Shown in pieces: positions 1 to 64,000 of a stretch of 64,000 bases of DNA; position 1 is the first letter of the stretch, and each line of letters starts with the position of its first letter. Position numbers and translations under genes: made by a program. The DNA lies in the IMG/VR virus record IMGVR_UViG_2548876794_000003, positions 1 to 64,000 of that record. One strand, written 5' to 3'. The notes under the pieces are model-generated. The model ran no database searches. It worked only from the letters and a program-made list of their open reading frames with translations, and had not been told where the DNA came from. The stretch is from a virus (Duplodnaviria > Caudoviricetes).

Positions 1-212
1 AAATCATTTTTCACAAAGGCGGTGCTTATCATCTTTACAAGGATTATCAAGACAAAGGCTATGCGCGCAGTGTTGGTTATGCTAATAGCAGTCTCAAAGA
101 TTTACGATGGACGTCAAAAGGTCGCATCTTCGTACATAGCATCCTTTTAGATTGCGGGTTCGAAGAGATAGACGAGCCGATGCGCCAACAGTCCTTATTT
201 AAACAAGGATAA
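1..212 (+). CDS. Phage antirepressor, KilAC (ANT) domain, 3' part only
   Basis: Frame starting at nt 3 reads ...GAYHLYKDYQDKGYARS...LRWTSKGRIFVHSIL..., matching the KilAC pattern (LY..YQDKGY...WT.KGR.F); TAA at 210-212. Not in the ORF track because it is truncated. Confidence 0.7.
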   Translation, partial: IIFHKGGAYHLYKDYQDKGYARSVGYANSSLKDLRWTSKGRIFVHSILLDCGFEEIDEPMRQQSLFKQG

Positions 213-219
213 CACTTTC

Positions 220-275
220 GCATACAAGCATACTTGCATACACACATACAGATATACACGCATACATACATATAA
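220..275. repeat. Small cluster of GCATAC-type 8-bp repeats (parS-like)
   Basis: gcatacaa gcatactt gcatacac acatacag atatacac gcatacat; same unit as at 38.5 kb and 48.9-50.2 kb. Confidence 0.7.
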
Positions 276-276
276 T

Positions 277-311
277 AAGAAGTCGCACTCCATGTGCGGC
301 TTCTTTGTTTT
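277..311 (+). terminator. Intrinsic terminator of the antirepressor gene
   Basis: aagaagtcgcac-tccat-gtgcggcttctt followed by tgtttt. Confidence 0.65.
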
Positions 312-315
312 GCGC

Positions 316-343
316 AAAATAAAAAGACAGCGTTAGCTGCCTT
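316..343 (-). terminator. Intrinsic terminator of the tRNA operon
   Basis: Minus strand AAGGCAGC-TAAC-GCTGTCTT then TTTATTTT. Confidence 0.65.
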
Positions 344-436
344 GGGGATATGGGCTGTGCAAGTCCACATTTGAATCTAATTGAAAAACCAAAGATTGGA
401 GCGAATAGTGAGTGACTAGCTCTTATTCACATAGAA

Positions 437-533
437 TGGAGGAGCAGGTGAGATTCGAACTCACGAACCGCCTTATAAAGACGGTTGCCTCGTTAGCAGT
501 GAGGTCCCTTCGACCGGGCTTGGGTACTGCTCC
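437..533 (-). tRNA. tRNA-Ser(GCT), long variable arm, CCA encoded
   Basis: GGAGCAG/CTGCTCC acceptor, anticodon loop CT-GCT-AA, variable arm AACCGTC..GGCGGTT, T arm GTGAG-TTCGAAT-CTCAC, 3' TCCA. Confidence 0.92.
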
Positions 534-656
534 ATAATCGCCTAAGCTTGCTCAACTTAGGCAAAATCGCTTTTACACTTTTTACAGTGAAGGCAGCGTC
601 ACCTATCATGTTAGTTTAAGGTTAGGTTTGTTAAACGCAATATTAAGTAGTGTGTA

Positions 657-935
657 TTATTCTATGTATTTCACCAAATCAATGATTGGTCCAAAGTGAT
701 GTTCCACGATACTAACGTTGTTGTTGCTGACAAGCGTTAGTGCATCACTATATGCGGCTTGGTAATAAGCGATCTTTTTCTCCATGAAATCGTTTGGAAT
801 AATAATCCACTCGATAGAATCGAAGGCTTTTACCTTTACCATCATGACGTCTCTACGTTGATTTTGAACATTCGCTTCGATTGCAAGCTGAAAAGCTTCT
901 ACTAAAAGTTGTTTTTTAGTGGGAGACGAAAACAT
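657..935 (-). CDS. Hypothetical protein (92 aa) inside the tRNA cluster
   Basis: Strong SD AAGGAGGT upstream of ATG; protein-like composition. Confidence 0.75.
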   Translation of the reverse strand: MFSSPTKKQLLVEAFQLAIEANVQNQRRDVMMVKVKAFDSIEWIIIPNDFMEKKIAYYQAAYSDALTLVSNNNVSIVEHHFGPIIDLVKYIE

Positions 936-1026
936 TTCGCTACCTCCTTCCTTGGAGAGAATGAGGATTCAACGCTCTGGCGAATAGGGCTGTTGAATAG
1001 CCATCGAAAAAGCAATTGTGTATTAT

Positions 1027-1086
1027 TGGTGGAACTCTGCAGGATTTGCACCTGCCAATTCATCGCGGCCTGCAGCCGAGAGTCCA
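1027..1086 (-). ncRNA. tRNA-like RNA lacking a normal anticodon arm
   Basis: (T)GGACTCT-CGGCTGCAGGCCG-CGATGAATTG-GCAGG-TGCAAAT-CCTGC-AGAGTTCC-ACCA: acceptor-like stem, one hairpin, T arm, ACCA end. Confidence 0.55.
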
Positions 1087-1087
1087 T

Positions 1088-1310
1088 CGTAGACAGAGAA
1101 AGAATTTCTCTGCCCTTGTTTTGTCTGTATGAAAAAGTAAGACAATGCTCTTTAAACCTGTGTAGCTAAACACTTAAAAGGATGTGTAGATTGTGGCGGG
1201 TTGACTGGACCCATAATAGGAAGTCATCGTTGTATTGAAACAACCAGTAGGGGTATTGAGTCCCTATTGCAACCTTGGATGACTGATGTGGCTTACGCTG
1301 CCTTACAGCA
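1088..1310 (-). ncRNA. Candidate structured ncRNA
   Basis: Three-way junction AGTCATC/GATGACT enclosing TAGGG/CCCTA and GTTGT/ACAAC hairpins, plus GGGT/ACCC and GGCAGAGAA/TTCTCTGTC hairpins; no credible ORF. Confidence 0.4.
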
Positions 1311-1496
1311 ATAAACCCTTTTGGAATGAAAGTAATTTCGTAGAAGATAATATTCTGTATAAAACACTTTTCATATCCACAACTCTTAGAGAAAAAATTC
1401 GAAAAAAGAAAGCTTGGAAATGAATCATTGCTTGTATAAAAAAGTAATCAAAAATGTTAGAGCCATAGTATGGAGATGTCCCCATTCTGCGGCATA

Positions 1497-1572
1497 TGGC
1501 TCCGCCAGCAGGATTCGAACCTGCGACAACTTGATTAACAGTCAAGTGCTCTACCAACTGAGCTATGGCGGA
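1497..1572 (-). tRNA. tRNA-Asn(GTT), CCA encoded
   Basis: TCCGCCATAGCTCAGTTGGTAGAGCACTTGACTGTTAATCAAGTTGTCGCAGGTTCGAATCCTGCTGGCGGAGCCA, canonical 76-nt cloverleaf. Confidence 0.97.
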
Positions 1573-1648
1573 ATAGTATCCCCCGTTCGGGGGAAACAAC
1601 AACTAAAGTATGAAAGCATGCTCGTAAACCTGTCTTGGTTACAAGAAC

Positions 1649-1678
1649 AGTCTATAGGAACTCTTATCTAGTTGTCAA
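1649..1678 (-). promoter_or_regulatory. SigA-type promoter of the tRNA operon
   Basis: TTGACA-18 nt-TAGACT on the minus strand. Confidence 0.5.
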
Positions 1679-1688
1679 TAAAATTATG

Positions 1689-2030
1689 TTACTTTTTCGC
1701 TATTAATGAGAAGTTTTTATAGAAATAAGGTTTATCTTCTAGTGGATAATTCCCATAAATTCGACATTCATCATACACATCCACTTCCATGTGCTTTTGA
1801 TAGTGTGCATTTTTGGCGAATAATTCTGGTGTTTTATAGTGTTTCATTTGCTCTTCTGATAAAGCAAATTCCACGATTAAGTATCCTGCGTCTGCGTCTA
1901 CTTCTGCGAAGTGTTGTACAGACTGAGCTGGTGGCATTGAAATAGCAATAATATGTAATAGTTCATCGACTTGCTCAATATGTTCTAAGTCGTCATAGAA
2001 GAAAGAGTAAACGTACATCTGTTTATTCAT
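1689..2030 (-). CDS. Hypothetical protein, last gene of the nrd operon
   Basis: 113-aa ORF abutting nrdF. Confidence 0.75.
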   Translation of the reverse strand: MNKQMYVYSFFYDDLEHIEQVDELLHIIAISMPPAQSVQHFAEVDADAGYLIVEFALSEEQMKHYKTPELFAKNAHYQKHMEVDVYDECRIYGNYPLEDKPYFYKNFSLIAKK

Positions 2031-2032
2031 CC

Positions 2033-3085
2033 TTATGCCCTTTTGACATACAGATGTTCAAAATCCGTCATGTCTGATAAATCGAATGTTTTTTTGTTGA
2101 TTGGCTCGACTGTTGCACGAGCATATGTAGTACCCTTTTGACTAAAGAAGTCATATGTAGTTAAATCATTGCGAATCCCGTTTAAAACGATTGGATTGAT
2201 TTCTTCTTCTGGGAACACGCCTTCTAGCCCCAGGTTCATAAGTGCTTTATTCGCATTGTAACGAACATAAGCTTTTACGCTGCCAGATAAGCCTGTGCCT
2301 GTTTCTCCGTAAAGCATATCTGTATAATCCATCTCGTTATCGTATAAGTCCATTAAAAGGCTGTACGTCCACGCGTCTACTTCATTTTGAACGTCCTCAC
2401 TAAAAGTCGCGCGAAGTTTTTGAGCTTCGTAGCCGACCGTCACGCCATGCAAACTTTCGTCACGTAAGATCAAACTAATTACTTCCGAAGAGTTACGTAG
2501 GATGCCTTGACCGCCTAAGTACAACGGATAGAAAAAGCCACTGTAGAATAAGAAGCTTTCAAGGAATGTTGAAGCTACGTACCCCTTATAAAGAGAAATG
2601 TCGTCATCTTCTTTAATATCGTTATAGATTTGAGAAATACGTTGCGCTTTATATTGAAGTTGTTGATTGGTTTTAACCCATTCAAACAATTCATCAATTT
2701 CTTTTTGTGTGCAAAGTGTCGTAAAGATATAGCTATACGATTTTGCATGCACCGCTTCAAAAGCATCGAATACTGCAAACAATGCTTTTAACATATTATC
2801 TTTTGTATACGCAGCAATTCGGTTCATACCAACGTTTGTTTGAACTGTATCAAGGAGTGTTAAACCAGCTAGTACCTTTTTGAAAACTTCTTTGAAATTG
2901 AAGTCTTTCCAAGATTTTCGGTCCTTACTTACAGCGATTTCCTCGGGAAACCAAATTTGGTTCCATTGTTGAGTCCATACAGACGCAACGAATGAATTCT
3001 CTTTCGACCAGTTAACTGCAGTAATCGGTTGTTGGTCTTGCATCAAAGCCATTGGTTTTTCTTGATTATCCTCTAAATTGAACAT
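2033..3085 (-). CDS. nrdF: Ribonucleotide reductase class Ib beta subunit
   Basis: WFPEEI, LTLLDT, EAVHAKSY, LESFLFYSGF, RDESLHG, YDFFS motifs; all metal ligands present; start 3085 or 3094. Confidence 0.96.
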   Translation of the reverse strand: MFNLEDNQEKPMALMQDQQPITAVNWSKENSFVASVWTQQWNQIWFPEEIAVSKDRKSWKDFNFKEVFKKVLAGLTLLDTVQTNVGMNRIAAYTKDNMLKALFAVFDAFEAVHAKSYSYIFTTLCTQKEIDELFEWVKTNQQLQYKAQRISQIYNDIKEDDDISLYKGYVASTFLESFLFYSGFFYPLYLGGQGILRNSSEVISLILRDESLHGVTVGYEAQKLRATFSEDVQNEVDAWTYSLLMDLYDNEMDYTDMLYGETGTGLSGSVKAYVRYNANKALMNLGLEGVFPEEEINPIVLNGIRNDLTTYDFFSQKGTTYARATVEPINKKTFDLSDMTDFEHLYVKRA

Positions 3086-5235
3086 GCTTCGCACTCTCCT
3101 AACGATTGATTTTGTGCATATTGAGATGCACCGCCACGAACAGAAGCAAATTCTAAAATACGTTTTTGTTTCTTCTGTTTTTGACGAACGTAGTAAACTG
3201 ATTTGATGCCTTTTTTAAATGCGTAATAATACGCTTTTGTAAGCATTTCTGTATTCCAATCGTCTGTGATATACAGTGTCATTGAAATTGCTTGGTCAAC
3301 GTGTTTTTGCAGTGCTGCATATACGTCAATCATTGCGAACGGGCTTACTTCATAAGCATCTAAATAATTTTCTTCGTTTTCTTTTGTTAGGAATGGCATC
3401 GGGTAAACTGTACGAGAATCTTGGTAATCACGAATCTCTACTTTTTGGTTTACTGGTCCGACACTAGCTGTGCATGAACGCACATACGAAATACTGCCTG
3501 TAGGCGCGATAGCTAGTCGGTATGCGTTATAGACACCATGCATGTCAATTTGTTTTTGTAACGAATCCCACATTTCAACTGAAATAACAGGAACGTAGCC
3601 AAGCATGCGACGAGCAGTAGGCGTTGGATCAATATGCTGCGCTTTTTGACGAGCAGTGTACTCGCCCGTTGCATACTCAGATATTTCAAAGCCTTCAAAC
3701 GAATGGCCATGTTTTTGTGCAAGCTTAGTAGAAGCTAGTAGTGAATAGTAATCTAATGCTTCTCCAAGGCTATCTGCAAAGCTAACTGAATCTGCTGATC
3801 CATATAAAACGTTGTGGAATGTACAATGACCTTCGAAGTTCATTAAGCCTAAGCCAATGGCATTCATGCGGTCATTCCCTACTTCTACAGAAGGAACGTT
3901 TACAATGCTAGTCATATCAGAAACATTACTTAATAGTTGAGTTGCTGTATCAACGAATTTACCGAAGTTTCTAATTGTAGCGCAAACTGCATGCGCATCA
4001 ATTGAGCCTAAGTTACAGCTGACATCGAAACCATAAATGTTTGGTTTGTTTTTGTCGGTGATAACGCTTGTCTTTTGTGACTGCGCGATTTCTGTACATA
4101 AGTTTGTGTTTTTAATACGACCAATCGCTTTTAAAGGATTCGCATTGTTCATCGTGTCATCATTCATTTCGAATGGATAGCCCGATTCAAATTGGCTCTT
4201 CTTGATTTCTGTGTATAGGTCACGAGCGTTAAGGTATTTCAGTTTGCGGATTTTTGGGTTATCCAGCAGTTCGTAATACATTTCAGTAATTGAAATTTCG
4301 CTCATTCGTAAACCATATTCTTTTTTGATGTCGTATGGGCTAAATAAGGCCATCTCTGCATCACGTTCCATTAATTCAAAGAAGATAGCCGGAATAACAA
4401 TACCGGTGCTTAATGTAGCTAGACGAATTTTTTCATCTGCATTTGATTTCTTTGTATCAATGAAAGCTTCAATGTCGCCATGGAAGATGTTTAAATAAAC
4501 CGCCCCAGAGCCTTGACGTTGGCCTAGTTGATTACTATAGCCAAAGCCCATTTCTAATTGTTTCGCTACTGGTACGACGCCGCTTGCAGCGTTTTCAACG
4601 CCTTTAATTGGGTCTCCTTCGCAACGCAGGTCAGTTAAGTTAGATGAAACACCACCGCCAAGACGAGATAACTCTAAGCAATAGCTGTAGTTCTCACCAA
4701 TCGAGTTCATCGAATCATCTAACGAAAGGATGAAGCACGAAACTAATTCTCCGCGCGCTTGCTTCCCGCTATTTAGGAACGTTGGTGTAGCTGGCTGATA
4801 GCCGCAAATAATTGCGTCAACCGCTTCTGTTGCAAGTTGCTTGTCACCACGAGCTAAATATAGCGCAGTAATAACGATTCGGTCCTCATAACGTTCTAAA
4901 ATTTCTTTGCCATCCCGCGATTTCATTGCGTATGAATCATAGAATTTCGACGCTGACATAAAAGTCGAGAAGCGGAATTTGTAAGCGTAGGCTTGCTCAT
5001 ATAGCGACACGATGAAATCCATGTCGTACATTTCAAGCACTTCTTTTTCATAATAGCCCGCTTCGACTAGGAATTTAATTTTATCCTCATGGTCGATGTA
5101 CGAGCGTAGTTTTGGAATCAATACATCAAGGAAGTATGAGCGTGTAGCTTCCATATCCTTGTTTCGATCAATAACACCTGTTGTTTCGTATTCGTTTAAC
5201 AGTTCGTTATTCAGCTTTAAAAATTGCTGCATCAT
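3073..5235 (-). CDS. nrdE: Ribonucleotide reductase class Ib alpha subunit
   Basis: YQPATPTFLN, LVSCF, NQLGQRQG, TNLCTEI, SCNLGS, IAPTGSISY, KSVYYVR, C-terminal CEACSI. Confidence 0.97.
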   Translation of the reverse strand: MMQQFLKLNNELLNEYETTGVIDRNKDMEATRSYFLDVLIPKLRSYIDHEDKIKFLVEAGYYEKEVLEMYDMDFIVSLYEQAYAYKFRFSTFMSASKFYDSYAMKSRDGKEILERYEDRIVITALYLARGDKQLATEAVDAIICGYQPATPTFLNSGKQARGELVSCFILSLDDSMNSIGENYSYCLELSRLGGGVSSNLTDLRCEGDPIKGVENAASGVVPVAKQLEMGFGYSNQLGQRQGSGAVYLNIFHGDIEAFIDTKKSNADEKIRLATLSTGIVIPAIFFELMERDAEMALFSPYDIKKEYGLRMSEISITEMYYELLDNPKIRKLKYLNARDLYTEIKKSQFESGYPFEMNDDTMNNANPLKAIGRIKNTNLCTEIAQSQKTSVITDKNKPNIYGFDVSCNLGSIDAHAVCATIRNFGKFVDTATQLLSNVSDMTSIVNVPSVEVGNDRMNAIGLGLMNFEGHCTFHNVLYGSADSVSFADSLGEALDYYSLLASTKLAQKHGHSFEGFEISEYATGEYTARQKAQHIDPTPTARRMLGYVPVISVEMWDSLQKQIDMHGVYNAYRLAIAPTGSISYVRSCTASVGPVNQKVEIRDYQDSRTVYPMPFLTKENEENYLDAYEVSPFAMIDVYAALQKHVDQAISMTLYITDDWNTEMLTKAYYYAFKKGIKSVYYVRQKQKKQKRILEFASVRGGASQYAQNQSLGECEACSI

Positions 5236-5594
5236 TTCTTCACCTTTTCATTATAAAATTCTTGAATAGCCAGATAGTCATGCGAACTCCCTCTTAAATC
5301 GAGTTTGCGGACTATCGGTATATTGAATTTTATTGAAAGAATATCCGCAGACTTCGCAAAGTTTGCATGACCGAAATTATTGTTTCCAGAAGCAACAACA
5401 CCTACGCAGTATGCATGATTTTTAAGCATATACATCAATACTGGTTGAGGTACCTGACCTAACATATCGGTATAGGTCACGAGCAGGAATGGACGTTCTG
5501 CAACTGGCATTTCTTCTAAAGAATAAGAGCCGTCTGTATCAAGTTTTGATACGATGTGTCTCACATTTCCTGTGCGTGACGCATAAACGATCAA
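5232..5594 (-). CDS. nrdI: Flavodoxin-like NrdI
   Basis: YASRTGNV, GVVASGNNNFG, F..SAD, DLRG motifs. Confidence 0.95.
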   Translation of the reverse strand: MIVYASRTGNVRHIVSKLDTDGSYSLEEMPVAERPFLLVTYTDMLGQVPQPVLMYMLKNHAYCVGVVASGNNNFGHANFAKSADILSIKFNIPIVRKLDLRGSSHDYLAIQEFYNEKVKK

Positions 5595-5827
5595 TTATTC
5601 TCCTGTGGAGTTAACATTTGTACATAACCTAAAATGCGTGGCATTGTGATGTACTCTCCATCGTCGGTCTCTAAAACCGGTGCCGTTGAGAATCCAGCTT
5701 TTCGTAATACTTCTGCTGCTTCTTCGTCAAATTCAACGTTTACAATTTCATAGGAAAGATCTTTTGAATCCATTAGAGTCTTTGCGATATTGCAACGTTG
5801 ACAATTTGTAGTTGTATATAATTTCAT
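5591..5827 (-). CDS. nrdH: Glutaredoxin-like NrdH redoxin
   Basis: LYT..NCQRC, GFSTAPV; upstream of nrdI. Confidence 0.9.
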   Translation of the reverse strand: MKLYTTTNCQRCNIAKTLMDSKDLSYEIVNVEFDEEAAEVLRKAGFSTAPVLETDDGEYITMPRILGYVQMLTPQENN

Positions 5828-5913
5828 GTGTTTTTCCTCCTGTTATAAAGCCCAGGGGTAACACGAGACATTCTTGTTTGAAAGGCGCTCGTTGAAGTCG
5901 ATACCCCAGAAAG

Positions 5914-6642
5914 CTACGAATTAAATGTCGTAAAGCCAATGAGAATCGCTTGTTGACCAAGCATAAACTCTAAGCTATTTTCTTTCTGTGTGTATTTTCC
6001 TTCTTTATATAACGAGTGAATGCGTTTGTTTATAACTGAAACAATCGTTTTGAAGAACTCATATGAAATATGGACTTCTAGTAAAAAAGTTATTCCGTCT
6101 TTTCTATGTGTATCTAGCACTTTTGTTACGACAAAAATATCGCTATCTTGATACCCATAGTCGACGTATGGACAGCAGTAATTTACAAGCCATTTCGTTG
6201 ATACGCCGAATAGCGTAGCTACTTCTTCTAACTTGTGCGGATAAGGATTATCTGTTGCAGTTTCGTCTGGTACTGTTGGATACAACAATACATATGGTGA
6301 ATAGCTTTCACCGAAGGAACGATAAAGCTCATGAATGAGTGAGCGCATCACTTCTTTGTTGCGGGCATTTTGAATAATGTCTGCAGTGATAGTCTCGGCT
6401 GTACGAAGAAGTGGAATTGTTTTATTAGTCATGAAGTTGGCCAATAGTGGATCCATAAGAATACGTTCATAGCCTTCGTCTGTTAATAGAATTTCTCTCG
6501 TCTCTCCTACCATTTCAGATACATAATCAATATCTAGTTGGTATTCGTTCTCACCGCACCCTAAATCAATTTGCGATAATACTTCATCAATGCGGTAATC
6601 TTCGCATCCTAATTCTGCTGCTACATCCTGTATAGTTTTCAC
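5914..6642 (-). CDS. Hypothetical protein
   Basis: 242-aa ORF, SD AAAGGAGGTG, GTG start. Confidence 0.75.
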   Translation of the reverse strand: MKTIQDVAAELGCEDYRIDEVLSQIDLGCGENEYQLDIDYVSEMVGETREILLTDEGYERILMDPLLANFMTNKTIPLLRTAETITADIIQNARNKEVMRSLIHELYRSFGESYSPYVLLYPTVPDETATDNPYPHKLEEVATLFGVSTKWLVNYCCPYVDYGYQDSDIFVVTKVLDTHRKDGITFLLEVHISYEFFKTIVSVINKRIHSLYKEGKYTQKENSLEFMLGQQAILIGFTTFNS

Positions 6643-6675
6643 AGTTTCACCTCCTTTGCAATAAGCTGGCAGTGC

Positions 6676-7011
6676 CTATTGTTCAGTTGATTTCAAGTAG
6701 CCTGGGTAATTATCTTGCATATATCGACACATTTTTTCGTCATGAAGGCGAACGCATTTAGCTGGGACTTTTGTGTTGCTACGTGGACCGTATTGCAACC
6801 ACAATGCTAAATATTTATTGTACTCTTCCGGCACTTTGTTATAGCAAAACTTGTTGATAATGTTAGCCACATAATCTGGATTCATTTCAATTTTCGATGG
6901 ATCCAGCACTTCGCCTTCATTCCAACCGATGCTTTTATAAAATTCTATCAAGTCGCCCTTACGTGTTAAAGCACGACGGAAGTGTCTCGGCAGTTTAAAT
7001 GTTTTCATCAT
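6676..7011 (-). CDS. Hypothetical protein
   Basis: 111-aa ORF coupled to dfr. Confidence 0.7.
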   Translation of the reverse strand: MMKTFKLPRHFRRALTRKGDLIEFYKSIGWNEGEVLDPSKIEMNPDYVANIINKFCYNKVPEEYNKYLALWLQYGPRSNTKVPAKCVRLHDEKMCRYMQDNYPGYLKSTEQ

Positions 7012-7520
7012 GAGCGAGTATGTTTCACGAATCGGTAGCCATCTCCTGTACCTAGTTCTGTTTCAACTGGGAACATAGATTTGTAGCTCTCTGGAAACTT
7101 CGTGTCAGAAAGATATGTATTTTCTACGTGCGTTACAAGGCAATCATGCACAAATGGCAATGCCTTTTTATAGATTTCTCCCCCGCCGATAATGAAAGTT
7201 CCTTTTGGGTAGCGAACCACAATGCTTTCTCGACGAGCGTAGTCTAGTGCTTGCATCAAAGAGTTAAATACGATGCAGTTAGGTTGATTAACGTTATATA
7301 AACGATTGTGAGTCACAATGACGTTCATACGGTTAGGTAGTGGTTTGTTAAGTGATTCGAACGTTTTGCGCCCCATAATCACAACACCATTAGTCGTTTG
7401 TTCCTTAAAGAATCGACGATCTTCTGGAATGTCCCATAAGATTCTTCCTTCGTACCCTATGCCATATGCTTTGTCGTGAGCCACAATCATCGTAATGTTT
7501 CGATGTTGTTTCTTCTTCAT
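7008..7520 (-). CDS. dfrA: Dihydrofolate reductase
   Basis: IVAHD...GIG, W.IPED..FF, VIMGRKTFESL..PLPNR.N, FIIGGGEIY, DTKFP. Confidence 0.96.
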   Translation of the reverse strand: MKKKQHRNITMIVAHDKAYGIGYEGRILWDIPEDRRFFKEQTTNGVVIMGRKTFESLNKPLPNRMNVIVTHNRLYNVNQPNCIVFNSLMQALDYARRESIVVRYPKGTFIIGGGEIYKKALPFVHDCLVTHVENTYLSDTKFPESYKSMFPVETELGTGDGYRFVKHTRS

Positions 7521-7529
7521 ATGTTTCTC

Positions 7530-8480
7530 CTATACAGCAACGGGTGCTTGGATTTTTTCGTGCGATTGATAGTTAGTTAATGTGAAATCTTCTGCAGTTA
7601 ATTCAAACAGCGGCTTGTCAGCAATCGTTACCGAAGGCAGTGGGTAATGATCTTGTTGATGCGTCAGCTGTTGTTTTGCTTGCTCGAAGTGATTTTTATA
7701 CAAGTGAACGTTTTGACCTGTATAAACAAGATACCTTGGCGTTTTGCCAATCTCTTTTGCAATCATCATTAATAGTAGTGCATAGCTCGCGATGTTGTAC
7801 GGAAGTCCTAAAAATACATCCGAGCTACGCATCATGAACGATAAGTCGACATATTCGTCTGTTATATTCATTTGAAAGAACATATGGCAAGGCGGCAGTG
7901 CTTGCTTTGGTAAGTCTTTCGGATTCCATGAGTCCACAATGATACGTCGGCTACTTGGATCGTTTTTGAGCAGTTCTAATGCTTCCGACAACTGGTCAAT
8001 TCCAGTATTCGGTTCAGAACCGCGCTCGTCACAATACCCGCCGTAGTTACGCCATTGGTGTCCATATACAGGGCCTAGTTCACCCCATGTTCGAGCGAAT
8101 TCGCTATCTTTAAGAATCATATTCTCAAATTCGCGCATTTCGTCTTTATATGCCTGCGTCCCAACAGCTGGCTTATTCCCAGTGTAGCTATTACTTTCTG
8201 TCCAGCGTTTGTATGGCCACTCTGTCCAAATATGATTGCGCTGTTGTAGCAGCGGCAGAATATTTGTTTGGCCAGAAACGAACCATAACAACTCTGTTAA
8301 AATTAATCGGAAAGATGTCTTTTTCGTTGTAAGAAGCGGAAAACCATCTCGCAAGTCAAACTTCATTTGATGGCCGAAAATCATCTGTGTACCTGTACCA
8401 GTACGGTCAGCAGACGCTTCGCCATCTTTAATCAACTGACCTAACAATTGGCAGTATTGAGTATCAAGGTCATTAATCAT
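7530..8480 (-). CDS. thyA: Thymidylate synthase
   Basis: DRTGTGT, FPLLTTKK, ELLWF, LGPVYG.QWR, ALPPCH, RSSDVFLGLPYNIASY, HLY.NH; start reassigned to ATG 8480 (SD GAAGGGG). Confidence 0.97.
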   Translation of the reverse strand: MINDLDTQYCQLLGQLIKDGEASADRTGTGTQMIFGHQMKFDLRDGFPLLTTKKTSFRLILTELLWFVSGQTNILPLLQQRNHIWTEWPYKRWTESNSYTGNKPAVGTQAYKDEMREFENMILKDSEFARTWGELGPVYGHQWRNYGGYCDERGSEPNTGIDQLSEALELLKNDPSSRRIIVDSWNPKDLPKQALPPCHMFFQMNITDEYVDLSFMMRSSDVFLGLPYNIASYALLLMMIAKEIGKTPRYLVYTGQNVHLYKNHFEQAKQQLTHQQDHYPLPSVTIADKPLFELTAEDFTLTNYQSHEKIQAPVAV

Positions 8481-8543
8481 ATAGTTCTTACGTCCCTTCA
8501 AAGGTAGTGAATATAAAAAATAGAGAGGCTTTAGCCCCTCCAT

Positions 8544-8572
8544 CATTATACTTTAAGGCGTAATAAGTAACA
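8544..8572 (-). promoter_or_regulatory. SigA-type promoter of the thyA-dfr-nrd block (coordinates approximate)
   Basis: TTGTTA-17 nt-TATAAT on the minus strand, immediately followed by a terminator hairpin. Confidence 0.5.
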
Positions 8573-8624
8573 ACCTTTTCGTAGTATTTGTATCTTTTTG
8601 ATTATTAGTAAATAATTTGGCAGA

Positions 8625-10691
8625 TTATTTGGCAGATTTGATTGGAATGACGTCTGCTGTTCGCACAATGATAATGGTCGCGCCAGCAGTCATTTTACGT
8701 TCCTTGATGTGTCGGGCAGAGATTTTAAATTTATCTCGGTAATCAGCACGATACTTCACTTCTGCGAAGTCATCTGTTGCCGCTACCATTGAAAGGAGAT
8801 ATGGACGTAAGCGAATTCTGGTGGCTTTATCAAAGCTACGGAAGCGTTGATGCTTCATCACCATATCGCGTGTGCAGTATCCATATTTGTTAATAAGCAG
8901 TCCCACGACCTCGTGGGCATCCCTTACAAAGTTTTTTTCTTTGAAGTAGTCCTCGTTTTCCGCTTGAACATAATGTTCATCTGCTACTTCTTTTGAAAGC
9001 ATTGCTTCTAAAAACTTATGTGATACTTGGCTCGGATAGATTTTTTTACTACGCAATTCTTTATGTTTCCGTTCAGCATCTATTAATGTTTGGACACTGT
9101 AGTCTGGTATGGAAATATAATTGACTCGATATTTGCGCATGACGCCATCACTCGATGATTGTTTAAATATCATGTTGTACGATTTTTCAACAATTCGCTT
9201 ATCTACTTCATCGTTCGATTTATATTTAATCAATCCTAGCAGCGCTAAGTAATGCATTTTCTGTGATACCTTGGACGTTGACAGTTTCGATCCAGTATCA
9301 ATGCAGTAACGCTCCGCCAATCGACGCACAGACAAGAAACAAAGGAGTTCAGATGATTTCACATACTCTTCGTCTAAAATGCTCTGTCGTGCTTCCTGTA
9401 GCACTGAGCGTAGCATTCTATACATATCGTTGTTGCGCTCTCCTAAGAAGGAAGCTAATTCGGGTGCTGCCTCTGCAATATTTGGCAGGTAGAGGTAGTC
9501 CTCATAATCAACAAGCTGTAGTTTCATCTTTTGCTCATACTCTGTTTCAATCTGAATGCCTAATATATGATAAAGCTTCTTCACCGCTTCTTTGTGGCTA
9601 ACGTTCAGAATCTTCGATAGAAGTCCGAATATGTCGATATACTTACTGCTCCCCATGTCTTTACACGAATAACAATGGTAGTGGTAAGTTCCGTTTGGAT
9701 GTTGTTCAAAACAAGCTGATGGATTATGGTCGTCATGTCCTGGCAGTATGCATGAAAACTTTTCTCCTAGTTGTTTTCCAAACAGTAAGTGTAATGGGTA
9801 ATACTTAGCTGTTGTAAAGAATAGTCCTTTCATCCTTACTCCCCCAAGGGTTACAGCTGTTTCTCCATTGGTAGAACAGTACTCTTTAATTATTTTATTA
9901 AAGAGTTCTGTTCCCACAGTGGAAGACATAGCATGAGCCTTAGAGCCACAAGGGTTTGCAGCTAGTTGAGTGACAACAGCTAATCGTTTACGTTGAGCAT
10001 ATACCATCTTTTCATTGATTTCGAAGTGATAAGCAGGCTCTACATATGGTTTGTTGATAGACGTTGATATATAACTCTTTGTTACATTCTTCTCAGGGAC
10101 AATCGTATTATCGAATAGGTGCTTACTAACTACGTTACTGTCGTCTTCGTATACGATTTCTTTTCCTGGGAAGTAAATGCGTGAGCGATCATACACGCAA
10201 CGACTATCAACCACGTTGTTTCCTTCAATGTCGAACATTGCATATAAACCAGTTGCTACACGATTAAATTCATCAAGTGAAACAGCTGGTTCATCTAATT
10301 GGAATAACACACGATATTTTAAATGGCTTGGCAGGCTTGAGTATGTTTCATAAACACCGAATGGCATGATTCCATGTTCATTACTAATACTTAATATTCT
10401 ACCAAGGTCGAGATAACATTCGTCTGGTGCAATGTCATCATCAATGAGATTGTCTATATCGAGTGCAAAAATACTTTGAGACTGCCAATGCTGTTGTGTC
10501 AGACTATCTTTACTGAAGTCGAAAGATCCTGGCACAAAACTATAACCGTCTACTGCTTGTTTGAGCAATTCGCTTGGGGCAATCTGGCATTGATGACCAT
10601 TTAGAAACGTCTTCTTTAAAAAAGCTGCATAAGTCGTACAAGCTTCCTTTGATAGAAGCTGACGATTATGCAGCAAGACGTTATGAATCAT
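8625..10691 (-). CDS. Replication protein: AEP primase-polymerase + CHC2 zinc finger + C-terminal helical/wHTH region
   Basis: FALDIDN (DxD), YETYSS...KYRVLF, DSRCVYDRSRIYF (AEP motifs); SCILPGHDDHNPSA...HCYSC...DIF (zf-CHC2). Confidence 0.75.
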   Translation of the reverse strand: MIHNVLLHNRQLLSKEACTTYAAFLKKTFLNGHQCQIAPSELLKQAVDGYSFVPGSFDFSKDSLTQQHWQSQSIFALDIDNLIDDDIAPDECYLDLGRILSISNEHGIMPFGVYETYSSLPSHLKYRVLFQLDEPAVSLDEFNRVATGLYAMFDIEGNNVVDSRCVYDRSRIYFPGKEIVYEDDSNVVSKHLFDNTIVPEKNVTKSYISTSINKPYVEPAYHFEINEKMVYAQRKRLAVVTQLAANPCGSKAHAMSSTVGTELFNKIIKEYCSTNGETAVTLGGVRMKGLFFTTAKYYPLHLLFGKQLGEKFSCILPGHDDHNPSACFEQHPNGTYHYHCYSCKDMGSSKYIDIFGLLSKILNVSHKEAVKKLYHILGIQIETEYEQKMKLQLVDYEDYLYLPNIAEAAPELASFLGERNNDMYRMLRSVLQEARQSILDEEYVKSSELLCFLSVRRLAERYCIDTGSKLSTSKVSQKMHYLALLGLIKYKSNDEVDKRIVEKSYNMIFKQSSSDGVMRKYRVNYISIPDYSVQTLIDAERKHKELRSKKIYPSQVSHKFLEAMLSKEVADEHYVQAENEDYFKEKNFVRDAHEVVGLLINKYGYCTRDMVMKHQRFRSFDKATRIRLRPYLLSMVAATDDFAEVKYRADYRDKFKISARHIKERKMTAGATIIIVRTADVIPIKSAK
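9874..9913. repeat. 17-bp inverted repeat inside the rep gene (origin candidate)
   Basis: gaacagtactctttaat-tatttt-attaaagagttctgttc, 16/17 pairs. Confidence 0.75.
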
Positions 10692-10714
10692 TAAACCCCT
10701 TCCCTTCTTGCAAG

Positions 10715-10933
10715 CTACACGACAAGTAACTGCTCCATTGTAACATTAAATAGTTGTGATAGGCTATATAGCACAGACACATTACAAGAGCGTTCACCTT
10801 TTTCGATTAACCAATAGCCAGTTGGGGTTTTATACCCAAGGTAGTCAGCGATGTCACTAATCGAGTAGCCTAATTCTGTACGATGCTGTTTTAAGGCATC
10901 TAAATCTACAGTAGCGCGGTTCATATGATTCAC
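10715..10933 (-). CDS. XRE/Cro-type HTH regulator
   Basis: LKQHR.ELGYS..DIADYLG....YWLIEKGER...L..L..LFNVT.EQL. Confidence 0.9.
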   Translation of the reverse strand: MNHMNRATVDLDALKQHRTELGYSISDIADYLGYKTPTGYWLIEKGERSCNVSVLYSLSQLFNVTMEQLLVV

Positions 10934-10988
10934 CTCTTTATTCTTTTAATAGGGGTTCGTCATATTATTACCGCATGTAAAACGTGTA

Positions 10989-11462
10989 TTACTCACGTTT
11001 TACGAATAGATGTTTGATTTTAGTAAAGATTTGTTTGAAGATACTAGGTTTTGGAGCCATATACGCATCGTAAGAAGCTTTTTCTTCTTTCGCTGGTTCT
11101 TCTCCCACTTTTACATCTGAACGCTCTCCTGCTGCATCTGTGAATGTTACAGATGGTTCTTCTGTTCGAATTGTATCTAGCAGTTTAACAAAATGAACTT
11201 GGGCAATTAAAATGTCACCATCTAGGCCTTCATTATTAGTTGTCTTAACTGATTCATTTGCTTCAAGTTTGTATTGTTTCACACCCTCAAAGAATGTCAT
11301 TGCAAACATAGCTTCTTTTTTATCGGTACCAGTAGGCTCTTCCGCAATTACTTTCTCTGTATCTGAAATAACACGAAAGACTTGGCCGTTGTTACGAACT
11401 TCATAATAACAATTATATGGTTTCAATAATCCAGATTCGAATGGAATAATTCTCCCTTTCAT
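10989..11462 (-). CDS. Hypothetical protein
   Basis: 157-aa ORF in operon. Confidence 0.7.
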   Translation of the reverse strand: MKGRIIPFESGLLKPYNCYYEVRNNGQVFRVISDTEKVIAEEPTGTDKKEAMFAMTFFEGVKQYKLEANESVKTTNNEGLDGDILIAQVHFVKLLDTIRTEEPSVTFTDAAGERSDVKVGEEPAKEEKASYDAYMAPKPSIFKQIFTKIKHLFVKRE

Positions 11463-11464
11463 AA

Positions 11465-11665
11465 TTATGCTGCCGCCTTTCTTGGATGGTAGTTTTTATT
11501 TTGGTGTAAATACGCACGTAGCGCTTTTGTGTTAGCGAAGTAGTAAACATTGAAGTCGTTATTTTTCTTGTTCTTAGAAACTCGAATGCAACGGAATCCG
11601 CTTCGTTGTAAGTCTTGCGCAAGTGTTAATTTAAAAATTGGGTACTGTAAGTCATTTTTATTCAT
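11465..11665 (-). CDS. DUF5659-like small protein
   Basis: IF...LA..L...GF......N.KN..F.VYYF.NT..L pattern; SD GGAGG. Confidence 0.6.
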   Translation of the reverse strand: MNKNDLQYPIFKLTLAQDLQRSGFRCIRVSKNKKNNDFNVYYFANTKALRAYLHQNKNYHPRKAAA

Positions 11666-11674
11666 GATGGCCTC

Positions 11675-12433
11675 CTATAGCTCAATAGCTTCGTTTAACG
11701 TTTCGACTGTCACTTCCGCTGGTAATACTTGCAGTAGCTCTGTTAAAACAACTGTTTTATCTTGTCCACGATGCGCAGCAATGCGTTTTGCATAGCTATC
11801 CATAATGGTAATTAAATTCATTTCTTCGTTGATGTAGCGAACAACGTCAACCGTATAAAACATCGGAAGGCTTGTATAGAAACTGCATCGTAAACCATCT
11901 AACATAGGCACTCTGTTGTCCTCTAAGGCCGTATTCCATAGTTCAGCGCGTTCTTTCTTCTCCATCTCACTAAGACCTTCTAACGCTTCATCTGTGTAAC
12001 TATACTCTTGAAAAACTTCTAATGTATCAAAATAGCTTTTTACAACTGGATTCACTGTGAATAGCATAGCTAACGTATGTGTACGAAGTGGAAACAAAAT
12101 GAGCTCAGATTTAAAGTCGAAGCTAGGTTCCAGTACACCTTGTTGTTCAATACGTTGTTCTGCATGTTGCATAGTTGAATAAGCAGTCATAAAACTGCCA
12201 GCTCTTTGACTTGGGGCTTCATCTTTAAACAAACGATACATCTCACCAAAAATAGCCCTTTCCGCTGGATCAATGCGCGATAAAAATAATGCATTGATAG
12301 CTAGATTGGCAGCGGTACGAATGACCGCATCTTTGGTTAGCTCACGAATGGCCGAACGCCATGTGTGCATTTTCTCACCTAAATCAGGTAAGGATGTAAT
12401 AGCTAATTTATAGCCGTTTTTAATTTGAATCAT
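11675..12433 (-). CDS. Hypothetical protein
   Basis: 252-aa ORF, SD GGAGG. Confidence 0.75.
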   Translation of the reverse strand: MIQIKNGYKLAITSLPDLGEKMHTWRSAIRELTKDAVIRTAANLAINALFLSRIDPAERAIFGEMYRLFKDEAPSQRAGSFMTAYSTMQHAEQRIEQQGVLEPSFDFKSELILFPLRTHTLAMLFTVNPVVKSYFDTLEVFQEYSYTDEALEGLSEMEKKERAELWNTALEDNRVPMLDGLRCSFYTSLPMFYTVDVVRYINEEMNLITIMDSYAKRIAAHRGQDKTVVLTELLQVLPAEVTVETLNEAIEL

Positions 12434-12497
12434 ATGAAATCCTCCATTAAAAAAGCCCGAATTAACGGGCTTAAATTTATAAGTTATGTTTTAAGTA

Positions 12498-12809
12498 TTA
12501 TGCACAAATGCTATCTGCAAAGATGCGTTTAGTAACGATGCTATGTATAAGGCTGTTGATTTTTTGTGGACACGATGCATCCGATTCTCGAATCATATTT
12601 AATAGATTCGGAATGCTTTGTTCGTAGTGATGGTCGACTCCAACTTGTTCGACAACTCCTTGCACAAACTCCACGAAACGTTTTCGATTCAACTGATAAG
12701 AACGAATTCCATAAAATTTTTCTGCGAACAATTTACAATCTTTTTCATTCATAGTACGTGGATACTTGCCTTTTGCGTAAGCGACAATTTGATCTTCCCA
12801 ATATGTCAT
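12498..12809 (-). CDS. Hypothetical protein
   Basis: Start reassigned to MTYWE after SD AAGGGGG. Confidence 0.65.
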   Translation of the reverse strand: MTYWEDQIVAYAKGKYPRTMNEKDCKLFAEKFYGIRSYQLNRKRFVEFVQGVVEQVGVDHHYEQSIPNLLNMIRESDASCPQKINSLIHSIVTKRIFADSICA

Positions 12810-12882
12810 GCGCAATCGCCCCCTTAATAGTTTGTTACTATTAGGATAACTGTTTATTGGGTATTTTGGCAAGGGTATTAAA

Positions 12883-15249
12883 TTAAATAGCTAACAAAGG
12901 TAGTGCGTTAGCCGCTTCAATTCGACAAAATTCGTCTTTTTCTTTTTTTTCGATTGCTTTCTTTAATTCTTTTTTGTACTCGTCTGAATAGGCTTCGACT
13001 AGGCCGCTTAGGTTTGGTTCTAAAGCGTCTCTGTAATGTCGTAGGTCATTCGATAAGGCATTCTTCGAAACGATTGGTGTGTCCTGTAGATACGCACCTA
13101 GCACGTTGTAAAGTTTTGTGTTCACATCTTTGCTTACTAAGCGGTTATAAGACATTTTTGCTTGGTTTAAACCAGACTGACCAATTTCTAAACAAACTTC
13201 ATATTTATCTGTCTGCTTATTCTTCATAACGACGATAATTGTTCTACCAGATAATAAATGGTGGTCGTATGTTCCAACACAGTGATGCATTTGTTTGCCG
13301 ACTAAAATTAATTCTTTCGTATCTTGTACGGCATAGAATTCATAGTCATTGATTTTACGGTTAAAGACGTTAAGCATTTCTTTAGAGTACTCAATATGTT
13401 TATTCGGCTTTCCTTCTGAAAGAGCATACATGTATAGCTTATCGTGAAGTTGATGCATATTCCGTATGCCTTCGCTCGCAATCTTATCCAACTCTTTTTT
13501 AGGCGTTCTGACGAAATTATCAAGCAGGTCGGAATAAAAAGTCGGATCTTGTTCGTCGATGACAGCTTGTAATGACTGATTCATTTGTTTTTCACTCGCA
13601 AATGACTTTTTTAAAAATCTTGCGAATTGGTTACGCATCGTTTGCAATTTAACTGGTTTGTATTCTTGCTCTGGATTGGTGTAACGTGCTGTATAATGAG
13701 GCTCTAAGTGAAGTGTGAAAGGCCCTTTTTTAGACGATCTTACGCGGATGTTATTTAAACAGTTGTACAGAACTTCACTATTTGTAATCGCACTTAAAAA
13801 GATAAATTCCTTTGAACGAATTTGATGTGATTCTAAATTGTATGGAGAAAGTTTTGGGCCATTATCTTCTAGCATTAGATTTTCCTCAATTCCTTGGTGA
13901 AAGCCTAATAAGTCTCGTTGGGAGTTTCGACGGCTTTCTGTTTTCTCAAAGTCGTCGATTGATGACGCGAATAACCCTTGTGATTTTTTAGATGAAGCAG
14001 GCAATAGTGCTTTTAATGCCTTGCTTTTAGAATCTCTGCAGGCAACTGGTACCATAGATAAAGGAATATTTGAACCTGGTAACGTCAGGCCAACCGGCGT
14101 AGCAATAATGTTGAGAATTTCTTGTGTAGAATTTCCTTGGGCGAACATTTTTGTGGCAACAGACGAATGGGTTCTCACTCGTGAATCTTTTGAGCGAATG
14201 AATGCAGAAATCATTTTAGCTGATAACATTTCGAAAGGAGTGACTTGTGAACGATTTCGCAATGGGTTGTAAAGATTTTCAAAAATAGTATCTACCGCAT
14301 CACCATATTGGTTTTCACCAATTCGTGAGAAATCTTTTATATTGATAACCGAGAAGCCGTCATCAATGCTTAAGTGTTGAGCAGCTCCCAACTGCCCGTT
14401 TGAAACGAATCGAACATGACTTTTTCGTGATGGTAGCGTAGTAACAAGGTATAGCTTCTGTGAACGTTTATTAAACGTTAGTGTGTAACGGGTAGATTGC
14501 TGTACAGGGAAGAATGAATATTCCCCCTCCTCACCTTTCCCTCTAAAGTGAGTAGACGCTGCATCGGCAGACAAGCAGTACGATCTACTTCCAATTGATG
14601 AAGAGCTTTGTCTTTTAAAGCTTGAAAGAGGATCTTTATTGACATCGACAGTGTTAAGAAAGTGCTTCTCTTGGCGTAAACGAACTTCTCGCTCATGCTC
14701 TTCGGCCGCTGAAACGACCGATGAATTAGGTAAAGGATTTTGATAAAATACGTTCGTTTTTAAAGTGAAAGCTGTGATTTTGATTTTTTCTTCATCTTCA
14801 TTCGTATATAAGGAATGTAGTGTATTCCCTATGAAACGGAATTCGTCATTACCACAGTATGGACAAACATGGTCTTTGTGAAGCTGTAGACTGGCGCGAG
14901 ATGACATTTTTTGATTCAAATAATACGCTAGTTTTTCAATCGTAATAGGGAAATGTTGAAGGTTATGTACTGAACAGTTGCATGCATAAGACATAACGAC
15001 TGGACAATCTTTGTTTTCAGCGTCCTCCTCTTCTCCCTCAGTCTCGATACTTTGAATAGGAAAAACATTAATGATGGCTTGCTGTGGAGCGTAAGCCCTA
15101 GATGAAACAGAAATTTCATTATAAATTTCTTTTAATGATTCTTCACTGCCATCGTACTTAGATTGATAGTCAAGCATGCTACTTGCAGTGTAATGTGTTG
15201 AATAGTCATTTCTGTCCTTTGAATATGTGTGTAGTAATCCTGTAATCAT
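12883..15249 (-). CDS. PcfJ-domain protein with N-terminal Zn-ribbon
   Basis: C-terminal EL..VGKQMHHCVGTY...CLEI...LNQAK..YN (PcfJ-like); CNC...CPYC near the N-terminus. Confidence 0.7.
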   Translation of the reverse strand: MITGLLHTYSKDRNDYSTHYTASSMLDYQSKYDGSEESLKEIYNEISVSSRAYAPQQAIINVFPIQSIETEGEEEDAENKDCPVVMSYACNCSVHNLQHFPITIEKLAYYLNQKMSSRASLQLHKDHVCPYCGNDEFRFIGNTLHSLYTNEDEEKIKITAFTLKTNVFYQNPLPNSSVVSAAEEHEREVRLRQEKHFLNTVDVNKDPLSSFKRQSSSSIGSRSYCLSADAASTHFRGKGEEGEYSFFPVQQSTRYTLTFNKRSQKLYLVTTLPSRKSHVRFVSNGQLGAAQHLSIDDGFSVINIKDFSRIGENQYGDAVDTIFENLYNPLRNRSQVTPFEMLSAKMISAFIRSKDSRVRTHSSVATKMFAQGNSTQEILNIIATPVGLTLPGSNIPLSMVPVACRDSKSKALKALLPASSKKSQGLFASSIDDFEKTESRRNSQRDLLGFHQGIEENLMLEDNGPKLSPYNLESHQIRSKEFIFLSAITNSEVLYNCLNNIRVRSSKKGPFTLHLEPHYTARYTNPEQEYKPVKLQTMRNQFARFLKKSFASEKQMNQSLQAVIDEQDPTFYSDLLDNFVRTPKKELDKIASEGIRNMHQLHDKLYMYALSEGKPNKHIEYSKEMLNVFNRKINDYEFYAVQDTKELILVGKQMHHCVGTYDHHLLSGRTIIVVMKNKQTDKYEVCLEIGQSGLNQAKMSYNRLVSKDVNTKLYNVLGAYLQDTPIVSKNALSNDLRHYRDALEPNLSGLVEAYSDEYKKELKKAIEKKEKDEFCRIEAANALPLLAI

Positions 15250-15301
15250 GAGAATCCCGTCCTTTTTCGAATAAATTATTAGATAGTAATAGTGTTACGA
15301 A

Positions 15302-16018
15302 TTACGCTAAAAATGCCAAGATTGGACCATAGTTTGGTGGAAGCTGTCCACCGATACGCTCGTTGGCTAAACCTCGCGCTAAAGTCATGTGCATAGAATT
15401 CTTTGAATTATTGGCAGAATGCACGATCACCTTTTGCGCAGATGGATATTGTTGCAAACGCTGGATAAATGAGCTGAATTTTAAATCTGCTTCTGTAAAT
15501 CCGTACTTGTGTAGATTGTATTCATAGTTGACATCGACTTCATTGAGCTTTGAAGAAATGAAGTCAAATACGCTATATGTTAAATTGGTGAACAAATTGA
15601 TGTTCTTATATCCATGCTTTAACACAACATAAGCTAATGTAGTTGCTGCTTGATAATAGGTAACTTTCTTTGCGTGTTCCTCAGACATTCCTTCGGTGTT
15701 TAATACGCGTCCGTAATCTGCAATAACTACCTCCTGCTCACTTATGTCTTTTGTATTTTTAGGCGCTTTACTCATTGTAGTGATGACAATATGAAGCCCT
15801 ACCTTTGTGCCATTGAATTCTTGCGCTAGATAGACATTAAATAAGCGTTCTTTGTTCATGAAATCTTCCAACTCCTTCTTATTTTGAAAGAATGCTGGCA
15901 GTGTGAATGAAGCGTCTAATTCCGCTAATTCAAGCATTCCTTTTCGTGTCAAAATAGTGTTATCACAAATAGTCGTGCCGTCTGATTTGACAGCTTTGCG
16001 AACGAAGTAATAGAACAT
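15302..16018 (-). CDS. Degenerate RNase H-like protein with putative N-terminal hybrid-binding (Cauli_VI-like) region
   Basis: FYYFVRK...F.NKKELEDFM; INLFTN; KV..HS...N.....LA.GLA mirror the RNase HI layout but the acidic catalytic residues are missing. Confidence 0.4.
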   Translation of the reverse strand: MFYYFVRKAVKSDGTTICDNTILTRKGMLELAELDASFTLPAFFQNKKELEDFMNKERLFNVYLAQEFNGTKVGLHIVITTMSKAPKNTKDISEQEVVIADYGRVLNTEGMSEEHAKKVTYYQAATTLAYVVLKHGYKNINLFTNLTYSVFDFISSKLNEVDVNYEYNLHKYGFTEADLKFSSFIQRLQQYPSAQKVIVHSANNSKNSMHMTLARGLANERIGGQLPPNYGPILAFLA

Positions 16019-16024
16019 ATTTAG

Positions 16025-16189
16025 TTATCTCCCTTTTGATAATAGAGCCGTCGCTTGGAACATATTTTGATGTTCTACTGAACGATTTTTTGCTCGTAGA
16101 TTAAACTTGAATGGTTTTGATCGGCCATTTGTAATCGCATTTGAATGCATTAATAGATTTTCTTTGAATGTAAGATTGTTGATTTTCAT
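16025..16189 (-). CDS. Small hypothetical protein
   Basis: SD GGAGG, MKINNL... Confidence 0.55.
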   Translation of the reverse strand: MKINNLTFKENLLMHSNAITNGRSKPFKFNLRAKNRSVEHQNMFQATALLSKGR

Positions 16190-16252
16190 TATGTATTCCT
16201 CCAATATTTGAATAAAAAAGAAAAAGCCCCCCAATGCTGGAGGCCTCTTCTT

Positions 16253-16906
16253 TTAGAATGATTCTAAAACTCTTTGCAATTGAACAACGTAATCATGGCA
16301 ACCTGTAACGACTTCGCCAGATTTTTGTGCGTTCAGTCGAGTTAAGTGTTCCACTGGTACGTTTATATAGAATAAGCGAGCTAAATGGTTGTCTCGATAC
16401 TCCGCTTCTTCTTCGATATGTTCTTCTGAAAGACCATGCTTTTCTGGATTTTCCAATTGATCGTTCATTGAAACGAAACATTGTTGAATCAATGGAATGA
16501 TATTCGCTTCAAGTAATTGTCCTAATAGGATGACATCTTTATAATTCTTTTCCTCCATGAAGTAATCTGCTACTACTTCTAAAGAAAGTAGCGACTTCAT
16601 GATATGCGCAGCTGTTGCCGCAACATAGTTTTCCGTATCGCCGAATGTGATTTGTGACTGAATACATGTGAATAATGATGCTCTATGAGCTAATAGCTTG
16701 TGCGTATTTAGTGATTCTAGCACGCGTTTTGACGCATCCTCTTGTTCTTTTCGCTCTCTCGCAGGAGCAGCTTCATTTAAGAATTCTAGGACCTGTGCGT
16801 CTCTTTCGTCGTTTAAAGTAAAACCATTCGCTTTTAAGACAGCAAACATCTCATTAGCAGTTAGCTGCTGAGTATGCTGGTTGTTTTGAAGTAAAGATTT
16901 TGTCAT
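16253..16906 (-). CDS. Hypothetical protein
   Basis: 217-aa ORF, SD GGAGG. Confidence 0.7.
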   Translation of the reverse strand: MTKSLLQNNQHTQQLTANEMFAVLKANGFTLNDERDAQVLEFLNEAAPARERKEQEDASKRVLESLNTHKLLAHRASLFTCIQSQITFGDTENYVAATAAHIMKSLLSLEVVADYFMEEKNYKDVILLGQLLEANIIPLIQQCFVSMNDQLENPEKHGLSEEHIEEEAEYRDNHLARLFYINVPVEHLTRLNAQKSGEVVTGCHDYVVQLQRVLESF

Positions 16907-17585
16907 GCGTAGAAACCTCCCCTTTTGTCATTTTTCCGCCGATATAAAATACATCAGTACCAGGTAATGCTTTAGGGATTGTACTTAATGAAAGTGAAAA
17001 GTTTGTCGCATGATATACACGCATTCTCTTCTCGCATTTATGGCATTTACAATAAGTGAAGCCAACAGCTAAATAACGACGGCCAACTTGACCGCAGTCT
17101 GGGCATTGGTATAAGCAACGGAACATTCTAGTGCCGTCATCAGCAATATAATAGCCATTCTTTTTAGCAGAATCTTGTACAATATTCGGATTGACCGTCA
17201 CTGGAACAGATTTATTATCTAGGGACGGGGTAGAAGAACTTGCCTTCACCATCGCTGCAGCAAACGAATTGTTCACCACAGCCCCCTTTAATGTGCCTTC
17301 GTTTGATTCTTCATTTTGGTTTACAACATCATAAAGTGCAATGGTAGGCTCGGCAGGTGCTACTAATTGCGGTTGAGATTTTTTAACGTTTAATTCTGGC
17401 TCAACTTTTGATGTTGTTTTTGTTGATTCGGCAATAGGCAGTTGCACAACTTTTTGTGGAGCAATCACCTTCGTAGTGACGTCGCTCGCTAAGAATGCTG
17501 CCATTAATTCGGCAGACGGTTCTTCATCTGATTGAAGAAGTAACGATAATTTCGTTTCGGCATTTTTAATTTGAAGTTTGAACAT
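16854..17585 (-). CDS. Zn-ribbon protein
   Basis: YQCPDCG...CKCHKC; SD GAGGAG. Confidence 0.7.
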   Translation of the reverse strand: MFKLQIKNAETKLSLLLQSDEEPSAELMAAFLASDVTTKVIAPQKVVQLPIAESTKTTSKVEPELNVKKSQPQLVAPAEPTIALYDVVNQNEESNEGTLKGAVVNNSFAAAMVKASSSTPSLDNKSVPVTVNPNIVQDSAKKNGYYIADDGTRMFRCLYQCPDCGQVGRRYLAVGFTYCKCHKCEKRMRVYHATNFSLSLSTIPKALPGTDVFYIGGKMTKGEVSTHDKIFTSKQPAYSAANC

Positions 17586-18168
17586 AGTCGGGTTTCTCCT
17601 CTTGGTTAAAAGATATTTGAATTTGCTCGAGTTCTTCTATGGACTCGATTTGATAAACTTTGTGCAAAAAATCTTTCTTAGCTTCTTTTGTACTGTAGTA
17701 CTGTTCAAAGAAATCGTATCCTTTTGGCAGTTGGATCATCTTTACATGTAAAATATATCGAATGTAGTCTGTGTACGATCGAATGGTTTTAAATGCATGC
17801 TCCTCTCGGCTGGTTAAATTACGCAGCGAGAACAATAATCTAGCAATATGTTTTGAATCTAGTTGATAGATATTCTGTACGAAAGGTTCATTGAACAAGA
17901 TGCTAATAAAGTTGCTTAATACTTTTTCATCAGCGTTGTAGCGGGATAAAATCCCCAATGCTGTATCAAATGCATCGCATTGTTCAGCATAAAGAGCTGG
18001 AGATGCGATACAAGTAGACAGGGTTTCGGTATTGCCGTAGAAACGTGCATGACTTTTACAAAATGGGCAGATTAAAAAGTCATTTGTATCACGTATTCCT
18101 ACTGCTTGAAGCGATGTTTGTCTAAGCATCTGCCCATTACATTCTGGGCATTTTATTTTAGACTTCAT
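17566..18168 (-). CDS. Zn-finger protein (DUF3268-like N-terminus)
   Basis: KCPECNG...ICPFC.SH; start reassigned to MKSK. Confidence 0.6.
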   Translation of the reverse strand: MKSKIKCPECNGQMLRQTSLQAVGIRDTNDFLICPFCKSHARFYGNTETLSTCIASPALYAEQCDAFDTALGILSRYNADEKVLSNFISILFNEPFVQNIYQLDSKHIARLLFSLRNLTSREEHAFKTIRSYTDYIRYILHVKMIQLPKGYDFFEQYYSTKEAKKDFLHKVYQIESIEELEQIQISFNQEEKPDYVQTSN

Positions 18169-18484
18169 GATTCGAAAAGAACTCGTGGCAGTAATAAGAG
18201 TTCTCTCCTTCTTTAAATGTTGCTGTTGGCGCCGCAGATGAATACAAGAATAAAGCGCGTCCACGTTCATTGATATAAACGATGTGATCTTCCTTGATAG
18301 AAGAAGCATGATATTTATTTCCATCATGTTCAACTGGATAATCTTTTAAATCATCAATTGTGTGCTCTTCATAATTTGTCAGTAGGATAAGTCCTTGTTT
18401 CGTAAGGACATTTCCTTTTGCATCTGGTGTACCAATTAAATAAACGAAATCTTCTTTTTCAGTTGATTCGATAAATAAATTCAT
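18158..18484 (-). CDS. Hypothetical protein
   Basis: SD AAGGAG, 108 aa. Confidence 0.7.
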   Translation of the reverse strand: MNLFIESTEKEDFVYLIGTPDAKGNVLTKQGLILLTNYEEHTIDDLKDYPVEHDGNKYHASSIKEDHIVYINERGRALFLYSSAAPTATFKEGENSYYCHEFFSNHEV

Positions 18485-18626
18485 AGTCGGGTTCTCCTTT
18501 GTAAAGGACTGAGTGAAGCAAAGAAGCCAGTTTAGGTCAACCTACTCTTGGCAGAGAGTATTGTTAGGTTCTCATAAAACAATGGCTTTTGTGATTTACA
18601 TTCATTCGTTTTCCTCACTTTTGGAA

Positions 18627-18860
18627 TTAATGCTGTTTGCGTGCAAGTAACACATTTAATGCGGTAGCGGTATTACGATCTTTTTGAGAAAGATGGTTAG
18701 ACGTTTTTGATTGTAAGTCCATCGCGCGATAAAAATGTGTAGCAGATTTATAAATAGTATCTTCTGTCATGTATTTTTGAGCTTTGGTAAGCTGTCGATT
18801 AGACAAGAAGGTGTACCACAAATCTGTCACTTGTTGTTTGAATCTTGTTGAGCGAGACAA
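18627..18860 (-). CDS. Hypothetical protein
   Basis: SD AAGGAGG, TTG start. Confidence 0.6.
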   Translation of the reverse strand: MSRSTRFKQQVTDLWYTFLSNRQLTKAQKYMTEDTIYKSATHFYRAMDLQSKTSNHLSQKDRNTATALNVLLARKQH

Positions 18861-18864
18861 CGTA

Positions 18865-19170
18865 TTATTCCTCCTTTTTAGTAAGTAGGTCGATGCTAAT
18901 AAGCTGTCCCTGTGTACGTTTAATGATGCTGTCTGCTAGAGCACCAGCTTCTTTGAACGTTTGGACCATTGCCCCGCTGTGAGTTTGCTGATGCGTAATA
19001 CCATCAAAATAACGGATGATTACAGGGAATAGACCTTCTGGCTCATTACCTCGTGAACGCATCGTACGACGGTTAACTAATTTTTCTGTGAAACTTAAGA
19101 AAGATGTGGACTCTCTTGCGACTGATTTCCTAGTGTCTCCAGGGATATAAGTCACGCTTTTTTGTTCCAT
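18865..19170 (-). CDS. Hypothetical protein
   Basis: 101-aa ORF in operon. Confidence 0.65.
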   Translation of the reverse strand: MEQKSVTYIPGDTRKSVARESTSFLSFTEKLVNRRTMRSRGNEPEGLFPVIIRYFDGITHQQTHSGAMVQTFKEAGALADSIIKRTQGQLISIDLLTKKEE

Positions 19171-19188
19171 ATCTTCTTTTTTTGGTGA

Positions 19189-19491
19189 TTATTTGACATT
19201 TTTAGCACCTCTATTATTATCTAATACTTCTAGCTGTTTAACAATCTCTTTTAATGCAATGTTTGCTCTTTTTTTGATGGTATTATAGTCTTTATATCTT
19301 AATCCTGAAATTAGATAGTCCGGTAACGATATATTTGAGCCGGTATTTAGAACTATGAGCGTACGTTCGTTCAATAGGGCTATCTCATGATGACACCTCA
19401 TAATGCTGCTCATTGTTTTTTGAGCAATTTGCTCATTTGTTAAATTTGGATGTTCTTTAAAGACGTCTTCCAATTGAATACGTACGCCCAT
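19189..19491 (-). CDS. Hypothetical protein
   Basis: Start reassigned to MGVRI after SD AAGGGGAG. Confidence 0.6.
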   Translation of the reverse strand: MGVRIQLEDVFKEHPNLTNEQIAQKTMSSIMRCHHEIALLNERTLIVLNTGSNISLPDYLISGLRYKDYNTIKKRANIALKEIVKQLEVLDNNRGAKNVK

Positions 19492-19507
19492 TTTTACCAA
19501 TCTCCCC

Positions 19508-19867
19508 TTATGTGTAGTTGACAACAAGAGCCATTTTTCCGATGGAACGACTGTATTCAATCATCCCTCTTGTGCCAGGACTTTTTCCGTCCCAAAAACA
19601 AACAACTGCATCGCTTCTATTCGCCATTTCTCGGTTACGAATATGACCTGCAGCGTTCCCATGCTTGCTCCAGTCAGCAGGCATGATATGTAGTTTTAAA
19701 TTGTTCTTTCGTGCAAAACGTTCGCCCGTACGATCTGCTCCCCTAGCATGGCCAGAGATTATTTCTACTTGGCTATGGTCAAGATGGCGAATCATATTTG
19801 AAATAATACTATCTAACATGGCGTAGTCTGTGAAAGTTCTACTGCCAGCTATAACAAGCCGAAACAT
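19508..19867 (-). CDS. SLOG-family (DUF2493/YspA-like) protein
   Basis: IAGSR.F.DY, IISG.ARGAD..GE, PADW..HG.AAG.IRN.EMA, FWDGKS.GT..MI. Confidence 0.9.
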   Translation of the reverse strand: MFRLVIAGSRTFTDYAMLDSIISNMIRHLDHSQVEIISGHARGADRTGERFARKNNLKLHIMPADWSKHGNAAGHIRNREMANRSDAVVCFWDGKSPGTRGMIEYSRSIGKMALVVNYT

Positions 19868-19988
19868 TCCTATCACCTCCTCTAATTTAATTCGCTAAAG
19901 TAGGCGTTCATTGGCGAGATGCAACCCAAACTCGTGTTTTGCACCCCTAAAAAACAAGAAAACTGCCGAAGCAGCCTTCTTGTCAGAT

Positions 19989-20093
19989 AAAAAAGGCGAT
20001 CTCCCATAAAGGAAATCGCCTTAAAACTAGGTTGACTAGACCATAGCTCGGTATAGTAAAAGACATTTTGTATCTATTACAATACACAACTCT
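19989..20093 (-). ncRNA. Stand-alone small RNA (about 105 nt), putative trans-antisense regulator
   Basis: Promoter TTGACT(20128-20123)-18-TATACT(20104-20099); terminator AAGGCGAT...ATCGCCTT-TTTT; no SD; two segments complementary to leaders at 56171-56197 and 58497-58509. Confidence 0.6.
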
Positions 20094-20136
20094 ATTTGAG
20101 TATAATGGCTGAACAATAGAAAAGTCAATCCTTCAG

Positions 20137-20427
20137 TTAAGCGACAATAGCAATGATTTCTGATTGTCGGATAACTAGATAAGTTACGCCATCGTATTGG
20201 ACAGGTGAACCAGCGAATGGTTCAAAGACGATTACGTCATCTTTTTTAACGTCTAACGGTTTTGTTACACCGTTATTTAGTAAGAAGCCTGTTCCTACCT
20301 CTACTACTTTTGCTAATTGAGATTTTTGCTTTGCCGAATCTGGCAATACAATAAGCGAAGATTTCTTTTCTTCTTCCTCCACTTCCATCACTTTGATTAC
20401 TAATTTATCTCCTAATACTTTAAGCAT
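20137..20427 (-). CDS. groES: Co-chaperonin GroES
   Basis: LGDKLVI, IVLPDSAKQK, VVEVGTG, PLDVK..D...F..FAG, YLVIRQSEIIA; start reassigned to 20427. Confidence 0.93.
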   Translation of the reverse strand: MLKVLGDKLVIKVMEVEEEEKKSSLIVLPDSAKQKSQLAKVVEVGTGFLLNNGVTKPLDVKKDDVIVFEPFAGSPVQYDGVTYLVIRQSEIIAIVA

Positions 20428-20553
20428 GAATATGCCCCCTTGAATGTTATGAAAATATGTTGTTTTATATTTTAGCATTGGTCATATTAGGAGTAAAGTT
20501 ATAAATTTTCGACAAAATACAACAAAATAAAAAACCGCCGAAGCGGTTCTTTG

Positions 20554-21306
20554 TTAATGTGCCGCAGCGCGATTTTTATTAATGTAATGAATAATGAATG
20601 TAATGACGAATGCGCCACCTACAATAATAAAGAATAGTGCGTGTGACATTTCGTAACCTAGTACACCAGCAAGCATTTTAAGCGCGATAATTGCAATTAG
20701 TACGTATGCTGTTGTTTCAAGTTCTGGCACCACTTCTAATAGTTTTAAGAACATTGTTGCGATAGTACGCATCATGATGATACCTAGTACACCACCGACA
20801 AGTAATACCCAAACTTCATTAGAGATAGCAAATGCTGCAAGGATTGAATCGACTGAGAAAGCTAAATCCATTAATTCAACCATAACAATTGTTGCCCAGA
20901 ACGTACCAATTAAACGTTCTAGTAGGCCATGCTTGAATTCATGACTCTCTTCATCTTCGTCTTTGTTTTTATCTTTGAAGTATTTATATACTAAGAATAG
21001 TAAGTAAGCAGCACCGATAACTTTAATGTACCAGAATTGTACAATGTATACGCCAATACCGATGAATAAGAAGCGGAAGAAGAACGCTCCAATCATTCCG
21101 TACATAAGTGCTTTCTTGCGTTGAGATTCTGGTAAATGTTTAACCATTACTGCTAAAACTAATGCGTTATCGGCTGAAAGTAAACCTTCCATGATAACTA
21201 ATGTAAGGATTAATCCCCACGCTGTTGGGCTTGATAAAACTTCTACCCACATATGCCAATCAAAGAAACTAGCGTACGTGCTTAAAATCGAATTTAAAAT
21301 ATCCAT
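20554..21306 (-). CDS. terC: TerC-family membrane protein
   Basis: EGLLSADNALVLA, KAL.YG..GA..FR, ELMDLAFSVDSILAA. Confidence 0.93.
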   Translation of the reverse strand: MDILNSILSTYASFFDWHMWVEVLSSPTAWGLILTLVIMEGLLSADNALVLAVMVKHLPESQRKKALMYGMIGAFFFRFLFIGIGVYIVQFWYIKVIGAAYLLFLVYKYFKDKNKDEDEESHEFKHGLLERLIGTFWATIVMVELMDLAFSVDSILAAFAISNEVWVLLVGGVLGIIMMRTIATMFLKLLEVVPELETTAYVLIAIIALKMLAGVLGYEMSHALFFIIVGGAFVITFIIHYINKNRAAAH

Positions 21307-22070
21307 TATTTAATAACTCCTAATTCTTTTGCTTTTTTATACCATTGTGGCATTTCATTTAAGATACGTTTGTACAGGTCATTATCGTCAATTGAGGCAA
21401 TGTCGCCAGCATTGAAGAAGTTTGCATTGTCAATGTAGCGACCATGCAAGTCATCCAATTTTTCTAAGAACGGGAACCCACCCCAAGGAGAGTTGATGCC
21501 GATGAACTGCCAGAATACCGGACGATTAGAAAGTTTCTTGATTAGAGCTTCTGTTTGATCTCGGTCGGAATTGGCACCATCTGTGATGAAGAAAACAACA
21601 AGCGGATCGCCAGTAGTATACGTTTCTTTTTGCTCTTCTACTTCTTTTGTACCGAAGATTGAAGATAGGAAACGTTTTTTCTGTTTCACTTCTACTGTTC
21701 GAGTGACATGCTCCATTTTGAAGCGATTAGAAATTTCTTGCATAACAGGTGCATATTTTGTGCCGCCACCAATTGATAATCGGTCAAGAATACGCTCCTC
21801 AACATAGTTTTCTAAAGTTCTACGAGTTGCCGGTGCCGTCGTGTAGGCATTTCCGTTGAATGGAAATACTTCGATTTTTTGATTGCGGTCTAAATTGATG
21901 CCAATAGCGAGTAAGCGTTCCACCAAATCCTGAACTGTACCATTTTGGAATGTTGAAGACATTGAACCAGAAATATCAAGTGCGACAGCCACTTGGATAT
22001 TCTCACCAAATTGAATTTTTTCTAATTGGATTTTAACGTTCTTAACGCGTTTTTCTAAGTTAATAGACAT
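21306..22070 (-). CDS. vWA-domain protein (Ter-associated)
   Basis: MIDAS LDISGSM, GGTKYAPVM, FITDG, PVFWQFIG, FLEKLDDL.GR.IDNANFF. Confidence 0.9.
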   Translation of the reverse strand: MSINLEKRVKNVKIQLEKIQFGENIQVAVALDISGSMSSTFQNGTVQDLVERLLAIGINLDRNQKIEVFPFNGNAYTTAPATRRTLENYVEERILDRLSIGGGTKYAPVMQEISNRFKMEHVTRTVEVKQKKRFLSSIFGTKEVEEQKETYTTGDPLVVFFITDGANSDRDQTEALIKKLSNRPVFWQFIGINSPWGGFPFLEKLDDLHGRYIDNANFFNAGDIASIDDNDLYKRILNEMPQWYKKAKELGVIK

Positions 22071-22114
22071 GATGAATCTCCCTTATTTTTTAGTCGGATA
22101 GTAAATTGATTTGT

Positions 22115-22690
22115 TTATGCTTGTAAGCCGTAGTCGTTTACAAGAGCTGCTAAACCACCAGCATAGCCAGCGCCAACAGCATTGAATTTCCATTCTCCGT
22201 TATGGCGGTAAACAGAACCGAATACAAGAGCTGTTTCGATAGAGAAATCTTCACCTAAATCAAAGCGCATAATTTCTTCGTCGTTTTCTGCATTCACAAT
22301 ACGGATGAAGGCATTGCTAACCATACCGAAGTTTTGGTTTCGTTTTTCTGCATCGTAGATTGTTACAGTGAAGTCAACACGCTCAGTAGATGATGAAACT
22401 TTTTCTAAATCAACACTAAGTACCTCATCGTCACCTTCTCCACCACCTGTTAAGTTGTCACCAGAGTGAGTAACCGCACCAGTTGGATCTGTTAAGTTGT
22501 TGTAAAACACGAAATCTTCATCGCGTACAGCTTTACCATTAGCGTTTAATAAGAAAGCTGATGCATCTAAATCGAAATCTGCTCCGCCATCGAATTGTTT
22601 TACATCCCAACCTAAGCAAACGTTTACGCGTTTTAGGTTACGTCCTTTTGTTAAGTCAATTTTTTGTCCTTTTTGTAGTTGAATAGCCAT
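22115..22690 (-). CDS. terD: TerD-family stress protein
   Basis: L.KGQKIDL, LGWD, FDLDASAF, FVFYNNL, HSGDNLTG.GEGDDE, QNFG.V.NAFIR, GEWKFNAVG. Confidence 0.95.
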   Translation of the reverse strand: MAIQLQKGQKIDLTKGRNLKRVNVCLGWDVKQFDGGADFDLDASAFLLNANGKAVRDEDFVFYNNLTDPTGAVTHSGDNLTGGGEGDDEVLSVDLEKVSSSTERVDFTVTIYDAEKRNQNFGMVSNAFIRIVNAENDEEIMRFDLGEDFSIETALVFGSVYRHNGEWKFNAVGAGYAGGLAALVNDYGLQA

Positions 22691-22691
22691 G

Positions 22692-23225
22692 TTAAATCTT
22701 CTCCTTTTTATTATGTGAATTTTGTAGTTTTTCAATTGTTAAACCATCAGATGGTCCATGCTCATAGTCCTCGACAATATCGAAGTCATCTGCTTCAAAT
22801 GCCCACATCATCATACGGATTTTTGTTTGAATTTTGATATAAGCCAGTCGAGCTTCTTCATATGCTTGAAGCGGCGAATCTTCATTGAATCCGTCGAAAA
22901 AGCTTTTAGATAGTGACTGCAGTTGATCTAATTCATCGTATAAATTTTGATTGAGTGAAGCATGGTGTAAATCATTGCCTTCATTGATTACATAGATGTT
23001 ATACCAACGTCTATAAGTTGCAAGAATGTCTTTCTCAATCTCAATGATGATTTTGTTTCTATAATCAGCATTGAACAAGCAATCTCTTAACAATCCTTCA
23101 ATTATATACGGAGTGGCAGCCACGATTACTTTTTCCAAATCAAAATCTCTGAAATGCTCTTTGTGAAACTCATTGGCGCGGTAGCTAATATAATCTTGTT
23201 CTTCTGGGGAAATTAGAGTCATCAA
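22692..23225 (-). CDS. Hypothetical protein
   Basis: 177-aa ORF, coupled. Confidence 0.7.
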   Translation of the reverse strand: MMTLISPEEQDYISYRANEFHKEHFRDFDLEKVIVAATPYIIEGLLRDCLFNADYRNKIIIEIEKDILATYRRWYNIYVINEGNDLHHASLNQNLYDELDQLQSLSKSFFDGFNEDSPLQAYEEARLAYIKIQTKIRMMMWAFEADDFDIVEDYEHGPSDGLTIEKLQNSHNKKEKI

Positions 23226-23587
23226 TTTTCTTCGCCCTCCAAGAATTCATCAAATGATTCACGAATAGATGTTTGAATCCAATCTTCATAATCATCTTTT
23301 TCATAATTATATGTGCTATCAAATGCCGCTTTTTGAGCTGTAAGAATTGCTTCTTGTGGCATCTCTCTATATTCATCTTCACTGATAACATTTAGCATGC
23401 AACGCTTAACATCCTCTTGCTTTTGAAGTTCGTCATGCTGGTAGAGAAGGTATTGATAATCAAAATCGAGCGCAAGCTTTCGGATTAAAGAATCCTCCTC
23501 TAAGTTTGAGCATAATGAAATAAGCTCTTTTAGCTTCGCATACTCTGTTTGCTTCTCGATTGAAGGTAATTCGTATGTCTCTCCCAT
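23222..23587 (-). CDS. Hypothetical acidic protein
   Basis: SD GGGGAG. Confidence 0.7.
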   Translation of the reverse strand: MGETYELPSIEKQTEYAKLKELISLCSNLEEDSLIRKLALDFDYQYLLYQHDELQKQEDVKRCMLNVISEDEYREMPQEAILTAQKAAFDSTYNYEKDDYEDWIQTSIRESFDEFLEGEEN

Positions 23588-23600
23588 GTTATGCTCCCCC

Positions 23601-24191
23601 TTAGTAGACGTCTGGTAATCCTAATACTTCTTCGATTTCTTCTCGGATTCTTGTAATTACGCCAATATCAAAATGCATATCTACTTCGTCGCTCATACAT
23701 CCATTTTTTAAATTCAAATCTGTGCGTATCGCATTATTGTATTCAGTAATGATTGTTCGCATTGCCTTTGTAATTGCACCGTCTACGCTGTCTTGAAGCG
23801 CCATCTGAGTATCAGTTGGACCATCCTCGTCATATCCGTACTCTTCTGAGTAAGATACTCCTGTATCAAGTTCTTCATCTTCTAGTGAAAGGTTTGGATT
23901 CACGAGTTCAGCAGATTTTAAGCTAATCTTTCCAGTACCATTTAGATTAAATTGCATGCGCACATGCGCGTCGTTCGTATCAGTTGGACCGATCATCTCA
24001 TTCAGTTGCGCCAATTTATCAATGAATCCGATAAGCTCGTCATAATCCGCTTGTGTTAATAAGTTGCCACCGCATTTTGGGCAAGGCTTATTGATGTACT
24101 TTGGATAATCGTCAAAAAGGACATTCATATTCGTATAATTACAATCTTCGTTATCGCATTTAAGACCATAAACGTTCATGTTTTCTTCCAT
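23601..24191 (-). CDS. Zn-ribbon hypothetical protein
   Basis: GLKCDN..C.Y...PCPKCG.NLLT..DY. Confidence 0.7.
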   Translation of the reverse strand: MEENMNVYGLKCDNEDCNYTNMNVLFDDYPKYINKPCPKCGGNLLTQADYDELIGFIDKLAQLNEMIGPTDTNDAHVRMQFNLNGTGKISLKSAELVNPNLSLEDEELDTGVSYSEEYGYDEDGPTDTQMALQDSVDGAITKAMRTIITEYNNAIRTDLNLKNGCMSDEVDMHFDIGVITRIREEIEEVLGLPDVY

Positions 24192-24700
24192 TATTGAATA
24201 CCGCCTTTTGTGCCAGTTGAGCCGAATCCATTTGTACCACGAGATGTTTCGTTAAGCTCGTCTACAATCTGAATTGATGGCGTGACGATTGGTGAGATAA
24301 CAATTTGCGCAATTTTATCGCCTTTTAAAATTTGATACGAATGTGGAGCTGTTCGCTGTTCTTGGTCAGGCGCTTTGTCTAGTGTATAGATAGATTCCTC
24401 ATGTGCAGATACCATTGAGATGTTTCGAACGATAGCACCTACTTCTCCACGATAAGGTGAATCAATCGTGCCTAATTCGATATGTAAATTCGTGCGAGAT
24501 GTAATACCAGAACGTTGACGAATTGTTGCTTCATAACCCTCTGGAATCGCCATCTGAAATCCCAAAGGAAGGATATGTGTTTGCATTGGCTTGATTAGAA
24601 TATCTTCTGTGGCGAATACGTCCATACCAGCATCCGTTGCATTTGCTCGAACAGGAACTTTCGTATTGTTTGGTAATAATTTAATTTGAATAGTGTTCAT
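24191..24700 (-). CDS. dut: Trimeric dUTPase
   Basis: DAGMD, RSG, GTIDS.YRGE, GDKIAQ, RG.NGFGSTG; start reassigned to 24700. Confidence 0.95.
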   Translation of the reverse strand: MNTIQIKLLPNNTKVPVRANATDAGMDVFATEDILIKPMQTHILPLGFQMAIPEGYEATIRQRSGITSRTNLHIELGTIDSPYRGEVGAIVRNISMVSAHEESIYTLDKAPDQEQRTAPHSYQILKGDKIAQIVISPIVTPSIQIVDELNETSRGTNGFGSTGTKGGIQ

Positions 24701-24758
24701 GAGTAGTCTCCCTTTTGGATAGTAAGTAAACTCAATCGTTACAAGGCAGTGTGAACGA

Positions 24759-25106
24759 TTAAGCAAGTATTTGCTTGGTTTGTATTGTAGCGTCAATGCC
24801 CATCGAAGAAATCACATCTGAAATGGCGAGTATGAAATCTTCATATGAGGGCATGAATCTTTTCTTAATAAGTATTTGTGACTTCGCTGCAATGTCATCC
24901 ATAACTTCTTCATCTAATTCAAGACCAAATTCACTATTGATAATTGTGTGATAAGGACTTGAATTAAAAGCAGGTTCGTTTTGAGAAGCATCGGAATCAC
25001 TTATCTCATTTGATTGGATTCTTCGGGCATACATGATTGTATTGTCATCTACGTTGTTATTAATAACGTCGCTTAAGACTTTTCTTAGTAAATCTTGATT
25101 GCCCAC
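24759..25106 (-). CDS. Hypothetical protein
   Basis: SD GGAGG, GTG start. Confidence 0.65.
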   Translation of the reverse strand: MGNQDLLRKVLSDVINNNVDDNTIMYARRIQSNEISDSDASQNEPAFNSSPYHTIINSEFGLELDEEVMDDIAAKSQILIKKRFMPSYEDFILAISDVISSMGIDATIQTKQILA

Positions 25107-25124
25107 GAAAACTATATCCTCCTT

Positions 25125-25667
25125 CTATTGTTGTCTGAGTGTTTTGATGTATTCATCATTCAATTCTTCATGTGAAAGAATAGTAGATGATTCACAAACA
25201 ACACTCTTTGTTAATTTTAAATCATTTATCTTAGATAAGATAGACTTTAGTAACGATTCGATGTTTAAAATTTGCGAAAACCCAGCGTCTATAGCCTCAA
25301 TAGGCGTTCGACCATAGTAGGTATCTTGCGCTAAATCGGTAATGTTCTCTAAATCATGCCCTAAATTTTCAATGATAACTTGGCAAGAAGTATTTCGATA
25401 TTCTCCATCGTGATCGAATTCTAATGCATATGAAGTCTCCAGGTAGCATCGAATTTCTTTCATCACATCAATTACAATATCTTCGTAGTCGGCGAATAAA
25501 TTTTTACTTGATGCTACGTGTTCACTGACAACATGAGAGATGATAGTTTTAACTCTTTCGTTGTCCCAGTTGTTTAACTTAGCTTCTTTTTTGATAGCGT
25601 CCTCTTTGAGTAAGCTCGCTAACAAAGCATCGAATAGAATGTTTTTTTCGTTGTTCATATATTTCAT
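25125..25667 (-). CDS. Hypothetical protein
   Basis: 180-aa ORF. Confidence 0.7.
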   Translation of the reverse strand: MKYMNNEKNILFDALLASLLKEDAIKKEAKLNNWDNERVKTIISHVVSEHVASSKNLFADYEDIVIDVMKEIRCYLETSYALEFDHDGEYRNTSCQVIIENLGHDLENITDLAQDTYYGRTPIEAIDAGFSQILNIESLLKSILSKINDLKLTKSVVCESSTILSHEELNDEYIKTLRQQ

Positions 25668-25670
25668 CTC

Positions 25671-25886
25671 CTAAGCAGTTTTAGTCCAAAGATTTTTTTC
25701 TTTTTCTGAAAGAAAAAAAGTCACTTGAATGATGGCATCGCCTTCATCCATATGTGACTTTGCTCCTTCAAGTGTTTGAAATGCATGGTCTACCAATTTT
25801 TTTACCATTGGTGTAAAACTTTTTGTTCGGTGGTTATAGAGTAAATCGTTTCGCTTGATAACGTAGCCTGTAAACATGGTTCTCAC
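25671..25886 (-). CDS. Hypothetical protein
   Basis: SD AAGGGGG. Confidence 0.6.
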   Translation of the reverse strand: MRTMFTGYVIKRNDLLYNHRTKSFTPMVKKLVDHAFQTLEGAKSHMDEGDAIIQVTFFLSEKEKNLWTKTA

Positions 25887-25896
25887 CCCCTTTCAT

Positions 25897-26289
25897 TTAC
25901 AGAACTTTTTTGATGTCGCTAGAACGAAATTTTGAGCCGTTCGGGAACAATACAGAAAAGCGCAGCATACTATTTGAAGGCTCTAAAATAATATAACAAT
26001 CCAGAGCTTTTAAATACTTAATAGGCGTATTGTTGTATGAACGAATCTCCTTGGTTTTAATATGCCTTCTGAAATAGTTACCAGTTGATGACAAGTCATA
26101 TTCTGTTCGCTCCAATGCATGCGCTAACTCTTGGAAGTTTTTCGCTTCAAAAACGTGGTTCGATTGAAAACATCGCATAAGCATTTCTAAATTGTGATCA
26201 GTGCGATGCTTTCTTTTTATTAGGCGATAAAGCAGCTCTGCAGACGTTCTACGTCTCAGCATGACCTCTAATCTTGCATTTAAATTCAT
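25897..26289 (-). CDS. Hypothetical protein
   Basis: SD GGAGGG, MNLNAR. Confidence 0.65.
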   Translation of the reverse strand: MNLNARLEVMLRRRTSAELLYRLIKRKHRTDHNLEMLMRCFQSNHVFEAKNFQELAHALERTEYDLSSTGNYFRRHIKTKEIRSYNNTPIKYLKALDCYIILEPSNSMLRFSVLFPNGSKFRSSDIKKVL

Positions 26290-26318
26290 TGAAATTCCCT
26301 CCAAAAATAAAAGACCAC

Positions 26319-26414
26319 CTATTTGTAGTTTCGGTGGTCTGCAAGTATTGAAGCTAATGCGAATACAAAGGATATTGCGCTTATTAATATAATCAGTAAA
26401 GATCCGCTAATCAT
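26319..26414 (-). CDS. 31-aa hydrophobic peptide (type I toxin-like or small membrane protein)
   Basis: MISGSLLIILISAISFVFALASILADHRNYK; SD GAGGGTG; terminator AGACCACC/GGTGGTCT overlaps the stop; below ORF-track cutoff. Confidence 0.55.
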   Translation of the reverse strand: MISGSLLIILISAISFVFALASILADHRNYK

Positions 26415-26707
26415 TATATTTTTCACCCTCTACAGCCACCTGCTCCATAGTAACATAAGCTTTTTAGTTTACTATACATGGGATTTTAGTAACTAGATAA
26501 AATCAAGATTTAACTTCTAATTAGAATACTTTATTAGCGATTTCTTATCTAAGAGAGTTACCAATTTAATAAATGATACTAATTATTCATTTACTAATCA
26601 TTTAATGATGTTTATTTACTATTTTTGTTAAATAAAGGTGATTTTTGATAAATTTATTGTTACAGTCATATCTGTGTCATTTAAAAAAATAACAAGGAGG
26701 TTACAAA

Positions 26708-29700
26708 ATGAATAAAAAATTCACAAAATTTATTTCGATGATGACAGTTTTTGCAATGTTATTTACTATTTTGCCTGAATTCGCTGTTCAAGCGTTCGCA
26801 GAAGAAAAGAAAACTCTTGCAAGCTCATCTGTTTCTTCAGAAGAAAACCCTGATGAAGAACTAGATATATCTAAGTTAAAAGAAGTAAAAAAAGAACGTA
26901 CATCAAATACGAAAACGTTCACTGATTCAAATGGGAGTTTCTATAAAGAAATTTATCCCGAAGCAATTCATACAAAAGAAGATACAGGGTACGAAGAGAT
27001 TTCAGAAAATCTGACGTCAACAGGTACAGGGTATGTGTCTACTGAAAACACAAACTTAGAGGCAAGCTTTCCTCAGTCGATTAAAAAGGATTCCGAAATT
27101 ATCTATAAAAAAGATAACCACGAACTTACCTTCCAATTAGAATCTGCTAAAAAAGATCAAGAATTAATTACCCCAACTCTCAACACAACAAATGACACAC
27201 AAGCAAACAAAAGTACATTCCAAAATATTTACCCTCAAATTGATTTACGTCACATTACATTTAATGATGAAGTAAAAGAAGACTGGATTGTGAATGAGTA
27301 CACAGGTATTCATACCTTCAATTACACAATGAAAACCGATTTAACGCCGACCTTAGAGTCAAATGGCTCTATTACATTCAAAGAGGCAGATAAAGTGATA
27401 TTCACTCTTCCACGCCCAACGATGATGGACTCAAACATTAATGAAGAAAAAGGCGAAGGTATTTACTCTAATAAAGTTCATTATGAGTTAGAAGAAACAG
27501 CCACAAATACGTATGCACTAACGTTAGAAGCCGATGACGAGTGGTTATCTTCAGATAAACGTGTATATCCTGTATACATTGATCCTTCTGTTACTGCCAC
27601 TGCATTAGGAGATACGTATGTATCTAGTAAGTACCCAACAGCGAATTTCAATAAGAAGTGGGATGCTACGCAAGGCGAATATGTGCTACAAACGGGCTAT
27701 TATGACTCTACATCGGGAACAAACTATGCGTACATCAAATTCGATATTAATGATTTAAAGGGTGCTACAATTGATAATGCACAATTAAGTACGTATGTTA
27801 CCCATGCCTACTATAAAGCCGAACAAAATGGTTTGTGGGTGGACGCTGTTAATGATATTTGGTATACAGCAAGTCTAAATTGGAATAATAAGCCTTCTTC
27901 AACAAAAATCACAAGTGTAAATGTTGGTCGTGATGAATGGGCTAATTTTAATGTGACTGATACCGTTCAATCATGGATGTCAGGTGAAACACGTAATAAT
28001 GGATTTAAACTGCATACCAATGGTCATGGTAAAACTTACTGGAAAAAAATTAGTGCAGCTGAAAATACGAATAAACCAAAAATAGTTGTGAAGTATCATT
28101 ATGAAGCTGGTCCAAAACCAACGGTTTCTGCGACAGCATACAACGATGGTTCAAACAACGGCTACACAAATGTTAAATGGAACGCAGTTTATGGCGCCAC
28201 AGGATATAAACTCTTAATGTACGATGGTGCAGCTTACAAAGAAGTTTATACAGGAACAGCTACAAGCTGGTCATCAAAAGGAAAGAAAATTTTCCCTAAA
28301 TCTCCCTACACAACTTCTTCAACATATGTAACGGATGGTTCAGGAGTCGAATTACCAAATGACCCTTCAACATTCTTTGCAAAAAAAGGAACAGCAGATT
28401 ACTTGTACTATAAGTTCCGCGTTGTCCCAACTTTTGCGACAGGTGACGGAACGCAATCTGAATTTTCACGCGTGAAAATTCCAAAAGAAACAAAAGTAGT
28501 GACCGATGCGCCAGATCAACCAACAATTGTTGGACACCAGTACAGCGAAACATCAAGTAACAAAGGTCGCGGATGGTTAGACATCAGTTGGAACAAGGTG
28601 GATGGCGCTACAAGTTATAAAGTGCTTATTTGGAACGGAACAAAATACGATACTTTTAATGTAGGAAATAAAACATCTGTTACAACTAAAGGAAAGAAAA
28701 TTTATCCGACAGACGATGAAATTGCTGCTGGAACACTCGATTTCCATCAAGCAAGTTTAGCAGATACAAGTAACATTGGTACGGGTGCGGAATTACCAAT
28801 GTATCCAGGCAAATCTTATAACAATACATCGAAACGCTACAGCGTGCGAATTGTGGCCGTTTCAGATGCAGGCGATTCAGCTCGCTCAGAAATTGCTTAT
28901 GGATTTATTCCATTGTATGCACCAAAAAGTGCAGATGTAACGTTAAAAGCAAATGAAGACGATTTAGTAGAAAACAAAACAACGTTAACTGCTTCATGGA
29001 AAAATAATGAACTGGCTACGTTATACGATGTAACCATCAAAGGGGAAAAATCGAAATTTAATAAGACTTATCGCGTGAAGGCGGCAAGTGGTGATACAAC
29101 AACTTATACACCATCTGCAACATTTGACTTGGATGATACGTATGAAGTCTATATACAACCATATTTCTACGATAGTCAAAATGCACCGTCTACTGAGGCA
29201 GATGATAGCTCACTCGATGATGTGAAACGTGGAATTAGTCCAATGCCAACAGAAGCACAAGCGACTGTAACGCCTGATTTAAAAGAAGATTTAATTGGGC
29301 TAGAAGATTACTTCACATATGAAGAACAATCTTTTGGGAATGCGACAGCCAATGTCAATGTGACAACAGGAAATATGGCTGTACAATTTACAGATGAATC
29401 ATTATATACACGTGGAGAATTAGGATACGACTTCACACGCACATACAATTCTCGTTCAACAAAAGATTCAGCATTAGGTAAGGGTTGGACTTTCGTAGGG
29501 AATGAATCATTAAGTGAAGATGAAAATGGCAATGTTCTTTATAACGATGAAGATGGAACACTCCATACTTTTAGTAAAGATGGGGCAAATTATGTGTCTC
29601 CAAAAGGGCTGTATGAAACCTTAAATAAGGTAAATGATACGACCTATACAATGACCGATAAAGATGGATTTGTTCAGACTTATAAAAAAGGAAAAAATTC

Positions 29701-32700
29701 AACCGACTTTTTAATTGAATCGTATCAAGATGAATATACAAATAAAATCGTCTTTACGCGAAATGACCAAGATCAAGTAATCGCAATTGAAGAAGATAAA
29801 GGAACATCTGAACAAGAAAAGATTGAGATTTCTTATAACGCTGAAAAGCAAATTGAGAAAGTGAAATATGGGGAACATTTTACAACCTTCACCTATACGA
29901 ACAATCAATTAACAAAAACAGTGATTGGTAGCGAGAAAACCGAACGTACTATTACAGAAGCGTTTGAGTATGATGCTACAGGAAAATTAGTGAAGTACAT
30001 TGATGGGAAAAACAACGAAACGACGGTTAAGTATTCAAAGAATACATTAGTAATTTTTGATAAACAGGCAGAAGATGCTGAGTTATCAGTTACCAACACA
30101 TTTGAATTCGACACAAAAGAAAATCAATTTGTTGTAAAAGATTCTAGTGACGAAGAAACAATTTATAAACGCGACGAAGCAAATGATACATTTGCTGTTG
30201 CAGAAGTCAACGCTCCTGGAGAAGACAGTCAAAACACACGAACGTTCTACACATTCGACGACCAATACAATGTATTAGAAGTCATTAATCCGGATGGTAC
30301 TACTGAAACAAATACATTTGATTCGTCTGGCAATCTATTAACGTCTACAACAAAAGATGGCACAGCTACCAATACGTATAACGATAAAAACCAACTAATT
30401 AAAAATATTGCTGAAACTGGTGAAGAAACAACATATGTATACGATGGTGCAACCTTAGCAAGCACAACGACAAAAGATGGTACAACGAAGTTTGAAAACG
30501 ATACTTTTGGACGAACAACAAAAACAACTTATGTGAATGATACATTTGAAGAGGTCATTTATGATGATACAAATCGTCAGGTGACATCAACAGATAAAAA
30601 AGGGAATACTACGTCTGTTCAATATTCTATTTATAATCAAACACTTCAAGAGACAGACGCATCTGGTCACAAGAAATCGTACACGTACGACCCACTTTAT
30701 TTAGATACAATGACTTCTGTTACAGATGGCAATGGTAACAAAACAAGCTATACTTATGATGATAATAATAATTTAACTACGTTAACAGACGCATTAAATC
30801 GTCAAAAATCATATGTATATAATGATAATGATCAAGTGACTTCTGTAAAAATGCCAACAATGGAATTTAAGTATTCCTACGATTTAAATGGTGAATTAAG
30901 CTCCGCTATTTTACCATCAGGTATTGAAACCAATTATACTTACAATAGCGATGGACAAGTAAGTCAAATAGATAATGGTAATGATATAGTTACGTATGAA
31001 TACGATGAGAACGGTAATACACGTACTATTTCACGAAACAATGAAGCCTTAAAAACATTTACGTATGAGGCTGAAACAAATGCACTTGCAACCTATACAT
31101 TAGGCCTGTTTAGTCAAAAATATGAATATGATGAGACAGAGCGTCTTATCAAAAATCAAACGGTTTATAATGATGAAACTGCTTTCAATCAAGAAATCAC
31201 TTATAAAGAAAATAGTGATGATGTAAATCAACTAAAGTATAGTTTGGACGGTACAAACGCTCATACGTATACAGTTGATACAGACATTGCAAATAATCAA
31301 ACAACGTTAACATTAAATGCTGATTTACTTGTACAAGTTGCACAAACAAACGATAGCAATTTATTAAGTTCATTAGTTTATACAACGAAGCAACAAACAC
31401 CTTTTGAAATCAATTATGAGTACACGAAAAATGGGAATATTTCAAAAGAAACAATAAACAATGATGTAAATTCATTTGAATATGATCAAAACGATCAATT
31501 AATCAAAGAAACTTTGTCAGATGGTACAATCAATTCTTATGAATATGATGCTGTAGGAAATCGAACACAATCAGATACGAATGGAATCGTTTCTACATTT
31601 ACGTATAACGATGCAAATCAAATTAAAACGAAAAATGATGAAGCATTTGAATATGATAAAGATGGGAATTTACTACAAGATGAAAACTATAAGTACACGT
31701 ACAACCAGCAACAACGTCTTACTCAAGTAGAAACACTTGATGGTAACCTAATTGCATCTTACACATATGATGAAAATGGTCTGCGTTTAACAAAAACAGT
31801 CGGTGATACAACGCATGAATATTTCTATAATAATGAAGTATTAGATATGGAAGTTGTGAAAGTAAATGATGTTGTAACGGAATATCGTTCATATGAATGG
31901 GATGGTTATACACCACTTGGTATGGTAGTGAAATCCAAAAATAATGCGGATATGTTTGAAACGAAAGCGTATCAATTCATCATAAACCATCGTGGCGACG
32001 TCTTAAGCATTCGTGATAGTGAAGATAATGAAGTTGGCTCATACACATATGACGCATACGGAAATATTCTTGATGCTGAAGGGGCTTTAGCAAAAGAAAA
32101 TCCAATTCGTTATGCAGGTTACTATTATGATGATGAAACGAAGAATTATTATTTACAAGCACGCTACTACAACCCGGCAAATGGCTCGTTCTTGGCATTA
32201 GATCCGTATCCGGGGGATGCCGATGATCCATTATCACAAAATGGCTATAACTATGCGAATGGGAATCCAGTGATGTATGTGGATCCAGATGGAAATAATC
32301 CAATTTATGGCCTACTTGCAGCTATTGCTAGGTATGCTGCACCTTTATTAAGGAGCGCAGGTGCAAAAGCAGCCAAGAAAATTAATAAGTATGCGAAGAA
32401 ATTATTGAGCCCCTTCAAAAGATATCGAATTACTTCTAGTAAGAATGCTATAATTGTTGTAGTAGATAGAAAATCTAAATTAGGTGATAAACGAATTTTC
32501 AGTATAGATAAACATCCTAATATACCTTTCTACAAGAAAACAGACAAGAAAAAAAGACTGTTAGAGATATTAAGGTGTGGCATTATCATCTGGGGCCCAT
32601 GTCAGGATACGGAAAAGGGGGGAATGTCCATAGAGTATTTAAATGGGATATCCCTTCTAAGTACAAATTAAAAGTTGGCATTAATTATGTTTATGCTTAA
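26708..32700 (+). CDS. wapA: WapA-like secreted RHS/YD-repeat polymorphic toxin with DNRLRE-type domain; toxin tip probably frameshifted (in-frame stop 32671, -1 frame stop 32700)
   Basis: Sec signal peptide; YPVYIDPS; DTYVSS; YD repeats; RHS core NPIRYAGYYYD.ET..YYLQARYYNP..G.FL..DP...NGY.YANGNPVMYVDPDG. Confidence 0.9.
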
Positions 32701-32714
32701 AAAGGAGAAGTAAA

Positions 32715-33266
32715 ATGGAAAAAGGAGATTATGAACAAAAGAGTGTTTTTGATGATAGAGACTATCAGATTAATAACTTAGAAGAAATGGAAATGGAAGA
32801 ATTAACGCTTTATTTTGAAAAACAATTAATTGAATCGAAAAATAGAGAAAAATTCTTAATACCTTTACTAGATTTCCCAATCTATATGCATTTAGAAATA
32901 TTTGATTTCGACGTGCAAAAAATAAGTAATTTAATTACTTCTGGTAATGGCACATACACTATCCAAAAGTTAAAAAAGGACACATACTATTTCGAAGCTA
33001 AGATTGATGACCATGAACTGTTTATAAAAACATTGAAGTATACGACTGCTTATGCAGGCTACGGACGATTGAACTTTTATACAAACTGTGATAAGTGTCT
33101 TAAAAAAGAGATTGTAGATGAAGAGATTCAATTCAATTTACTAGATTCCAGTAACTTTATATTAGTTACGATTAAATATGATGGAGATGTTTTGTGTATA
33201 GTAAGTGGAAAAAGTGAATTGAAAGAAATTAGAAAACAACTCAAACACCTAAATGCTTATGAATAG
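32715..33266 (+). CDS. Putative cognate immunity protein
   Basis: Directly downstream of the RHS toxin, SD AAAGGAG, very AT-rich. Confidence 0.65.
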   Translation: MEKGDYEQKSVFDDRDYQINNLEEMEMEELTLYFEKQLIESKNREKFLIPLLDFPIYMHLEIFDFDVQKISNLITSGNGTYTIQKLKKDTYYFEAKIDDHELFIKTLKYTTAYAGYGRLNFYTNCDKCLKKEIVDEEIQFNLLDSSNFILVTIKYDGDVLCIVSGKSELKEIRKQLKHLNAYE

Positions 33267-33378
33267 CCTATATAATACCATCTCAGTGTTCTAATTTATG
33301 GAAATGTTAGGTAAATTTAATTTTCGCTTTTTCTTTTAGGGTAAACAATTAAAATACTATATAAGAATATGTACAGCA

Positions 33379-33420
33379 AAATAGCTGATTTGTCGATTTT
33401 TTTGACAAATCAGCTATTTA
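33379..33420. terminator. Bidirectional terminator between the convergent RHS island and the minus-strand block
   Basis: aaatagctgatttgtc-gatttttt-tgacaaatcagctattt inverted repeat. Confidence 0.75.
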
Positions 33421-33446
33421 TATTTTTATAATATGATTTTGATTCT

Positions 33447-33743
33447 TTAAATAACACCCTTTTGCATTTTAGCGAATGGTAATAGTGAGCTTTCACCGAT
33501 TGGCACACTCGAGACAAAAGTTATATTAGCTCGCATCTCTTCAACCTGTTTACGAAGAGCTGTCTGCGCTTCTACGGTTTCCCCTCTATACTTTGTTATG
33601 TTTATGATGTATTCGTTGTCTCCTGTTCGTTGAGCAATGGCTGTCGCATATGAAAAAAGTGTTTCACCTTGAATTGTAATCGTGTCTGATGAAACAGTTA
33701 ACTTCCCGTCAAGATAGTGTGCAATAGCCTTTTCAGCTTTCAT
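33447..33743 (-). CDS. Hypothetical phage protein
   Basis: LFSY.T.IA.R....I.N.TKY...T...Q pattern; SD AGGAGG. Confidence 0.7.
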   Translation of the reverse strand: MKAEKAIAHYLDGKLTVSSDTITIQGETLFSYATAIAQRTGDNEYIINITKYRGETVEAQTALRKQVEEMRANITFVSSVPIGESSLLPFAKMQKGVI

Positions 33744-33755
33744 GGCAAGCTCCTC

Positions 33756-33983
33756 CTATGCGAATTTTTGAGCTGGTAAAACAACGCTTGCTGTAGGCTC
33801 AAATGTAATAGTTTGTGTTTGTTTATCAATTACTTTAACTACAAATTCACGCACTGATTTACCATCGAGTGTTGCTTGTGAAAAGCTTACAACGTCACCT
33901 ACTGAAACTTGTTCTAATGAATCGATTGCGTTAAACGTTAGTGCTGACCAACCTGTGATACCTTTAGTGTTTACCATTAACAT
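33756..33983 (-). CDS. Hypothetical protein
   Basis: SD AGGAGG. Confidence 0.7.
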   Translation of the reverse strand: MLMVNTKGITGWSALTFNAIDSLEQVSVGDVVSFSQATLDGKSVREFVVKVIDKQTQTITFEPTASVVLPAQKFA

Positions 33984-34012
33984 AATAAAAATCCTCCTAA
34001 GATTAACTGTAG

Positions 34013-34411
34013 TTATATTTTGTAAGTGTAAAAATCTATATAGATGCTAAGATTTTCTTCGACTGACTGCTCTGGAAATACGGACCAATCCATTCTTTTA
34101 ATAGAGAATGATAATCCATATTCCTCTAAGATATAAAGGAGTGAATCCTCAATCATTCGAAATACGCAGCCCGCCGTATCCCTCTTGAATTTTTTAGATA
34201 GTCTATTGAAGTATTCTGTGGGAACGTTGTACAACCTTACGAAGCAGGAAGCTTTAGTGTCCGTTTCATTAACTTCTAACGTTTCCAATACCGCATGTGC
34301 TATACGCAAAGATTGCGAATATACATAGTCGAAAAATTTATCTGGGAATTCAAGTTCGTCTATTAAGTTCATGCGACACAGCCTAAACGCAAAGCTCTTT
34401 GGCTGCGCCAA
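34013..34411 (-). CDS. Hypothetical protein
   Basis: ORF in operon; start uncertain. Confidence 0.6.
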   Translation of the reverse strand: MAQPKSFAFRLCRMNLIDELEFPDKFFDYVYSQSLRIAHAVLETLEVNETDTKASCFVRLYNVPTEYFNRLSKKFKRDTAGCVFRMIEDSLLYILEEYGLSFSIKRMDWSVFPEQSVEENLSIYIDFYTYKI

Positions 34412-34589
34412 TCATCTTTAAGAAGTTGATTTGTGTGCGCACATAATGTGAATTCTCTAGGCCGCCAGCTTCAAACCAGTCGTGCAAGCGTTTGTTGACA
34501 TCTCTTGCAACGTATACCGGTACTTGCATCATCGCATCGTTCAGTTCTTTTAGAATCATTTCGTTATCTGTTGTTGGTTTAATAGTCAT
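34383..34589 (-). CDS. Hypothetical protein
   Basis: SD AGGGGG. Confidence 0.65.
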   Translation of the reverse strand: MTIKPTTDNEMILKELNDAMMQVPVYVARDVNKRLHDWFEAGGLENSHYVRTQINFLKMIGAAKELCV

Positions 34590-34736
34590 TAGTAAATCCC
34601 CCTGTTTTTTTGGATAGTAAATGCCCCGCCCGTAAAAGGACGAGGCTTTTTATGTTGTAATTATTTTCTACCGAAATCTTCTGGATTCTCGCCCATGGTA
34701 GATGTGTGATCTTTCAAATGGCTCTTTAGTCAAGCT

Positions 34737-35045
34737 TTATTGAAGTCTTTGTTCAATCCATTTGATTTGTTCTTTTTGTGATTCTACAAGCTCTTCATTT
34801 GATTTCAAACACCATGTAGTTAGGCCGAAAGAGATAGCCCAGATGCATGCATAAAAGAAGTCATATGTAAGCAGGTAGTAAATCAATCCAGTAGCATTAT
34901 AGATATTGATAGCCCACGTAAAGCGTCGAAGTAAGCGTGAGAAGCGGATACTTTTCTTCATCTCTTCTAATCTTCGTGAAAGATGCGTTTTGATAAAATC
35001 GTCGGCATTGTCTAGTAAGTGTGAGCCGTTAGTTGATGTTGTCAT
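34737..35045 (-). CDS. Hypothetical membrane protein
   Basis: Start MTTST after SD AAGGAG; two hydrophobic segments. Confidence 0.65.
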   Translation of the reverse strand: MTTSTNGSHLLDNADDFIKTHLSRRLEEMKKSIRFSRLLRRFTWAINIYNATGLIYYLLTYDFFYACIWAISFGLTTWCLKSNEELVESQKEQIKWIEQRLQ

Positions 35046-35424
35046 GCAGGTTCTCCTTGTATGGATTGTAGACAGTATATAGTCCTTCGCTGTCCCAATC
35101 ATTAAAATGTTCAATTGTCTCAAAGATATTATTCCTTCTATGCATCTTAGTATTAAAATGACGTTCATTGAAGAAAAGCAATTCATCCACAATATGAGGT
35201 CGTACTACAACAATTCCAAACTTGTTGAATAGAACTCTACCCTTTACGAGAACGTGAGAGTTAACCCACTTTCGATGCGTAAAATAAACATCGTCCCCTT
35301 TAACTAACTTTTTGTCCATAAGGAAATAGCCTGTCAAAATAGATTCCTCTGTATCGAGTGCATCTATTTCAACAGACTTAGCGTTAGTTGGTATTGAACT
35401 ATCCATGTCATGTGTTGTAATCAT
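35029..35424 (-). CDS. Hypothetical protein
   Basis: SD AAGGAG. Confidence 0.65.
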   Translation of the reverse strand: MITTHDMDSSIPTNAKSVEIDALDTEESILTGYFLMDKKLVKGDDVYFTHRKWVNSHVLVKGRVLFNKFGIVVVRPHIVDELLFFNERHFNTKMHRRNNIFETIEHFNDWDSEGLYTVYNPYKENLHDNIN

Positions 35425-35458
35425 TTTTAAAATGCTCCTTTAGTCGGGTAAAGAGTAG

Positions 35459-36037
35459 TTACTTTTTAACGCAGCTGTCTATGTACGTTTGTTCGTAATC
35501 CAATAAATTTGCGCACTCGTTGAATATCCTTTCATCTTGCGTAGTGATATTGATAGCTGACAATGATTTATAGATGTCATCAAGGATGCGATATATTTTA
35601 TGTTGTATTACTAACGAGTTTTCTCTATTCATATTAGGCAATTCCTTCAAGACCTTTAAACCAGTATTGATAGGTCCTTCATATTGAATGAGAATTTTTT
35701 GGTAGAACGGGTTAGCGAGTACTTCTTGTGATGGATTGATAAAGCTGTATATAAATGCCCCTTTGGCAGAAAGAGCATCTATAAGTTTTCCATCAAAAAA
35801 AGCTTTTTGAACAGGTTCAAAGGATGGATAGTTAGAAAGCTTCATCAACTCTCTGTAACTGTAAATTATTTCTTTGAAAGAATTCAGTACTTCTTCTTCG
35901 GCTTTCTGTACTTCTAACTCGGCAGTGCAAGAAGAGCAGAATATAGCATAAGCACCATAGCCTACAGAGAGGTTGTGATGAACGCCACGAAGTTTGTTGC
36001 AAGACGAGCATTTTCCAAAATACGGTGGTTTGAGCAT
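35459..36037 (-). CDS. Zn-finger hypothetical protein
   Basis: CSSC...CSSC; SD AAGGAGG. Confidence 0.7.
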   Translation of the reverse strand: MLKPPYFGKCSSCNKLRGVHHNLSVGYGAYAIFCSSCTAELEVQKAEEEVLNSFKEIIYSYRELMKLSNYPSFEPVQKAFFDGKLIDALSAKGAFIYSFINPSQEVLANPFYQKILIQYEGPINTGLKVLKELPNMNRENSLVIQHKIYRILDDIYKSLSAINITTQDERIFNECANLLDYEQTYIDSCVKK

Positions 36038-36086
36038 AATTTACCCTCCTTTCGTATGAATTAGCCAAATGAAATAAGTGAAAAAT

Positions 36087-36578
36087 TCACTTTAACTGCT
36101 CCATTTGTATCACGACTTGTACTAATTCATTATATACAAAATTGACGTTCTTATAAATGTATTTTTGAGAGTTTTTGGTTACTGAGTTTATTATTTTTTG
36201 AGAGTTTTGTCCTAAATAGTCTGCTCGCCTTGCATCTATCGGTGATAAATCTCCAAAATGATCGCAGTCGAATCTGAGTATGCGCTGCATAGACATGCCA
36301 TCCACACTCTTTGAAAAGCTATCCATAGTGAATCCACCATAAACGTTGATGATTTTATCAAGATTTTCCATGTTATAAAAAGCGGAATCTTGTGCGATAC
36401 TAATTTGACCAATTAGAATTCCACGATAATTACGGATGATTTCGCATGGATACCCTTTGATAAGAAAGCTATAATGATCTTCCTCTTGTGTCCATTCCGG
36501 TTCATGGCCATCGTAGTTTACAGCTATAGCTGTAGATACAATGTCTAGGTGATTGGCTAATGTTGATAATAGATCCAT
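36087..36578 (-). CDS. Conserved phage hypothetical protein
   Basis: V.GG.T...FDC.H.GD...YKN..FV..E pattern. Confidence 0.7.
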   Translation of the reverse strand: MDLLSTLANHLDIVSTAIAVNYDGHEPEWTQEEDHYSFLIKGYPCEIIRNYRGILIGQISIAQDSAFYNMENLDKIINVYGGFTMDSFSKSVDGMSMQRILRFDCDHFGDLSPIDARRADYLGQNSQKIINSVTKNSQKYIYKNVNFVYNELVQVVIQMEQLK

Positions 36579-36598
36579 CTCATGTCCTCCCTGTTTTT

Positions 36599-37012
36599 TT
36601 AGAAAATCGGCTCTGATATTGTGCCGTCATCTTGTGCCAAGATGTCGAATTTTAGATATTCTAATGAAGGTTTTATATACGATTTTGGAACAACTGCTAT
36701 GCGATTGCCTTGTGTGTAGATAATCGAAGCGGGTTCCATGCTGTTTGTTTCTGGATTTTTCACTGTCATGTGGTCCAAAACATAATCGGAAAACTTCAAC
36801 AAATCACGCATTCTAACGAATGAAACAATATCTATTAAGCTGTCATCCTTTGTTTTACTGACAATAGCTTGTGTATAGGAGAAGCGTTCGTTTTCGAGAA
36901 GTCGATATAAAAAATCATCCTCACTAAAAATTCCTAAGTCTACAGCTTTGCGCATCCTTGCACCACAAGGACGTTCCCACTCCTTTATACGGTCAACTAC
37001 TTCTACATACAT
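36599..37012 (-). CDS. Hypothetical protein
   Basis: SD AGGAG. Confidence 0.7.
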   Translation of the reverse strand: MYVEVVDRIKEWERPCGARMRKAVDLGIFSEDDFLYRLLENERFSYTQAIVSKTKDDSLIDIVSFVRMRDLLKFSDYVLDHMTVKNPETNSMEPASIIYTQGNRIAVVPKSYIKPSLEYLKFDILAQDDGTISEPIF

Positions 37013-37080
37013 TATGCGTCACTCCTGTTCGAATAAAATAAAAAAGCGCATCCTTTTCGGACGCGCTTTCTCTGTAAATG

Positions 37081-37506
37081 TTACTTATGGTTTTGAGTTT
37101 CAATTTCGACAAGCATGTCGAAGATAGCTCTTTTGTCTGCAGGTAGCTTTTTCAGACGTTCATCAATCATGTTATTGATTTGTTGGTCAACAGTCGATGC
37201 TGCGCTATCAATTTTTTGTAATGCCATTACACGATGTCGTGTTTCACGAGCTACACGTAAGCTTGTGTAGTCGATAGCTCCTTTAGGAGCGCTAGATTTA
37301 GCTGGTTCACTTTTAGTAGTTTTTTTAGTAGTAGTAGCTTTTGCTACAGGTGCTACAACTTCTTCTACTGCAGGTGTTACTACAGATGCTTGTTCAGCGT
37401 TCTTTCTTGAATTATTTAAACTTGAAGGATCAAATTTTTTAGTTGGTGCAACGTTCACATTGTTTTTTAACGGATCGTTTTTTTTGCTTTTAATTAAGTC
37501 GCTCAT
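37081..37506 (-). CDS. Putative centromere-binding partner of ParA (RepC/DUF5388-like)
   Basis: Immediately downstream of parA; disordered N-terminus then TSLRV..ETR.RV.AL......TVD..I..MID (ribbon-helix-helix-like). Confidence 0.65.
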   Translation of the reverse strand: MSDLIKSKKNDPLKNNVNVAPTKKFDPSSLNNSRKNAEQASVVTPAVEEVVAPVAKATTTKKTTKSEPAKSSAPKGAIDYTSLRVARETRHRVMALQKIDSAASTVDQQINNMIDERLKKLPADKRAIFDMLVEIETQNHK

Positions 37507-37507
37507 A

Positions 37508-38485
37508 TTATTCTACCCCTGCTTTCTCTTCCGCTTCGATACGGTTTAATAATTCATTTGCAATACCAGCGTATAGCGTATGGATTGCTTTATCATGAGT
37601 GTCTGTTTCATGATGTGAAATACCAACACGAGAGTAACGTTTTAATCGTTCGCGGTAAGGAACAACAGAGTTAAATAAATTGTGTTCTCCAAATGTTTCA
37701 GCAGCATCTTGTAGGATGCGTTCATCAACTTTACTGTCTCGTTTTAGAATTACAGGCAAGATACCAATAATATCTGCTTCGGCATCATATTCGTCAATAA
37801 GCTCTTGTAAGTAGCCAACGAAGTCTTTCGCACCATCTAATGACCAGTCTTGTGTTTGGAGAACAACAAGAAGATAGTTCGATGCATAAAGCGCTGAATC
37901 GGTAATGATAGAAAGTGTTGGTGGAACATCAATGAATACAAAATCATATGCTCCGCTTACTCTATCTAATAAATCTTTTAAGTGAGTAACGCGATCAGTG
38001 TAATCTGGGAAAACACCTTCTAAATATCGAGAATAGTAACGGAAATCACTATAGCTTGGAATAATATCTAAGTTGTCAATAATTGGTGTGATGATACTTT
38101 GTAGATCTTGGTTTTGAATGGCCGTCATTAACGTGCCATCGTATGTAATGCTATCTACAGGTTCTTCAACCGATTCCTTAACTTGATTAATTTCTTTAAG
38201 AGATAGTTTTACACGAGATGCGTCGAAGTCATCTTCGCCTTCATGTTTAGCACGTTCAGCAGCAATCTTCGCATCTAAAACTTGGTCAAGTTTATCTTGA
38301 ATCATAAGCTCATGTTCATGTAAGTGACGAGTTTTCATAAGAAGTGAAGTTGCATTTGCTTGCGGATCCTGGTCAACAATTAAAACTCGTTTGCCCATTT
38401 TCGCTAATTCGTAAGCAATCATAACGGTGTTGGTAGTCTTGCCAACGCCACCTTTGATGTTACCGAATGTGATAGTAGTAGTCAT
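37508..38485 (-). CDS. parA: ParA Walker-type partition ATPase
   Basis: GNIKGGVGKTT, VLIVDQDPQANAT, YDFVFIDVPP; no N-terminal HTH (type Ib-like). Confidence 0.95.
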   Translation of the reverse strand: MTTTITFGNIKGGVGKTTNTVMIAYELAKMGKRVLIVDQDPQANATSLLMKTRHLHEHELMIQDKLDQVLDAKIAAERAKHEGEDDFDASRVKLSLKEINQVKESVEEPVDSITYDGTLMTAIQNQDLQSIITPIIDNLDIIPSYSDFRYYSRYLEGVFPDYTDRVTHLKDLLDRVSGAYDFVFIDVPPTLSIITDSALYASNYLLVVLQTQDWSLDGAKDFVGYLQELIDEYDAEADIIGILPVILKRDSKVDERILQDAAETFGEHNLFNSVVPYRERLKRYSRVGISHHETDTHDKAIHTLYAGIANELLNRIEAEEKAGVE

Positions 38486-38525
38486 TTTAAAAGCTCCTTT
38501 GAGTGTGTATTGTATTCAGTTTTCA

Positions 38526-38615
38526 ATGTATGCATGTATGCAAGTATGCGATGTTTTTTGTTTCATCGTATGTGAGCATACATATATAATAATATACTCG
38601 CATACTTACTTGCAA
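38526..38615. repeat. GCATAC-type repeats upstream of parA (operator/centromere)
   Basis: gtatgcatgtatgcaagtatgc...gcatacat...ctcgcatacttacttgc. Confidence 0.65.
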
Positions 38616-38709
38616 TAACTACTTAGTAAATAAATGTATAATCGTACTGAAAAGTAGTAAAAACGTTGAAAATCAGAATAACAGATACAACTCTATAGTC
38701 TATATATGA

Positions 38710-38988
38710 CTAACCAATCGTTAGTAACTCATAGGGTTCTTCCGGATAATCTTCTCCCCTACTAGCATGCAAGTCGTTTATTTGCATCGTATTCGGTAGA
38801 TAATTCTGTTTGAAAATATCGACAACCTGCCGCACAAAAGGCTCATACTCTTTATAGGCGTCATGAGCTATCAATACATCTTTATGACAATTACCTTCAA
38901 TTACTTGGAACAAATCGGTGCAAAGAGAGGTTTTAATAATTACCAATGGATAGATGATTCTATCATGAGAGAACCTTAAGTCGAACAT
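38710..38988 (-). CDS. Hypothetical protein
   Basis: 92-aa ORF. Confidence 0.55.
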   Translation of the reverse strand: MFDLRFSHDRIIYPLVIIKTSLCTDLFQVIEGNCHKDVLIAHDAYKEYEPFVRQVVDIFKQNYLPNTMQINDLHASRGEDYPEEPYELLTIG

Positions 38989-39461
38989 AGAAATAGAATT
39001 TTTTTAACTTGAATATAGATAGAACCATATCCTCTAAAAACGTAGCATGAATGGATGCCTGGTTCGACTTCTTTAGAAGAAACAGAGAGCGTTGATATGT
39101 AATCACCTCGACCTTTGATACGATGAAGGTGCTCGTCCAATGAAGTATAAGTAACGACTTCATTGTCCATATCATCATAATAGGAAATGGCAATTGTCAT
39201 GTCGACAGAGCTAATCTTAGGATTGTTTGAATTAGCGTATATCATATTGCTACTCTTCATGTTCTCATTGTATGGCCATTTTATATCTGCAGCGAGCAAT
39301 GCATCTCTTTCTTTTGCTACATCAAGCTGCCGAAGGTGTTTCATTAATGGAAGGAATTCCTCAACTACATGCATACCAAAATTGCACAATGCTATATCTT
39401 GATTCGATTTTGAAGTAAACGGGTTTGGAAGAATTGGTGCATTTGTTGGTGCATTTCCCAC
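38976..39461 (-). CDS. Hypothetical protein
   Basis: SD AAGGGGGG, GTG start. Confidence 0.65.
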   Translation of the reverse strand: MGNAPTNAPILPNPFTSKSNQDIALCNFGMHVVEEFLPLMKHLRQLDVAKERDALLAADIKWPYNENMKSSNMIYANSNNPKISSVDMTIAISYYDDMDNEVVTYTSLDEHLHRIKGRGDYISTLSVSSKEVEPGIHSCYVFRGYGSIYIQVKKILFLCST

Positions 39462-39541
39462 TATATAAGTCCCCCCTTCTACTTAGTGAAAATTAAAAAA
39501 CCTCCGCTAAAAAAGCAGAGGTTGAATAGATCGTCATGCTT

Positions 39542-40177
39542 CTATTTCTGAGTGTTCTTTTCATTGAAATAGAGCTGGCATAATGACAGCAGTATATTAA
39601 ATCGTTCATTTTTATGTGTAAGAACACCATGGTTTCGAAGTAGTTTTACCACATACGATTTGAAGTCCCCTACTAATAAATGAGAATATATCGTAGGGAA
39701 TTTTGCGTAGTGATCTAGTTTAGCAAACTCTTGCGAAAAGTAATTGACAGAAGGAGAAACGATTAAATTGTTGAATGTAATATTAAACAATCTCTTATTG
39801 TTTTCCCACTCTGTTGTAGTATAAGGATTTTTGTGCAAGACATTCATACGTTCGATTGTGTGTGAAAACGATAACGAATGTTCTCTAATCAAACTAGCAA
39901 CATAACTATCCGGTCGATGATTTATTCTATCGTTTAAAAGCTCGATTATTGTGAATGGAGAATAATTAATGCGAAGCTTTGGTAAGTTTTGTACAAATTG
40001 TCGCTCTTTTTTATACCACACATGTAGGTCAATTAATTTTTGAACTCCTGAATCAGTAAGGGTTTCTAATGAATCCAACTCTTCGAACGAATTCATGTAA
40101 AATACCTTAGAGATGTCGTCATTTGTCGCCTTTCTAAATAAAGAATTACTCAATAATAAACGCTCCTTGTATAGCAT
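39542..40177 (-). CDS. Hypothetical protein (AT-rich)
   Basis: 211-aa ORF. Confidence 0.6.
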   Translation of the reverse strand: MLYKERLLLSNSLFRKATNDDISKVFYMNSFEELDSLETLTDSGVQKLIDLHVWYKKERQFVQNLPKLRINYSPFTIIELLNDRINHRPDSYVASLIREHSLSFSHTIERMNVLHKNPYTTTEWENNKRLFNITFNNLIVSPSVNYFSQEFAKLDHYAKFPTIYSHLLVGDFKSYVVKLLRNHGVLTHKNERFNILLSLCQLYFNEKNTQK

Positions 40178-40478
40178 CTTCTATCATAAGTAACGGTTAC
40201 AATGTCTCGTCTGAAAATTCAGAATGGTTAGTAGTTGCAACAATAGTCATGAAAAAATGCGAATGTTTGTTTGTACACTGAGAGTGTACAACATTGAAAA
40301 GTATACCAACGTTTTTTAAAGAGTACAATCTAAAGAATTGATGTAAGCGCATACCTGTAAAAAATTGATATATTATCCGCATAAGTAAAAAATTAAATAA
40401 GGACAAATACTTTATATTCTTTTTGAAATGATATTTATTCACTACGACTAAAGTATATATAAACAATGATACATGGTT

Positions 40479-40835
40479 TTACCCATATACCCACTTTCCA
40501 AATAATGCGAATTGAATGACTTCATCGGCACAGTCTGCATCAAATTCACACATGTCGTAAGTACTTAATAAGAAATTATGCTTACTCAAAAATTTTCTAA
40601 AAGCTGTATCAATTTTCTTCTTTGTTAATTCTCCAGCTACAGTGTCGTCATACTGGTCAAGAATTGTGATACTGCCACCTTCTTCTAGGATATGCGACGA
40701 AGCAATAGATAAAGGAATGCTACGGTCCCTATCTTTTAGCCCTTCTTTCGACATATCAATGCCAGCCCAATAGCCGATGCCCCCTTCAAAAGCTGTGACA
40801 ATAATTGATTCTAATTTTTTATAAGTTAATTCCAT
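40479..40835 (-). CDS. Conserved phage hypothetical protein
   Basis: EGGIGYWA...DA..AD.VIQ.ALFG..VYG. Confidence 0.75.
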   Translation of the reverse strand: MELTYKKLESIIVTAFEGGIGYWAGIDMSKEGLKDRDRSIPLSIASSHILEEGGSITILDQYDDTVAGELTKKKIDTAFRKFLSKHNFLLSTYDMCEFDADCADEVIQFALFGKWVYG

Positions 40836-40909
40836 AACATATTCCTCCGTTTTTTATGAAAAATAAAAAAAGACAACTCATTAAATGAATTGTCTTTTAG
40901 GTATATATA

Positions 40910-41185
40910 TTAGTTGTGAACTAATGTTTTTTTCTTTTCTTCTTTTTCGAGAAGAGAATACACTTTAACGAAAGCTTCTTCTTGAACTTTCGGATCCGCA
41001 CCCTCTACTCTAGCAATTGTTCGAAGCTCTAGCCCTGTTCTTTCTGCAACATCTCGTTGCGTTAATCGAAGAGCATTACGGCGTTTTGAAATTTCTGAAG
41101 AACGCTTTACTTCCTTACTATCTAAAAAATCTGCAACAGCAGGAATAGTACGTGCTTCTTGTAAAAAGCGTTTGAAATCGTCCAT
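40910..41185 (-). CDS. XRE-HTH antitoxin (HigA-like)
   Basis: RR..L.LTQRDVAERTGL...TIARVE; downstream of a RelE-like gene; own TGn-TATAAT promoter at about 41281-41310. Confidence 0.75.
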   Translation of the reverse strand: MDDFKRFLQEARTIPAVADFLDSKEVKRSSEISKRRNALRLTQRDVAERTGLELRTIARVEGADPKVQEEAFVKVYSLLEKEEKKKTLVHN

Positions 41186-41315
41186 ATTAATTTCTCCTTT
41201 TAGTGCGGCAGCTTAATACATTAGCGCACCGGTTAATAAATAGGATAATGATTCTACTCTTTGTTGAATAGATTCCCTTTATTATAGCAAACAAAACATT
41301 CAATTGTCACGTTAG

Positions 41316-41885
41316 TTACGATGGGTTGAATTGGCGATTTCGATAATTGGCTCTCTCCCTATACAACCTTTTAATCCTAATTGCTTCTTCAAGGTATATA
41401 TTAGTAGGATCAAAAATTCGTCCGCCGTTATTGATAGTATCTCTAGTTTTAAAGAAAGCTTTAGTGAAAACATAATAGTTCTCACCATTAACAGTGATAG
41501 TAAAAAAAATAGCTCTGAACTGGTGGATTACCGCTATATCGCGGTAAGTGATTCTTAGCTCATATATGTACGAGACTCGCCCATTTTGTCGTAATACCTT
41601 CACAAGCACCATTTCAATTGATTCACCCTCGTTATCGCCTTCTCTTATATTGAGAGTTGTGACATATTCTCCACTCTCCTCTTCTTCTCGCGTTAATGGA
41701 TATGGATAAGGAAAATCTTCTGTGTATTCAAGTTTTTCAAGAGCCATAGCAATATAGGAGACAAGAATTGGTGGTAACTTTTCAGGGTTGTCGGCGGATA
41801 ATTTTGTACGACGAACAATGTCATCTAAAAAATCTGTAACTTGGGCTTGCCCACGTTCACCCCTATGAAAATGGATTTTATTCAT
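41316..41885 (-). CDS. RelE/HigB (Gp49-like) toxin, elongated
   Basis: V.DFLD..., IYELRI, FRAIFF, TKAFFKT, EEAIRI..LY. Confidence 0.65.
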   Translation of the reverse strand: MNKIHFHRGERGQAQVTDFLDDIVRRTKLSADNPEKLPPILVSYIAMALEKLEYTEDFPYPYPLTREEEESGEYVTTLNIREGDNEGESIEMVLVKVLRQNGRVSYIYELRITYRDIAVIHQFRAIFFTITVNGENYYVFTKAFFKTRDTINNGGRIFDPTNIYLEEAIRIKRLYRERANYRNRQFNPS

Positions 41886-42247
41886 TTATTCCCCTCCTTT
41901 CTAACAAAAGCCTTTATTGTTCAACATGTTAATCTGCATAGTTGTTACTCCCTCTATTATACCCTTTTCTCCATTCCTACTCCCTAATTTAGATACGCAC
42001 AATCATTAGCATTTACATCTATACAATATGCGGCTTATGAATTGCTAGTTCGCATAAGCCCGTAATATCAGCACTTACAAAAACAGTTCGAAGTATATTC
42101 GTTTTATTGATTTTTTGGATTCATTACTAATTTAGTAAACCTAGTTAACTCTATTAATAAATCAATGGTTTACCTAAGATAACTTAAATAAGCGCGATTA
42201 TTGGCTCATTCTGTGATAGAAAGAGGAAGAAAAGGCGGCGCTTTTCA

Positions 42248-42451
42248 CTATTTAGAAGGTTGGTTTAAAACTTGGCAATAGCCTAAGAAGTAATGAGCGA
42301 TTACAACTTCTTCTTCAATTGACATTGAACCTTTCTTTTTCAGGTATGCTTTAAGCAATTGAAGAAGGCTATAGTCCTCTCCCAGCTGCTTTTCAATATC
42401 CGATAGCTCTTGATATTCGTCTGGTTGGAATAAGTAGACAGAGTTATTCAT
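42248..42451 (-). CDS. Hypothetical protein
   Basis: SD AGGAGG. Confidence 0.6.
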   Translation of the reverse strand: MNNSVYLFQPDEYQELSDIEKQLGEDYSLLQLLKAYLKKKGSMSIEEEVVIAHYFLGYCQVLNQPSK

Positions 42452-42659
42452 TCTTATCGCCTCCTATAAGAATGAACCATGTAGATAAACATAACCCATC
42501 TTCATCTGGATCTCGGGTAAAGACAGACGTTGTTCCTTTGTAGTCACTGGATACTTCGTAAACATAATCACCATGATGATCTTTATATTCTGCTATTACT
42601 TTGTAAATATTCCCGCGCTTGAAAAAACCATCAAGATTCTTTGTGCATTTTAATAACAT
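42444..42659 (-). CDS. Hypothetical protein
   Basis: Start MLLKC after SD GAGGAG. Confidence 0.6.
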   Translation of the reverse strand: MLLKCTKNLDGFFKRGNIYKVIAEYKDHHGDYVYEVSSDYKGTTSVFTRDPDEDGLCLSTWFILIGGDKNE

Positions 42660-42675
42660 TCCGTAGCTCCTCATA

Positions 42676-43191
42676 CTAGATGGTGTCTGTCCCATCCCAT
42701 TGTTTAATGACGCTTAATGGATATTTCTCCATAAAAGCCCGCGTTGTTTCTGGCAGGAAGTACTCCGCTAACTCAATGAGCGATTCAACAGATTTCATAT
42801 GTGCTTTTTTCATGCGCTCTAATTGCGCTGGTTTGTAGTAATCGCATTTGTCATACTCATAGCGATTAAAAGCAACGTCAATATCGTCCTCTTGCAATTG
42901 CTCGGTGTATCTTAATAGTTCTTCTGGTCCTTCTGTTTCAAGGACTTGATTGATTTTAGCTTCTAGTGCATCGTACACTAATACACATAATTCTTCGGAC
43001 CATTCGCGATAACCAAATCCAGCATGAAGAATGGTACTATCCCCTGCTTGATCGTTTACACTCAATTGGATTTCATAACCTTGTTCATCTACTTCCCCTT
43101 GGTCCATCAATAAGTGCAAACTTGTTCTTTCCTCAATTGGTGTATCTTCATAGCATGTTAATACAGTTAATTGGTTGTATACTCTTCCCAT
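42676..43191 (-). CDS. Hypothetical acidic protein
   Basis: SD GGAGG. Confidence 0.7.
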   Translation of the reverse strand: MGRVYNQLTVLTCYEDTPIEERTSLHLLMDQGEVDEQGYEIQLSVNDQAGDSTILHAGFGYREWSEELCVLVYDALEAKINQVLETEGPEELLRYTEQLQEDDIDVAFNRYEYDKCDYYKPAQLERMKKAHMKSVESLIELAEYFLPETTRAFMEKYPLSVIKQWDGTDTI

Positions 43192-43205
43192 TATAAAACC
43201 TCCAT

Positions 43206-43361
43206 TTATTTTTTTCGTTTAAGTTTAGATAGCGTGTTTTTGCAGACGTCATAAATGAATAAGCAGCAGACGAAGAGAAGTACAAATAGGACAATAATCG
43301 CTGAGATGCCATGGAAAGCAATCGAGATTTCATTTAATTCGTCTAAGAAGGACATGCTCAT
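43206..43361 (-). CDS. 51-aa membrane peptide
   Basis: MSMSFLDELNEISIAFHGISAIIVLFVLLFVCCLFIYDVCKNTLSKLKRKK; ATGA overlap with upstream ORF; below ORF-track cutoff. Confidence 0.6.
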   Translation of the reverse strand: MSMSFLDELNEISIAFHGISAIIVLFVLLFVCCLFIYDVCKNTLSKLKRKK

Positions 43362-43528
43362 TCATCCTCATCTTCTAATTGATAGTCCGTATGATAAAAC
43401 TCGTGGATACATACGGGAGTCCATCCAGTGATATAGTCTTCGTCATGCGAAATAACGTAATTGTTGTAAGCGACGATTAGGTCCTCTAATTCGTCTTTAT
43501 CTAATGATTCAACAAGCTCTCTTAACAT
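43358..43528 (-). CDS. 56-aa acidic hypothetical protein
   Basis: MLRELVESLDKDELEDLIVAYNNYV...GWTPVCIHEFYHTDY...; SD GGAG; below ORF-track cutoff. Confidence 0.65.
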   Translation of the reverse strand: MLRELVESLDKDELEDLIVAYNNYVISHDEDYITGWTPVCIHEFYHTDYQLEDEDE

Positions 43529-43553
43529 ATAAATTCTCCGTTTCTTTGTAGCT

Positions 43554-43904
43554 CTATGCGTTCACGCAAAAGAGCATGTATTTATTGAAATTTGTCGTAT
43601 TTTTAATCTTTTTGAATACCGTTGCATCTCCTGGAGAATGCCATTCACTTTCAATGCTTGAAATGATTCCCGTAAGTGATGCTTTAGTTAATGGGAAACA
43701 TTTATTCGCAGGGTAATTTCGGCCACCAGTCATTTGCATGATAGTTGAGACAACAGCATCTTCATCGTTCCATGACGCTACCTTTTCAAATGCTTTAAAA
43801 TTTTTATTCGCATATGTAAGAATGTCGTAAGTTGATTTAGTCCATTCAACTAGATTTTTCTCCATCTTATATACATGTAGGCCCATCCTAGTATTCTTCC
43901 TCAC
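43554..43904 (-). CDS. Hypothetical protein
   Basis: ORF in operon; start may be 43886. Confidence 0.65.
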   Translation of the reverse strand: MRKNTRMGLHVYKMEKNLVEWTKSTYDILTYANKNFKAFEKVASWNDEDAVVSTIMQMTGGRNYPANKCFPLTKASLTGIISSIESEWHSPGDATVFKKIKNTTNFNKYMLFCVNA

Positions 43905-44151
43905 GCATTGTCACATTGCCGCCTAGTGAACAAATTTCTGATTCTAAGCATGAAACGCAAATCCAACGGTGCACGTCTTTCGTGAAGTTCACATTTACAG
44001 AAACTTCTCCTCTTACTGATAAGTATGTTGGTCTAGGTATAAGCACTCCAACTTCTTCGTCACAGAAGTAACAATGGTTTGGTGCGGTGTCTGGACAATT
44101 CTCTACAGCAACAGTTGCTCTTTTTGTAATTTCTTCTGTTGATAATTTCAT
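43888..44151 (-). CDS. Zn-finger hypothetical protein
   Basis: CYFC...ICVSC; SD AGGAG. Confidence 0.65.
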   Translation of the reverse strand: MKLSTEEITKRATVAVENCPDTAPNHCYFCDEEVGVLIPRPTYLSVRGEVSVNVNFTKDVHRWICVSCLESEICSLGGNVTMREEEY

Positions 44152-44163
44152 GGTTAATCTCTC

Positions 44164-45438
44164 CTAAATAATTAATTGCAATCGTTCGTTTACTTCGCTG
44201 ATTACTTTCTTCTCTACTGGGTGTGCATCTATATGTACACCTTTATTATTTTCTTTACGCTCTTTTAAAAATTGCTCATTCGACTTGGCAATCTTTTCAC
44301 GCTTCTCCTTTTCAACGGTGTTCAATTTTACATTAAAAGGCGGGTTAGTCAACAATCTATCAAACGGAATTTCACGAGCTTGTGCTATAACGATTTCACG
44401 TTGAACATCTTCTGGTATGTTCTCCCATGGTTCGTACAAGTAATCATCGTATTGGAATATTTCTCGTTTTGTTAAATCAATTGCCCCAACATATATATCA
44501 ACTACTTGTGACTTTTCTTTAAAGATGTCCACCGGCGCATAGTATTCACCAAGTAATGAGTCCCCGTTGTATATGCGCGTGTTCGTTTTAAACTCATAGT
44601 ATTTGTTGATTGTTAATGTTAATCGGTCCACATGAATACCAACGACAGGTCTAGGCACATATAAAGCCCATGGTTTGTAAATGAAGCACTGAATAGCGGC
44701 CACTTTTGTCATTGTTAGACTTAGATCGGCGCCAACAATATTTAAAGATTCTGATGGAAGAATCATAGCTGCTCCACCGACACATGGTTCGAATTGAGAA
44801 GCGGTTCGATCTTGCATGACATCTTCTTTTGAAGTCATTATGTGCATCAACTTCGTAACTTGTATTGGTGTAGGAAAATAATCCAAATGACCACTTTGAC
44901 CGTTTGCTGAAACAAATTCTGATAGATAATCTGCTGGATAAAGATAGAACAGGTCCAATACGAACTCACGATACAATTCCTCGTAGGCCTTATCGCTTAG
45001 CCTAGGCTTTTCAAACCATGCAATGCCTAAGCTATAACCAATCCATTCAATGAACTCGCCAACATAATGGCCATCTTTGCGAACAATCTCCATACAATGT
45101 TCTAGCATTTTTTTGCATGCTTCATGTTCTTTGTTCTCGAATAGAGTGTGCTGTTTAGGGAAATCAAGAACATTCCCTTCCCCTTTTTCGCAAGCAAGGA
45201 GCCAGTTGTACCAGCTTCCTGTCATAAGAGTATCCATCGTTAAAGCCAATCCACGCATCCATCCAAAGAAATGAGCATTTTTCGCAGAGCTTGGAGGGCA
45301 TGTATATAAAGGATGATTTTGAATTTCTGAAATACGAACCATTGCTTGTAGTTGTTTTTCTCTCGGCATACTTTTAACATATTCCGCCGCCTTCATTTTT
45401 TCTTGCTCCATTAGTTTTTGATACGCAGTCTTTGCCAT
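44164..45438 (-). CDS. N6-adenine DNA methyltransferase-like protein
   Basis: YFPTP..VTKLM, FEPCVGGAAM (motif I), GDSL, LTNPPFN (motif IV). Confidence 0.75.
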   Translation of the reverse strand: MAKTAYQKLMEQEKMKAAEYVKSMPREKQLQAMVRISEIQNHPLYTCPPSSAKNAHFFGWMRGLALTMDTLMTGSWYNWLLACEKGEGNVLDFPKQHTLFENKEHEACKKMLEHCMEIVRKDGHYVGEFIEWIGYSLGIAWFEKPRLSDKAYEELYREFVLDLFYLYPADYLSEFVSANGQSGHLDYFPTPIQVTKLMHIMTSKEDVMQDRTASQFEPCVGGAAMILPSESLNIVGADLSLTMTKVAAIQCFIYKPWALYVPRPVVGIHVDRLTLTINKYYEFKTNTRIYNGDSLLGEYYAPVDIFKEKSQVVDIYVGAIDLTKREIFQYDDYLYEPWENIPEDVQREIVIAQAREIPFDRLLTNPPFNVKLNTVEKEKREKIAKSNEQFLKERKENNKGVHIDAHPVEKKVISEVNERLQLII

Positions 45439-45456
45439 ATTAGATGCACCCTTTAA

Positions 45457-45939
45457 CTATTTATTTTTTCTTCTTCGTGTTCCTAACACACCTGTTAACA
45501 TTTGATTCGCTGACTCTTCATAATGAAGAACTTTTACTCCACCTTCTGTTAGATACTTTTCATGTTGAAGGTAAAGTTTTTGATCGAAATTAAATCGTGC
45601 TGCTGCAGCTAAGATTTCTTCATTGCTTACAAACACCTCTCCGCACACAGAACCTCTCCCCTCCATGAGTGCATTTTTGATAGCAATGTCTGGTGATTTA
45701 AAGAAATCTCCTCGCTCTATATCAATCGACATATCTGCAGAAACTAGCAAATGAATACGTTCAATTGACAATAAACGCTCTTCATCTTTGTAGAACCCTT
45801 CTTCTACGTATTTTTCGATAGGTGTACATGATGTACCTTCACTGTTATTTGTTTGAATTTCATTAGAATATCCCTCGATAAGACGGATAAGTGCGGCTTT
45901 ATCTAGCTTTCGCAAAGCTAATTTAGTGTTATATTCCAT
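45457..45939 (-). CDS. Hypothetical protein
   Basis: SD AGGAG. Confidence 0.7.
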   Translation of the reverse strand: MEYNTKLALRKLDKAALIRLIEGYSNEIQTNNSEGTSCTPIEKYVEEGFYKDEERLLSIERIHLLVSADMSIDIERGDFFKSPDIAIKNALMEGRGSVCGEVFVSNEEILAAAARFNFDQKLYLQHEKYLTEGGVKVLHYEESANQMLTGVLGTRRRKNK

Positions 45940-46003
45940 TTTGTAATCTCCTAGAGTTTCTTCCTATTTAATAGGGTTTTATACAAACAAAAAAAGAGAG
46001 CTC

Positions 46004-46477
46004 TTAGGCTCTCTCATTGACTACAATTTTTCCGTTGTAGTAGTTTTCATTTTTCGGACTGACATAAAGGTAAAATCCATTGTCATAGTCGTGTCCTATA
46101 TTAGCATCGCAACATATATATGCTTTCACTTCTTCAATAACCTCTGAAACATCATGTAGAATATAATATCCTATATTGTCATGAACGTAATTCATAAGTG
46201 TTGTATCTAAAGCAGGGTACGTTGATTGTTCCCCATCGAATGCTAATTCCTTAATTGAGATAGTAAGTAGAGAATGTTCCTGCTTTTCGTAAGCATGTAT
46301 CAATGTCTCTGGCGCTAGACCATAAATATCTAAAAGTTGAGTTAAGAATCTGGCAGGATCCTTACCCAACTTGTCCTCCATGAATTGGCAGTCAAGGATA
46401 ATACGGACGTCAGATAAGTCGTGCAATTTATGCATGCATTGCATCTCTTGCTGTGCTTTGACGGTAAGTACCTTCAA
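46004..46477 (-). CDS. Hypothetical protein
   Basis: ORF in operon; start uncertain. Confidence 0.65.
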   Translation of the reverse strand: MKVLTVKAQQEMQCMHKLHDLSDVRIILDCQFMEDKLGKDPARFLTQLLDIYGLAPETLIHAYEKQEHSLLTISIKELAFDGEQSTYPALDTTLMNYVHDNIGYYILHDVSEVIEEVKAYICCDANIGHDYDNGFYLYVSPKNENYYNGKIVVNERA

Positions 46478-47138
46478 TTAAATGCACAAGCATATTCATT
46501 TTGCGGTCGTTGCGATAAGATTCGCCCAAGTGCGGTGCGATTGAAATGAAAGCTTCCATTAGGGTTGCGTTCACCAATGCAGAAGTAACGCGAGGATAGT
46601 CTCCTTCTAATACTTCTTGAACAAATTCTTCTGAAAAGATTTGTTGTGAATAAACATCGTCTGTTAAACCTTCATCGAATAAATCAAAATGAGTATGCGT
46701 TGCAAGCTCTTCTAATGGTGAAGCAGATGCACTCGTCATAAAATCAATACCTTCTGTTAAACGTACTAAGTGGTAAGCATTTTGAGAAATAAGCCCGCGA
46801 ATATATTGCGTTGCAAAACCTTCGCGTTCTTTTAGTCGTTCGTAAGAAATCTTGAAGATTGATTCAGAAGATATAACCTGTTGATGAAGTTCTTTAAGTT
46901 CTGAAACCTGTTCGGCAGAAGTTTCAGCGTGTTCGAACAATTCCATCGCATTCATTAAGAGATTCTTTGAATACTCGTGAGCCCATTTGTAATGTTCAAT
47001 CATACGATCTCGCTCTGGAGGTGTCATGCAACCAATGTCTCCTGGGTTGAAGTCGCGCATTTTTTGCAGTTGCGCGAATCGTACCTCCATAGTTTCTTCT
47101 GGGTTGACGGCAGTCATTAATTCTATTGAATTGTTCAT
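46428..47138 (-). CDS. Hypothetical helical protein
   Basis: SD GGAGG, 236 aa. Confidence 0.75.
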   Translation of the reverse strand: MNNSIELMTAVNPEETMEVRFAQLQKMRDFNPGDIGCMTPPERDRMIEHYKWAHEYSKNLLMNAMELFEHAETSAEQVSELKELHQQVISSESIFKISYERLKEREGFATQYIRGLISQNAYHLVRLTEGIDFMTSASASPLEELATHTHFDLFDEGLTDDVYSQQIFSEEFVQEVLEGDYPRVTSALVNATLMEAFISIAPHLGESYRNDRKMNMLVHLIEGTYRQSTARDAMHA

Positions 47139-47570
47139 TTAAAATCCTCCATGTTAGATGTTTTTAGTCGGTTTGGGTGTACTTTTTAACGTGAGTACGA
47201 CACAAGTGATAGATTAATGTGGTTATATAGTAAAAATATTGAATAATATACTAAAAAAGAATAGCCAACCGCTAATTGGCTAATAACTACTCAATCTTTT
47301 ATTTCTTGCTCATATGTAACAAGTCTTATAAACCTAGTCAACTACTAAGTATTTCATCATACTCAGGAATCTCCTTTCGTCTAAATGACCTTTCGCGATG
47401 AATATTATATACCGAACGCTATGGAAGGTATATAGGACTTATGTTATCTATAAATATCATATTATTACTTTTATTCTATATTTGTAAATTAAAATGAATC
47501 AAGTTTATTATTTATATCAATTTAACGACAAAAATATAGAATGCTCAGTCATTCTTTCTTCTCACAACTT

Positions 47571-48116
47571 TTATCTAATGCGAAGTTGGTTATTAAACAC
47601 AACGTATTTTGTCGTTTCTTCATGAGAGATGATGTTGTCTAGCGCTTCTTCATAAGAATCAGCGGAATAGCTGCTAATTAAATAAAAGGCGCCGAGTTGA
47701 GTACGCTTGTTTTCTTCCTTATCTATATGTATAGATTTAATAATGAACCCTGTGTACGGATTTTTACCTTTACCATTAACGGTAAAACCCTGGTTTAGAC
47801 TCATAGATTCCACTGTTGTTTCTGACGCTTTAACGATTTCTTCTGGATAGAATTCCATTAGTGATTCTTTAATCTGATCTTCTACTAAATCTTGTGAAGC
47901 GAATTTAACAGAATGTCGCACGTTGTTATAGAATCGTTTGTTAGTCGAAGCTGCGTTATTGTTTCCTACTTGCATAGTTCGAATGAAAGCGACCGTTTCG
48001 TCCATAGAAGCGTTCGCCACTTTCGGAACAGGTATTTCTAATGGAGACATAAAAACTTGCTTTGGTCCGTTAACGACTTCAAAGCCAACTTTTCGTACTT
48101 TTGAACGTTCCATCAT
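47571..48116 (-). CDS. Hypothetical protein
   Basis: SD GGAGTGG, 181 aa. Confidence 0.7.
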   Translation of the reverse strand: MMERSKVRKVGFEVVNGPKQVFMSPLEIPVPKVANASMDETVAFIRTMQVGNNNAASTNKRFYNNVRHSVKFASQDLVEDQIKESLMEFYPEEIVKASETTVESMSLNQGFTVNGKGKNPYTGFIIKSIHIDKEENKRTQLGAFYLISSYSADSYEEALDNIISHEETTKYVVFNNQLRIR

Positions 48117-48665
48117 AACAAGACCACTCCATTCTTTGTTAGTTTAATGCGTTTGTTAGTTATTGTTGGTTTCATAATTGTCTTCGCCCCTTATTGAATT
48201 TTGTTTTAAAAACATGTGAAAATTGTTTGGCAAAATATAATGTCAAATTACTGTGTGACTTACGCACACGATTAAGACAGTAACCATTGATCGCTAATGT
48301 CAAAGTTATTCGACTTCGACACCAGTACATTAAATCAACTATCTATTACACATAGTTTTTCCATGCTCAATATGTCAATAAGTGCAATGCGAAGATGATG
48401 TAGCTTCCTTACGAATAGTAAACAGCCTTTCATCTGCATTCGTCTCCCTAAATCTGGTGCGTCAAAAAACTGATGTATAGAGATATACCTGCATATCTAT
48501 AAAATAAGATATTTATATACGAGTATATTTGCATACATATGACACTGCATACTTTTAACATCGTATATGAATATACAAGAAGTATTGCATGTCTTTGATA
48601 TTGATTTGTAATTTAAGCTATTGCCTTTCTGTGATACATCTTTTCTATTATGTATTCAAGCACTG

Positions 48666-48896
48666 TTAATTGTTCTGGTATTCATATGCGAAATCAGTGT
48701 GATTCAACTCCTTGCACGATAATCTTGATACAAGTAAGTTTTCTCTTAACGCAATGTATTTAACAATTGGATTTTGAACGACCTCTTTGAAAGCATCTAA
48801 AGAACTGTATCCTGTAGTCATTGCTTTACGGTGAATCGTTGAAGCTGCGTCCAGAAGTTGTTGAATGCTCGAATTTGTATTTTTAGTCTTTTGCAG
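48666..48896 (-). CDS. 76-aa hypothetical protein, probable CTG start
   Basis: AAGGAGGTGA SD followed by TTTAT-CTG CAA AAG; the upstream in-frame extension is repeat-derived. Confidence 0.5.
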   Translation of the reverse strand: MQKTKNTNSSIQQLLDAASTIHRKAMTTGYSSLDAFKEVVQNPIVKYIALRENLLVSRLSCKELNHTDFAYEYQNN

Positions 48897-48919
48897 ATAA
48901 ATCACCTCCTTTCGTTGTA

Positions 48920-50175
48920 TACACATATGCAAATAACATTGTATGCAAGCATACATTGAACACTGTAGCATTGCATACCATTCTATGTGTATACCCATAT
49001 GTCTGCATACTTTGTTGCATGTAGAACAGCATACGGATAAAACAGAATACTCGCATACGAATAACGTAGCATACTATTCTATGTGTATGTACACATGCAA
49101 GCATACAATTCTACTTATATGACGATATACGAGCATACAAGCATACTTTTCTATTTGTATATTTGCATACGAATAATATCGCATACTTATATACCATGTC
49201 GAGCGCATACGAAATTAAATGTATACCTTGTTATTAGCATGCACGTATACTCGCAGACAAGTAACAACGCAACATCGCATAGGAACATACAAATAACATA
49301 TAGACATTGCAACATGGCATGCCTGTATAAGAATAACAATGCAACATCATATGCAGATATACGAATCAAAAGATAACATGGTATATCTGCATACAAGCAT
49401 ACATATATACTTTAGACATCGCATGCACATATATGAATAACATCGTGACATTGTAACATAGCATGTGGATATACGAATATATTCATGACATCGCACACTA
49501 ATATGCTTACATACAAATAACAATGCGACATCGTATATCAACATACATTTTCGGCCGCATATTATGTTATTTGAATACAGATATACTTGCATACTCATAA
49601 AACGGTATACCAATAACATAGCAACAAAGCATACACATATACTCGTATGCAGATAACATTGTATATGAGCGTCATCACATACAAGTAACACAACATACTT
49701 TTAACATGGTATGCGAACAAACATCACATGCATATATACTATGTCACTCACATACCTACATGCAGATATACAAATTACATCGCATATTATGTTGCTGTGT
49801 CTCATTGTTACTTGTTACATCATATACGAATATACTTGCATGCTATGTTACTTGCATATCAGCATACATATATATAGATAACATCATATACTTGTGACGC
49901 AACATACTGATAACATGCCATACTTATGACATTGTATATTTGTGACGTAGCAACATCGCATTCGAATATACCCACATACATATAACAACATGACATCGCA
50001 CACAAACATACAAATATGCCCGCATATAAATATATTCCTAACATCGTATGCTTATATACAAACCAATAGAGTAGGGGAGTCGCATACAAGTAACATTACA
50101 TACACATAACATGGCATACATGACCGTTATATAAGTGAGCGTCTCCAACTTGCATACAAATAACATCGCATACAA
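48920..50175. repeat. About 1.25-kb degenerate 8-bp-periodic array (GCATACAA/GTAACATC/GCAACATC-type units), putative partition centromere
   Basis: Runs such as gcagacaa gtaacaac gcaacatc gcatagga acatacaa ataacata and gcatacaa ataacatc gcatacaa; no SD-supported ORFs. Confidence 0.8.
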
Positions 50176-50226
50176 AAGTGAACATATAAAAAGCGTACCC
50201 GGTAAAAGGTACGCCTGTTGATTAGT

Positions 50227-50472
50227 TTAGAGTACGTTGATTACGCCAAACTCTACACATCCATCTGCTAGAGATTTCTTGTACTGTTTAATCTCGATCA
50301 CTGGAATATCAATATCGCCAGTGTGAATCTCTTCGAAGTCTTTCTCGAATCCATCGGCAATCAGTTTGCTCTCCGCTTCTTCATACGTGTCATAGCTTGT
50401 ATGAGCGACTTGTTTAACCTCTGTACCGTCTTTACTGAATCGAGTAATTGTTACATGCACATTCTTGTCCAT
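50227..50472 (-). CDS. Hypothetical protein
   Basis: SD GGAAGG; YDTYEEAE..L...GF module. Confidence 0.7.
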   Translation of the reverse strand: MDKNVHVTITRFSKDGTEVKQVAHTSYDTYEEAESKLIADGFEKDFEEIHTGDIDIPVIEIKQYKKSLADGCVEFGVINVL

Positions 50473-50484
50473 GTTACCTTCCTC

Positions 50485-50736
50485 CTAGTTCTCCTTTAAA
50501 TCGTCGATTTTGTGCAGCGTGTAGAGAGAGAAGCTGCCATCTTCATTCGTGGAACGAAGCGTGATAATAGCATCTGGTGGTGTGGCTGCTTTATCTTCTT
50601 CGTAACCCATCTCATGGAGTCGAGTCATTTCTAACCCGTACTCATTGACTGAAAAAGGTGAATCCTCGCCTTTTAAAAGATTGCCACCTTTGTCGTAGTT
50701 TGTTTTTGCTGTTAATACTTTTGTTGCTTTGTCCAT
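50485..50736 (-). CDS. Hypothetical protein
   Basis: SD AAGGGG. Confidence 0.7.
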   Translation of the reverse strand: MDKATKVLTAKTNYDKGGNLLKGEDSPFSVNEYGLEMTRLHEMGYEEDKAATPPDAIITLRSTNEDGSFSLYTLHKIDDLKEN

Positions 50737-50787
50737 ATCATCTTCCCCTTTGCTCGTTTGATAGTTTAATTATAAAGCAAGGGACAA

Positions 50788-50997
50788 CTAAACACCCGTA
50801 GAAAAAGGCCTCACTTCTGCAAGTAGTAATTCTTTAGTGTGCATCTTTATGTATTGATGCCCTCCAGATGAAGCGTAGCCGTTCTCTAAGAGCCAGTTGG
50901 TAGCTTCCGAGTAGGTAGAGTGGTTTGATACTTCTAAACGCTCACCACGTTCATTGAGAGCATTCCACGCTACTACGGTAAATCGTGTGTCGTTCAT
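50788..50997 (-). CDS. Hypothetical protein
   Basis: SD AGGAGG; HSTYSEA..WL..NGY module. Confidence 0.7.
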   Translation of the reverse strand: MNDTRFTVVAWNALNERGERLEVSNHSTYSEATNWLLENGYASSGGHQYIKMHTKELLLAEVRPFSTGV

Positions 50998-51187
50998 ACG
51001 CTATCCCTCCTACATAGATTATAACCTGCAATCGCGGCCGCAAAACGGATTGATTTTAAATAAACAAACCTACGCATGCTTGCATACAAGTAACATTGCA
51101 TACATATAAAAGAAGAAGGCATACACATATATCTCAGACGAGATAACGCATAGCCTTCTTTACTGTTAAAACATTATGTACGCAATG

Positions 51188-51880
51188 CTAATTTACACTT
51201 GCTGTATGTACTAATTGCTCGTCATTGATTGCATCCGACTCCAAGGGGAAACCGTAGATCTCTACAACGAGCTGGTCCTTACGCCATTCTGTAAAACCAC
51301 ATTCCTCCGCCGTCTTGATAAAGCCCAGTCCAACTAAGCGTTCTTCCGCAGCTTTTAGATTCGTATAGCATCCAATAGGTGAGCCCCACGTATTCACACC
51401 ATTTACTTCTTTGTGCATGACTGGCACATATATTTCCGCAGAAGGAGTAGCAAGACCTTCCGCTTCCCATTCATAAATAACCTGGCAGAATTCGGCGTCA
51501 GAAATATTGTATTTGTTTCTGTATTCCTCTAATTCATTCTCTATCATTTGGTCAGAGATAATCCCAATAGATAGTAACTCACCTTTGTCATTCATTCTAA
51601 TCTCCTCAGCACCATCTTCATGTACATAGCCTAAGCGATTAGCATGCGCTACTGCATCTTCCAACATACTGAACGTTCCAGAGTAGTAGGGTACATGAGC
51701 GTCTACACTTCTATCGGCAAAGAAGTATAGCATATAACGTTGGCTACCTCTGAATAATCCGTATAGTCTTTTGAGCTCCTCATGCGTAGGAGTTCCTATT
51801 TCCTCCATCGTGAAACATCTCATACTAGCTTCTTCTACAATCTTATCTCGTCGTTCATCCATTTCGTTCATGTTTAACAT
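51188..51880 (-). CDS. Hypothetical protein with two copies of the same small module
   Basis: SD AAGGAG. Confidence 0.7.
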   Translation of the reverse strand: MLNMNEMDERRDKIVEEASMRCFTMEEIGTPTHEELKRLYGLFRGSQRYMLYFFADRSVDAHVPYYSGTFSMLEDAVAHANRLGYVHEDGAEEIRMNDKGELLSIGIISDQMIENELEEYRNKYNISDAEFCQVIYEWEAEGLATPSAEIYVPVMHKEVNGVNTWGSPIGCYTNLKAAEERLVGLGFIKTAEECGFTEWRKDQLVVEIYGFPLESDAINDEQLVHTASVN

Positions 51881-52217
51881 CTCCTTCGTTGGCTGACATT
51901 TTACATGAAACGCTGTGAATTACAACCTTTCTTCTACAACTTGTACAGTACATTGTTGCACAAAATAATCTACAGAATGTGTATAAGATGTAAAATCATA
52001 GGTAACTATAGTTGTCCAACTGTCATGTAAGCCCGAAGCGGCACTCAAAGCCAGTAGATACCCAATACGATGTAAAGAACGCAGAGGGGACAAGGGTTTT
52101 CAAAGGTTAATAGGGGAGAGCAGAACGCTAAAAAGCAGAGAGAACAGGGCAGAAAGTGGCTGTAACATCTCAATATGCGAAAACGACTAGGTAGCCTCGT
52201 AGAAAATGATTGCTTTT

Positions 52218-52643
52218 CTAACGATTGGTGAAGACGTCATAGGGGTTAATACCAGCATGAATCAATTCCATCGCTTCCACGTACATGCTATCTATTGAAT
52301 GGAAGTCGCTTCGTTGCCCACGAACGTTAGATGAACTAAGAGAGCTCGCTGTTTGTTTGTGGATTACTTTGTTGTATAGCGTATCTAAATGCGATGTCAG
52401 TTCATCCAGTGAGCTCCCAGCGTATAAGAAGGACTGTTCTTTGTTAGCGGATAGTAATTGCTCCGCTTCAACCATAGCTGCAAGCGTATCGGATGGATAA
52501 TAAAAAGTCATCCAGTCATACTTGTTTTTGTCTATCTTTAATTGTATGCTCGCATACTTGCATACACGCATACATAGTGGCGTAATGTACCTAGACCGCG
52601 CCGTTGCGCGATTCTTGATGTCTAACTGTTCGAGTAGATTCAT
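52218..52643 (-). CDS. Hypothetical protein
   Basis: Coupled ORF, contains an internal GCATAC cluster. Confidence 0.65.
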   Translation of the reverse strand: MNLLEQLDIKNRATARSRYITPLCMRVCKYASIQLKIDKNKYDWMTFYYPSDTLAAMVEAEQLLSANKEQSFLYAGSSLDELTSHLDTLYNKVIHKQTASSLSSSNVRGQRSDFHSIDSMYVEAMELIHAGINPYDVFTNR

Positions 52644-53161
52644 TTTGATCGCTCCGATACTTCGTATTTGTCGAATAGGTCGTGCATGAAATCTCGAAGC
52701 GGTGAGTTCTCTATTGTCTCATAATGACTTGAGTACTCGTACGTGAAGTAAGGTTCGTAGTAACAATGATTCCTGAACAGTTTTTGTACGCGACGTTCCA
52801 TAAATGGCCCGCGTACTACACCACGTTTTACTAATTCTTTTGTGGCATATCTTTCTATATCTAAATCATCAGAGAAAACAGCCACTCGCTTTTTTGTGTA
52901 ATGATAGAGCAAGGTATCATGTAGTTTTATCTCACCCTCGGACAAAATATTCGTCCAAGTAGGGGAGGGGAGGAACATACGCATGTAGTCTAGTTTGTGA
53001 TGATTGCTCATGTGAGCGAACAAATCACAGCATGCTTGTACAATTTCTTCGTTCTTTCTGGTGCGTGTAATGTAGTAAAAGGCAGCGTAATATTGCTCTG
53101 ATACAACGTACCCTCTGTCGCGAAAGACTTGTATTTCTTCTAAGCGGTCTAGCAAATTCAT
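52640..53161 (-). CDS. Hypothetical protein
   Basis: SD AAGGAG. Confidence 0.7.
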   Translation of the reverse strand: MNLLDRLEEIQVFRDRGYVVSEQYYAAFYYITRTRKNEEIVQACCDLFAHMSNHHKLDYMRMFLPSPTWTNILSEGEIKLHDTLLYHYTKKRVAVFSDDLDIERYATKELVKRGVVRGPFMERRVQKLFRNHCYYEPYFTYEYSSHYETIENSPLRDFMHDLFDKYEVSERSK

Positions 53162-53186
53162 TTAGTCGGACTCCTTTTTGCATTGC

Positions 53187-53606
53187 TTAGGCAGCAAACA
53201 TATCATCGTCGTCGTCCTTATTTTCTTCCTCTGCTTCTTCGGTTTGGTCCTCTTGGCAGAGAGGTTCTTCCTCTGTTGCGCTCGCTTCGCTCGCGCCGTC
53301 GTCGTCGAATAAGTCATCATTGTCGGTGCTATCTGTAGTTGATTCATTAATAGATTCTTCAAATAAGTCATCGTCATCAGACGGATTTAATGTTGCTTTA
53401 AGCTCTACACGCTTCTCATTGATGTTCTTCATGTAGGCTTTTCGTTCTGCTAGTGGGGTACTTACAAGACCTTCGATGATATGCTTTTGCACTGCCATAC
53501 CTTTATCATAGCTCACTTGTAATGCTAATTCATCATTAGATACGCCATTTTGTAGATGTTTTACTACGTCCGTATGCTCACGTTCCTTACGTTGTTTACG
53601 AATCAT
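53187..53606 (-). CDS. Hypothetical protein with acidic tail
   Basis: DDDDLF, DNDDLF, DDDDMF motifs. Confidence 0.7.
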   Translation of the reverse strand: MIRKQRKEREHTDVVKHLQNGVSNDELALQVSYDKGMAVQKHIIEGLVSTPLAERKAYMKNINEKRVELKATLNPSDDDDLFEESINESTTDSTDNDDLFDDDGASEASATEEEPLCQEDQTEEAEEENKDDDDDMFAA

Positions 53607-53615
53607 TTGTGCTGT

Positions 53616-53897
53616 TTACATCGGGTTAAGTAAGCTGTCGATGTCGAGGTTTCCTACTTTCGCAAGGAAAGTACACTCCTCTTCGTTGAACTTATCAGCG
53701 AATGCGAGTAGGGCGCCTTCACCTAATTCGGCAATCTTCTCTAAGCTTTGCAGTACAGTTGTCTCTGAAAACTTAGCTACGCTTGGTAGCTGGATTGTCT
53801 TATTCGCTAGTGCGAATAGGTGAGGACGGACACGTTCCGCCTCTTTGTTGATTAACGCTGTCGCTTGTTTTTGGTCCATTGTGTTGAGTAGATTCAT
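53616..53897 (-). CDS. Hypothetical protein
   Basis: SD AAGGAG. Confidence 0.7.
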   Translation of the reverse strand: MNLLNTMDQKQATALINKEAERVRPHLFALANKTIQLPSVAKFSETTVLQSLEKIAELGEGALLAFADKFNEEECTFLAKVGNLDIDSLLNPM

Positions 53898-54324
53898 TTC
53901 ATTCGTCTCCTTTTGTATGTTGTCATGGTGTTACTCGCTCGCTGGCGCTCGCTCGTATTTGTTGTATAGAGTGCGCTCGCAAGGGGGCGCGTACCACATA
54001 GTCCCTCGATAGCATACAGAAAAGGTATACCGTCCCATTAAAAAACACTCTGTTAATCAAAACATGGAGCATCTAATAAATAGGGGAGACTACATAGGTA
54101 AAGCGTAAATATCCCTGTGCGAATGGCACCTCCTCGTTAGCGTATCGAGGCGAAAGGCGTGTTGCCCTCCCTTTGGGATAAGGTTAATGCAGATGCTACA
54201 GCCAGTTCTTAGGCTACGTTGCATCGGATAAAAAAGAAAAAGCTTCTTTTATCTATTCGGTAGACGAAGAAATCATCTACTCAATACATAAAAAAAGAGA
54301 GCCGCCGAAGCGACTCATAGGATG

Positions 54325-54459
54325 TTACAGTAAATCTAATTTCAAAATGACAAATAAAATAATGAAGGGTAACGCAAAGATACCCCATGCAACCGCTTCG
54401 TAAAGTCGGCTAATAAAGAATGCTTTCCATGTTTTTGGCTCTGCAAAGAATTGTTTCAT
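54325..54459 (-). CDS. 44-aa membrane peptide
   Basis: MKQFFAEPKTWKAFFISRLYEAVAWGIFALPFIILFVILKLDLL; SD GGAGGG; followed by a UUCG terminator; below ORF-track cutoff. Confidence 0.65.
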   Translation of the reverse strand: MKQFFAEPKTWKAFFISRLYEAVAWGIFALPFIILFVILKLDLL

Positions 54460-54486
54460 TGTCGTACCCTCCATTTATATAATCAA

Positions 54487-55143
54487 TTAAGCGAACATTG
54501 TATCGTCGTTTGCTTCTTGTTCTTCTTTAGAGAATTCATCTTTAGGAATCGCATCCCACAGTAACTTCATACCGCGGTGTAGGTACTGAGATTCTTTCGA
54601 TGTACCTGCGTGGAACTTGCCATTCTTGTCTGTGTGTAGGCTAAGGCTTCTCACGCTACGTACATTTAATACATCAAAGAATGTAAGGAACAGTTTAGTG
54701 AAGCGGTCCCATAGAAGCAATTCATCTGTTTCAACTTCCTTGCCTTCTAACGTTTTACCTGTTTGAATCCAGTATTTGAATGCCCCGCCATTGAAGTTCT
54801 GCTCTAAAGGGGTAGTGGTAAAGAAATTTGTGATGGCATACTTCGTATCAGCATCTCGTGAATAAACACCTGCTTCTTCATCGTACGTTGTGTTGAAGTG
54901 CTTCTCTAATGCCCAGATTGATGCTTTCAGAATGCTAATGCGTCCAAACTGTTGCGGCTTAGTTTCAACTTCTTTGATGTCTGTACCATCAAATGATAGG
55001 TACGGTAATAATGTTGGGCGGTCTACGAATTTACAACGTTCGCGATCAAAGATCATGATGCCAGTGTTACGGCCGCGTGATGCTACTACGATTTTCACTT
55101 CTAGTTCTGTTTTTGTGTTAGTTAATAAGTTTTTGTTTGTCAT
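54487..55143 (-). CDS. Hypothetical protein (possible remote RNase H fold)
   Basis: SD AAGGGAG; KYWIQTGKT..GKEV....LLW resembles the RNase HI basic protrusion. Confidence 0.7.
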   Translation of the reverse strand: MTNKNLLTNTKTELEVKIVVASRGRNTGIMIFDRERCKFVDRPTLLPYLSFDGTDIKEVETKPQQFGRISILKASIWALEKHFNTTYDEEAGVYSRDADTKYAITNFFTTTPLEQNFNGGAFKYWIQTGKTLEGKEVETDELLLWDRFTKLFLTFFDVLNVRSVRSLSLHTDKNGKFHAGTSKESQYLHRGMKLLWDAIPKDEFSKEEQEANDDTMFA

Positions 55144-55314
55144 GATAAGTTATCTCCCTTTACCTCGGCTACATTGCGACTTATGAGGATCTTATATATT
55201 TGTATTAGTGTGATGACGCCAGAAAGCAATGAACGTATGCCATTCACATACGAGATAGTTTAATGACATATCCAGGTCTATGTATGTGGGAGCCGAAGCC
55301 CCCGATATTACAGG

Positions 55315-56154
55315 TTAGAAGCGGAAGCCGTTACCAGCTTTTCCACTGTTGCCGCCAAAGAATCCCATGACTTTGTTTTTAGCATGTGTCATACGTTGTT
55401 TCGCAACTTGGATGTCACGATCTTCACGCACTTGTTTTGCTAAACGTTGTGCTTCCTCGGTAGTAGAGTTTACGACAGCCCCGCCTAAGTCGGACCCCGC
55501 TTTCGATACCGTAGCGGTAAGATTCGCAGTAATCCCTACAACGGACTTTGACACAGGTGTTACAATGCTATTTACTGCAAAGTTAACTGTGTTATTGATG
55601 CCATGTCCTGTAGCGGTAATACTATTTGCTGTGAAGCGACCAAAACCTTTTACGCGACGGTAGTTCTTCATCTTCGCAAATTCTCGCTCTGATACGTCAG
55701 CCATAACAACGATAGGGTGGCCTGTCTCGTTATCAAAACCAACGCTTGTCACAGTGACACGTAGTTTACGCTCAACAAATTCCTTAAATGAATCACGTTG
55801 TTTGATGTTAGCGAACTCTGCAGTCAGTTCTGGGTGCGTTAATTTACCGGCTTTACGTTGTTCAGCACCGTAATCTAAATAGTCTTCGTCTTGTTGAATC
55901 AATGACTCTACACGATGCTGTTCTTCGATACTTGCTTCTAGTCCGAGCATAGTACGTTCGAATTCATCTGTTTCATCAATAACCTCGATGATTTTCATTT
56001 CAAGCATTTTGTTCATCATTTCGTTTTGCTGTTGTTCAGTGGTATTACCACGTTTAGCTAGGAAGTCGCGTACGTCTTGTACGACGTGACGGTTCCCTCT
56101 GAAAAAGATTGGTTGTGAGTTTAAATAGTCGAATGTTGTGTTAATTAAGGCCAT
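55315..56154 (-). CDS. Hypothetical protein; candidate target of the 20-kb sRNA
   Basis: SD GAAGGAG, 279 aa. Confidence 0.75.
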   Translation of the reverse strand: MALINTTFDYLNSQPIFFRGNRHVVQDVRDFLAKRGNTTEQQQNEMMNKMLEMKIIEVIDETDEFERTMLGLEASIEEQHRVESLIQQDEDYLDYGAEQRKAGKLTHPELTAEFANIKQRDSFKEFVERKLRVTVTSVGFDNETGHPIVVMADVSEREFAKMKNYRRVKGFGRFTANSITATGHGINNTVNFAVNSIVTPVSKSVVGITANLTATVSKAGSDLGGAVVNSTTEEAQRLAKQVREDRDIQVAKQRMTHAKNKVMGFFGGNSGKAGNGFRF

Positions 56155-56215
56155 GATAATTGGCTCCTTCCAAAATGTGTTTTACTATACCGAGTTAGTT
56201 GAGTTGTGTTCCGCG

Positions 56216-56629
56216 TTATCGTGCAATAAGTGAACGAGCTGCAATACGGCTCGCATGGTCTGCACCTTCATTGTTTTCGCGTGCAATGTACATGATGTCT
56301 TTTAGATTGCGTACGTTTAAGTCACGAATCTTACACCACAGGTCCTCGCAGAATGCGACACCTTTTATTCCTTTAAAAGTGTTAATCACCTCCTTACAGT
56401 CCGATTGAATTACTGCAGCGCAGCCTTCCTTCTTAATAAACTTGCATGCTTCATAGATGGCATATAGTTCGCAATGTCTTGAAGATACTGGGTTTTTCAC
56501 CTTACCTGTACGGCGAATGACTCCTTGCTCTGTATGGACTTCGATTGCCCATCCACCAGCCATCTCTCCTAAGTATTCTAAGTAGCTGCCGTCTGTTTTA
56601 ATGACGGTACGTTCTTTGGTGCTAGTCAT
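56216..56629 (-). CDS. Ribonuclease HI-like protein
   Basis: IKTDGS, GGWA, ELYAI.EA, IQSDC, RENNEGADHAS: all D-E-D-D catalytic residues present. Confidence 0.88.
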   Translation of the reverse strand: MTSTKERTVIKTDGSYLEYLGEMAGGWAIEVHTEQGVIRRTGKVKNPVSSRHCELYAIYEACKFIKKEGCAAVIQSDCKEVINTFKGIKGVAFCEDLWCKIRDLNVRNLKDIMYIARENNEGADHASRIAARSLIAR

Positions 56630-56868
56630 TATGCCTGAACCCCCAACTCTAAACCGTAACGTTCGTTGAAGTTAATAGCTTCTGCTACTGTTACGCCACC
56701 GTCAATTGATGCAACGATAGGGCGAAGACGAGTAGGGATACCGCCGTCACGAGTTAATGATGTAGCTGGAACAATTACGCGTACGTGTTGTTTTGCGATG
56801 ATAACTGGTGATACGCTCGCTGAACGATAGAATGCTTCTGTTTTAGGTGCTTTGTTTGAAAATTTCAT
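56629..56868 (-). CDS. Hypothetical protein
   Basis: SD GGAGGAG behind a conserved leader hairpin. Confidence 0.7.
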   Translation of the reverse strand: MKFSNKAPKTEAFYRSASVSPVIIAKQHVRVIVPATSLTRDGGIPTRLRPIVASIDGGVTVAEAINFNERYGLELGVQA

Positions 56869-56986
56869 AGTGGTAAATCTCCTCCGACTACTGGGCTCTC
56901 GTCCCTTAAAAGTCGTACAATGGTGAGCGCTTGGCTCATAATAAAAAAGCGCATACCGCCGTTAGGGGTACACGCTGTATAAATAA

Positions 56987-57607
56987 TTAAACTTTTCTTA
57001 AAGAATCAATAAGGTTTGTAATATCGTTAACTGTTAATGCCTTATCTCCTCCAACTACTTCGTTCATATAATTGAACGCACGATGCGTAACGAATGTTTT
57101 TGCTGCTCCATCCACTTCTACTGTTACAACACTGTTCAGATAGCTCATACGATCCATCTCACGAATAAGCGCGATTGCCACCGGTCTCACATCATCTTGA
57201 TTTGAACCAGCAGAGATTCTACATCTCCAGTTAAGTCCTTCTCTATGGAACGATGCTTTCGCTTCATAAGAAACGTCTGGTTCATGCGTAGCATACTTTT
57301 CTTCTAACACATTGAACTGCTCAACAAGTTGGCTGCCTAATGCGACAATTTGGTCGAATAGCTCTGGGATTTCACTAAGATCTAGTTCGACACCATACTC
57401 TGCGTGGTCCACTTGAATTTGACCTGCTTGGCCATCGTTATCGTCCATTGTGATTGTTGCTCCGTTTAGTTCTGTATTTACTTGTAGTGCTGTACCTTGT
57501 TTCTCAACGATCGTGCGAATGCTATTGATTGTGCCTACTGGTTGGAATACGTCGTTTGCTCCAGCGAATAATACTTTGATACCTGCGATTGATGTAGTTG
57601 TTTTCAT
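56987..57607 (-). CDS. Hypothetical protein
   Basis: Start reassigned to MKTTT after SD GGAGG. Confidence 0.7.
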   Translation of the reverse strand: MKTTTSIAGIKVLFAGANDVFQPVGTINSIRTIVEKQGTALQVNTELNGATITMDDNDGQAGQIQVDHAEYGVELDLSEIPELFDQIVALGSQLVEQFNVLEEKYATHEPDVSYEAKASFHREGLNWRCRISAGSNQDDVRPVAIALIREMDRMSYLNSVVTVEVDGAAKTFVTHRAFNYMNEVVGGDKALTVNDITNLIDSLRKV

Positions 57608-57737
57608 GTTAAAAGCCTCCAAAATAGTTTTATAGTTTTTTGTTTTAAAAGATAATGCAATAAAGAATTGTTCTGATAGGGTGAAGCCGACTAGCTTTAA
57701 TTGAAAGCTACTGATTTGAATATTACCGATTTGAACA

Positions 57738-58106
57738 TTATGCAAATTCATAGCGTTTCCCTTCCTCTGAGTTATTTATTCTTTCACGTACTGCAAGGTC
57801 ACGCGCATGGAAATCTTTAATGGCTAATGTAAGCATGTCGTCGAACGTGCATCCTAACATTCTACGAAGCATTACTAAATCTACGACAATCTCCTTATCC
57901 TCGCCTACTAACTGTAACGAACCATTTTGTAGTCCTGGCGTATTGATTGCTTTAATAACTTGTGCGCATGTAGCATCGACATCTGATTCGGTTACTGAAA
58001 GATTGAATTCGTTTTCTGGTTTGTTTTCGCAGTCAATTGTGAAGAAGTCATCTAGGAAACCGCCGTACGTTGTATCTGGGATTTGATGGTATGTTACTGT
58101 AATCAT
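57738..58106 (-). CDS. Hypothetical protein
   Basis: Start MITVT after SD GGAGG. Confidence 0.7.
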   Translation of the reverse strand: MITVTYHQIPDTTYGGFLDDFFTIDCENKPENEFNLSVTESDVDATCAQVIKAINTPGLQNGSLQLVGEDKEIVVDLVMLRRMLGCTFDDMLTLAIKDFHARDLAVRERINNSEEGKRYEFA

Positions 58107-58211
58107 TATTAATTCCTCCAAAGAATAAAGGACGCACACTGTACGCCCTCATAGTTTATTTATATTTAATAGGTAGAAACTTTGTTTTAGGGGGGTGGCC
58201 GTTTTCTCGAC

Positions 58212-58481
58212 CTACCCAAAGAAGGCTTGCATATCTTCAACTGCCTTCATTAACTTACGTGAAGATCGCGCGCGATTTATTACTTCAATACCTGTTGTTA
58301 AATCAATGAAGCGTACATCTTGTTTCGCAAACTTCATCACTTTCTTGATTAGGTCCTTTACTTCGTCTGCGCCTAAGCACACTTGCATTTCTGAATTTGG
58401 TACGCATACGTGATATACGTCTAGCTTTGTACCATGGTTTGAATAGGGGTTAGATGCTTTATAGCCTTTTACTGTAATCAT
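58212..58481 (-). CDS. Hypothetical protein; candidate target of the 20-kb sRNA
   Basis: SD AGGAGGT. Confidence 0.7.
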   Translation of the reverse strand: MITVKGYKASNPYSNHGTKLDVYHVCVPNSEMQVCLGADEVKDLIKKVMKFAKQDVRFIDLTTGIEVINRARSSRKLMKAVEDMQAFFG

Positions 58482-58734
58482 TTGATTACCTCCTGTGAGT
58501 TGTGTATTGGTTTGTTGTAGTCAGCAACATGGCCAGTCAGTCACGACCAGCCTAATTAACCGTCCGAAAACGTGTGAGTGCTCCTACCCGCGAAGCGGAG
58601 ATTGTTCCGCAAGCAAAGCACTCGGCAATGTTAGTTCATATAGTGGACTAAGCTATATGCTGTTGATTTGGTTTGTCATCATCAGATGCAGGGGAACCAC
58701 CTACTGCATGACTGAGTTGCCCCAGTTTCGACCA

Positions 58735-58878
58735 TTATTTAAATAGCCCGATGATACGGCGGATTGCACGTTTGGCCATCTTGAAGCGGAACACGTTCCA
58801 CATGATGACGAATGGCATTGCCACAACTCCTAGCATGATTAATTGTTTTTCTTCGCTGTTCATTGGTTGGTTGTTCAT
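58735..58878 (-). CDS. 47-aa membrane peptide
   Basis: MNNQPMNSEEKQLIMLGVVAMPFVIMWNVFRFKMAKRAIRRIIGLFK; SD GGAGGT; below ORF-track cutoff. Confidence 0.65.
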   Translation of the reverse strand: MNNQPMNSEEKQLIMLGVVAMPFVIMWNVFRFKMAKRAIRRIIGLFK

Positions 58879-58924
58879 TATATATACCTCCAGTCGTCGA
58901 GGGCTCTAGTCCCTAAAAACGACA

Positions 58925-59255
58925 TTCATTTCAATTAGTGCGTTCATCATGGTATGTCGGAGACACACATACGAAAGCACGACAAAGAACCCTAACTTCC
59001 TCGAAGTAGGGCACCGCAGCGTAACACTCCCGCAAGAGTTGTTATTTAAAGTGTGCATTGCACACATCAGCCACATATGAAGTATGGGGAGCTTCGTGCT
59101 TGGAGCCATCGTGGTTTTCGATGGCGACGCGAAGCGGTAACACACCTCTAATGCTTGGGACAAATGTGCTGTGTCCATTAAAGTAACAATCATGTGTGCA
59201 TACGAATGCGATTGTAACCTTAATGCACATAGGGGAGATCCCCTACGCACAATAC
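58925..59255 (-). ncRNA. Candidate structured RNA/leader downstream of the RNA polymerase genes
   Basis: Nearly continuous hairpins, e.g. CATTAAGGTTACAATC/GATTGTTACTTTAATG, GCCATCG/CGATGGC, GTGTGC/GCACAC, GTATGT/ACATAC. Confidence 0.5.
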
Positions 59256-59261
59256 TACTTA

Positions 59262-61541
59262 TTAGAATCCGAATAAATCGTCGTCATCTTCATCTTCATC
59301 ATCTAACTCAGCTAGTAACGCTGCTTTACGATCTTCTAAAGTTTCTGCTGCTTCTACAGTTTCTTCTTCGTTATCAGTTGCATCGTCACCAAATAAATCA
59401 TCATTACTGTCATCAGAAACTTCATCTTCGTCATCTGTAGCGAATAGTTCTTCATCGTCTGCAGAGATTTCGTCAGCTTCTTTTGTTTCTTTCTTGCTAG
59501 ATTTGAAGCGGTCTTTAATCATTGCTTTGTTTTCATCTGATTCAGCGATGATGTCGATGATGTTTTCTTCTGCATCACCTACAACTTGAATCACGATACC
59601 AACGTTTGCGTAACCTTTGTTTTTAGAGAATACTGCTTGTACTAAACGAACTTTCTTCATTGAAGCTGGTTCAGTTGTACCATTGAATACGCCATTACGT
59701 TGTTCATCGTTTGATACATTTGAGCTGTATGTGCTAACAGGTAACACTAATGCTGCTTTATTTTCGTCAGCACTTACATCCCAGATAGCAGGGATTGTTT
59801 GGCGATTCTTGTTATCCATGTTTGTTGTATAAAGCTCTTTGCCAGCTTTGAATGTAGCTAATAATTTAGCAACGTTTTCTGTAGCGTATTTAGTGATGTT
59901 GCCTTCTTCATCTTGTGTGTACATTGAATCTTCTTTGAAGTAAGAGCTATCACCTTGTAAGAATAAGATACCTTCTGGTGCTGTTTCGATAGAGCGTTCA
60001 ATGATTTCTTGTGCTTTATCTTGAATGTTACGTTTTGCTACGATACGGAATTTCTGTTCGCCATCTTCATCTAATTCAATTGATTCTTGAATTTCGAATA
60101 CATATTCACCTTCTGGTAAGAAGTTTACGAAGTATGGGTTGAAGCCTTTTTCGTTGAATGTCACAACGTCACCATTTTGGTATGGTAGTTCCTCAACGTT
60201 TGGCGCGATGAATAGTTCATCTTCTGTTACGAATGAAGCTTTGTAGCCTTCAAGGTCAGTTGATTCGTTGTGGATCATTTCAGCGTATAGTAATTGTTCC
60301 TCTGCGAATAGGGCACTGAAAGCAGATGACATTGTGTTTGATTTGTTATCTTCACCATAACGAAGGTCGCCAATTTGACGAGTGATTAATGCTAATTTCG
60401 CTGCATCTACACCAAGTTGAGTTGCTTTTAAACGTACGGCAGCTTTCATGAATTCAGTTAATGGTTTGTATTTTTTAGATACACGAGCACGTACTTCCAT
60501 TGCTTCGTCAGTATCAGAATCAACTAATTGTAATTCATATTTTGTTTCATCGCGTTGAGCACGTTCAATTGCATCGAATTGAGTTAATGTTGATTGTACA
60601 TATGAAGTGAACTCTGGGTTCTCACTTACTACTGCTGCAGCTTCGATAACCTCTGATTTAATGAATGTTGCTTCACGAGCTGTTTCATCAAGGTCGATTA
60701 ATGCATTGTAGATTTCAGTAAGGCTGTATTTCTTGAACTGTTGTTTCAAGTCAGTGAAGATAGCTTTACCTTTTTTATCGTAGTCTAGTTCATCTCGGTA
60801 GAATAATGATACGCGGCTACCAGCTGTTTCTGCATTATCACTTGCGATAGTTAAGAACTGCTCAGTCATTTTTTCTTTGTATTCCGCTTTCATTTCATCA
60901 GTGAATAGCAGTTGTACTTTTACTGAACCTTTGTTAATAGATGCTACTTTATATGCTTTTGATGGGCTTGCGATTACTGATACTTCGTAAGCTTTTTTGA
61001 ATGCGTCAATGTGACGTTGCATATCAATATCGAATACTAAGTCAACATCTGCTAATAATTCGATGATTGTTTTGTCTGTTGCTGATTTGAAGTCGAAGTG
61101 TTCTAACGTTTTCAAGATAGCTTCACGATCTGCGACGTTAAGTTCTGCTTGCTCTACGATTACACCAGAAGCATTAACGAATGATGTTTTCGTACGTTTG
61201 ATAGCTTTGTATTTAGTGATTGTTGGTACAGTGTTATCTTTGTTGAAGATTTCGCCAAGAACACGACGAGTTTCTTCTGTTGCTACAGTGTATGCTTCTT
61301 CTGTGATGCCACGTAATGCTGCGCCGAATTTTAATGTTTCTGCTGCTGCTTTAAGTGCTTGTGACGCGTTTGCTACGATACCGATACCAGCAACTTTAGC
61401 TGATGTTTGTTTAACCATTGTTAATGCTAAGTTCTCTGCAGCGTAACCGAATTTTGATGCACGTTGAGCTTGAACTTCTTTGATGTTTTTAACGAATGAT
61501 GTAGCTGCGAATTGGTTGAATTTGTTGTTTGTGAATGTCAT
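59262..61541 (-). CDS. Probable C-terminal subunit of a split RdRP/YonO-family RNA polymerase
   Basis: GIGIVANA (RdRP LG.I.N-like) and QRHIDAFKK (AVD..K-like) motifs; adjacent to the catalytic gene; SD AGGAGG; acidic tail. Confidence 0.55.
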   Translation of the reverse strand: MTFTNNKFNQFAATSFVKNIKEVQAQRASKFGYAAENLALTMVKQTSAKVAGIGIVANASQALKAAAETLKFGAALRGITEEAYTVATEETRRVLGEIFNKDNTVPTITKYKAIKRTKTSFVNASGVIVEQAELNVADREAILKTLEHFDFKSATDKTIIELLADVDLVFDIDMQRHIDAFKKAYEVSVIASPSKAYKVASINKGSVKVQLLFTDEMKAEYKEKMTEQFLTIASDNAETAGSRVSLFYRDELDYDKKGKAIFTDLKQQFKKYSLTEIYNALIDLDETAREATFIKSEVIEAAAVVSENPEFTSYVQSTLTQFDAIERAQRDETKYELQLVDSDTDEAMEVRARVSKKYKPLTEFMKAAVRLKATQLGVDAAKLALITRQIGDLRYGEDNKSNTMSSAFSALFAEEQLLYAEMIHNESTDLEGYKASFVTEDELFIAPNVEELPYQNGDVVTFNEKGFNPYFVNFLPEGEYVFEIQESIELDEDGEQKFRIVAKRNIQDKAQEIIERSIETAPEGILFLQGDSSYFKEDSMYTQDEEGNITKYATENVAKLLATFKAGKELYTTNMDNKNRQTIPAIWDVSADENKAALVLPVSTYSSNVSNDEQRNGVFNGTTEPASMKKVRLVQAVFSKNKGYANVGIVIQVVGDAEENIIDIIAESDENKAMIKDRFKSSKKETKEADEISADDEELFATDDEDEVSDDSNDDLFGDDATDNEEETVEAAETLEDRKAALLAELDDEDEDDDDLFGF

Positions 61542-61622
61542 GATAAATTTCCTCCTATGCTAAACCGTTTTGATTTAGCTCCATAAATAATTTTTTAGTT
61601 TAATGTTTGTTTTATAAATAAT

Positions 61623-61652
61623 AAAAAGCCACACAACTGACAGTCATGCGGC
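61623..61652 (-). terminator. Intrinsic terminator between the two polymerase genes
   Basis: GCCGCATGAC-TGTCA-GTTGTGTGGC-TTTTT. Confidence 0.6.
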
Positions 61653-61700
61653 AGGTCCATAATACTGAGTGACAATGAAATGATGTTGCTAAACTTACTA

Positions 61701-64000
61701 TTAAAGTAAATCTGTAGTGCTGTGAGCTTCTGCTTGTGTTGCTGATAATGCTTCGACAATACGTTGGTCAAATACTAATGTAAAACCATCCATATCCCAG
61801 TCAGAACCAGACATGATTAAGTTCAACGTTGGGTGGAATGGAAGCATAACAATACCATCTGATAATGCTTTCATGTACGTTTTAGCGCCTTTCATTAATT
61901 CTTTAACAACTGCTACTGGTAACGTTTTGCCGTCTTTGTTTTTACGACCAAGTAATGCTGCTGCTTTATCTTCGATGCGTGATAAGATTTCATCACGAGA
62001 TACAACGTTTGCAATATGGAAGTCACGAGCACCTGGTTTTGGTGAACGATAGAATACTAATTGCATTGTGATATTTCCTTCTGCATCTACTAGGTCATGC
62101 TTACGAGCATAGCTTTCTGCAGCTGGTGAATACACTTCATCTGTTCCTAATACACCTAGACGGTAAGCCGCTTCTGCGTTACGAAGGTCCTCGAATGCTT
62201 GACGAACAACACGTTTCTTCATTACACCTTTACGAATTTGCATATATGAAGGTTTGATTCCCTCTACTGATTCGTATTTAGCTGTTTGACTTTCAATACC
62301 AGCTTCTACTAAATCGTTGTAATCTTTTAATGCTTTTAAGTGAGCCGCTTCGTGTTGTGTTAAACCTTCTTCATCTGTGTTGAAGTCGATGAATTTAAAA
62401 TTAGCAATATCATCTGGTGTGTTGAATAGTAGAGCAGGTAAGTCGTATAAACCAGACGCATAAGTACCAGCTACAACGTCACGAGATTTGCTATCAAGGT
62501 CACGATTTGTAACGTTGATTACATCTCCTAAAATAGAGTTAACAATAGATGATTCTTTTTCGAATGCGAAACGAGGAGCAGCACTACGCATAATACCTGT
62601 GTAGTAAAGGCTATCTCCTGTTAATTGTGAAGCAGATACTTTAGGATCACGCAATGCTTGATTGCCTTCTTCATCTGTTTCTGTACCGATTGCCGCACTT
62701 AATGCACGACGAGCTGTTTCAGCGCCTAATGTTTCGATTAATAATGGAGCTTGGTCTTGGTTTTCTACAGCCTTAGTTAATGCTTCTTTTTTATCCATAC
62801 CTTCTGCTACGAATTGTTTTGCTAAATCTGCAACACGCATATCTTTCATGTTTTGTACTGCATCTTCTGTTAATAGAGATTGTCCCATTTGACCAGAGTG
62901 ATTCGTTGTTTGTTTAGCAGGGTGAGAAAATGTCATAACTGGCATTGTTGTTTTTGTACCTTCACCGTATGAAACAGGAACTTTCATTTCATCTAGTGTT
63001 GCGATGTAAGTAGGGATAGCTGTTTTATCTACTACTTTTTGAATGATAACTGCGTCATATCCTTTGAAGTATGATTTGATACCATTGAATGCTTTCTTTT
63101 CATTAGCATCTGTTGCACGAGCTTCCATCCATTCTTCACGAGTGATGTATTTAATTTTGTATCCTTGGAATACTAAAGCGTGGATGTATGCTGCAATTGT
63201 TCTAGGCATGAATAGTACGCTTGCTACTTTGTTTACGCCATCGAAACGAGCTTGCATTAATTCACCCACAAAGTGTTGAGGTTTGAACATTGCGCTACCA
63301 CCAATTGAAATTGAAGCATTGTTGATAGATTTCGCTACATATTCAGCACTTACGATTTCGCCACCATCTTTCAGTACGCCATAACGTTTTGTTAAATCAA
63401 TCATTGGAGAAACATCATCTCCATTGAATTTCGCTAAATCTACACCAGCTGTGTGTGTTTGAGATTCACGAGTTGCGATATTGATTAAATCTGCTTTGCT
63501 TGCTTCACGATCTTTGAATTGATCAACGAAGTATTGATTCATGCCGTTTGTTGCAGCATTTGTGATTTCGCGGAATTTTGCTTTACCTTCTTCTGTATCT
63601 GGTAAGGCAATCATTAATAAGCGTTTTACTTTCGCCATACCTGGAGTGTATTGGAATCCGTATAAACGAAGCGCGCCTAATTTATTGAATTCTTCAATTG
63701 TTAATGAAGTGTTGTTTAATAGTGAACGATATGTGTTACGAGAACGAGTGTATAATTCCACTGAACCGTTATCTGCGAATACTACATATAAGCCAGTTTC
63801 TAAAGCGTCTAATGAAGATTTGTCGAATTTAACTTCTAATAAACCGTTAAGGAAGTTCTCAACTTTCATTTCACCAAGATCTGTCATGATTGTTGTTTCT
63901 CTTTGTAATGCTTGACCTTCTAAGCCTTCTACCATTTCGATATAGCGATCTGTAGAAACACCTGTTTTTGTAGATGCTACAGAAGTGCTTACTTGGTGTA
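61701..64000 (-). CDS. RdRP/YonO-family two-barrel RNA polymerase, catalytic subunit (5' end outside the window)
   Basis: KDGGEIVS, MQARFDGVNK, GVLGTDEV, LVFYRSP, GIVMLP, MSGSDWDMDG in the order of the RdRP/YonO family; frame stays open to nt 64000. Confidence 0.82.
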   Translation of the reverse strand, partial: HQVSTSVASTKTGVSTDRYIEMVEGLEGQALQRETTIMTDLGEMKVENFLNGLLEVKFDKSSLDALETGLYVVFADNGSVELYTRSRNTYRSLLNNTSLTIEEFNKLGALRLYGFQYTPGMAKVKRLLMIALPDTEEGKAKFREITNAATNGMNQYFVDQFKDREASKADLINIATRESQTHTAGVDLAKFNGDDVSPMIDLTKRYGVLKDGGEIVSAEYVAKSINNASISIGGSAMFKPQHFVGELMQARFDGVNKVASVLFMPRTIAAYIHALVFQGYKIKYITREEWMEARATDANEKKAFNGIKSYFKGYDAVIIQKVVDKTAIPTYIATLDEMKVPVSYGEGTKTTMPVMTFSHPAKQTTNHSGQMGQSLLTEDAVQNMKDMRVADLAKQFVAEGMDKKEALTKAVENQDQAPLLIETLGAETARRALSAAIGTETDEEGNQALRDPKVSASQLTGDSLYYTGIMRSAAPRFAFEKESSIVNSILGDVINVTNRDLDSKSRDVVAGTYASGLYDLPALLFNTPDDIANFKFIDFNTDEEGLTQHEAAHLKALKDYNDLVEAGIESQTAKYESVEGIKPSYMQIRKGVMKKRVVRQAFEDLRNAEAAYRLGVLGTDEVYSPAAESYARKHDLVDAEGNITMQLVFYRSPKPGARDFHIANVVSRDEILSRIEDKAAALLGRKNKDGKTLPVAVVKELMKGAKTYMKALSDGIVMLPFHPTLNLIMSGSDWDMDGFTLVFDQRIVEALSATQAEAHSTTDLL

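Follow-up and report, generated by a model that had tools for sequence, protein, structure and literature searches.

A conserved tRNA top-half mimic between two tRNA genes of a large soil phage: a candidate signal for processing of a mixed operon transcript

What could a phage gain from an RNA that has the acceptor stem, T arm and CCA end of a tRNA and no anticodon arm? The question is raised by a conserved element of about 60 bases that lies between two phage tRNA genes in the window analysed here, a stretch of 64,000 nt comprising positions 1 to 64,000 of the IMG/VR record IMGVR_UViG_2548876794_000003. The source is a large soil phage with Bacillus-like hosts. The element is on the same strand as the tRNAs, with tRNA-Asn on one side and ORF92 and tRNA-Ser on the other (Table 1).

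Table 1. Features of the tRNA locus and of the tRNA-like element, in the direction of the minus strand
Feature	Coordinates	Strand	Description
tRNA-Asn(GUU)	1497..1572	minus	First gene of the same-strand cluster; called by ARAGORN/Rfam
Local hairpin, stem UAGGG/CCCUA	1248..1266	minus	Contains GGGACUC; variable sites 1261-1259 lie in its loop
Non-coding block, 136 nt	1123..1258	minus	0 variable sites among relatives; ~7 expected
Hairpin, 8-9 bp, directly 5' of the mimic	1093..1113	minus	Closing pair 1113/1093 is G.U, A-U or G-C by lineage
tRNA top-half mimic, ~59-60 nt	1027..1086	minus	Acceptor-like stem, small hairpin, 10-nt linker, T arm, ...CACCA; length invariant across all relatives
5' acceptor strand GGACUCU	1079..1085	minus	Invariant across relatives; U1086-A1030 is a possible eighth pair
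Small GC hairpin CGGC-UGCAG-GCCG	1066..1078	minus	At the place of the D arm; pairing P 0.84-0.97
T arm	1039..1055	minus	5-bp stem GCAGG/CCUGC and loop UGCAAAU
3' acceptor strand and tail AGAGUUC-C-ACCA	1027..1038	minus	Alternative reading A-GAGUUCC-A-CCA
ORF92	657..935	minus	Strong GGAGG ribosome-binding site; phrog_3915; starts 91 nt past the mimic
tRNA-Ser(GCU)	437..533	minus	3' border of the ORF92 segment

The initial annotation had described the element as a tRNA mimic of about 60 nt with a T arm and an ACCA end but no anticodon arm, and its geometry, position, strand and one compensatory T-stem change bear this description out. The sequence also reads as claimed in its parts: a perfect 5-bp T stem (G1055-C1039, C1054-G1040, A1053-U1041, G1052-C1042 and G1051-C1043) closes the loop UGCAAAU (1050-1044), which has G instead of U55, and the single other hairpin is CGGC/GCCG. 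Overall, an acceptor-like stem of 7-8 bp is stacked on the T stem. For pairing with the 3' strand, the 5' strand GGACUCU has two registers of almost equal energy, one with a bulged U1034, the additional pair U1086-A1030 and a CCA tail (-20.0 kcal/mol), the other with seven continuous pairs, GGACUCU/AGAGUUC, followed by C and then ACCA (-19.6 kcal/mol). The G3-U70 pair and A73, which had been put forward as alanine identity elements, do exist in a third register, but at the cost of a U1xC72 mismatch, whereas both lower-energy registers give A3-U70. None of the three is a canonical acceptor, the defect being a bulged U, a 2-nt gap to the CCA or the mismatch, depending on the register. The 3' end reads UCCACCA, an ending typical of the tRNA-Ala and tmRNA of bacteria.

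In folding windows of 60, 121 and 401 nt, the pairing probability was about 0.7-0.95 for the acceptor core and 0.93 for the T stem, and the local fold dominated the ensemble; when the folding window started exactly at 1264, a long-range rival pairing competed and the local acceptor probability fell to about 0.35. The folding energy of the 60-mer alone was ordinary as compared to shuffles (z = -0.81). A geometric descriptor, composed after the mimic had been seen, asked for a T stem of 5 bp with a U[GU]C[AG]A-type loop, a 7/7 acceptor in stack with this stem, and N1-2 before CCA; it matched only tRNA-Asn and the mimic in the 179-kb record, with a mean of 0.05 matches per genome in 200 Markov shuffles. 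The geometry of the mimic is beyond chance.

The element was not recognised as a tRNA, tmRNA or Y RNA in the searches run against these families. It does not form a tRNA cloverleaf, as there is no anticodon arm and just 23 nt separate the acceptor from the T arm; these contain none of the D-arm remnants A14, GG and A21, and a tight GC hairpin stands in their place. ARAGORN left the mimic uncalled both by default and with introns allowed, and with relaxed thresholds, a check proposed at the outset, it returned 113 mostly spurious calls, none at the mimic. Rfam searches over 300-1700 and 1010-1100, at the gathering threshold or at E<=10, also left it uncalled, including by RF00005; the sole Rfam match at the element was antisense (RF04354, 18 bits), and this model likewise hits real tRNAs on their antisense strand. 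The suggested kinship with tmRNA did not hold up: there was no RF00023 or RF04321 match (E<=10), neither the GAUUCGAC D-loop nor GGAC before the T arm is present, and no SmpB gene was found. With default settings, ARAGORN called neither a tmRNA nor a tag peptide across the window and the record, and its relaxed run gave noise-level permuted-tmRNA calls, none of them at the mimic. A Y-RNA-like domain, proposed as well, found no RF02553 match and no TROVE domain in the record. The record, at 78% completeness, yielded no SmpB (PF01668), CCA-adding enzyme, TROVE or RtcB.

We compared the locus with its fetched relatives, which are 97-100% identical and come from soil metagenomes and one NCBI assembly. 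The mimic is kept in 24 out of 24, at exactly 60 nt without an indel in every case, despite indels nearby; with a lineage divergence of at most 3%, this conservation alone says little. More informative is the pair C1054-G1040, which has become U-A in one lineage (L074/L077/L080/L081). As a rough estimate, the chance that two of the ~34 differences in 1300 nt both fall within one structural pair and keep it intact is ~0.005. The T stem of the mimic is identical to that of tRNA-Asn, and in the same lineage tRNA-Asn carries the same G to A change uncompensated; the stem of the mimic is therefore constrained at least as much as that of a true tRNA. The shared G to A change suggests gene conversion between the two, in which case the two changes would be less independent. 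The comparative depth is small (four distinct mimic sequences and a single compensatory event), and a covariation shuffle control had no power at this depth. The L080 lineage also has U at C1072, a substitution that lies in the loop of the small hairpin and makes a stop in the only ORF overlapping the mimic, because of which the element is, judged by its sequence, without coding potential.

Relatives differ at 21 sites in the 410 nt of the intergenic region, and in the hairpin directly upstream of the mimic the loop 1104-1101 has been rewritten between lineages while the stem is kept. Together, the pair variants of this hairpin and the invariant 136-nt block show that the adjoining RNA is constrained as well. 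A simple scan found no terminator-like sites on the minus strand over 1700-350, and no sigma-A-like promoter fits. Two other candidates in this region were rejected: a long-range helix, 1304-1295/599-590, in which G594 to A leaves an uncompensated mismatch in 5 out of 10 haplotypes, and a 61-aa ORF at 1087-902, which has a stop in one lineage.

In more distant relatives, whose RNR small subunit is 56-67% identical, the whole tRNA locus is absent, and long-term retention is thus unsupported; the closest RNR relatives have no tRNAs near their RNR genes, and the UGCAAAU T loop is absent from the whole of their records. With the intergenic RNA as a query, blastn against phage records matched tRNA-Asn only, an exact-pattern scan of IMG/VR gave 0 matches, and none came from 61 loci of RNR relatives with blastn or nhmmer. 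ORF92 and a 113-aa protein have no relatives beyond their own clusters of at least 90% identity, and KLEB27-3, the single cultured phage in which ORF92 has a homologue, carries no tRNA in its vicinity.

The T loop is widespread. UGCAAAU with GG/CC closing pairs recurs as the T arm of phage tRNAs, of a permuted phage tmRNA (L219, matched by RF04321) and of phage mini-tmRNAs, and the same loop is found in more than 180 phage tRNA-type T arms. This shows the mimic to be kin to phage-type T arms, and since UGCAAAU is a common phage T-loop type, the element clearly derives from a phage tRNA. The mini-tmRNAs consist of the tRNA-like domain (TLD) only, measure 69-97 nt and have G3-U70, A73, CCA, the UGCAAAU loop and a UCCACCA end; four of them (L186, L245, L244 and L236) score 38-47.5 bits with RF00023. 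Other phages encode tRNA-like RNAs of 86-160 nt with the UGCAAAU T loop, a 13-nt 3' strand and an enlarged middle. A descriptor scan of 2.6 Mb of fetched phage loci for other anticodon-less minis recovered the mini-tmRNAs, one 69-nt element (L175) with the same T arm as the mimic, and false positives that lay inside real tRNAs. The TLD-only mini-tmRNAs and the permuted tmRNA share with the mimic the loop, the UCCACCA end, a length of ~60-70 nt, a hairpin in the middle and the lack of an anticodon arm. They differ in having a clean G1-C72, G2-C71, G3-U70 acceptor, an analogue of the GAUUCGAC D-loop, GGAC before the T arm and a canonical 12-layer stack, whereas the mimic has none of these features and no RF00023 score.

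Another comparison drawn in the initial annotation was with the staphylococcal non-proteinogenic tRNA-Gly, in which GUGC reportedly takes the place of GTPsiC. Both RNAs deviate from the universal U55 in the T loop and are not meant for ordinary decoding, but the staphylococcal tRNA-Gly is a full cloverleaf with an anticodon, and the mimic lacks the anticodon arm. The parallel stands in part, as the loss of the canonical G18G19 and, less explicitly, of U55C56 is documented for the staphylococcal tRNAs (PMC4574755), but the closer parallel is the UGCAAAU loop of phage tRNAs and tmRNAs.

Of the three functions proposed for the element, namely an aminoacylatable decoy, a tmRNA- or Y-RNA-like domain and an RNase P processing signal, the last appears to be the best anatomical fit, because the site is operon-internal, with a conserved non-coding block on one side and, on the other, an mRNA after which a tRNA follows. 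What is found there is a coaxial acceptor/T-arm stack between this block and ORF92, probably within one transcript. Fold geometry, position, strand, conservation and one compensatory change are the observed facts, and from them we consider it plausible, if slightly short of an even chance, that the mimic stands in for a tRNA and offers tRNA-trimming enzymes a cutting signal by which the operon transcript is punctuated. The element would be a real piece of RNA from a phage tRNA, kept under selection and imitating the acceptor/T-arm top half. A single minus-strand transcript would probably comprise tRNA-Asn, a non-coding stretch of ~410 nt, the mimic, ORF92 and tRNA-Ser, and the tRNA end-processing enzymes of the host would take the mimic for a tRNA. 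A predicted RNase P cut at about 1086/1085 would define the 3' end of the conserved non-coding RNA upstream. On the 3' side, RNase Z may cut in the register that has C73 before ACC, or, with the encoded CCA in use, exonucleases may trim back to it. In both cases the mRNA of ORF92 would be separated, with its other end bounded by tRNA-Ser, a form of 'tRNA punctuation', and a mini RNA of 59-60 nt with a CCA end would be released or else kept on the mRNA as a 5' structure.

Such an arrangement has established counterparts in the mascRNA/MALAT1 modules and in mitochondrial 'tRNA punctuation', both tRNA-like processing systems. As in these systems, a tRNA-like fold of ~60 nt without a working anticodon loop sits in a longer transcript, an RNase P cut at its 5' side would fix the 3' terminus of the RNA upstream, and the small RNA has a CCA end; as in mitochondria, a coding segment is bounded by tRNA-shaped signals. 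The mimic differs from these systems in its bacterial/phage context, in a CCA that is encoded and not added, and in a middle that consists of one small hairpin and a linker, and its cleavage is predicted. Phage T4 offers a second point of reference in the stable RNAs C and D (species 1 and 2), which have no known function; they come from the tRNA cluster of T4, share a transcript with its tRNAs and depend on tRNA-processing enzymes for their maturation. Like the mimic, they are small non-tRNA RNAs within a phage tRNA cluster, but they measure ~120-140 nt as compared to ~60 nt here.

Several other explanations have to be weighed against the processing signal, and two of them turn on a second, partial copy found in relatives ~3.5 kb downstream, before a dNMP-kinase gene. 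This copy lacks the 5' acceptor strand but has the same loop and closing pairs on a longer, covarying stem, the same spacing to CACCA and the same downstream 10-mer; the two copies share exact blocks of 13, 5 and 10 nt separated by stretches of 0/9 identity, and both lie upstream of same-strand genes. It suggests that what is conserved may be the hairpin rather than the tRNA-like fold, that is, an RNA- or DNA-binding or regulatory site before genes, composed of the UGCAAAU hairpin, CACCA and AUACAYAAUU, with the acceptor pairing secondary. We regard such a site as unlikely, since the hairpin motif occurs once in the window's own 179-kb record, and hence is not a promoter or operator of general use; the two copies differ in their distance to the 10-mer (3 vs 6 nt); a fitting sigma-A-like promoter is absent; AAUACAYAAUU is unrepeated in the genome, for which reason it was rejected as a promoter; a 7-bp acceptor on the T stem is improbable by chance; and the >180 occurrences of the loop elsewhere speak for a tRNA-type fold, not for a private protein site. 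The same 5'-truncated copy of the T arm and 3' end recalls decaying tRNA arrays, and would also suit the idea that the mimic is a functionless remnant of a phage tRNA or tmRNA-like RNA with the D and anticodon region deleted, or an inert hairpin. The lack of a canonical acceptor register and of any scoring tRNA or tmRNA model, the low divergence, which makes conservation weakly informative, and a T stem shared with tRNA-Asn, as in a partial duplicate, are all compatible with decay. Nevertheless, we find a relic doubtful, though it deserves more credit than a bare hairpin site: the T-stem change is compensated in the mimic and not in the true tRNA-Asn, the 23-nt middle has a tight GC hairpin in place of D-arm remnants, exact blocks next to 0/9 stretches indicate selection on motifs and not uniform decay, and the length of the element never varies among relatives.

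Could the released RNA itself be the product? A CCA-ended mini RNA may act as a substrate of AlaRS or as a target of tRNA 3'-end enzymes or toxins, hence as an anti-defence or stress decoy. The register with G2-C71, G3-U70, A4-U69, A73 and CCA, the alanine-type 3' end and the mini-tmRNAs of other phages with the same identity elements point in this direction, as do the variable accessory island downstream of the mimic and ORF92, the next gene, whose ESM Atlas model resembles Tad2-like proteins, a kind of anti-defence protein (TM 0.71). This likeness is a structural lead only, as Pfam gave no match on ORF92 and a single-sequence AlphaFold2 fold (pLDDT 46) was too low for a fold search. The G3-U70 register brings, besides its mismatch, an acceptor/T stack of 13 layers; the two registers of lower energy do not present the pair, the mini-tmRNA hallmarks and an RF00023 match are missing, and neither SmpB nor a CCA-adding enzyme was found in the record. 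The alanine-acceptor decoy is thus a weak candidate, and we hold it improbable that a ~60-nt CCA RNA is charged with alanine or attacked at its 3' end as a decoy expressed with a Tad2-like gene, a smaller cousin of the mini-tmRNAs; the broader decoy idea is no less improbable. The initial annotation had further pointed to a second 5' strand, GGGACUC, at 1264-1258. The strand is present, and it would close a tmRNA-like or large tRNA-like RNA of 238 nt through seven GGGACUC/GAGUUCC pairs with G3-U70, the minimum-energy fold when the start is set exactly at 1264; the 86-160-nt RNAs of other phages share its T loop and 13-nt 3' strand. Such an RNA is very improbable, however, as positions 1261, 1260 and 1259 vary against a constant 3' strand, leaving an uncompensated internal mismatch in 4 out of 7 haplotypes, with 91.8% paired at a slide of +1. 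These sites lie in the loop of the local hairpin 1266-1248, no D-arm-like sequence follows GGGACUC, ARAGORN found no tmRNA or tag peptide and Rfam no tmRNA, and the local acceptor wins in the 401-nt folding window. The least credible alternative is an intron with the shape of a tRNA, or a mobile insert related to such introns, for which the introns of Lak megaphage tRNAs, one of them maybe itself tRNA-encoding, set a precedent (PMC6784885). Such introns sit inside phage tRNA genes, whereas the mimic lies outside any tRNA gene: no flanking tRNA halves were found by ARAGORN with introns of 0-400 nt or by RF00005, which did detect a 66-nt insert in another tRNA, and RtcB was not found in the record.

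If the processing signal is real, a stripped-down tRNA look-alike, one that standard tRNA finders miss, would cut a mixed operon of tRNA, mRNA and non-coding RNA, and bacterial viruses would have their own equivalent of the MALAT1/mascRNA module and of mitochondrial tRNA punctuation. The UGCAAAU loop marks tRNA-type RNAs of phages that are numerous and for the most part unannotated, including mini-tmRNAs, the 86-160-nt RNAs and apparently permuted forms, which is possibly more important than the mimic itself. These observations point to uses of tRNA-shaped RNAs in phages beyond decoding.

The window spans the opening 64 kb of an IMG/VR virus record that is 178,960 bp long and has an estimated completeness of 78%. 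The genes nearby encode a class Ib ribonucleotide reductase (RNR), the flavodoxin NrdI, glutaredoxin, thymidylate synthase and a primase-like protein. Since ribosome-binding sites are of the GGAGG type and the cultured relatives closest by NrdF are Bacillus phages (~52% identity), we identify the virus from its sequence as a large phage that infects Bacillota. Across the entire record ARAGORN found just two tRNAs, which lie on the minus strand at the window start. The order along this strand is a promoter-like site (1678-1649), tRNA-Asn, ~410 nt of non-coding RNA that is conserved in part, a hairpin, the tRNA mimic (1086-1027), 91 nt, the gene ORF92 and tRNA-Ser, and a simple scan found no terminator-like site between these features. 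Gene content 3' of tRNA-Ser (window 1-436; L067:6500-6935 in a fetched contig) differs among relatives, with at least three cassette variants and pRha/ANT genes. The record stops exactly where likeness to other relatives ends, so this region is an accessory island of variable content or a point of rearrangement.

The initial annotation described the mimic as having a (U)GGACUCU 5' strand, a single other hairpin and a perfect T stem under a UGCAAAU loop, and this description proved exact. In the minimum-energy fold of the 60-mer, both ends pair with each other. Two registers are almost isoenergetic: one at -20.0 kcal/mol with U1034 bulged and a CCA tail, the other at -19.6 kcal/mol with GGACUCU/AGAGUUC uninterrupted, followed by C and then ACCA. 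The G3-U70/A73 register of the AlaRS type, also claimed earlier, is present in the sequence and requires position 1 to be mismatched with position 72 (U1xC72). Folding in windows of 60, 121 and 401 nt gave a pairing probability of ~0.7-0.95 for the acceptor core and 0.93 for the T stem; when the window starts exactly at 1264, a competing long-range pairing lowers the local acceptor to ~0.35.

The folding energy of the 60-mer was unremarkable (z = -0.81), as is usual for tRNA-sized RNAs. Because energy alone was uninformative, we searched by geometry, with a descriptor that demands a T-type loop on a 5-bp stem, a 7/7 acceptor in direct stacking with that stem, CCA 1-2 bases further on and 15-60 nt from acceptor to T stem. 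This descriptor, drawn up post hoc with the element already known, matched only tRNA-Asn and the mimic in the 179-kb record, and gave 0.05 matches per genome on 200 Markov shuffles. Given this rarity, and because the element shares its strand with the tRNAs of the 1-kb cluster in which it lies, chance cannot be taken seriously as an explanation.

Standard tools did not call the mimic, neither ARAGORN (default, relaxed threshold, introns allowed) nor Rfam (gathering thresholds and E<=10). The sole Rfam signal was a match of 18 bits, on the antisense strand, to RF04354, whose model matches real tRNAs in antisense as well. An ordinary tRNA was rejected for want of an anticodon arm and a model match. 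The earlier suggestions of a tmRNA-like domain or a YrlA-type Y RNA did not hold: for the former, the tmRNA model gave no match, the GAUUCGAC and GGAC motifs and a tag are absent, and no SmpB was found in the record; for the latter, neither a model match nor, in the record, a TROVE domain was found. A tRNA-shaped intron, a lead taken from the Lak megaphage paper (PMC6784885), was discarded, as no tRNA halves flank the mimic and no RtcB was found in the record.

The intergenic DNA had no match in phage records, IMG/VR or the loci of the nearest RNR relatives; the latter have no tRNAs near their RNR genes, and the UGCAAAU T loop is wholly absent from them. Looking up the exact protein sequences of ORF92 and of two others from its cluster recovered 24 relative contigs, mainly from soil metagenomes plus one NCBI assembly, 97-100% identical over 1.3 kb. 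The mimic is kept in all 24, with zero indels. One lineage (L074/L077/L080/L081) differs at three sites within it. Two of these, C1054 to U and G1040 to A, face each other in the T stem and together turn a single pair into U-A; the third, C1072 to U, is in the loop of the small hairpin. With four distinct mimic sequences, covariation controls have no power; a rough estimate puts at ~0.005 the chance that, with 34 differences across 1300 nt, two would hit the same one of ~17-25 pairs and preserve it. The mimic is non-coding, because C1072 to U turns CAG into TAG in the sole ORF overlapping it (1087-902). The T stem of tRNA-Asn is identical to that of the mimic, and in the same lineage it carries an uncompensated G64 to A (window equivalent 1509), leaving a C50xA64 mismatch at the very position where, in the mimic, the partner base changed too. 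This comparison shows the mimic's T stem to be conserved no less strictly than a real tRNA's. The two T arms may have undergone gene conversion, which would make the two T-stem changes in the mimic less independent.

We also surveyed the UGCAAAU T loop more widely. The pattern shared by two copies of the hairpin in relatives (loop, nine free bases, CACCA) occurred in 37 IMG/VR contigs versus ~2 expected by chance, an expectation that uses an assumed IMG/VR size, and in 26 prokaryotic contigs over 596 Gb versus ~17 expected, where most fall by chance within coding sequence; with the third T-stem pair relaxed, the matches numbered 68. At canonical tRNA spacing the loop gave at least 119 matches. 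Among those listed were ordinary phage tRNAs (Tyr-GUA seven times, Thr, Glu, Leu, Ile), a permuted phage tmRNA (RF04321, 120 bits) and 69-97-nt phage RNAs whose match to the Rfam tmRNA model (38-47.5 bits) is confined to its two ends, and in which a short hairpin replaces the whole mRNA and pseudoknot part. Because they combine this match with G3-U70, A73, CCA, the GAUUCGAC loop and no tag, we assign these RNAs by sequence as mini-tmRNAs consisting of the tRNA-like domain only.

At the mimic's own spacing, one base more than canonical, we found 86-160-nt tRNA-like RNAs, often inside large phage tRNA arrays, which neither ARAGORN nor Rfam called. They have perfect 7-bp acceptors, encoded A73-CCA, the UGCAAAU T loop, Leu-like or Tyr-like D arms, an enlarged middle instead of a normal anticodon arm, and one extra acceptor/T-stack layer (a 6-bp T stem or an 8-bp acceptor). 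Three phage and two MAG contigs showed an apparently permuted gene order (anticodon/variable/T arm, 3' acceptor strand with ACCA, 4-6 nt, 5' acceptor strand with D arm) between complementary flanks, e.g., AAGAUACA with UGUAUCUU; one of them, L126, carries a ROOL RNA (257 bits) adjoining a large tRNA array. Five cyanobacterial genomes of as many genera (L123, L127, L132, L136, L143) contain 129-151-nt tRNA-like genes with the same loop, an 8-bp acceptor that in some includes G3-U70, and a structured insert of ~66 nt, whose stems covary, replacing the anticodon arm; the Rfam tRNA model scores this form at 34.8 bits, skipping the 66-nt insert. Anticodon-less forms of the mimic's kind were limited, among the loci examined, to the mimic and an element of 69 nt in L175 that shares its T arm. 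Since the loop recurs in phage tRNAs, tmRNA and mini-tmRNAs, the mimic is clearly built from a phage-type T arm.

Features of the mimic locus and of related loci
Feature	Position	Strand	Basis
tRNA-Asn(GUU)	1572-1497	minus	ARAGORN
Non-coding block without variable sites, 136 nt	1258-1123	minus	relatives' alignment
Hairpin directly upstream of mimic	1113-1093	minus	relatives' variation
5' acceptor strand (U)GGACUCU	within 1086-1027, 5' end	minus	sequence
Tight hairpin CGGC-UGCAG-GCCG, then 10-nt linker	within 1086-1027	minus	sequence
T arm: perfect 5-bp stem GCAGG/CCUGC, loop UGCAAAU	within 1086-1027	minus	sequence
3' end after T arm, AGAGUUCCACCA	within 1086-1027	minus	sequence
tRNA-Ser(GCU)	533-437	minus	ARAGORN
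Predicted mini-tmRNAs	L186:995-1064; L245 3151-3219, L244 5907-5976, L236 6963-7059	last three minus	Rfam tmRNA ends
86-160-nt tRNA-like RNAs	IMG/VR loci L082-L118, L145-L175; e.g. L083:2127-2242, L090:173-283, L104:1595-1701		
Apparently permuted tRNA-Tyr-like genes	L102 (~2700-2960), L105, L113:540-700, L126, L135	L102 minus	

Upstream, the hairpin next to the mimic retains its stem while its loop is rewritten, the closing pair being G.U, A-U or G-C in three lineages. The invariant block has 0 variable sites versus ~7 expected at the intergenic-region rate, with the surrounding spacer varying by ~5%, and may be an ncRNA. Two hairpins described as upstream of it (1266-1248 and ~1244-1229) both carry UCAAUAC in their loops. 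A 10-bp long-range minus-strand helix (1295-1304/590-599) was not kept, as G594 to A leaves an uncompensated C-A mismatch in five of ten haplotypes. The initial annotation had offered a 238-nt RNA whose 5' acceptor strand is GGGACUC at 1264-1258. This strand does pair 7/7 with GAGUUCC in the window's own sequence, but positions 1261, 1260 and 1259 vary among relatives against an invariant 3' strand, giving an uncompensated internal mismatch in 4 of 7 haplotypes (91.8% paired in the correct register). The variable sites coincide with the loop of the local hairpin 1266-1248, and no D-arm-like sequence follows GGGACUC, making such a form extremely improbable. A better, though still unlikely, candidate for the functional unit is the hairpin motif itself. 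Most relatives, but not the window's own record, hold a second copy ~3.5 kb further on, within a 600-nt spacer ahead of a dNMP-kinase gene. The copies share 13 nt around the loop (AGG-UGCAAAU-CCU), an equal distance to CACCA and AUACAUAAUU shortly afterwards; the second has a longer, covarying 8-bp stem and no 5' acceptor strand, which shows that hairpin and 3' motif can stand without tRNA-like closure and keeps this alternative in play. The nine bases between the conserved blocks show 0/9 identity, a block pattern that argues against neutral decay of a duplicate. At the locus of this copy (L063:9356-9598; also L064-L066, L070, L072, L073), a perfect 16-bp long-range helix of CUUACUAUCCUUUAAG and its complement encloses the copy and a GC-rich structured stretch of ~150 nt, followed by an intrinsic terminator and the dNMP-kinase gene. 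Rfam gave no family match there at E<=1, and the locus looks like an unannotated leader or ncRNA.

That the mimic acts as a decoy is improbable, a little more so than the motif alternative. The idea is kept alive by the variable region 3' of tRNA-Ser with its pRha/ANT-type genes and by ORF92 (657-935, minus; phrog_3915), whose ESM Atlas structure model is similar to the Tad2-like proteins that counter Thoeris defence (TM 0.71 over 75 residues). Pfam gave no match for ORF92. T971 to A, seen in the L077/L080 lineage, abolishes the stop codon of a frame of 11 codons lying upstream with its ATG at 1004, fusing it in frame to ORF92 as a 115-aa form, P0003.

RNase P and RNase Z recognise the acceptor/T-arm stack, and for this reason we tentatively favour, at slightly under even chances, a reading in which the mimic is a surrogate tRNA punctuating the minus-strand transcript. 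In the register with C73 and ACC, RNase Z could cut after C1031; were the encoded CCA used, exonucleases would trim to CCA, or the mimic would remain as a structure at the 5' end of the mRNA. Overall, these results position the element as a real, conserved, phage-type tRNA top half without an anticodon arm, whose putative function would be to set where the upstream RNA ends and where the ORF92 message begins; the 3' end of this message would be set by tRNA-Ser.

Follow-up and report, generated by a model that had tools for sequence, protein, structure and literature searches.

A candidate trans-acting antisense RNA behind groES in a large phage, with two seeds and three predicted target leaders

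Analysis of the first 64 kb (64,000 nt, hereafter the window) of a 178,960-bp IMG/VR virus record, the completeness of which is estimated at 78%, revealed a minus-strand unit behind a groES-like gene that, judged from its sequence, stands roughly an even chance of being a trans-acting base-pairing RNA, which would use two seeds to block ribosome loading on three phage targets. Found directly were the sequence elements themselves, a complementarity that is not random, favourable computed energies, target sites predicted to be accessible, and conservation among strains (features are collected in Table 1). An earlier note on this DNA had proposed a two-seed minus-strand sRNA with two target genes; statistics, energetics, accessibility and strain conservation speak for that proposal, and a third leader, that of parA, has been added to it here.

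The groES-like gene upstream of the unit probably starts at 20427 (MLKVLGDK..., 96 aa, SD AAGGGGG); a 113-aa ORF call would overlap the sigA-like extended -10 promoter of the gene. From the groES stop codon (20137) to the 13-bp terminator there are 115 nt, and because the terminators elsewhere in the genome are found directly 3' of stop codons, about 85 extra nt after groES call for explanation. The minus-strand promoter and intrinsic terminator described in the earlier note are both present. The promoter, which is a consensus match only, is among just 10 intergenic matches of at least 10/12 in the 179-kb record, and promoter-like matches are only ~2.7-fold enriched in intergenic DNA. Transcription is predicted to start at G20092, 7 nt past the -10 hexamer, giving an RNA of ~105-108 nt (about 20092 to 19985, minus strand). 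Since groES has its own promoter, the unit could also arise by read-through as the groES 3' UTR. The second, back-up hairpin coincides with the most variable stretch of the locus. Elsewhere in the window, TTGACA-18-TAGACT (1649-1678, minus) stands ahead of the tRNA gene (1500-1572), with an 18-nt spacer like that of the candidate RNA's promoter.

The predicted fold of the RNA consists of two hairpins and the terminator, in which nt 1-7 and the CAAAA loop stay open (unpaired probability of loop nt 23-27, ~1.0). G-U pairs give the minus strand a fold that is 9 kcal/mol more stable than that of the plus strand (-35.1 vs -25.8 kcal/mol), and the RNA body without the terminator is not unusually stable (z = -1.74).

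Table 1. Positions of the candidate RNA unit, its parts and its predicted target sites in the window
Feature	Position	Strand	Remark
groES-like gene, upstream, 96-aa form	20137-20427	minus	own sigA-like extended -10 promoter at 20497-20469
sigA-like promoter TTGACT-18-TATACT	-35 20128-20123, -10 20104-20099	minus	10/12 to consensus
5' G/U-rich seed, RNA nt 1-16, GAGUUGUGUAUUGUAA	20077-20092	minus	antisense matches
Central 27-nt seed, RNA nt 23-49	20044-20070	minus	hairpin 1 loop and 3' arm, linker
Hairpin 1, nt 8-42, loop CAAAA	20051-20085	minus	U-G pair is an A-C mismatch on the other strand
Hairpin 2, nt 44-69	20024-20049	minus	two G-U pairs, hence minus-strand-specific
Intrinsic terminator	stem 20022-19993, with T-run to 19985	minus	13 bp, 4-nt loop
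Second, back-up terminator-like hairpin and T-run	19949-19983	minus	13-nt arms, 85% complementary
ParA ATPase gene	37508-38485	minus	weak DUF5388-like protein next
Target site 3, C/A-rich	38501-38515	minus	2 nt 5' of SD of parA (37508-38485)
Target site 1	56171-56197	minus	mRNA leader of 55315-56154; ends 1 nt 5' of SD (56164-56169)
Extra 9-nt C/A-rich site ACACAACUC	56201-56209	minus	same leader as the 27-nt site
Target site 2, C/A-rich	58497-58509	minus	2 nt 5' of SD (58489-58494) of gene 58212-58481

The centre of the RNA matches the leader of 55315-56154, a conserved gene that belongs to the phage RNA-polymerase module and comes after an RNase H gene. The central 27-mer, read on the minus strand, equals the plus strand at target site 1 at 25 of 27 positions, abutting the SD as the earlier note had it, and the relation is antisense since the target lies on the minus strand. 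The two mismatches are C-C and C-A, not G-U wobbles, so wobble pairing gives the 27-mer no support. By BLAST, the 27-mer match exceeds chance, with E = 7e-6 in a search of the window and 0.014 in the genome-against-genome comparison. Its two copies are both intergenic, none of 100 shuffles matched, and the net cofold gain at the site is -24.9 kcal/mol. The further 9-nt match to the 5' seed that the earlier note counted in this leader is indeed there, but no single colinear antiparallel duplex could take in both this site and the 27-bp helix in the order in which they lie, and the 9-nt match is at best an alternative contact. The string ACACAAC (56127-56133) also occurs at codons 5-8 of the gene, where the 5' seed pairs in the cofold; together with the 27-bp helix, a seed paired there would enclose the RBS in colinear order, and the 7-mer is not significant.

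The 5' end of the RNA supplies the other seed. Its first 13 nt (20080-20092, minus) are identical to the plus strand at target site 2 (13/13), and the match is true antisense, as claimed earlier, with gene 58212-58481 on the minus strand; the seed duplex amounts to -20.2 kcal/mol and the net cofold gain to -12.3 kcal/mol. Genome-wide, the 13-mer alone is at chance level (E = 0.3), and another 13-nt match is found in sense orientation at 165557-165569; the 13-mer becomes significant only once the search space is limited to translation-initiation regions. The parA leader is a third target found in this analysis, with which the 5' seed pairs over 14 bp with a 1-nt bulge (duplex -18.3 kcal/mol, net gain -11.8 kcal/mol). 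The element UACAAUACACA-CUC in the parA leader agrees in position with its counterpart in the leader of 58212-58481 and is almost identical to it in sequence, and the two leaders are alike over ~20 nt, SD included. The 9-mer ACACAACTC has three copies in the window, where 0.58 are expected, and no more in the full 179-kb record; all three are at these loci. The finding of parA as a third target leader strengthens the reading of the unit as a two-seed antisense RNA. A 10-nt sense copy of the RNA start region (ATAGAGTTGT) was also noticed at 38687-38696 (minus), at the 5' end of the parA upstream region and ~170 nt before the pairable C/A-rich site; taken alone, this copy is at chance level.

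Under the RNA hypothesis, the search space comprises the 214 translation-initiation regions of the 179-kb record. RNAduplex across whole leaders was undiscriminating, returning long looped duplexes, and exact-run and seed-only tests were used instead. The longest antisense runs of the RNA body against the 214 regions were 15 nt (55315-56154), 13 nt (58212-58481) and 11 nt (parA), and among 200 shuffles a best run of at least 13 nt was seen in 5 and a second-best run of at least 13 nt in 1. The best duplexes of the 16-nt 5' seed were those with the leaders of 58212-58481 and parA, at the energies given above, and neither value was reached by any of 300 shuffled seeds. About 3% of random genomic 16-mers attain the best duplex value, which would correspond to the share of 16-mers expected from the initiation regions themselves. 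The target sites are predicted to be accessible (mean 8-mer unpaired probability 0.28-0.54 vs transcript medians of 0.04-0.08), and all duplexes end 1-2 nt from the SD, a distance that falls within the 30S footprint. Among the features typical of a trans-encoded sRNA, the unit has a promoter-like site with a terminator, seed complementarity beyond chance, and predicted accessible sites with favourable energy. The genome also holds several other dispersed repeats of 21-28 nt with similar E-values, some of them inside genes.

The contigs sharing these non-coding regions (L003-L034) are all ~99% identical. Among nine strains, 0 positions vary in the 127 nt that span the unit between promoter spacer and T-run, against 5 in the adjoining 31 nt (19955-19985), and one of these 5 changes abolishes the stop codon of the 27-codon ORF in strain L010; the promoter hexamers and the terminator are invariant in the nine strains, and a single SNP (20113) falls in the spacer. 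SNP-free stretches of ~130 nt occur in neighbouring coding DNA as well, and the strain conservation of the unit counts as modest evidence. Target sites 1, 2 and 3 are invariant in 13, 11 and 10 strain sequences, respectively, with SNPs just outside them (the nearest to target site 2 is 3 nt outside).

Word-based homologue searches with target 1 and with the polymerase-like gene returned the same species only, and the nearest other relative has 28% protein identity and an unrelated leader. An exhaustive profile search gathered a target 1 family of 59 clusters (~270 aa), the profile of which had no match in Pfam, PHROG or PDB. Members of the family again follow an RNase H gene in the distant relatives L035-L037 (L035/L036 10001-10813, L037 4134-5135), and in L035/L036 they also follow a split polymerase-like gene pair with an SGSDWD(M/F)DG motif. 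The target-1 leaders of these distant relatives are short and unrelated in sequence, and no antisense partner for the leader of L036 (a 164.5-kb contig) was found within the 20.8 kb examined. Neither of the targets 55315-56154 and 58212-58481 matched a Pfam, PHROG or NCBIfam family, the Icd/Ant families included; the AlphaFold models of both ORFans are of low confidence (pLDDT 40 and 49), and a search of the ESM Atlas gave no match for them. Outside the phage, an exact 23-nt copy of the seed, with 30/33 identity to the 56-kb copy, is located at 2364-2395 of L015 (DMYZ01000297.1, from a MAG labelled Prevotella). This copy lies inside the coding region of a DEAD-box helicase, on a contig without other similarity, and resembles a hybrid of the two phage copies; in a 596-Gb collection it is probably a chance match.

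The unit might be a plain groES 3' UTR with a terminator, perhaps stabilising, in which the matches are duplication relics or chance and have no regulatory use. A groES gene with its own promoter needs a terminator, other dispersed short repeats share the genome-versus-genome E-value of the 27-mer, and the 23-mer in the helicase gene of the unrelated Prevotella-labelled contig indicates that such strings can recur functionless. We regard this explanation as rather improbable, as it leaves three independent matches, all antisense, at most 2 nt from an SD and the top three of the 214 initiation regions, together with a unit that is conserved beside variable adjoining non-coding DNA. The lack of significant colinear homology past the 27-mer (p = 0.2) argues against a simple segmental duplication, and an inverted duplication of the 5' region of the target was likewise rejected, colinear homology past the 27-mer not being significant. 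Proteins could instead read the 27-mer and the CAATACACAACTC motif as cis elements, either a DNA operator or an RNA operator or translational enhancer by the SD, with the 20-kb copy as another binding site and no antisense pairing. The likeness of the 58212-58481 and parA leaders and the position of the 20-kb 27-mer as one arm of an imperfect palindrome fit such elements, as does the role of C/A-rich elements beside the SD as translational enhancers in the GcvB literature. On the other hand, at 20 kb the copies point against the direction of local transcription and have no plus-strand gene behind them, the motifs lack palindromic symmetry and only one arm is present at 56 kb, the identity of 24-27 nt extends well past a half-site, neither motif recurs in any other intergenic region of the genome, and k-mer enrichment upstream of genes finds SD words only; taken together, this makes cis elements unlikely.

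The 27-codon ORF without an SD that the earlier note had pointed out does run through the unit, and an open frame spanning it raises the question of a small protein, perhaps a peptide resembling type I toxins or AimX, with a length of 27 aa, or of 34 aa if GTG is the start. A preprint describes small phage regulators that were first read as RNAs and proved to be peptides (bioRxiv 10.1101/2025.11.23.689978). Such a product is very unlikely here: the frame is without an SD in a genome with strong, nearly universal SDs, it passes through the terminator stem and encodes no clean hydrophobic helix, and the loss of its stop codon in strain L010 argues against coding. Measured against a type I toxin-antitoxin system, the unit has no SD and no clean transmembrane helix, and its stop is lost in one strain. 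We give almost no credence to the remaining explanation, in which recombination between the two inverted 27-bp copies flips or mobilises the intervening 36-kb segment. Their inverted arrangement and a length typical of invertase crossover sites would suit this, but neither a serine nor a tyrosine recombinase turned up in the 179-kb record, no rearranged junction was seen at either site among the strain contigs examined, and the matches of the 5' seed are left unexplained.

The record has a GC content of ~38% and strong, Firmicute-like, nearly universal SDs, and the host is probably Gram-positive-like. Near-identical proteins are encoded on a 248,626-bp NCBI contig and on many metagenome contigs from soil and other sources; no relatives were detected among GenBank phages at the DNA or protein level, and IMG/VR held neither a copy of the motif nor a relative of groES. 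Nearly all genes of the window are on the minus strand, among them or beside them TerC, TerF-like and GroES genes, and one gene of the window shows a weak match to a DnaG-primase domain (35.6 bits vs a cut-off of 283.6). Searches of the 179-kb record for a tyrosine integrase, a serine recombinase/resolvase and ParB_N found none. GTATGC-type repeat arrays (38520-38615, 48331-48665, 48999-49082 and 50090-50226) lie beside the parA promoter on both sides and occupy several intergenic regions; they resemble sites of a plasmid-type module such as a centromere, operators or iterons.

The RNA polymerase that the earlier note placed in this region corresponds to two large genes (59262-63998) without a match in Pfam, PHROG, NCBIfam or PDB sequences. 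No family library confirms the assignment; the gene pair contains a DWDMD motif, and its first gene is homologous, motif included, to a gene of a distant relative (E = 2e-16). The sequence TTAAACTA, usually inside CATTAAACTA, has seven copies in the 179-kb record, five of which are intergenic on the minus strand, just upstream of genes (612-619, 48140-48147, 50762-50769, 55256-55263 and 61596-61603); it is a candidate phage-specific promoter or start-site motif. The seed motifs were themselves tried as promoters and rejected, with no acceptable -35/-10 geometry on the other strand and nothing found by the scan at 56 kb.

From the features of the unit we infer its transcription, its pairing in vivo, the sign of its regulation and its biological purpose. 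As a base-pairing regulator, the candidate RNA would be transcribed by the host's sigA RNA polymerase, starting at the unit's promoter, or would form the tail of the groES transcript, or both. Its central 27-nt segment would nucleate at the open CAAAA loop and then form an 8+15-bp duplex with the leader of 55315-56154, and its G/U-rich single-stranded 5' end would pair with the C/A-rich elements before the SDs of 58212-58481 and parA. These duplexes, lying inside the 30S footprint, would block ribosome loading, the long duplex perhaps also being cut by RNase III, and the three proteins would be held down as long as the host polymerase transcribes the RNA. A mechanism of this known, ordinary type is plausible. 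A role as an immunity or plasmid-state switch is an attractive idea, given ParA, the plasmid-like module and the prediction of parA itself as a target. The support for such a role is contextual and comes from ParA with its DUF5388-like partner, the primase-like gene and the repeat arrays.

A bolder proposal is that the RNA serves as the lifestyle switch of a ~249-kb jumbo phage-plasmid and ties lytic silencing to plasmid maintenance by RNA alone; a carrier-state RNA would then repress a gene of the RNA-polymerase module and its small neighbour and tune the partition ATPase ParA. We consider this improbable. Phage sRNAs known to control distant genes of their own phage are few, and for large phages with Gram-positive-like hosts there are almost none. 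Should the unit prove real, it would constitute a compact circuit in which one RNA reaches three leaders through two seeds. It would connect plasmid-type partition to a phage-specific RNA-polymerase module, and would open a way to learn how a very large soil phage that otherwise resists annotation times or silences its programme. Otherwise, it would still be instructive, showing how short dispersed repeats can imitate a regulatory RNA.

Among known systems, the earlier note had named the antisense RNAs C4 of P1/P7 and CI of P4 as precedents, which hold as an analogy in RBS-adjacent pairing and fail as family membership. Like them, the candidate would be a phage sRNA whose short, separate segments pair beside the RBS of the phage's own genes. 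P1 is moreover a plasmid prophage. Full repression of ant requires C4 (PMC8198154, citing Citron and Schuster 1990). C4 is excised from the transcript of the very operon it regulates, with its targets a short way downstream, whereas the candidate unit stands alone behind groES with its own promoter-like site, and its targets are 18, 36 and 38 kb away in other operons. Unlike the C4 case, the two sites for the candidate RNA on one leader are not colinear. In the family searches, none of its targets was recognised as an antirepressor. A cmscan of 19700-20300 with E up to 10 gave no match to Rfam C4, a scan of the whole window at Rfam gathering thresholds returned one tRNA only, and the GibS sRNA (RF04182) was rejected at 33.6 bits vs a gathering threshold of 115.

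GcvB-type multi-target sRNAs reportedly direct a G/U-rich seed against C/A-rich elements upstream of SDs (Sharma et al. 2007). The candidate shares this arrangement, with a G/U-rich single-stranded seed (GAGUUGUGUAUUG) facing C/A-rich elements 5' of the SD in more than one mRNA, and the expected mechanism, a block of 30S loading, would be the same. It differs from GcvB in having no sequence or structure homology to it (no Rfam match), in being phage-encoded with phage targets, and in its probably Gram-positive-like host.

The ncRNA candidates of virulent and jumbo phages, such as ncRNA1/2 of PAK_P3 and the UTR-derived RNAs of phiKZ, were detected experimentally and have no assigned targets (PMC10914365). 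The RNA described here is, unlike those, a prediction from sequence and comes with predicted targets; like them, it is placed where a phage gene ends (3') and could derive from 3' UTR processing.

Follow-up and report, generated by a model that had tools for sequence, protein, structure and literature searches.

A probable type II hammerhead ribozyme and an orphan structured RNA block downstream of the polymerase genes of a phage

Two non-coding blocks packed with predicted hairpins lie directly downstream of the polymerase genes of a phage recovered from IMG/VR, which raises the question of what structured RNA is doing at this point of the transcription unit. The virus record is a single contig of 178,960 bp, the first 64 kb of which constitute the window analyzed here, and near-identical copies of the phage are present in manure, compost, soil and gut metagenomes; two of the sequencing runs containing the locus are labelled metatranscriptomic and are probably DNA. 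The genes around both blocks are all encoded on the minus strand. In the 5' to 3' direction of this strand they include an 835-aa polymerase gene (start at 64208, just past the window end, with 744 aa inside the window), a 759-aa gene (59262-61541) that is the second polymerase gene of the operon, block A (58879-59261, 383 nt), a 47-aa gene (58735-58878), block B (58482-58734, 253 nt) and an 89-aa gene (58212-58481) provided with its own ATG and a strong SD sequence (GGAGG, 58493-58489). Block A is the gap between the 759-aa and 47-aa genes and block B the gap between the 47-aa and 89-aa genes.

Searches against cultured phages by blastn and tblastn returned nothing related to the locus, word-based homologue searches with the 759-aa, 744-aa and 47-aa proteins recovered near-identical copies only, and an exhaustive HMMER scan with the 835-aa polymerase detected three distant relatives only. 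Related-locus searches of viral, metagenome and genome collections, using single proteins as well as an alignment, were empty. A tRNA/tmRNA scan found none of these genes inside either block, and no internal repeats or paralogues of block A or block B were detected in the genome.

A first-pass annotation had described the blocks as consisting almost wholly of hairpins, as GC-richer than other intergenic DNA and as biased towards the minus strand by G-U pairs, and these observations stood. All the stems that it named were found in place, in the minus-strand MFE structure and with high pair probability, including GCUUCG/CGAAGC around GCCAUCG/CGAUGGC (59135-59091, P>=0.99), GAGUGCU/AGCACUC (58623-58576), CAUAUAG/CUAUAUG (58659-58637) and a long stem at about 59176-59225, which was recovered as 59225-59176 with 9+6+4 bp. 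The GC content of the blocks is 0.46-0.49 compared with 0.23-0.46 in the other intergenic gaps, and 18 of the 133 pairs predicted in block A are G-U pairs. Two further stems, AUGCAG/CUGCAU (58709-58686) and ACUGGG-GCAA-CUCAGU (58726-58711), were also confirmed and turned out to be stems I and III of a hammerhead ribozyme. The suggestion that the blocks contain ncRNAs was right insofar as functional RNA structures are found on the transcribed strand; the specific proposals attached to it found no support, and the hammerhead, with its CUGAUGA and GAAA elements, had been overlooked.

The type II hammerhead occupies positions 58661-58736 of the minus strand, at the start of block B. Its arrangement is that of the type II permutation, with stems I and III closed by loops and an open stem II formed by 3 bp between GUC (58732-58730) and GAC (58677-58675). 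After the TAA stop codon of the 47-aa gene the minus strand reads GGUC-GAAA-(CUGGG GCAA CUCAG)-UC/(AUGCAG, 12-nt loop, CUGCAU)-CUGAUGA-U-GAC-A-AACCA, the slash marking the predicted cut. The GUC strand of stem II is followed by G12A13A14 (58729-58727), by stem III, which comprises 6 bp and a GCAA loop (58726-58721/58716-58711), and by C17 (58710) at the GUC cleavage site. The cut is predicted between 58710 and 58709, 25 nt past the stop codon of the 47-aa gene. Then come stem I, of 6 (+2) bp with a 12-nt loop (58709-58704/58691-58686), the core CUGAUGA (58685-58679), an extra U between A9 and G10.1 (58678) and the GAC partner of stem II. The catalytic core is complete, C3U4G5A6N7G8A9 being represented by CUGAUGA, the conserved GAA by 58729-58727, A15.1-U16.1 by A58726-U58711 and H17 by C58710. 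In addition to the three helices, a pseudoknot of 5 bp is predicted between UGGUU of loop I (58699-58695) and AACCA of the tail (58673-58669), which starts 1 nt past stem II. Pairing of loop I with a tail located just past stem II holds type II hammerheads together, and stem II of these ribozymes commonly comprises one or two pairs (Perreault et al., 2011, PMC3088659). A natural extra nucleotide after A9 occurs in a viroid hammerhead, and a U at this position increased activity 3-4-fold according to the part of PMC3705267 that cites De la Pena and Flores (2001).

A descriptor of the core (GAAA, hairpin, UH, hairpin, CUGANGA), searched on both genome strands, gave a single match in the 179-kb genome, the hammerhead itself, compared with 5 matches in 150 simulated genomes. 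When IMG/VR was searched with the pattern GTCGAAAC, 8-20 nt, GTC, 14-40 nt, CTGATGATGAC, at least 118 loci were recovered, many of them with 2-6 copies, against about 4 expected by chance according to our own estimate; the core string GUCGAAAC...GUC...CUGAUGAUGAC is identical letter for letter in at least 118 IMG/VR phage loci. The pattern demanded neither stem I, stem III nor the pseudoknot. Among the matches listed, which comprise 136 unique copies, stem III reaches at least 5 bp in 131 and stem I at least 5 bp in 123, and a loop I-tail pseudoknot of at least 4 bp is found in 97, with a modal offset of 1, as here. In an alignment of 90 IMG/VR hammerhead copies (among the matches listed) the columns of stems I and III and of the pseudoknot covary: paired cells amount to 86.7% versus 62.6% in shuffles and double-sided changes to 382 versus 108, values that were reached by none of 500 shuffles. 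The extra U after A9 is shared by all the pattern-selected IMG/VR members, and a member lacking it is also known. A covariance model derived from the same alignment has its sole genome match at 58661-58736 on the minus strand (55.2 bits, E 4e-11); as the string used to collect the training set had been taken from the candidate itself, 22 fixed positions of this match agree by construction, and the independent support that the model provides resides in the stem pairing, the stem lengths and the position of the pseudoknot.

The position of the ribozyme is also that of the family. Among the matches listed, a stop codon is located at most 9 nt upstream in 124 of the 136 copies and the flanking genes are small (median 80-88 aa), both of which hold true here. 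An SD sequence plus start codon within 30 nt downstream, present in 88 of the 136 copies (again among the matches listed), is not found here, where the next start lies about 190 nt past the hammerhead and behind four or five more hairpins. The hammerhead resembles Rfam family RF02276 (Hammerhead_II) in its complete core, its loop I-tail pseudoknot and its location directly past a stop codon among small phage genes, and differs from it by AU-richer stems, a score under the Rfam reporting level and the stretch of hairpins before the next gene. RF02276 scores the relatives in locus L011 at 31.6-43.7 bits and reaches 26.8-52.1 bits in most of 15 further relative loci. The hammerhead of this phage did not attain the gathering cut-off of this model (37 bits), and it was missed at E<=10 by Rfam searches of positions 57500-60000 and of a 171-nt slice (58620-58790) and by RF02276 alone on the genome; at E<=0.05, Rfam detected nothing in the blocks in a search of the whole genome. 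The comparison with Rfam that the first-pass annotation had proposed returned no match in either block at E<=10. Rfam also misses the members in L036 and L076 and copies in L070 and L032, so that the miss of this hammerhead is not unique. We regard 58661-58736 on the minus strand as very probably a genuine hammerhead, whose cleavage is predicted from its sequence; it would add one member to a phage family that is very common, and its interest taken alone is modest.

The rest of block B (58482-58660) would become the 5' leader of the 89-aa gene after the proposed ribozyme cleavage. It contains the hairpins 58659-58637, 58623-58576, 58552-58531 and 58529-58513, four or five being counted in all, and the portion past the hammerhead (the 3' two-thirds of the block) folds with z-scores of -2.9 on the minus strand and -1.0 on the plus strand. 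Whole block B is unexceptional (z -1.58 on both strands), and the hammerhead itself has a z of +0.2 versus shuffles. The first-pass annotation had offered folding energies no better than those of dinucleotide shuffles as one of the grounds for refuting its reading of the blocks; applied as a rule, this would wrongly dismiss the hammerhead.

Excess folding over shuffles, which is unexceptional in block B as a whole, is pronounced in block A. This block is truly structured, and its excess structure is specific to the minus strand: the MFE is -136 kcal/mol versus -106 +/- 5.8 kcal/mol for dinucleotide shuffles, with z-scores of -5.09 on the minus and -2.99 on the plus strand. In 32 random 383-nt windows of the genome the mean z was -0.64 (sd 1.35) and the minimum -3.84, this most extreme window being located in the terL group I intron region. 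The energy density of block A, -0.355 kcal/mol per nt, is the lowest among the intergenic stretches tested; strong z-scores are not rare among the intergenic gaps of this genome.

The structure of block A is concentrated in three modules of the minus strand. Module 1 (59170-59261; z -4.0 minus, -2.6 plus), located directly past the stop codon of the 759-aa gene, consists of two hairpins with pair probabilities of 0.94-0.99, the first at 59245-59230 (the core of a 12-bp stem) and the second at 59225-59176 (the long stem mentioned above, 19 bp in three tiers). Module 2 (59079-59148) is a three-tier hairpin of 8+6+7 bp with asymmetric internal loops and the terminal loop AAAACCA; for 59076-59152, z is -4.9 on the minus and -2.05 on the plus strand, and the MFE structure represents 78% of the ensemble. 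The middle of the block (59010-59075), with hairpins at 59065-59051 and 59044-59022, folds no better than shuffles (z -0.7 minus, -2.0 plus). Module 3 (58885-59008, 124 nt) is a closed multi-branch domain in whose outer helix UACUUC pairs with the SD region of the 47-aa gene; its pair probabilities are at least 0.96, and the z-scores of 58876-59012 are -4.0 on the minus and -1.8 on the plus strand. A leader motif, AGGGACUAGAGCCC, is found on the minus strand within module 3 (58914-58901) and is repeated in a second copy at 56893-56906.

Sequence variation was drawn from Logan contigs with a divergence of at most 1.6%, in which the synonymous rate is about 3.2% (7 in 218 sites, an estimate that rests on 7 events). 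Block A carries 6 SNPs in 383 nt, about half the synonymous rate, and block B one SNP in 253 nt versus about 8 expected at that rate; this density hints at constraint, stronger in block B than in block A. In module 1, the SNP at 59184 converts A-U into G-U, and those at 59196 and 59203 lie in loops; in module 2, the SNP at 59143 converts G-U into A-U; and in the middle of the block, the one at 59041 converts C-G into U-G. The three SNPs located in confident helices all keep minus-strand pairing via G-U, and two of the three would break pairing on the plus strand, a result whose chance level is about p 0.15. The sixth SNP disrupts a long-range pair of low confidence.

Block A corresponds to no known RNA. 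It gave no family match in Rfam at E<=10, no match by nhmmer and tblastn in 1.06 Mb of hammerhead-bearing phage loci and none in IMG/VR with a pattern of the three-tier hairpin and its loop motif; it is a real and strongly folded orphan. Several candidate identities were tried and rejected. A second twister was suggested by GUCCCAAGC in block A, which agrees with the twister loop over 9 nt, but it has no closing helices and no model matches. A group I intron at the blocks was discarded, as RF00028 has no match at E<=10 in 57500-60000, whereas a terL intron was found at 34 bits; the 89-aa gene possesses an SD and an ATG of its own, and the GACUA/UAGUC(C) matches are at chance level. A kissing contact of the AAAACCA loop with loop I of the hammerhead rests on a 5-mer only and was set aside.

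The gene between the two blocks looks real and would encode a small membrane peptide, as the first-pass annotation had also noted. The 47-aa product has a polar N-terminus, one hydrophobic helix and a basic tail; the gene is preceded by a strong SD (GGAGG, 58891-58887), its codon LLR is 0.37 versus 0.30 +/- 0.13 in real genes, and the three SNPs observed in variant contigs are all synonymous third-position changes. No homologue of the protein beyond near-identical copies was found. Sequestration of the SD by block A was considered as a special feature of this gene and rejected: predicted SD pairing is common in the genome, that of the 47-aa gene ranking 29 of 142 genes, and it was accordingly not counted as evidence. 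In a comparison with type I toxin-antitoxin systems the peptide fits the general toxin shape and is free of homologues, its SD pairing has the rank just given, and neither a plus-strand promoter nor a plus-strand terminator, as for an antisense RNA, was found in the blocks.

A second ribozyme is present on the other side of the polymerase genes. A type-P1 twister (RF03160) was detected at genome positions 64496-64556 on the minus strand, beyond the window, with 55.5 bits and an E of 2e-10, below the gathering cut-off of 67.2 bits. It is located about 290 nt upstream of the polymerase start, and being upstream and on the same strand it leaves the polymerase unit between two ribozymes. Co-occurrence of hammerheads and twisters is known, and the IMG/VR locus L028 likewise pairs a twister with a hammerhead of this type. 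The spacer between twister and polymerase gene is a near-perfect hairpin array (z about -8 on both strands), and this hairpin-rich stretch is promoter-like, which counts against one common transcript for both ribozymes.

Taken as a whole, we consider it somewhat probable that the locus is explained by an operon transcript cut by the hammerhead, together with a block A that acts in cis. Both blocks would be RNA structure on the minus-strand operon transcript, and we infer that the hammerhead cuts this transcript at the predicted site, just past the 47-aa stop codon. The upstream product, carrying the polymerase genes, block A and the 47-aa gene, would have the stem III hairpin at its 3' end, terminated by a 2',3'-cyclic phosphate, and the downstream product, from the 89-aa gene onward, would start with a 5'-OH and a hairpin-rich leader of about 230 nt. 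In this manner the hammerhead would separate the polymerase/47-aa message from the downstream small genes. If twister and hammerhead were on one transcript, an RNA of about 5.8 kb with both polymerase genes, block A and the 47-aa gene would be excised. Block A would stay in the upstream product and act within the polymerase/47-aa mRNA; its tiered hairpins of about 20 bp past the polymerase stop codon may constitute a barrier to 3'-exonucleases or a double-strand processing site that protects the polymerase coding part, and its 3' domain may be the leader of the 47-aa gene. Reviews have suggested that such ribozymes process polycistronic mRNAs, which is unproven (PMC6765202).

A parallel for this arrangement may be sought, in our own reading, in phage T7, where a polymerase message is also cut from a polycistronic transcript. 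The RNase III hairpins R1 and R1.1 of T7 early mRNA, in work credited to Dunn and Studier in 1983, reportedly flank the RNA polymerase gene. Block A is similar in that stable hairpins, about 20 bp long and interrupted by asymmetric internal loops, stand right past a polymerase gene, whose 3' side they could protect. The two cases differ in that the cuts here would be made by ribozymes and not by RNase III, and there is no sequence relation; cleavage of block A by RNase III would be purely conjectural.

The alternative that retains most weight, although it is unlikely, is that block A is a free-standing, trans-acting ncRNA of a new class that is released by processing and serves as partner, decoy or regulator of the YonO-like polymerase. 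The exceptional strand-specific structure of the block, its GC content well above that of the neighbouring DNA, the failure of known families to match it and its place beside the polymerase genes, within a unit that has a ribozyme at either end, are all compatible with this. However, block A has neither a promoter nor a terminator of its own, a second cleavage site was not found 5' of it, its lack of homologues leaves it without conservation or covariation, and the SD of the 47-aa gene is tied into its final 124 nt. The first-pass annotation had proposed an RNA template or partner of the polymerase and an active RNase H nearby; nothing links the blocks to the enzyme, and the RNase H is reduced to a sub-threshold RVT_3 match in a 137-aa ORF (56216-56629). 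That block A represents a new RNA class tied to YonO-type polymerases, either as a trans partner or as part of a ribozyme-excised polymerase RNA, is given still less credence; in that reading, a 5' end generated by the twister and a 3' end generated by the hammerhead would leave 5'-OH and cyclic-phosphate termini, which an RtcB-type ligase could circularise.

Improbable as well is that the motif resembles a hammerhead by chance or lacks activity, block B then being merely a hairpin-rich leader. The silence of the Rfam model, a stem II of only 3 bp, the inserted U, the lack of the SD and start codon that usually follow the ribozyme directly and a competing hairpin that is able to tie up the GGUC strand could all be read in this way. 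Against it, the descriptor has a single match in the genome and few in simulated ones; the architecture, the insertion, stem II and the pseudoknot position are those of a large, covarying phage family known to Rfam, further members of which Rfam misses; and short stems II are normal (PMC3088659).

That block A is, or recently was, coding is likewise improbable. A 114-aa ORF beginning with GTG (58906-59250) runs on the operon strand through nearly all of the block, three of its five SNPs are synonymous and its GC content is nearer to that of coding than of intergenic DNA. But the GTG is not preceded by an SD, the codon LLR of -0.31 falls below that of every gene of at least 150 aa (mean 0.30, sd 0.13, minimum -0.20), the predicted product abounds in Cys, His and Met, neither Pfam nor PHROG gave a match, and in one variant contig of low depth a 1-nt insertion at 59231 shifts the frame. 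Coding would also leave the minus-strand z of -5 unexplained.

Very improbable is that the hairpins function as DNA, for example as hairpin-type promoters for a phage RNA polymerase, as an origin or as a recombination site. The spacer upstream of the polymerase gene, made of near-perfect palindromes with equal z-scores on both strands, would suit such a function, but the stems of block A depend on the G-U pairs counted above, which amount to mismatches in DNA and in the opposite strand, the z-scores of the block differ between strands (-5.1 minus, -3.0 plus) and its SNPs keep RNA pairing on the minus strand only. The antitermination or read-through leaders of the first-pass annotation, which had likened the blocks to HK022 put or Bacillus EAR and invoked many terminators, can hardly be upheld: the likeness consists of structured RNA within a long transcription unit and of terminator-like hairpins, one between the polymerase genes and one past the 89-aa gene, whereas Rfam yields no match at E<=10 to put, EAR or any other antitermination family, the count of terminator-like sites shows no excess (4 versus 4.2 expected, none in the blocks or just downstream of them, and so none to overcome) and block A is positioned after, not before, the hairpin at 61652-61628.

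The locus illustrates how a standard Rfam scan overlooks genuine ribozymes in phages richer in AT, which can be retrieved from viral contigs by searching for a simple core pattern. With a hammerhead on one flank of a phage RNA polymerase operon and a twister on the other, it offers a concrete case for the old suggestion that such ribozymes cut polycistronic phage messages, the resulting fragments having different fates. Block A belongs to the most strongly folded parts of the genome and is a candidate for structure probing.

Upstream of the 835-aa polymerase gene, on the minus strand, lies a predicted type-P1 twister ribozyme at genome positions 64496-64556, which correspond to 8496-8556 of L001, the stretch of the same phage genome that runs past the end of the window. 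The element is located 496 nt beyond the window end and was matched with 55.5 bits (E 2e-10), a score below the gathering cut-off of 67.2 bits. It is preceded by a 77-aa ORF, whose stop codon lies 30 nt upstream, and is followed at a distance of about 290 nt by the polymerase gene. The spacer between twister and polymerase start (genome 64209-64495, L001:8209-8495, minus strand) is occupied by eight or nine near-perfect hairpins with stems of 11, 14, 8, 10, 7+4 bp and others, two adjacent ones bearing the loop UGGAC or UUGGAC, and its folding z is about -8 on both strands alike. An A9 run together with a hairpin in this spacer would look like a terminator if read on the plus strand.

Further along the minus strand, the two polymerase genes are separated by a gap of 159 nt containing a terminator-like hairpin (window 61628-61652), namely an 11-bp stem followed by a U run. 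The gene located after the 89-aa gene probably starts at the ATG at 58106 and would encode 122 aa. The products of these two genes share the N-terminus MITV, and a direct repeat covers both gene starts (58458-58482 and 58083-58107); around the Shine-Dalgarno (SD) sequence and start codon, the 122-aa gene also resembles the 47-aa gene (58103-58120 and 58875-58892). The motif AGGGAC(U/G)AGAGCCC occurs only twice in the genome, on the minus strand, once immediately 5' of the SD of the 47-aa gene (58901-58914) and once immediately 5' of that of the 79-aa gene (56893-56906). A U run precedes it, and the 5-bp stem that encloses it differs between the two copies by compensatory changes. In about 7 of 16 IMG/VR matches (L127-L129, L131, L132 and L139) the same 14-mer is found immediately 5' of an SD and ATG, four of them directly 3' of a TATAAT-like box.

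Strong minus-strand structure is also seen in two other intergenic gaps of the window, at 19877-20136 (z -6.5 on the minus and -4.6 on the plus strand) and 35193-35458 (-4.9 and -0.2, respectively), neither of which gave a match in the Rfam search. Other genes of the window encode a PcfJ-like protein (12883-15249), a ParA-type ATPase (37508-38485) and, among its few plus-strand genes, a protein of 1987 aa that contains RHS repeats and DUF6531 (26708-32671). The active RNase H that the first-pass annotation placed nearby probably refers to a 137-aa ORF (56216-56629, minus strand), which matches Pfam RVT_3, an RNase H-like fold, below threshold (E 0.0045; 17.3 bits, cut-off 21.6).

In other phages, a core-pattern search of IMG/VR revealed arrays of type II hammerheads with a CUGAUGA-U-GAC core in loci L066 (9913-12141), L050 (4314-5070), L037, L032 and L011, reaching 6 copies per 2.2 kb in the densest array among the matches listed. 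The start of a small gene (approximately 40-110 aa) lies 13-27 nt downstream of each arrayed hammerhead, and some of these genes encode single-helix membrane peptides. The pattern-defined hammerheads of L036, L076, L070 (964-1016) and two of the three copies in L032 gave no match to the Rfam model Hammerhead_II (RF02276) at E<=1. Their stems are well formed, and the model therefore under-detects this subfamily of phage hammerheads.

Follow-up and report, generated by a model that had tools for sequence, protein, structure and literature searches.

A candidate two-subunit RNA polymerase of the YonO/RdRP type encoded by two adjacent phage genes

Introduction

The locus described here raises the question of how a polymerase of the YonO/RdRP type can end just past its metal-binding loop, and whether the next gene supplies the rest of the enzyme. 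An earlier sequence-only reading proposed a two-subunit version of an enzyme that is normally a single chain. The window analyzed is a 64,000-nucleotide stretch of a 178,960-bp contig from a large phage. A literature search found no paper describing this split.

Layout of the Two Genes

Both genes, referred to here as N and C, are on the minus strand, and reading the ORFs of the window and contig bore out their proposed positions. The N gene (P0003) spans contig positions 64208-61701. It overruns the edge of the window (window part 61701..64000), leaving its first 69 codons outside. The likeliest start is the ATG at 64208, which is preceded by AGGAGA and gives a protein of 835 aa. This protein ends ...SGSDWDMDGFTLVFDQRIVEAL...DLL, 28 residues past the third Asp of SGSDWDMDG, and its stop is the triplet TAA TAG TAA at 61703-61695, in agreement with the end described earlier (about 30 aa past the loop).

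The spacer is 159 nucleotides long (61542..61700, minus strand) and contains two further stops (TAG and TAA), a terminator-like hairpin at 61652-61628 accompanied by a T-run, a stretch rich in A, and an AGGAGG sequence at 61556-61551. The C gene (P0002, 759 aa; 59262..61541, minus strand) begins with an ATG 159 nucleotides past the end of N, and the AGGAGG is the ribosome site that had been claimed for it. The hairpin, T-run, and ribosome site are present in all four lineages in which the pair is found. The hairpin sequence occurs once in the contig and is identical at 33 of 35 positions to that of lineage L002, where the flanking proteins are just 27% identical. Because a terminator-like hairpin sits between the genes, N and C need not be co-expressed.

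The pair heads a block of genes for replication and nucleotide metabolism (primase-like, RNR, ParA, and RNase H). The same contig also carries a 2,876-aa ORF, read as a candidate tail-module two-barrel polymerase.

The N Protein Belongs to the Two-Barrel Superfamily

Among 1.84 billion representatives, N has only three real homologs, P0006 (877 aa), P0007 (645 aa), and P0009 (618 aa). These were aligned with P0003 to give a four-sequence alignment (A1). Compared by hhalign with a profile of eight YonO-like phage proteins, A1 gives a colinear match (P 3.4e-6) that pairs its positions 160-824 with YonO columns 1-556. Other settings give P values of 2.4e-4 to 2.5e-4, with reversed controls at 0.37-0.87. 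The catalytic tail alone matches with P 5e-6, and a deeper YonO-proper alignment matches around DxDxD only (P 0.009). The YonO-like profile itself matches the structures of QDE-1 and RDR2. In the ESM-Atlas, all 24 family-labelled proteins among the closest look-alikes of N are PF05183 phage clusters (score 0.92, 180 shared features). No PF05183 match was found at E ≤ 1-10 for N, C, any family member, or the contig in six frames, and neither A1 nor the alignment of the C family (A2) gives a direct sequence match to any PDB chain. An AlphaFold2 model of N built from the four-sequence alignment has a pLDDT of 36. On these profile comparisons, N is a very divergent two-barrel polymerase of the YonO/cellular-RdRP type. 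It is without everything that comes after the catalytic loop in single-chain members.

Active-Site Motifs of N

Motif matrices were derived from YonO-like proteins only and scored on A1 with 2000 shuffles. The best A1 sites begin at residues 278, 436, 718, and 799, which is the order in YonO, and the scores were reached by 42, 0, 38, and 0 of the 2000 shuffles, respectively. Together with a barrel-B basic pair placed by eye, five YonO motifs are present in N in unchanged order. The hhalign matches (P 3.4e-6 to 2.5e-4) and the ordered matrix sites uphold the earlier statement that RdRP-family motifs occur in order in the upstream ORF.

The first motif, DGGEI (D281, G282, and I285; 63354..63368, minus strand), is the candidate barrel-B aspartate motif and corresponds to DG.G of YonO/RdRP and to QDE-1 D709. 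D281, G282, and I285 are invariant in A1, within DG.[GED]I, and support for the site is moderate (42 of 2000 shuffles). The candidate basic pair lies in QAR.....K (Q319, R321, and K327; 63228..63254, minus strand) and would correspond to R....KG of YonO and to QDE-1 R738/K743. Neither Q319 nor R321 varies, and each of the four sequences has a Lys 6-7 residues further along, with a spacing unlike that of YonO; an ungapped matrix for this site is not significant. The third, S.QM.Q (S438 and Q440; 62874..62903, minus strand), is invariant in A1, is paired by hhalign with YonO YQMLQTL, and is taken as its equivalent. The barrel-A R.P motif, RSPKPG (R721 and P723; 62031..62048, minus strand), is also invariant; hhalign aligns it to YonO RSPHL, and it corresponds to QDE-1 R962/P964.

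The catalytic Asp triad (D803/D805/D807), with the next strand and helix, is contained in SGSDWDMDGFTLVFDQRIV (61755..61811, minus strand). The pattern S-G-S-D-W-D-x-D...F-D-Q..V is invariant across the four lineages in A1. In the N family the fourth position of the loop is M, T, or F, and one YonO-like phage protein has Y there. Since this position varies, the change from G to M, put forward earlier as a non-canonical feature, is trivial, and its significance was overstated.

The two-barrel superfamily shares eight invariant residues (PMC2919709). Judged from the alignments, N appears to carry seven or eight of them: D281, probably R321/K327, R721, P723, and D803/D805/D807. The extreme C-terminus, D-L-L (D833; 61704..61712, minus strand), is conserved as well. 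All four N proteins end in D-[LK]-[LI], at or no more than one residue from the end, and the keeping of this sequence argues for a real and functional protein end.

Candidate Bridge Helix and Trigger Loop in C

In YonO-like proteins, the first invariant residues past DxDxD are G593/N597, followed by D625/K628. YonO G593 aligns to the bridge helix of RDR2. In the structurally known enzymes, the bridge-helix Gly (RDR2 G886) and the trigger-loop Lys (RDR2 K923 and QDE-1 K1119) both lie past the Asp triad (bioRxiv 10.1101/2021.08.31.458351). The sequence-only reading had located the equivalent motifs, G.I.N and.VD..K, in the downstream gene, and they are found there as IGIVAN (residues 53-58) and HIDAFK (residues 177-182).

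The bridge-helix matrix from YonO has its top A2 column at GIGIVANAS (61362..61388, minus strand), a candidate hinge-glycine motif in which G54 and A57 are invariant. The YonO ID.AK matrix has its top column at D...Q..ID..K (D171, Q175, I178, D179, and K182; 60990..61031, minus strand), the candidate trigger-loop lysine motif, also invariant in A2. The motif blocks were picked after the motifs of P0002 were known, which makes the shuffle counts a little optimistic: 6 of 5000 for the bridge helix (18 of 2000 with a second source alignment), 1 of 5000 for the trigger loop (3 of 2000), and 0 of 5000 column shuffles for both matrices jointly. The two peaks coincide with the two most conserved blocks of A2, in the right order and at the N-terminus. 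The same matrices find no such sites in the N family.

Whole-profile comparisons of C are not significant. Aligned by hhalign to the C-terminal part of YonO, A2 gives P values of 0.2-0.6, so that of the profile check proposed for each ORF against YonO, the N half gave a match and the C half did not. When the phage proteome is ranked by an HMM of the same part of YonO, P0002 does not come out on top, an alignment joining the N tail to the head of C does not carry the hhalign match into C, and scanning each protein for its best motif pair gives a weak result (P about 0.04-0.3). In the low-confidence AlphaFold2 model of C (pLDDT 42), likewise built from a four-sequence alignment, residues 55-99 form a long helix, and a second helix ends at 184 and runs into a loop.

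The C-terminal tail of C (about residues 680-759; 59265..59504, minus strand) is acidic and has the repeat DDLFG twice, the second copy closing the protein. P0012 and P0013 also have acidic tails, with aromatic residues close to the terminus. For most of C (about 500-550 residues plus the acidic tail), Pfam, PDB-chain, and other sequence searches found no resemblance to anything known.

Proposed Two-Subunit Polymerase

The preferred reading, with a probability of about 0.7, is that the two genes encode two subunits of one non-virion RNA polymerase of the YonO/RdRP two-barrel type, and we infer that the two chains bind each other. The N subunit would contain both double-psi barrels and stop just past the barrel with the metal-binding loop. 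The C subunit would open with the segment that comes after this loop in single-chain enzymes: the helix at G54 may be the bridge helix with its conserved hinge glycine, and about 125 residues further on, K182 of Q..ID..K may correspond to the lysine of the trigger loop that touches the incoming NTP in RDR2 and QDE-1. Some 500 residues and the acidic tail would make up the remainder. In this proposal, the membership of N and the absence from N of the part that follows the loop stand as claimed earlier, and the two-gene layout holds in four lineages; the link from C to the C-terminal part of YonO did not reach significance in the profile and HMM tests.

Those null results, the many residues of C that are like nothing known (about 550 plus the tail), the terminator-like hairpin parting the genes, and the universal catalytic residues lying in N would fit N being a complete, self-sufficient minimal polymerase. 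C would then be unrelated to it, either an accessory (for example a factor for promoter specificity, DNA binding, or processivity) or a protein with a different job. This is the strongest competitor but an improbable one. The bridge helix is present in all structurally compared two-barrel polymerases (PMC10770324), and the 28 residues after the triad of N leave no sequence for it. Two motifs that are invariant past DxDxD in YonO-like proteins map, in order, to the two most conserved, N-terminal blocks of C, and the gene pair is strictly conserved.

If the two-subunit reading is correct, the most likely role of the enzyme, by analogy with YonO and phage P23-45, would be to transcribe middle or late genes from the phage DNA once the giant tail-module polymerase has started infection. 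An enzyme of the same two-subunit make-up and fold might instead copy RNA, like eukaryotic RdRPs, or synthesize primers or second strands. The nearest structurally known relatives, QDE-1 and RDR2, copy RNA, QDE-1 using both templates (PMC9508822), and the place of the gene at the head of the replication block would suit such a role. We consider it quite unlikely, since YonO, the sole phage member tested, is a processive DNA-dependent RNA polymerase for late genes (PMC5467207), and DNA-dependent transcription is something that a dsDNA phage plainly needs.

Conservation of the Split Across Lineages

P0006, P0007, and P0009 all stop 25-40 residues past SGSDWDxD. In every lineage, a gene of 658-739 or more aa follows on the same strand, 100-150 nucleotides after the N gene, with its own ribosome site. 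These downstream genes (lying 3' of N in L002, L003/L004, and L005, as in the window) are all weakly homologous to one another. Because all three other lineages break off at this point and have this gene downstream, truncation after the loop is a family trait, beyond chance. Synteny, suggested earlier as a check, thus supports the two-gene layout; a single polypeptide with barrels, bridge helix, and trigger loop, given as the norm of the YonO/RdRP family, does not describe these four lineages.

The two pieces of one gene could be joined into a single chain by the self-splicing of a small intron, by an intein, or by recoding, and YonO-type genes do occur as separate N- and C-terminal ORFs in Clostridium phage c-st (CST179/CST178/CST177), in MT835481, and in several SPbeta-like phages such as Goe11. 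The breaks in these genes lie within the DxDxD codons and not past them (the frame ends ...DMDK or ...DFDKY), span 0.4-1.2 kb, and in one case hold an HNH-like ORF. They look like mobile insertions, and Rfam finds no intron in them. Here, unlike in those phages, the loop and the strand that follows are complete. The evidence goes against an intron or intein between the pieces: Rfam gives no intron across the junction at E ≤ 1, the 159-nucleotide spacer and its three stops end the upstream frame, and a strong ribosome site and ATG serve the downstream gene in all four lineages. The N proteins also keep their common C-terminus, and the summed linker (61-77 residues) is longer than in single-chain relatives (about 40-55). 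An intron at the junction is unlikely, and an interrupted gene of any of these kinds is very improbable.

Least probable of all is a decaying, non-functional remnant, to which extreme divergence, no Pfam match, and very few relatives might point, since neither ORF is broken in any of the four lineages, which share only 20-30% identity and have invariant catalytic residues, and the seven N and fourteen C variants, drawn from many samples, are all full-length save one partial C member of 223 aa.

Comparison with Known Systems

YonO of SPbeta and the YonO-like phage proteins (PMBT24, TR-TP1, BUCT082, and Perkons) have both barrels on one chain, as in N, and are phage-encoded, as here. N and C taken together have the motif order of YonO: DG.G, YQM-like, R.P, and DxDxD...D..V, then IG..[ST/A]N and ID..K. 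YonO is a single chain of 839 aa; the cut here falls between the DxDxD barrel and the candidate bridge helix. In place of the C-terminal zinc ribbon of YonO, the C part has about 500 extra residues and the acidic tail. Also unlike YonO, no HU-like gene adjoins the pair, and the PF05183 match is absent.

Neurospora QDE-1 (2J7N, 5FSW) and Arabidopsis RDR2 (7EU0, 7ROZ) belong to the same superfamily and are reached via the YonO-like profile. Their Gly and Lys motifs come after the Asp triad, the same order as here. Each is a single chain, 1,000-1,400 aa long, and copies RNA; QDE-1 copies DNA too.

Thermus phage P23-45 encodes a tape-measure-fused virion polymerase (gp96) and a non-virion polymerase (gp64) (PMC10770324). 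The present phage is similar: besides a giant candidate tail-module two-barrel polymerase, it has another two-barrel gene, a smaller one, elsewhere in the genome, and the roles in timing would follow by likeness. P23-45 gp64 is one chain and comes from a different family.

If true, a two-chain version bears on how single-chain polymerases turn multi-subunit. In RpoC1/RpoC2 of cyanobacteria and plastids, and in the beta-prime of jumbo phages of the phiKZ/AR9 type, the break likewise falls between the Asp-triad barrel and the bridge helix with the trigger loop. Those enzymes are of the multisubunit clade, with the barrels on separate beta and beta-prime chains, whereas here both barrel motif sets are on the N chain. 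The comparison with RpoC1/RpoC2 is a fair analogy of the position of the split only.

Organization of the Gene Pair

Two long minus-strand ORFs occupy 59262-64000. The upstream ORF, which encodes the N protein (P0003), extends past the window edge. It belongs to an IMG/VR phage contig of 178,960 bp, an estimated 78% complete, whose first 64 kb make up the window, and in this contig the N frame is open for 854 codons. Its best start is the ATG at 64208 following AGGAGA, which gives a protein of 835 aa. The C-terminus reads ...SGSDWDMDGFTLVFDQRIVEAL...DLL and is followed by the stops TAA TAG TAA. A spacer of 159 nucleotides separates this gene from that of the C protein (P0002, 759 aa, 61541-59262), which carries AGGAGG 9 nucleotides ahead of its ATG. 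As re-read from the contig, these ends, stops, spacer and start signals confirm the sequence-only reading in its description of both ORFs: a short tail after the DWDMD loop, TAA TAG TAA, and a separate ribosome site for the 759-aa gene.

The pair is located near the head of a leftward block that also contains primase-like, RNR, ParA, and RNase H genes. A few genes separate the RNase H-like gene (56216-56629, minus strand; PHROG 531, E = 3e-13) from the pair upstream of it, and it is syntenic with the RNase H gene of a second lineage (L003/L004).

NCBI/UniRef also has both P0003 and P0002 in identical form, on a 248,626-bp contig; a more complete genome of the same phage is therefore in public data. 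Many Logan and ENA samples contain near-identical copies.

Homologs of the N Protein

Pfam, PHROGs, and PDB sequence searches returned no match for P0003, P0002, or either family profile. The Pfam RdRP model (PF05183) had no match in the six frames of the contig, and the N protein falls outside PF05183 in the strict Pfam sense. Word-indexed searches of 5.8 billion proteins returned only the 90% clusters of P0003 and P0002 themselves. No relative of either was found in IMG/VR, the JGI metagenomes, or 50,697 phage records, and blastn and tblastn against those phage records gave matches at chance level only. One of these (E = 8) lies just past the YonO-like region of MT835651 and is suggestive but is not evidence. 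Exhaustive phmmer against 1.84 billion representatives identified three real P0003 homologs: P0006 (877 aa, E = 1e-31), P0007 (645 aa), and P0009 (618 aa). P0008 and P0010 were rejected as spurious because of biased composition and the lack of DxDxD. Since Pfam, PHROGs, and PDB sequence searches do not see them, enzymes of this type are probably under-counted in phage genomes.

The alignment of the four N proteins (A1) was compared with YonO from the SPbeta record, a single-chain two-barrel RNA polymerase, together with seven YonO-like proteins of other phage records (n = 8). The hhalign match has an E value of 3.4e-6 and is colinear, with A1 160-824 aligned to YonO columns 1-556 and the end falling just beyond DxDxD. 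Other settings and subsets gave 2.4e-4 to 2.5e-4, against 0.37-0.87 for reversed-sequence controls; A1 against YonO alone gave no match. A deeper alignment of 80 sequences, 72 of them YonO-proper prophage proteins, lowered the significance rather than raising it, and the match was in the DxDxD region only (P = 0.009). Because it is so confined, the N family is, on profile comparison, a distant branch separate from YonO proper.

Motif matrices derived from the YonO-like proteins only were then placed on A1. The best sites for the four motifs fall in YonO order: DG at residue 278 (42/2000 shuffles), a YQM-like motif at 436 (0/2000), R.P at 718 (38/2000), and DxDxD at 799 (0/2000). Eight residues are invariant across all two-barrel polymerases (PMC2919709), and the matrices match six of them in the N protein (D281, R721, P723, and D803/D805/D807). 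The remaining basic pair, R321 and K327, was assigned by eye only. Among the closest look-alikes of the N protein in the ESM Atlas, every one with a family assignment is a phage PF05183 cluster (score 0.92). The YonO-like profile itself matches the structures of the eukaryotic RdRPs QDE-1 and RDR2 with E values of 3e-5 to 2e-4. Placement of the N protein in the two-barrel polymerase superfamily, as first proposed for the upstream ORF, is thus well supported by hhalign, the motif matrices, and the ESM Atlas.

The second position of the DWDMD loop is an invariant W in the N family. The fourth is M, T, or F; the YonO-like protein from BUCT082, another phage, has Y there. With this position so variable, the G-to-M change that had been singled out as non-canonical is nothing special, and its significance was rejected.

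The Short Tail and the Partner Gene

RSPKPG..D and SGSDWDxD.F..FDQ..V are invariant in all four N proteins. Each protein ends 25-40 residues past the Asp triad, and a D-L-L-like end is common to them. The short post-loop tail is therefore old and conserved.

Synteny in homologous elements upholds the two-gene arrangement. On every homolog-bearing contig a partner gene lies 100-150 nucleotides downstream of the N gene on the same strand, encoding 739+ aa (cut short where the contig ends), 689 aa, or 658 aa. The wider neighborhood is shared too: upstream lies a divergent terminase block and downstream a gene for RNase H. P0002 and P0011 are 22% identical and colinear across 750 residues (E = 2e-4), and similarity was also found between P0002 and P0013 (E = 8e-7) and between P0012 and P0013 (E = 5e-13). 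By these comparisons the downstream proteins are homologous to one another, weakly but detectably.

All three complete C proteins (P0002, P0012, and P0013) end in acidic tails. The P0002 tail (59265-59504, minus strand) has two DDLFG repeats, one of which is the extreme C-terminus, and the P0012 and P0013 tails contain aromatic residues. Acidic, aromatic-ended tails of this kind resemble those of single-strand-binding proteins and acidic DNA mimics.

Candidate Bridge-Helix and Trigger-Loop Motifs in the C Protein

In RDR2, the Asp-triad barrel precedes a bridge helix whose glycine (G886) is conserved, and K923 (K1119 in QDE-1), on a helix and loop past the bridge helix, is at the position of the cellular trigger-loop histidine (bioRxiv 10.1101/2021.08.31.458351). 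In the profile alignment, the IG..SN block of the YonO-like proteins falls on the bridge-helix sequence of RDR2, and their ID.AK block on ...AVDFAK, the last residue of which is 923. These blocks hold the first invariant residues past DxDxD in the eight YonO-like proteins, G593/N597 and D625/K628.

The alignment of the four C proteins (A2) has 18 invariant columns, eight of which lie in two N-terminal-side blocks, Q45/G54/A57 and D171/Q175/I178/D179/K182. Matrices built from YonO-like sequences only have their best A2 sites at P0002 residues 52-60 for the first motif (mean score 4.2, next best column −0.3) and 176-184 for the second (7.2, next best −1.1). Column-shuffled A2 reached the observed scores in 6/5000 and 1/5000 cases and both together in 0/5000, and a second, tool-made source alignment gave 18/2000 and 3/2000; these counts are somewhat optimistic, because the blocks were chosen with P0002 already seen. 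The same matrices found no such sites in the N family. Ranked among the approximately 700 positions of each protein, the first motif's aligned sites come 1, 189, 1, and 2 and those of the second 7, 1, 3, and 1, and a joint motif scan protein by protein was weak. A hand-written pair of regular expressions matched only P0002 in the proteome and was not counted, since the pattern was written after the motifs were seen.

Profile methods gave no support. A2 had no significant hhalign match to the C-terminal part of YonO, P0002 was not the top-ranked protein of the phage proteome for an HMM built from that part, and a match to a joined alignment of N tail and C head did not extend into C. YonO motifs past the trigger loop (P.FF, N675, and F695) have no counterpart in C, and the ESM Atlas returned no usable match for it. 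The suggestion that the post-loop motifs reside in the 759-aa gene holds as far as the best matrix sites at two conserved blocks and gains no significant support from the profile and HMM tests. The proposed link between C and YonO is thus carried by two short motifs together with position, order, and synteny.

AlphaFold2 with the four-sequence alignments gave a pLDDT of 36 for N and 42 for C. In this low-confidence C model a 45-residue helix begins directly after G54, and a long loop comes after a helix that ends at residue 184. We infer that the N and C proteins bind each other.

The Intergenic Spacer and Nearby Ribozymes

All four spacers contain a strong hairpin with a T-run, an A-rich stretch, and a GGAGG-type ribosome site. 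The terminator-like hairpin of the contig (61652-61628, 11 pairs, minus strand; region with T-run 61618-61660) has its counterpart at L002:3320-3360 in another lineage. Hairpin and T-run are identical at 33 of 35 positions between the two, although identity of the flanking proteins is only 27%. Within the contig, the hairpin occurs once. Speculatively, it might have a sequence-specific role as a terminator, processing site, or phage-polymerase signal, and the subunits may be made independently of each other. The contig was also searched for a common promoter motif, with no clear outcome.

The conserved hairpin, A-rich stretch, and separate ribosome site between the genes also bear on a reading of the split as a control device, in which the polymerase is on only once the second subunit is made. 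The acidic C tail would possibly mimic DNA, and C, with approximately 500 extra residues, would double as a specificity or auto-inhibitory module, in the manner of a sigma factor fused onto the bridge helix. We regard this as unlikely.

A twister-P1 ribozyme match was located just beyond the window at contig 64496-64556 (L001:4293-4353, minus strand), approximately 290 nucleotides upstream of the N start on the same strand. It covers the full model with 55.5 bits (E = 8e-11), below the Rfam gathering score of 67.2. In L004, from the phage encoding P0007 and P0012, the stretch immediately downstream of the polymerase pair has a pistol ribozyme (12912-12983, plus strand; 61.5 bits, exceeding the cut-off of 34.5) and a match to hammerhead III (13734-13790, plus strand; 43 bits, short of 48.5), and a partial group I intron match (2092-2188, minus strand) is present in the divergent block. 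Self-cleaving ribozymes seem common around the polymerase module. Downstream of the present pair, no hammerhead or other ribozyme match was found at E ≤ 1 in window 56000-62000.

Interrupted yonO Genes

YonO-like genes are interrupted in other phages, so that the pair might be a single gene broken by an intron or joined by recoding. In Clostridium phage c-st (L015:2326-6259), the N-terminal YonO-like ORF ends ...DMDK, with the break inside the DxDxD codons. In MT835481 (L014:408-4178), an ORF ending ...DFDKY is followed by an HNH-like ORF and then by an ORF starting MGD... with IG..TN and ID.AK. Several SPbeta-like phages have yonO in two pieces around an inserted ORF. These interruptions, inside the DxDxD codons, look like mobile insertions; Rfam found no intron in the c-st and MT835481 loci at E ≤ 0.1. 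In the present pair, by contrast, the loop and the next strand are complete. Three stops close the N frame, every downstream gene starts from an ATG and a ribosome site of its own, Rfam at E ≤ 1 detects no intron over the N/C junction, and the N proteins share a conserved C-terminus. Moreover, N tail and C head sum to 61-77 residues, a little above the linker of single-chain relatives. An intron in the N/C pair was rejected on the stops, ribosome sites, Rfam result, and C-terminus, and interruption of a single gene, by intron or recoding, is highly improbable. A recent pseudogenising stop in the N gene was rejected on the short tail conserved across the four N proteins.

Proposed Function and Comparison with Known Polymerases

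In the proposed two-subunit polymerase, both barrels of the N chain would form the active-site cleft and hold the catalytic metal. The N-terminal 190 residues of the C chain would dock over the cleft as bridge helix and trigger loop, and its other 500 residues and acidic tail would contribute further functions.

YonO is a DNA-dependent polymerase that transcribes late genes (PMC5467207), and phage P23-45 has a tape-measure-fused virion polymerase plus a non-virion polymerase (PMC10770324). The contig also encodes a 2,876-aa ORF, a putative tail-module two-barrel polymerase. Given these parallels and this ORF, the pair is most likely the non-virion DNA-dependent RNA polymerase of the phage. A group of phages that seem to inject a giant tail-fused polymerase would thereby gain a second, non-virion enzyme; this two-polymerase strategy has been demonstrated by experiment in Thermus phage P23-45 only. 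In the YonO-like phage loci (6/6: L006, L008, L009, L010, L011, and L012), the polymerase gene is followed within one to three genes by one for an HU/histone-like or "DNA binding protein". No gene of either kind was recognised downstream of the present pair.

No description of a two-gene YonO/RdRP-type polymerase was found in the literature, coverage of which was incomplete and is no proof of absence. For the ancestor of the cellular RNA polymerases, single-chain enzymes of this type have been considered as possible models (PMC5467207). The split pair could reveal the part played in catalysis by the bridge helix and by the trigger loop, how polymerase chains fragment into subunits, and whether such a split serves a regulatory purpose. 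In cyanobacteria, plastids, and jumbo phages, beta-prime is split at the same break point. Unlike those enzymes, the present pair belongs to the other major two-barrel clade and has both barrels on one chain.
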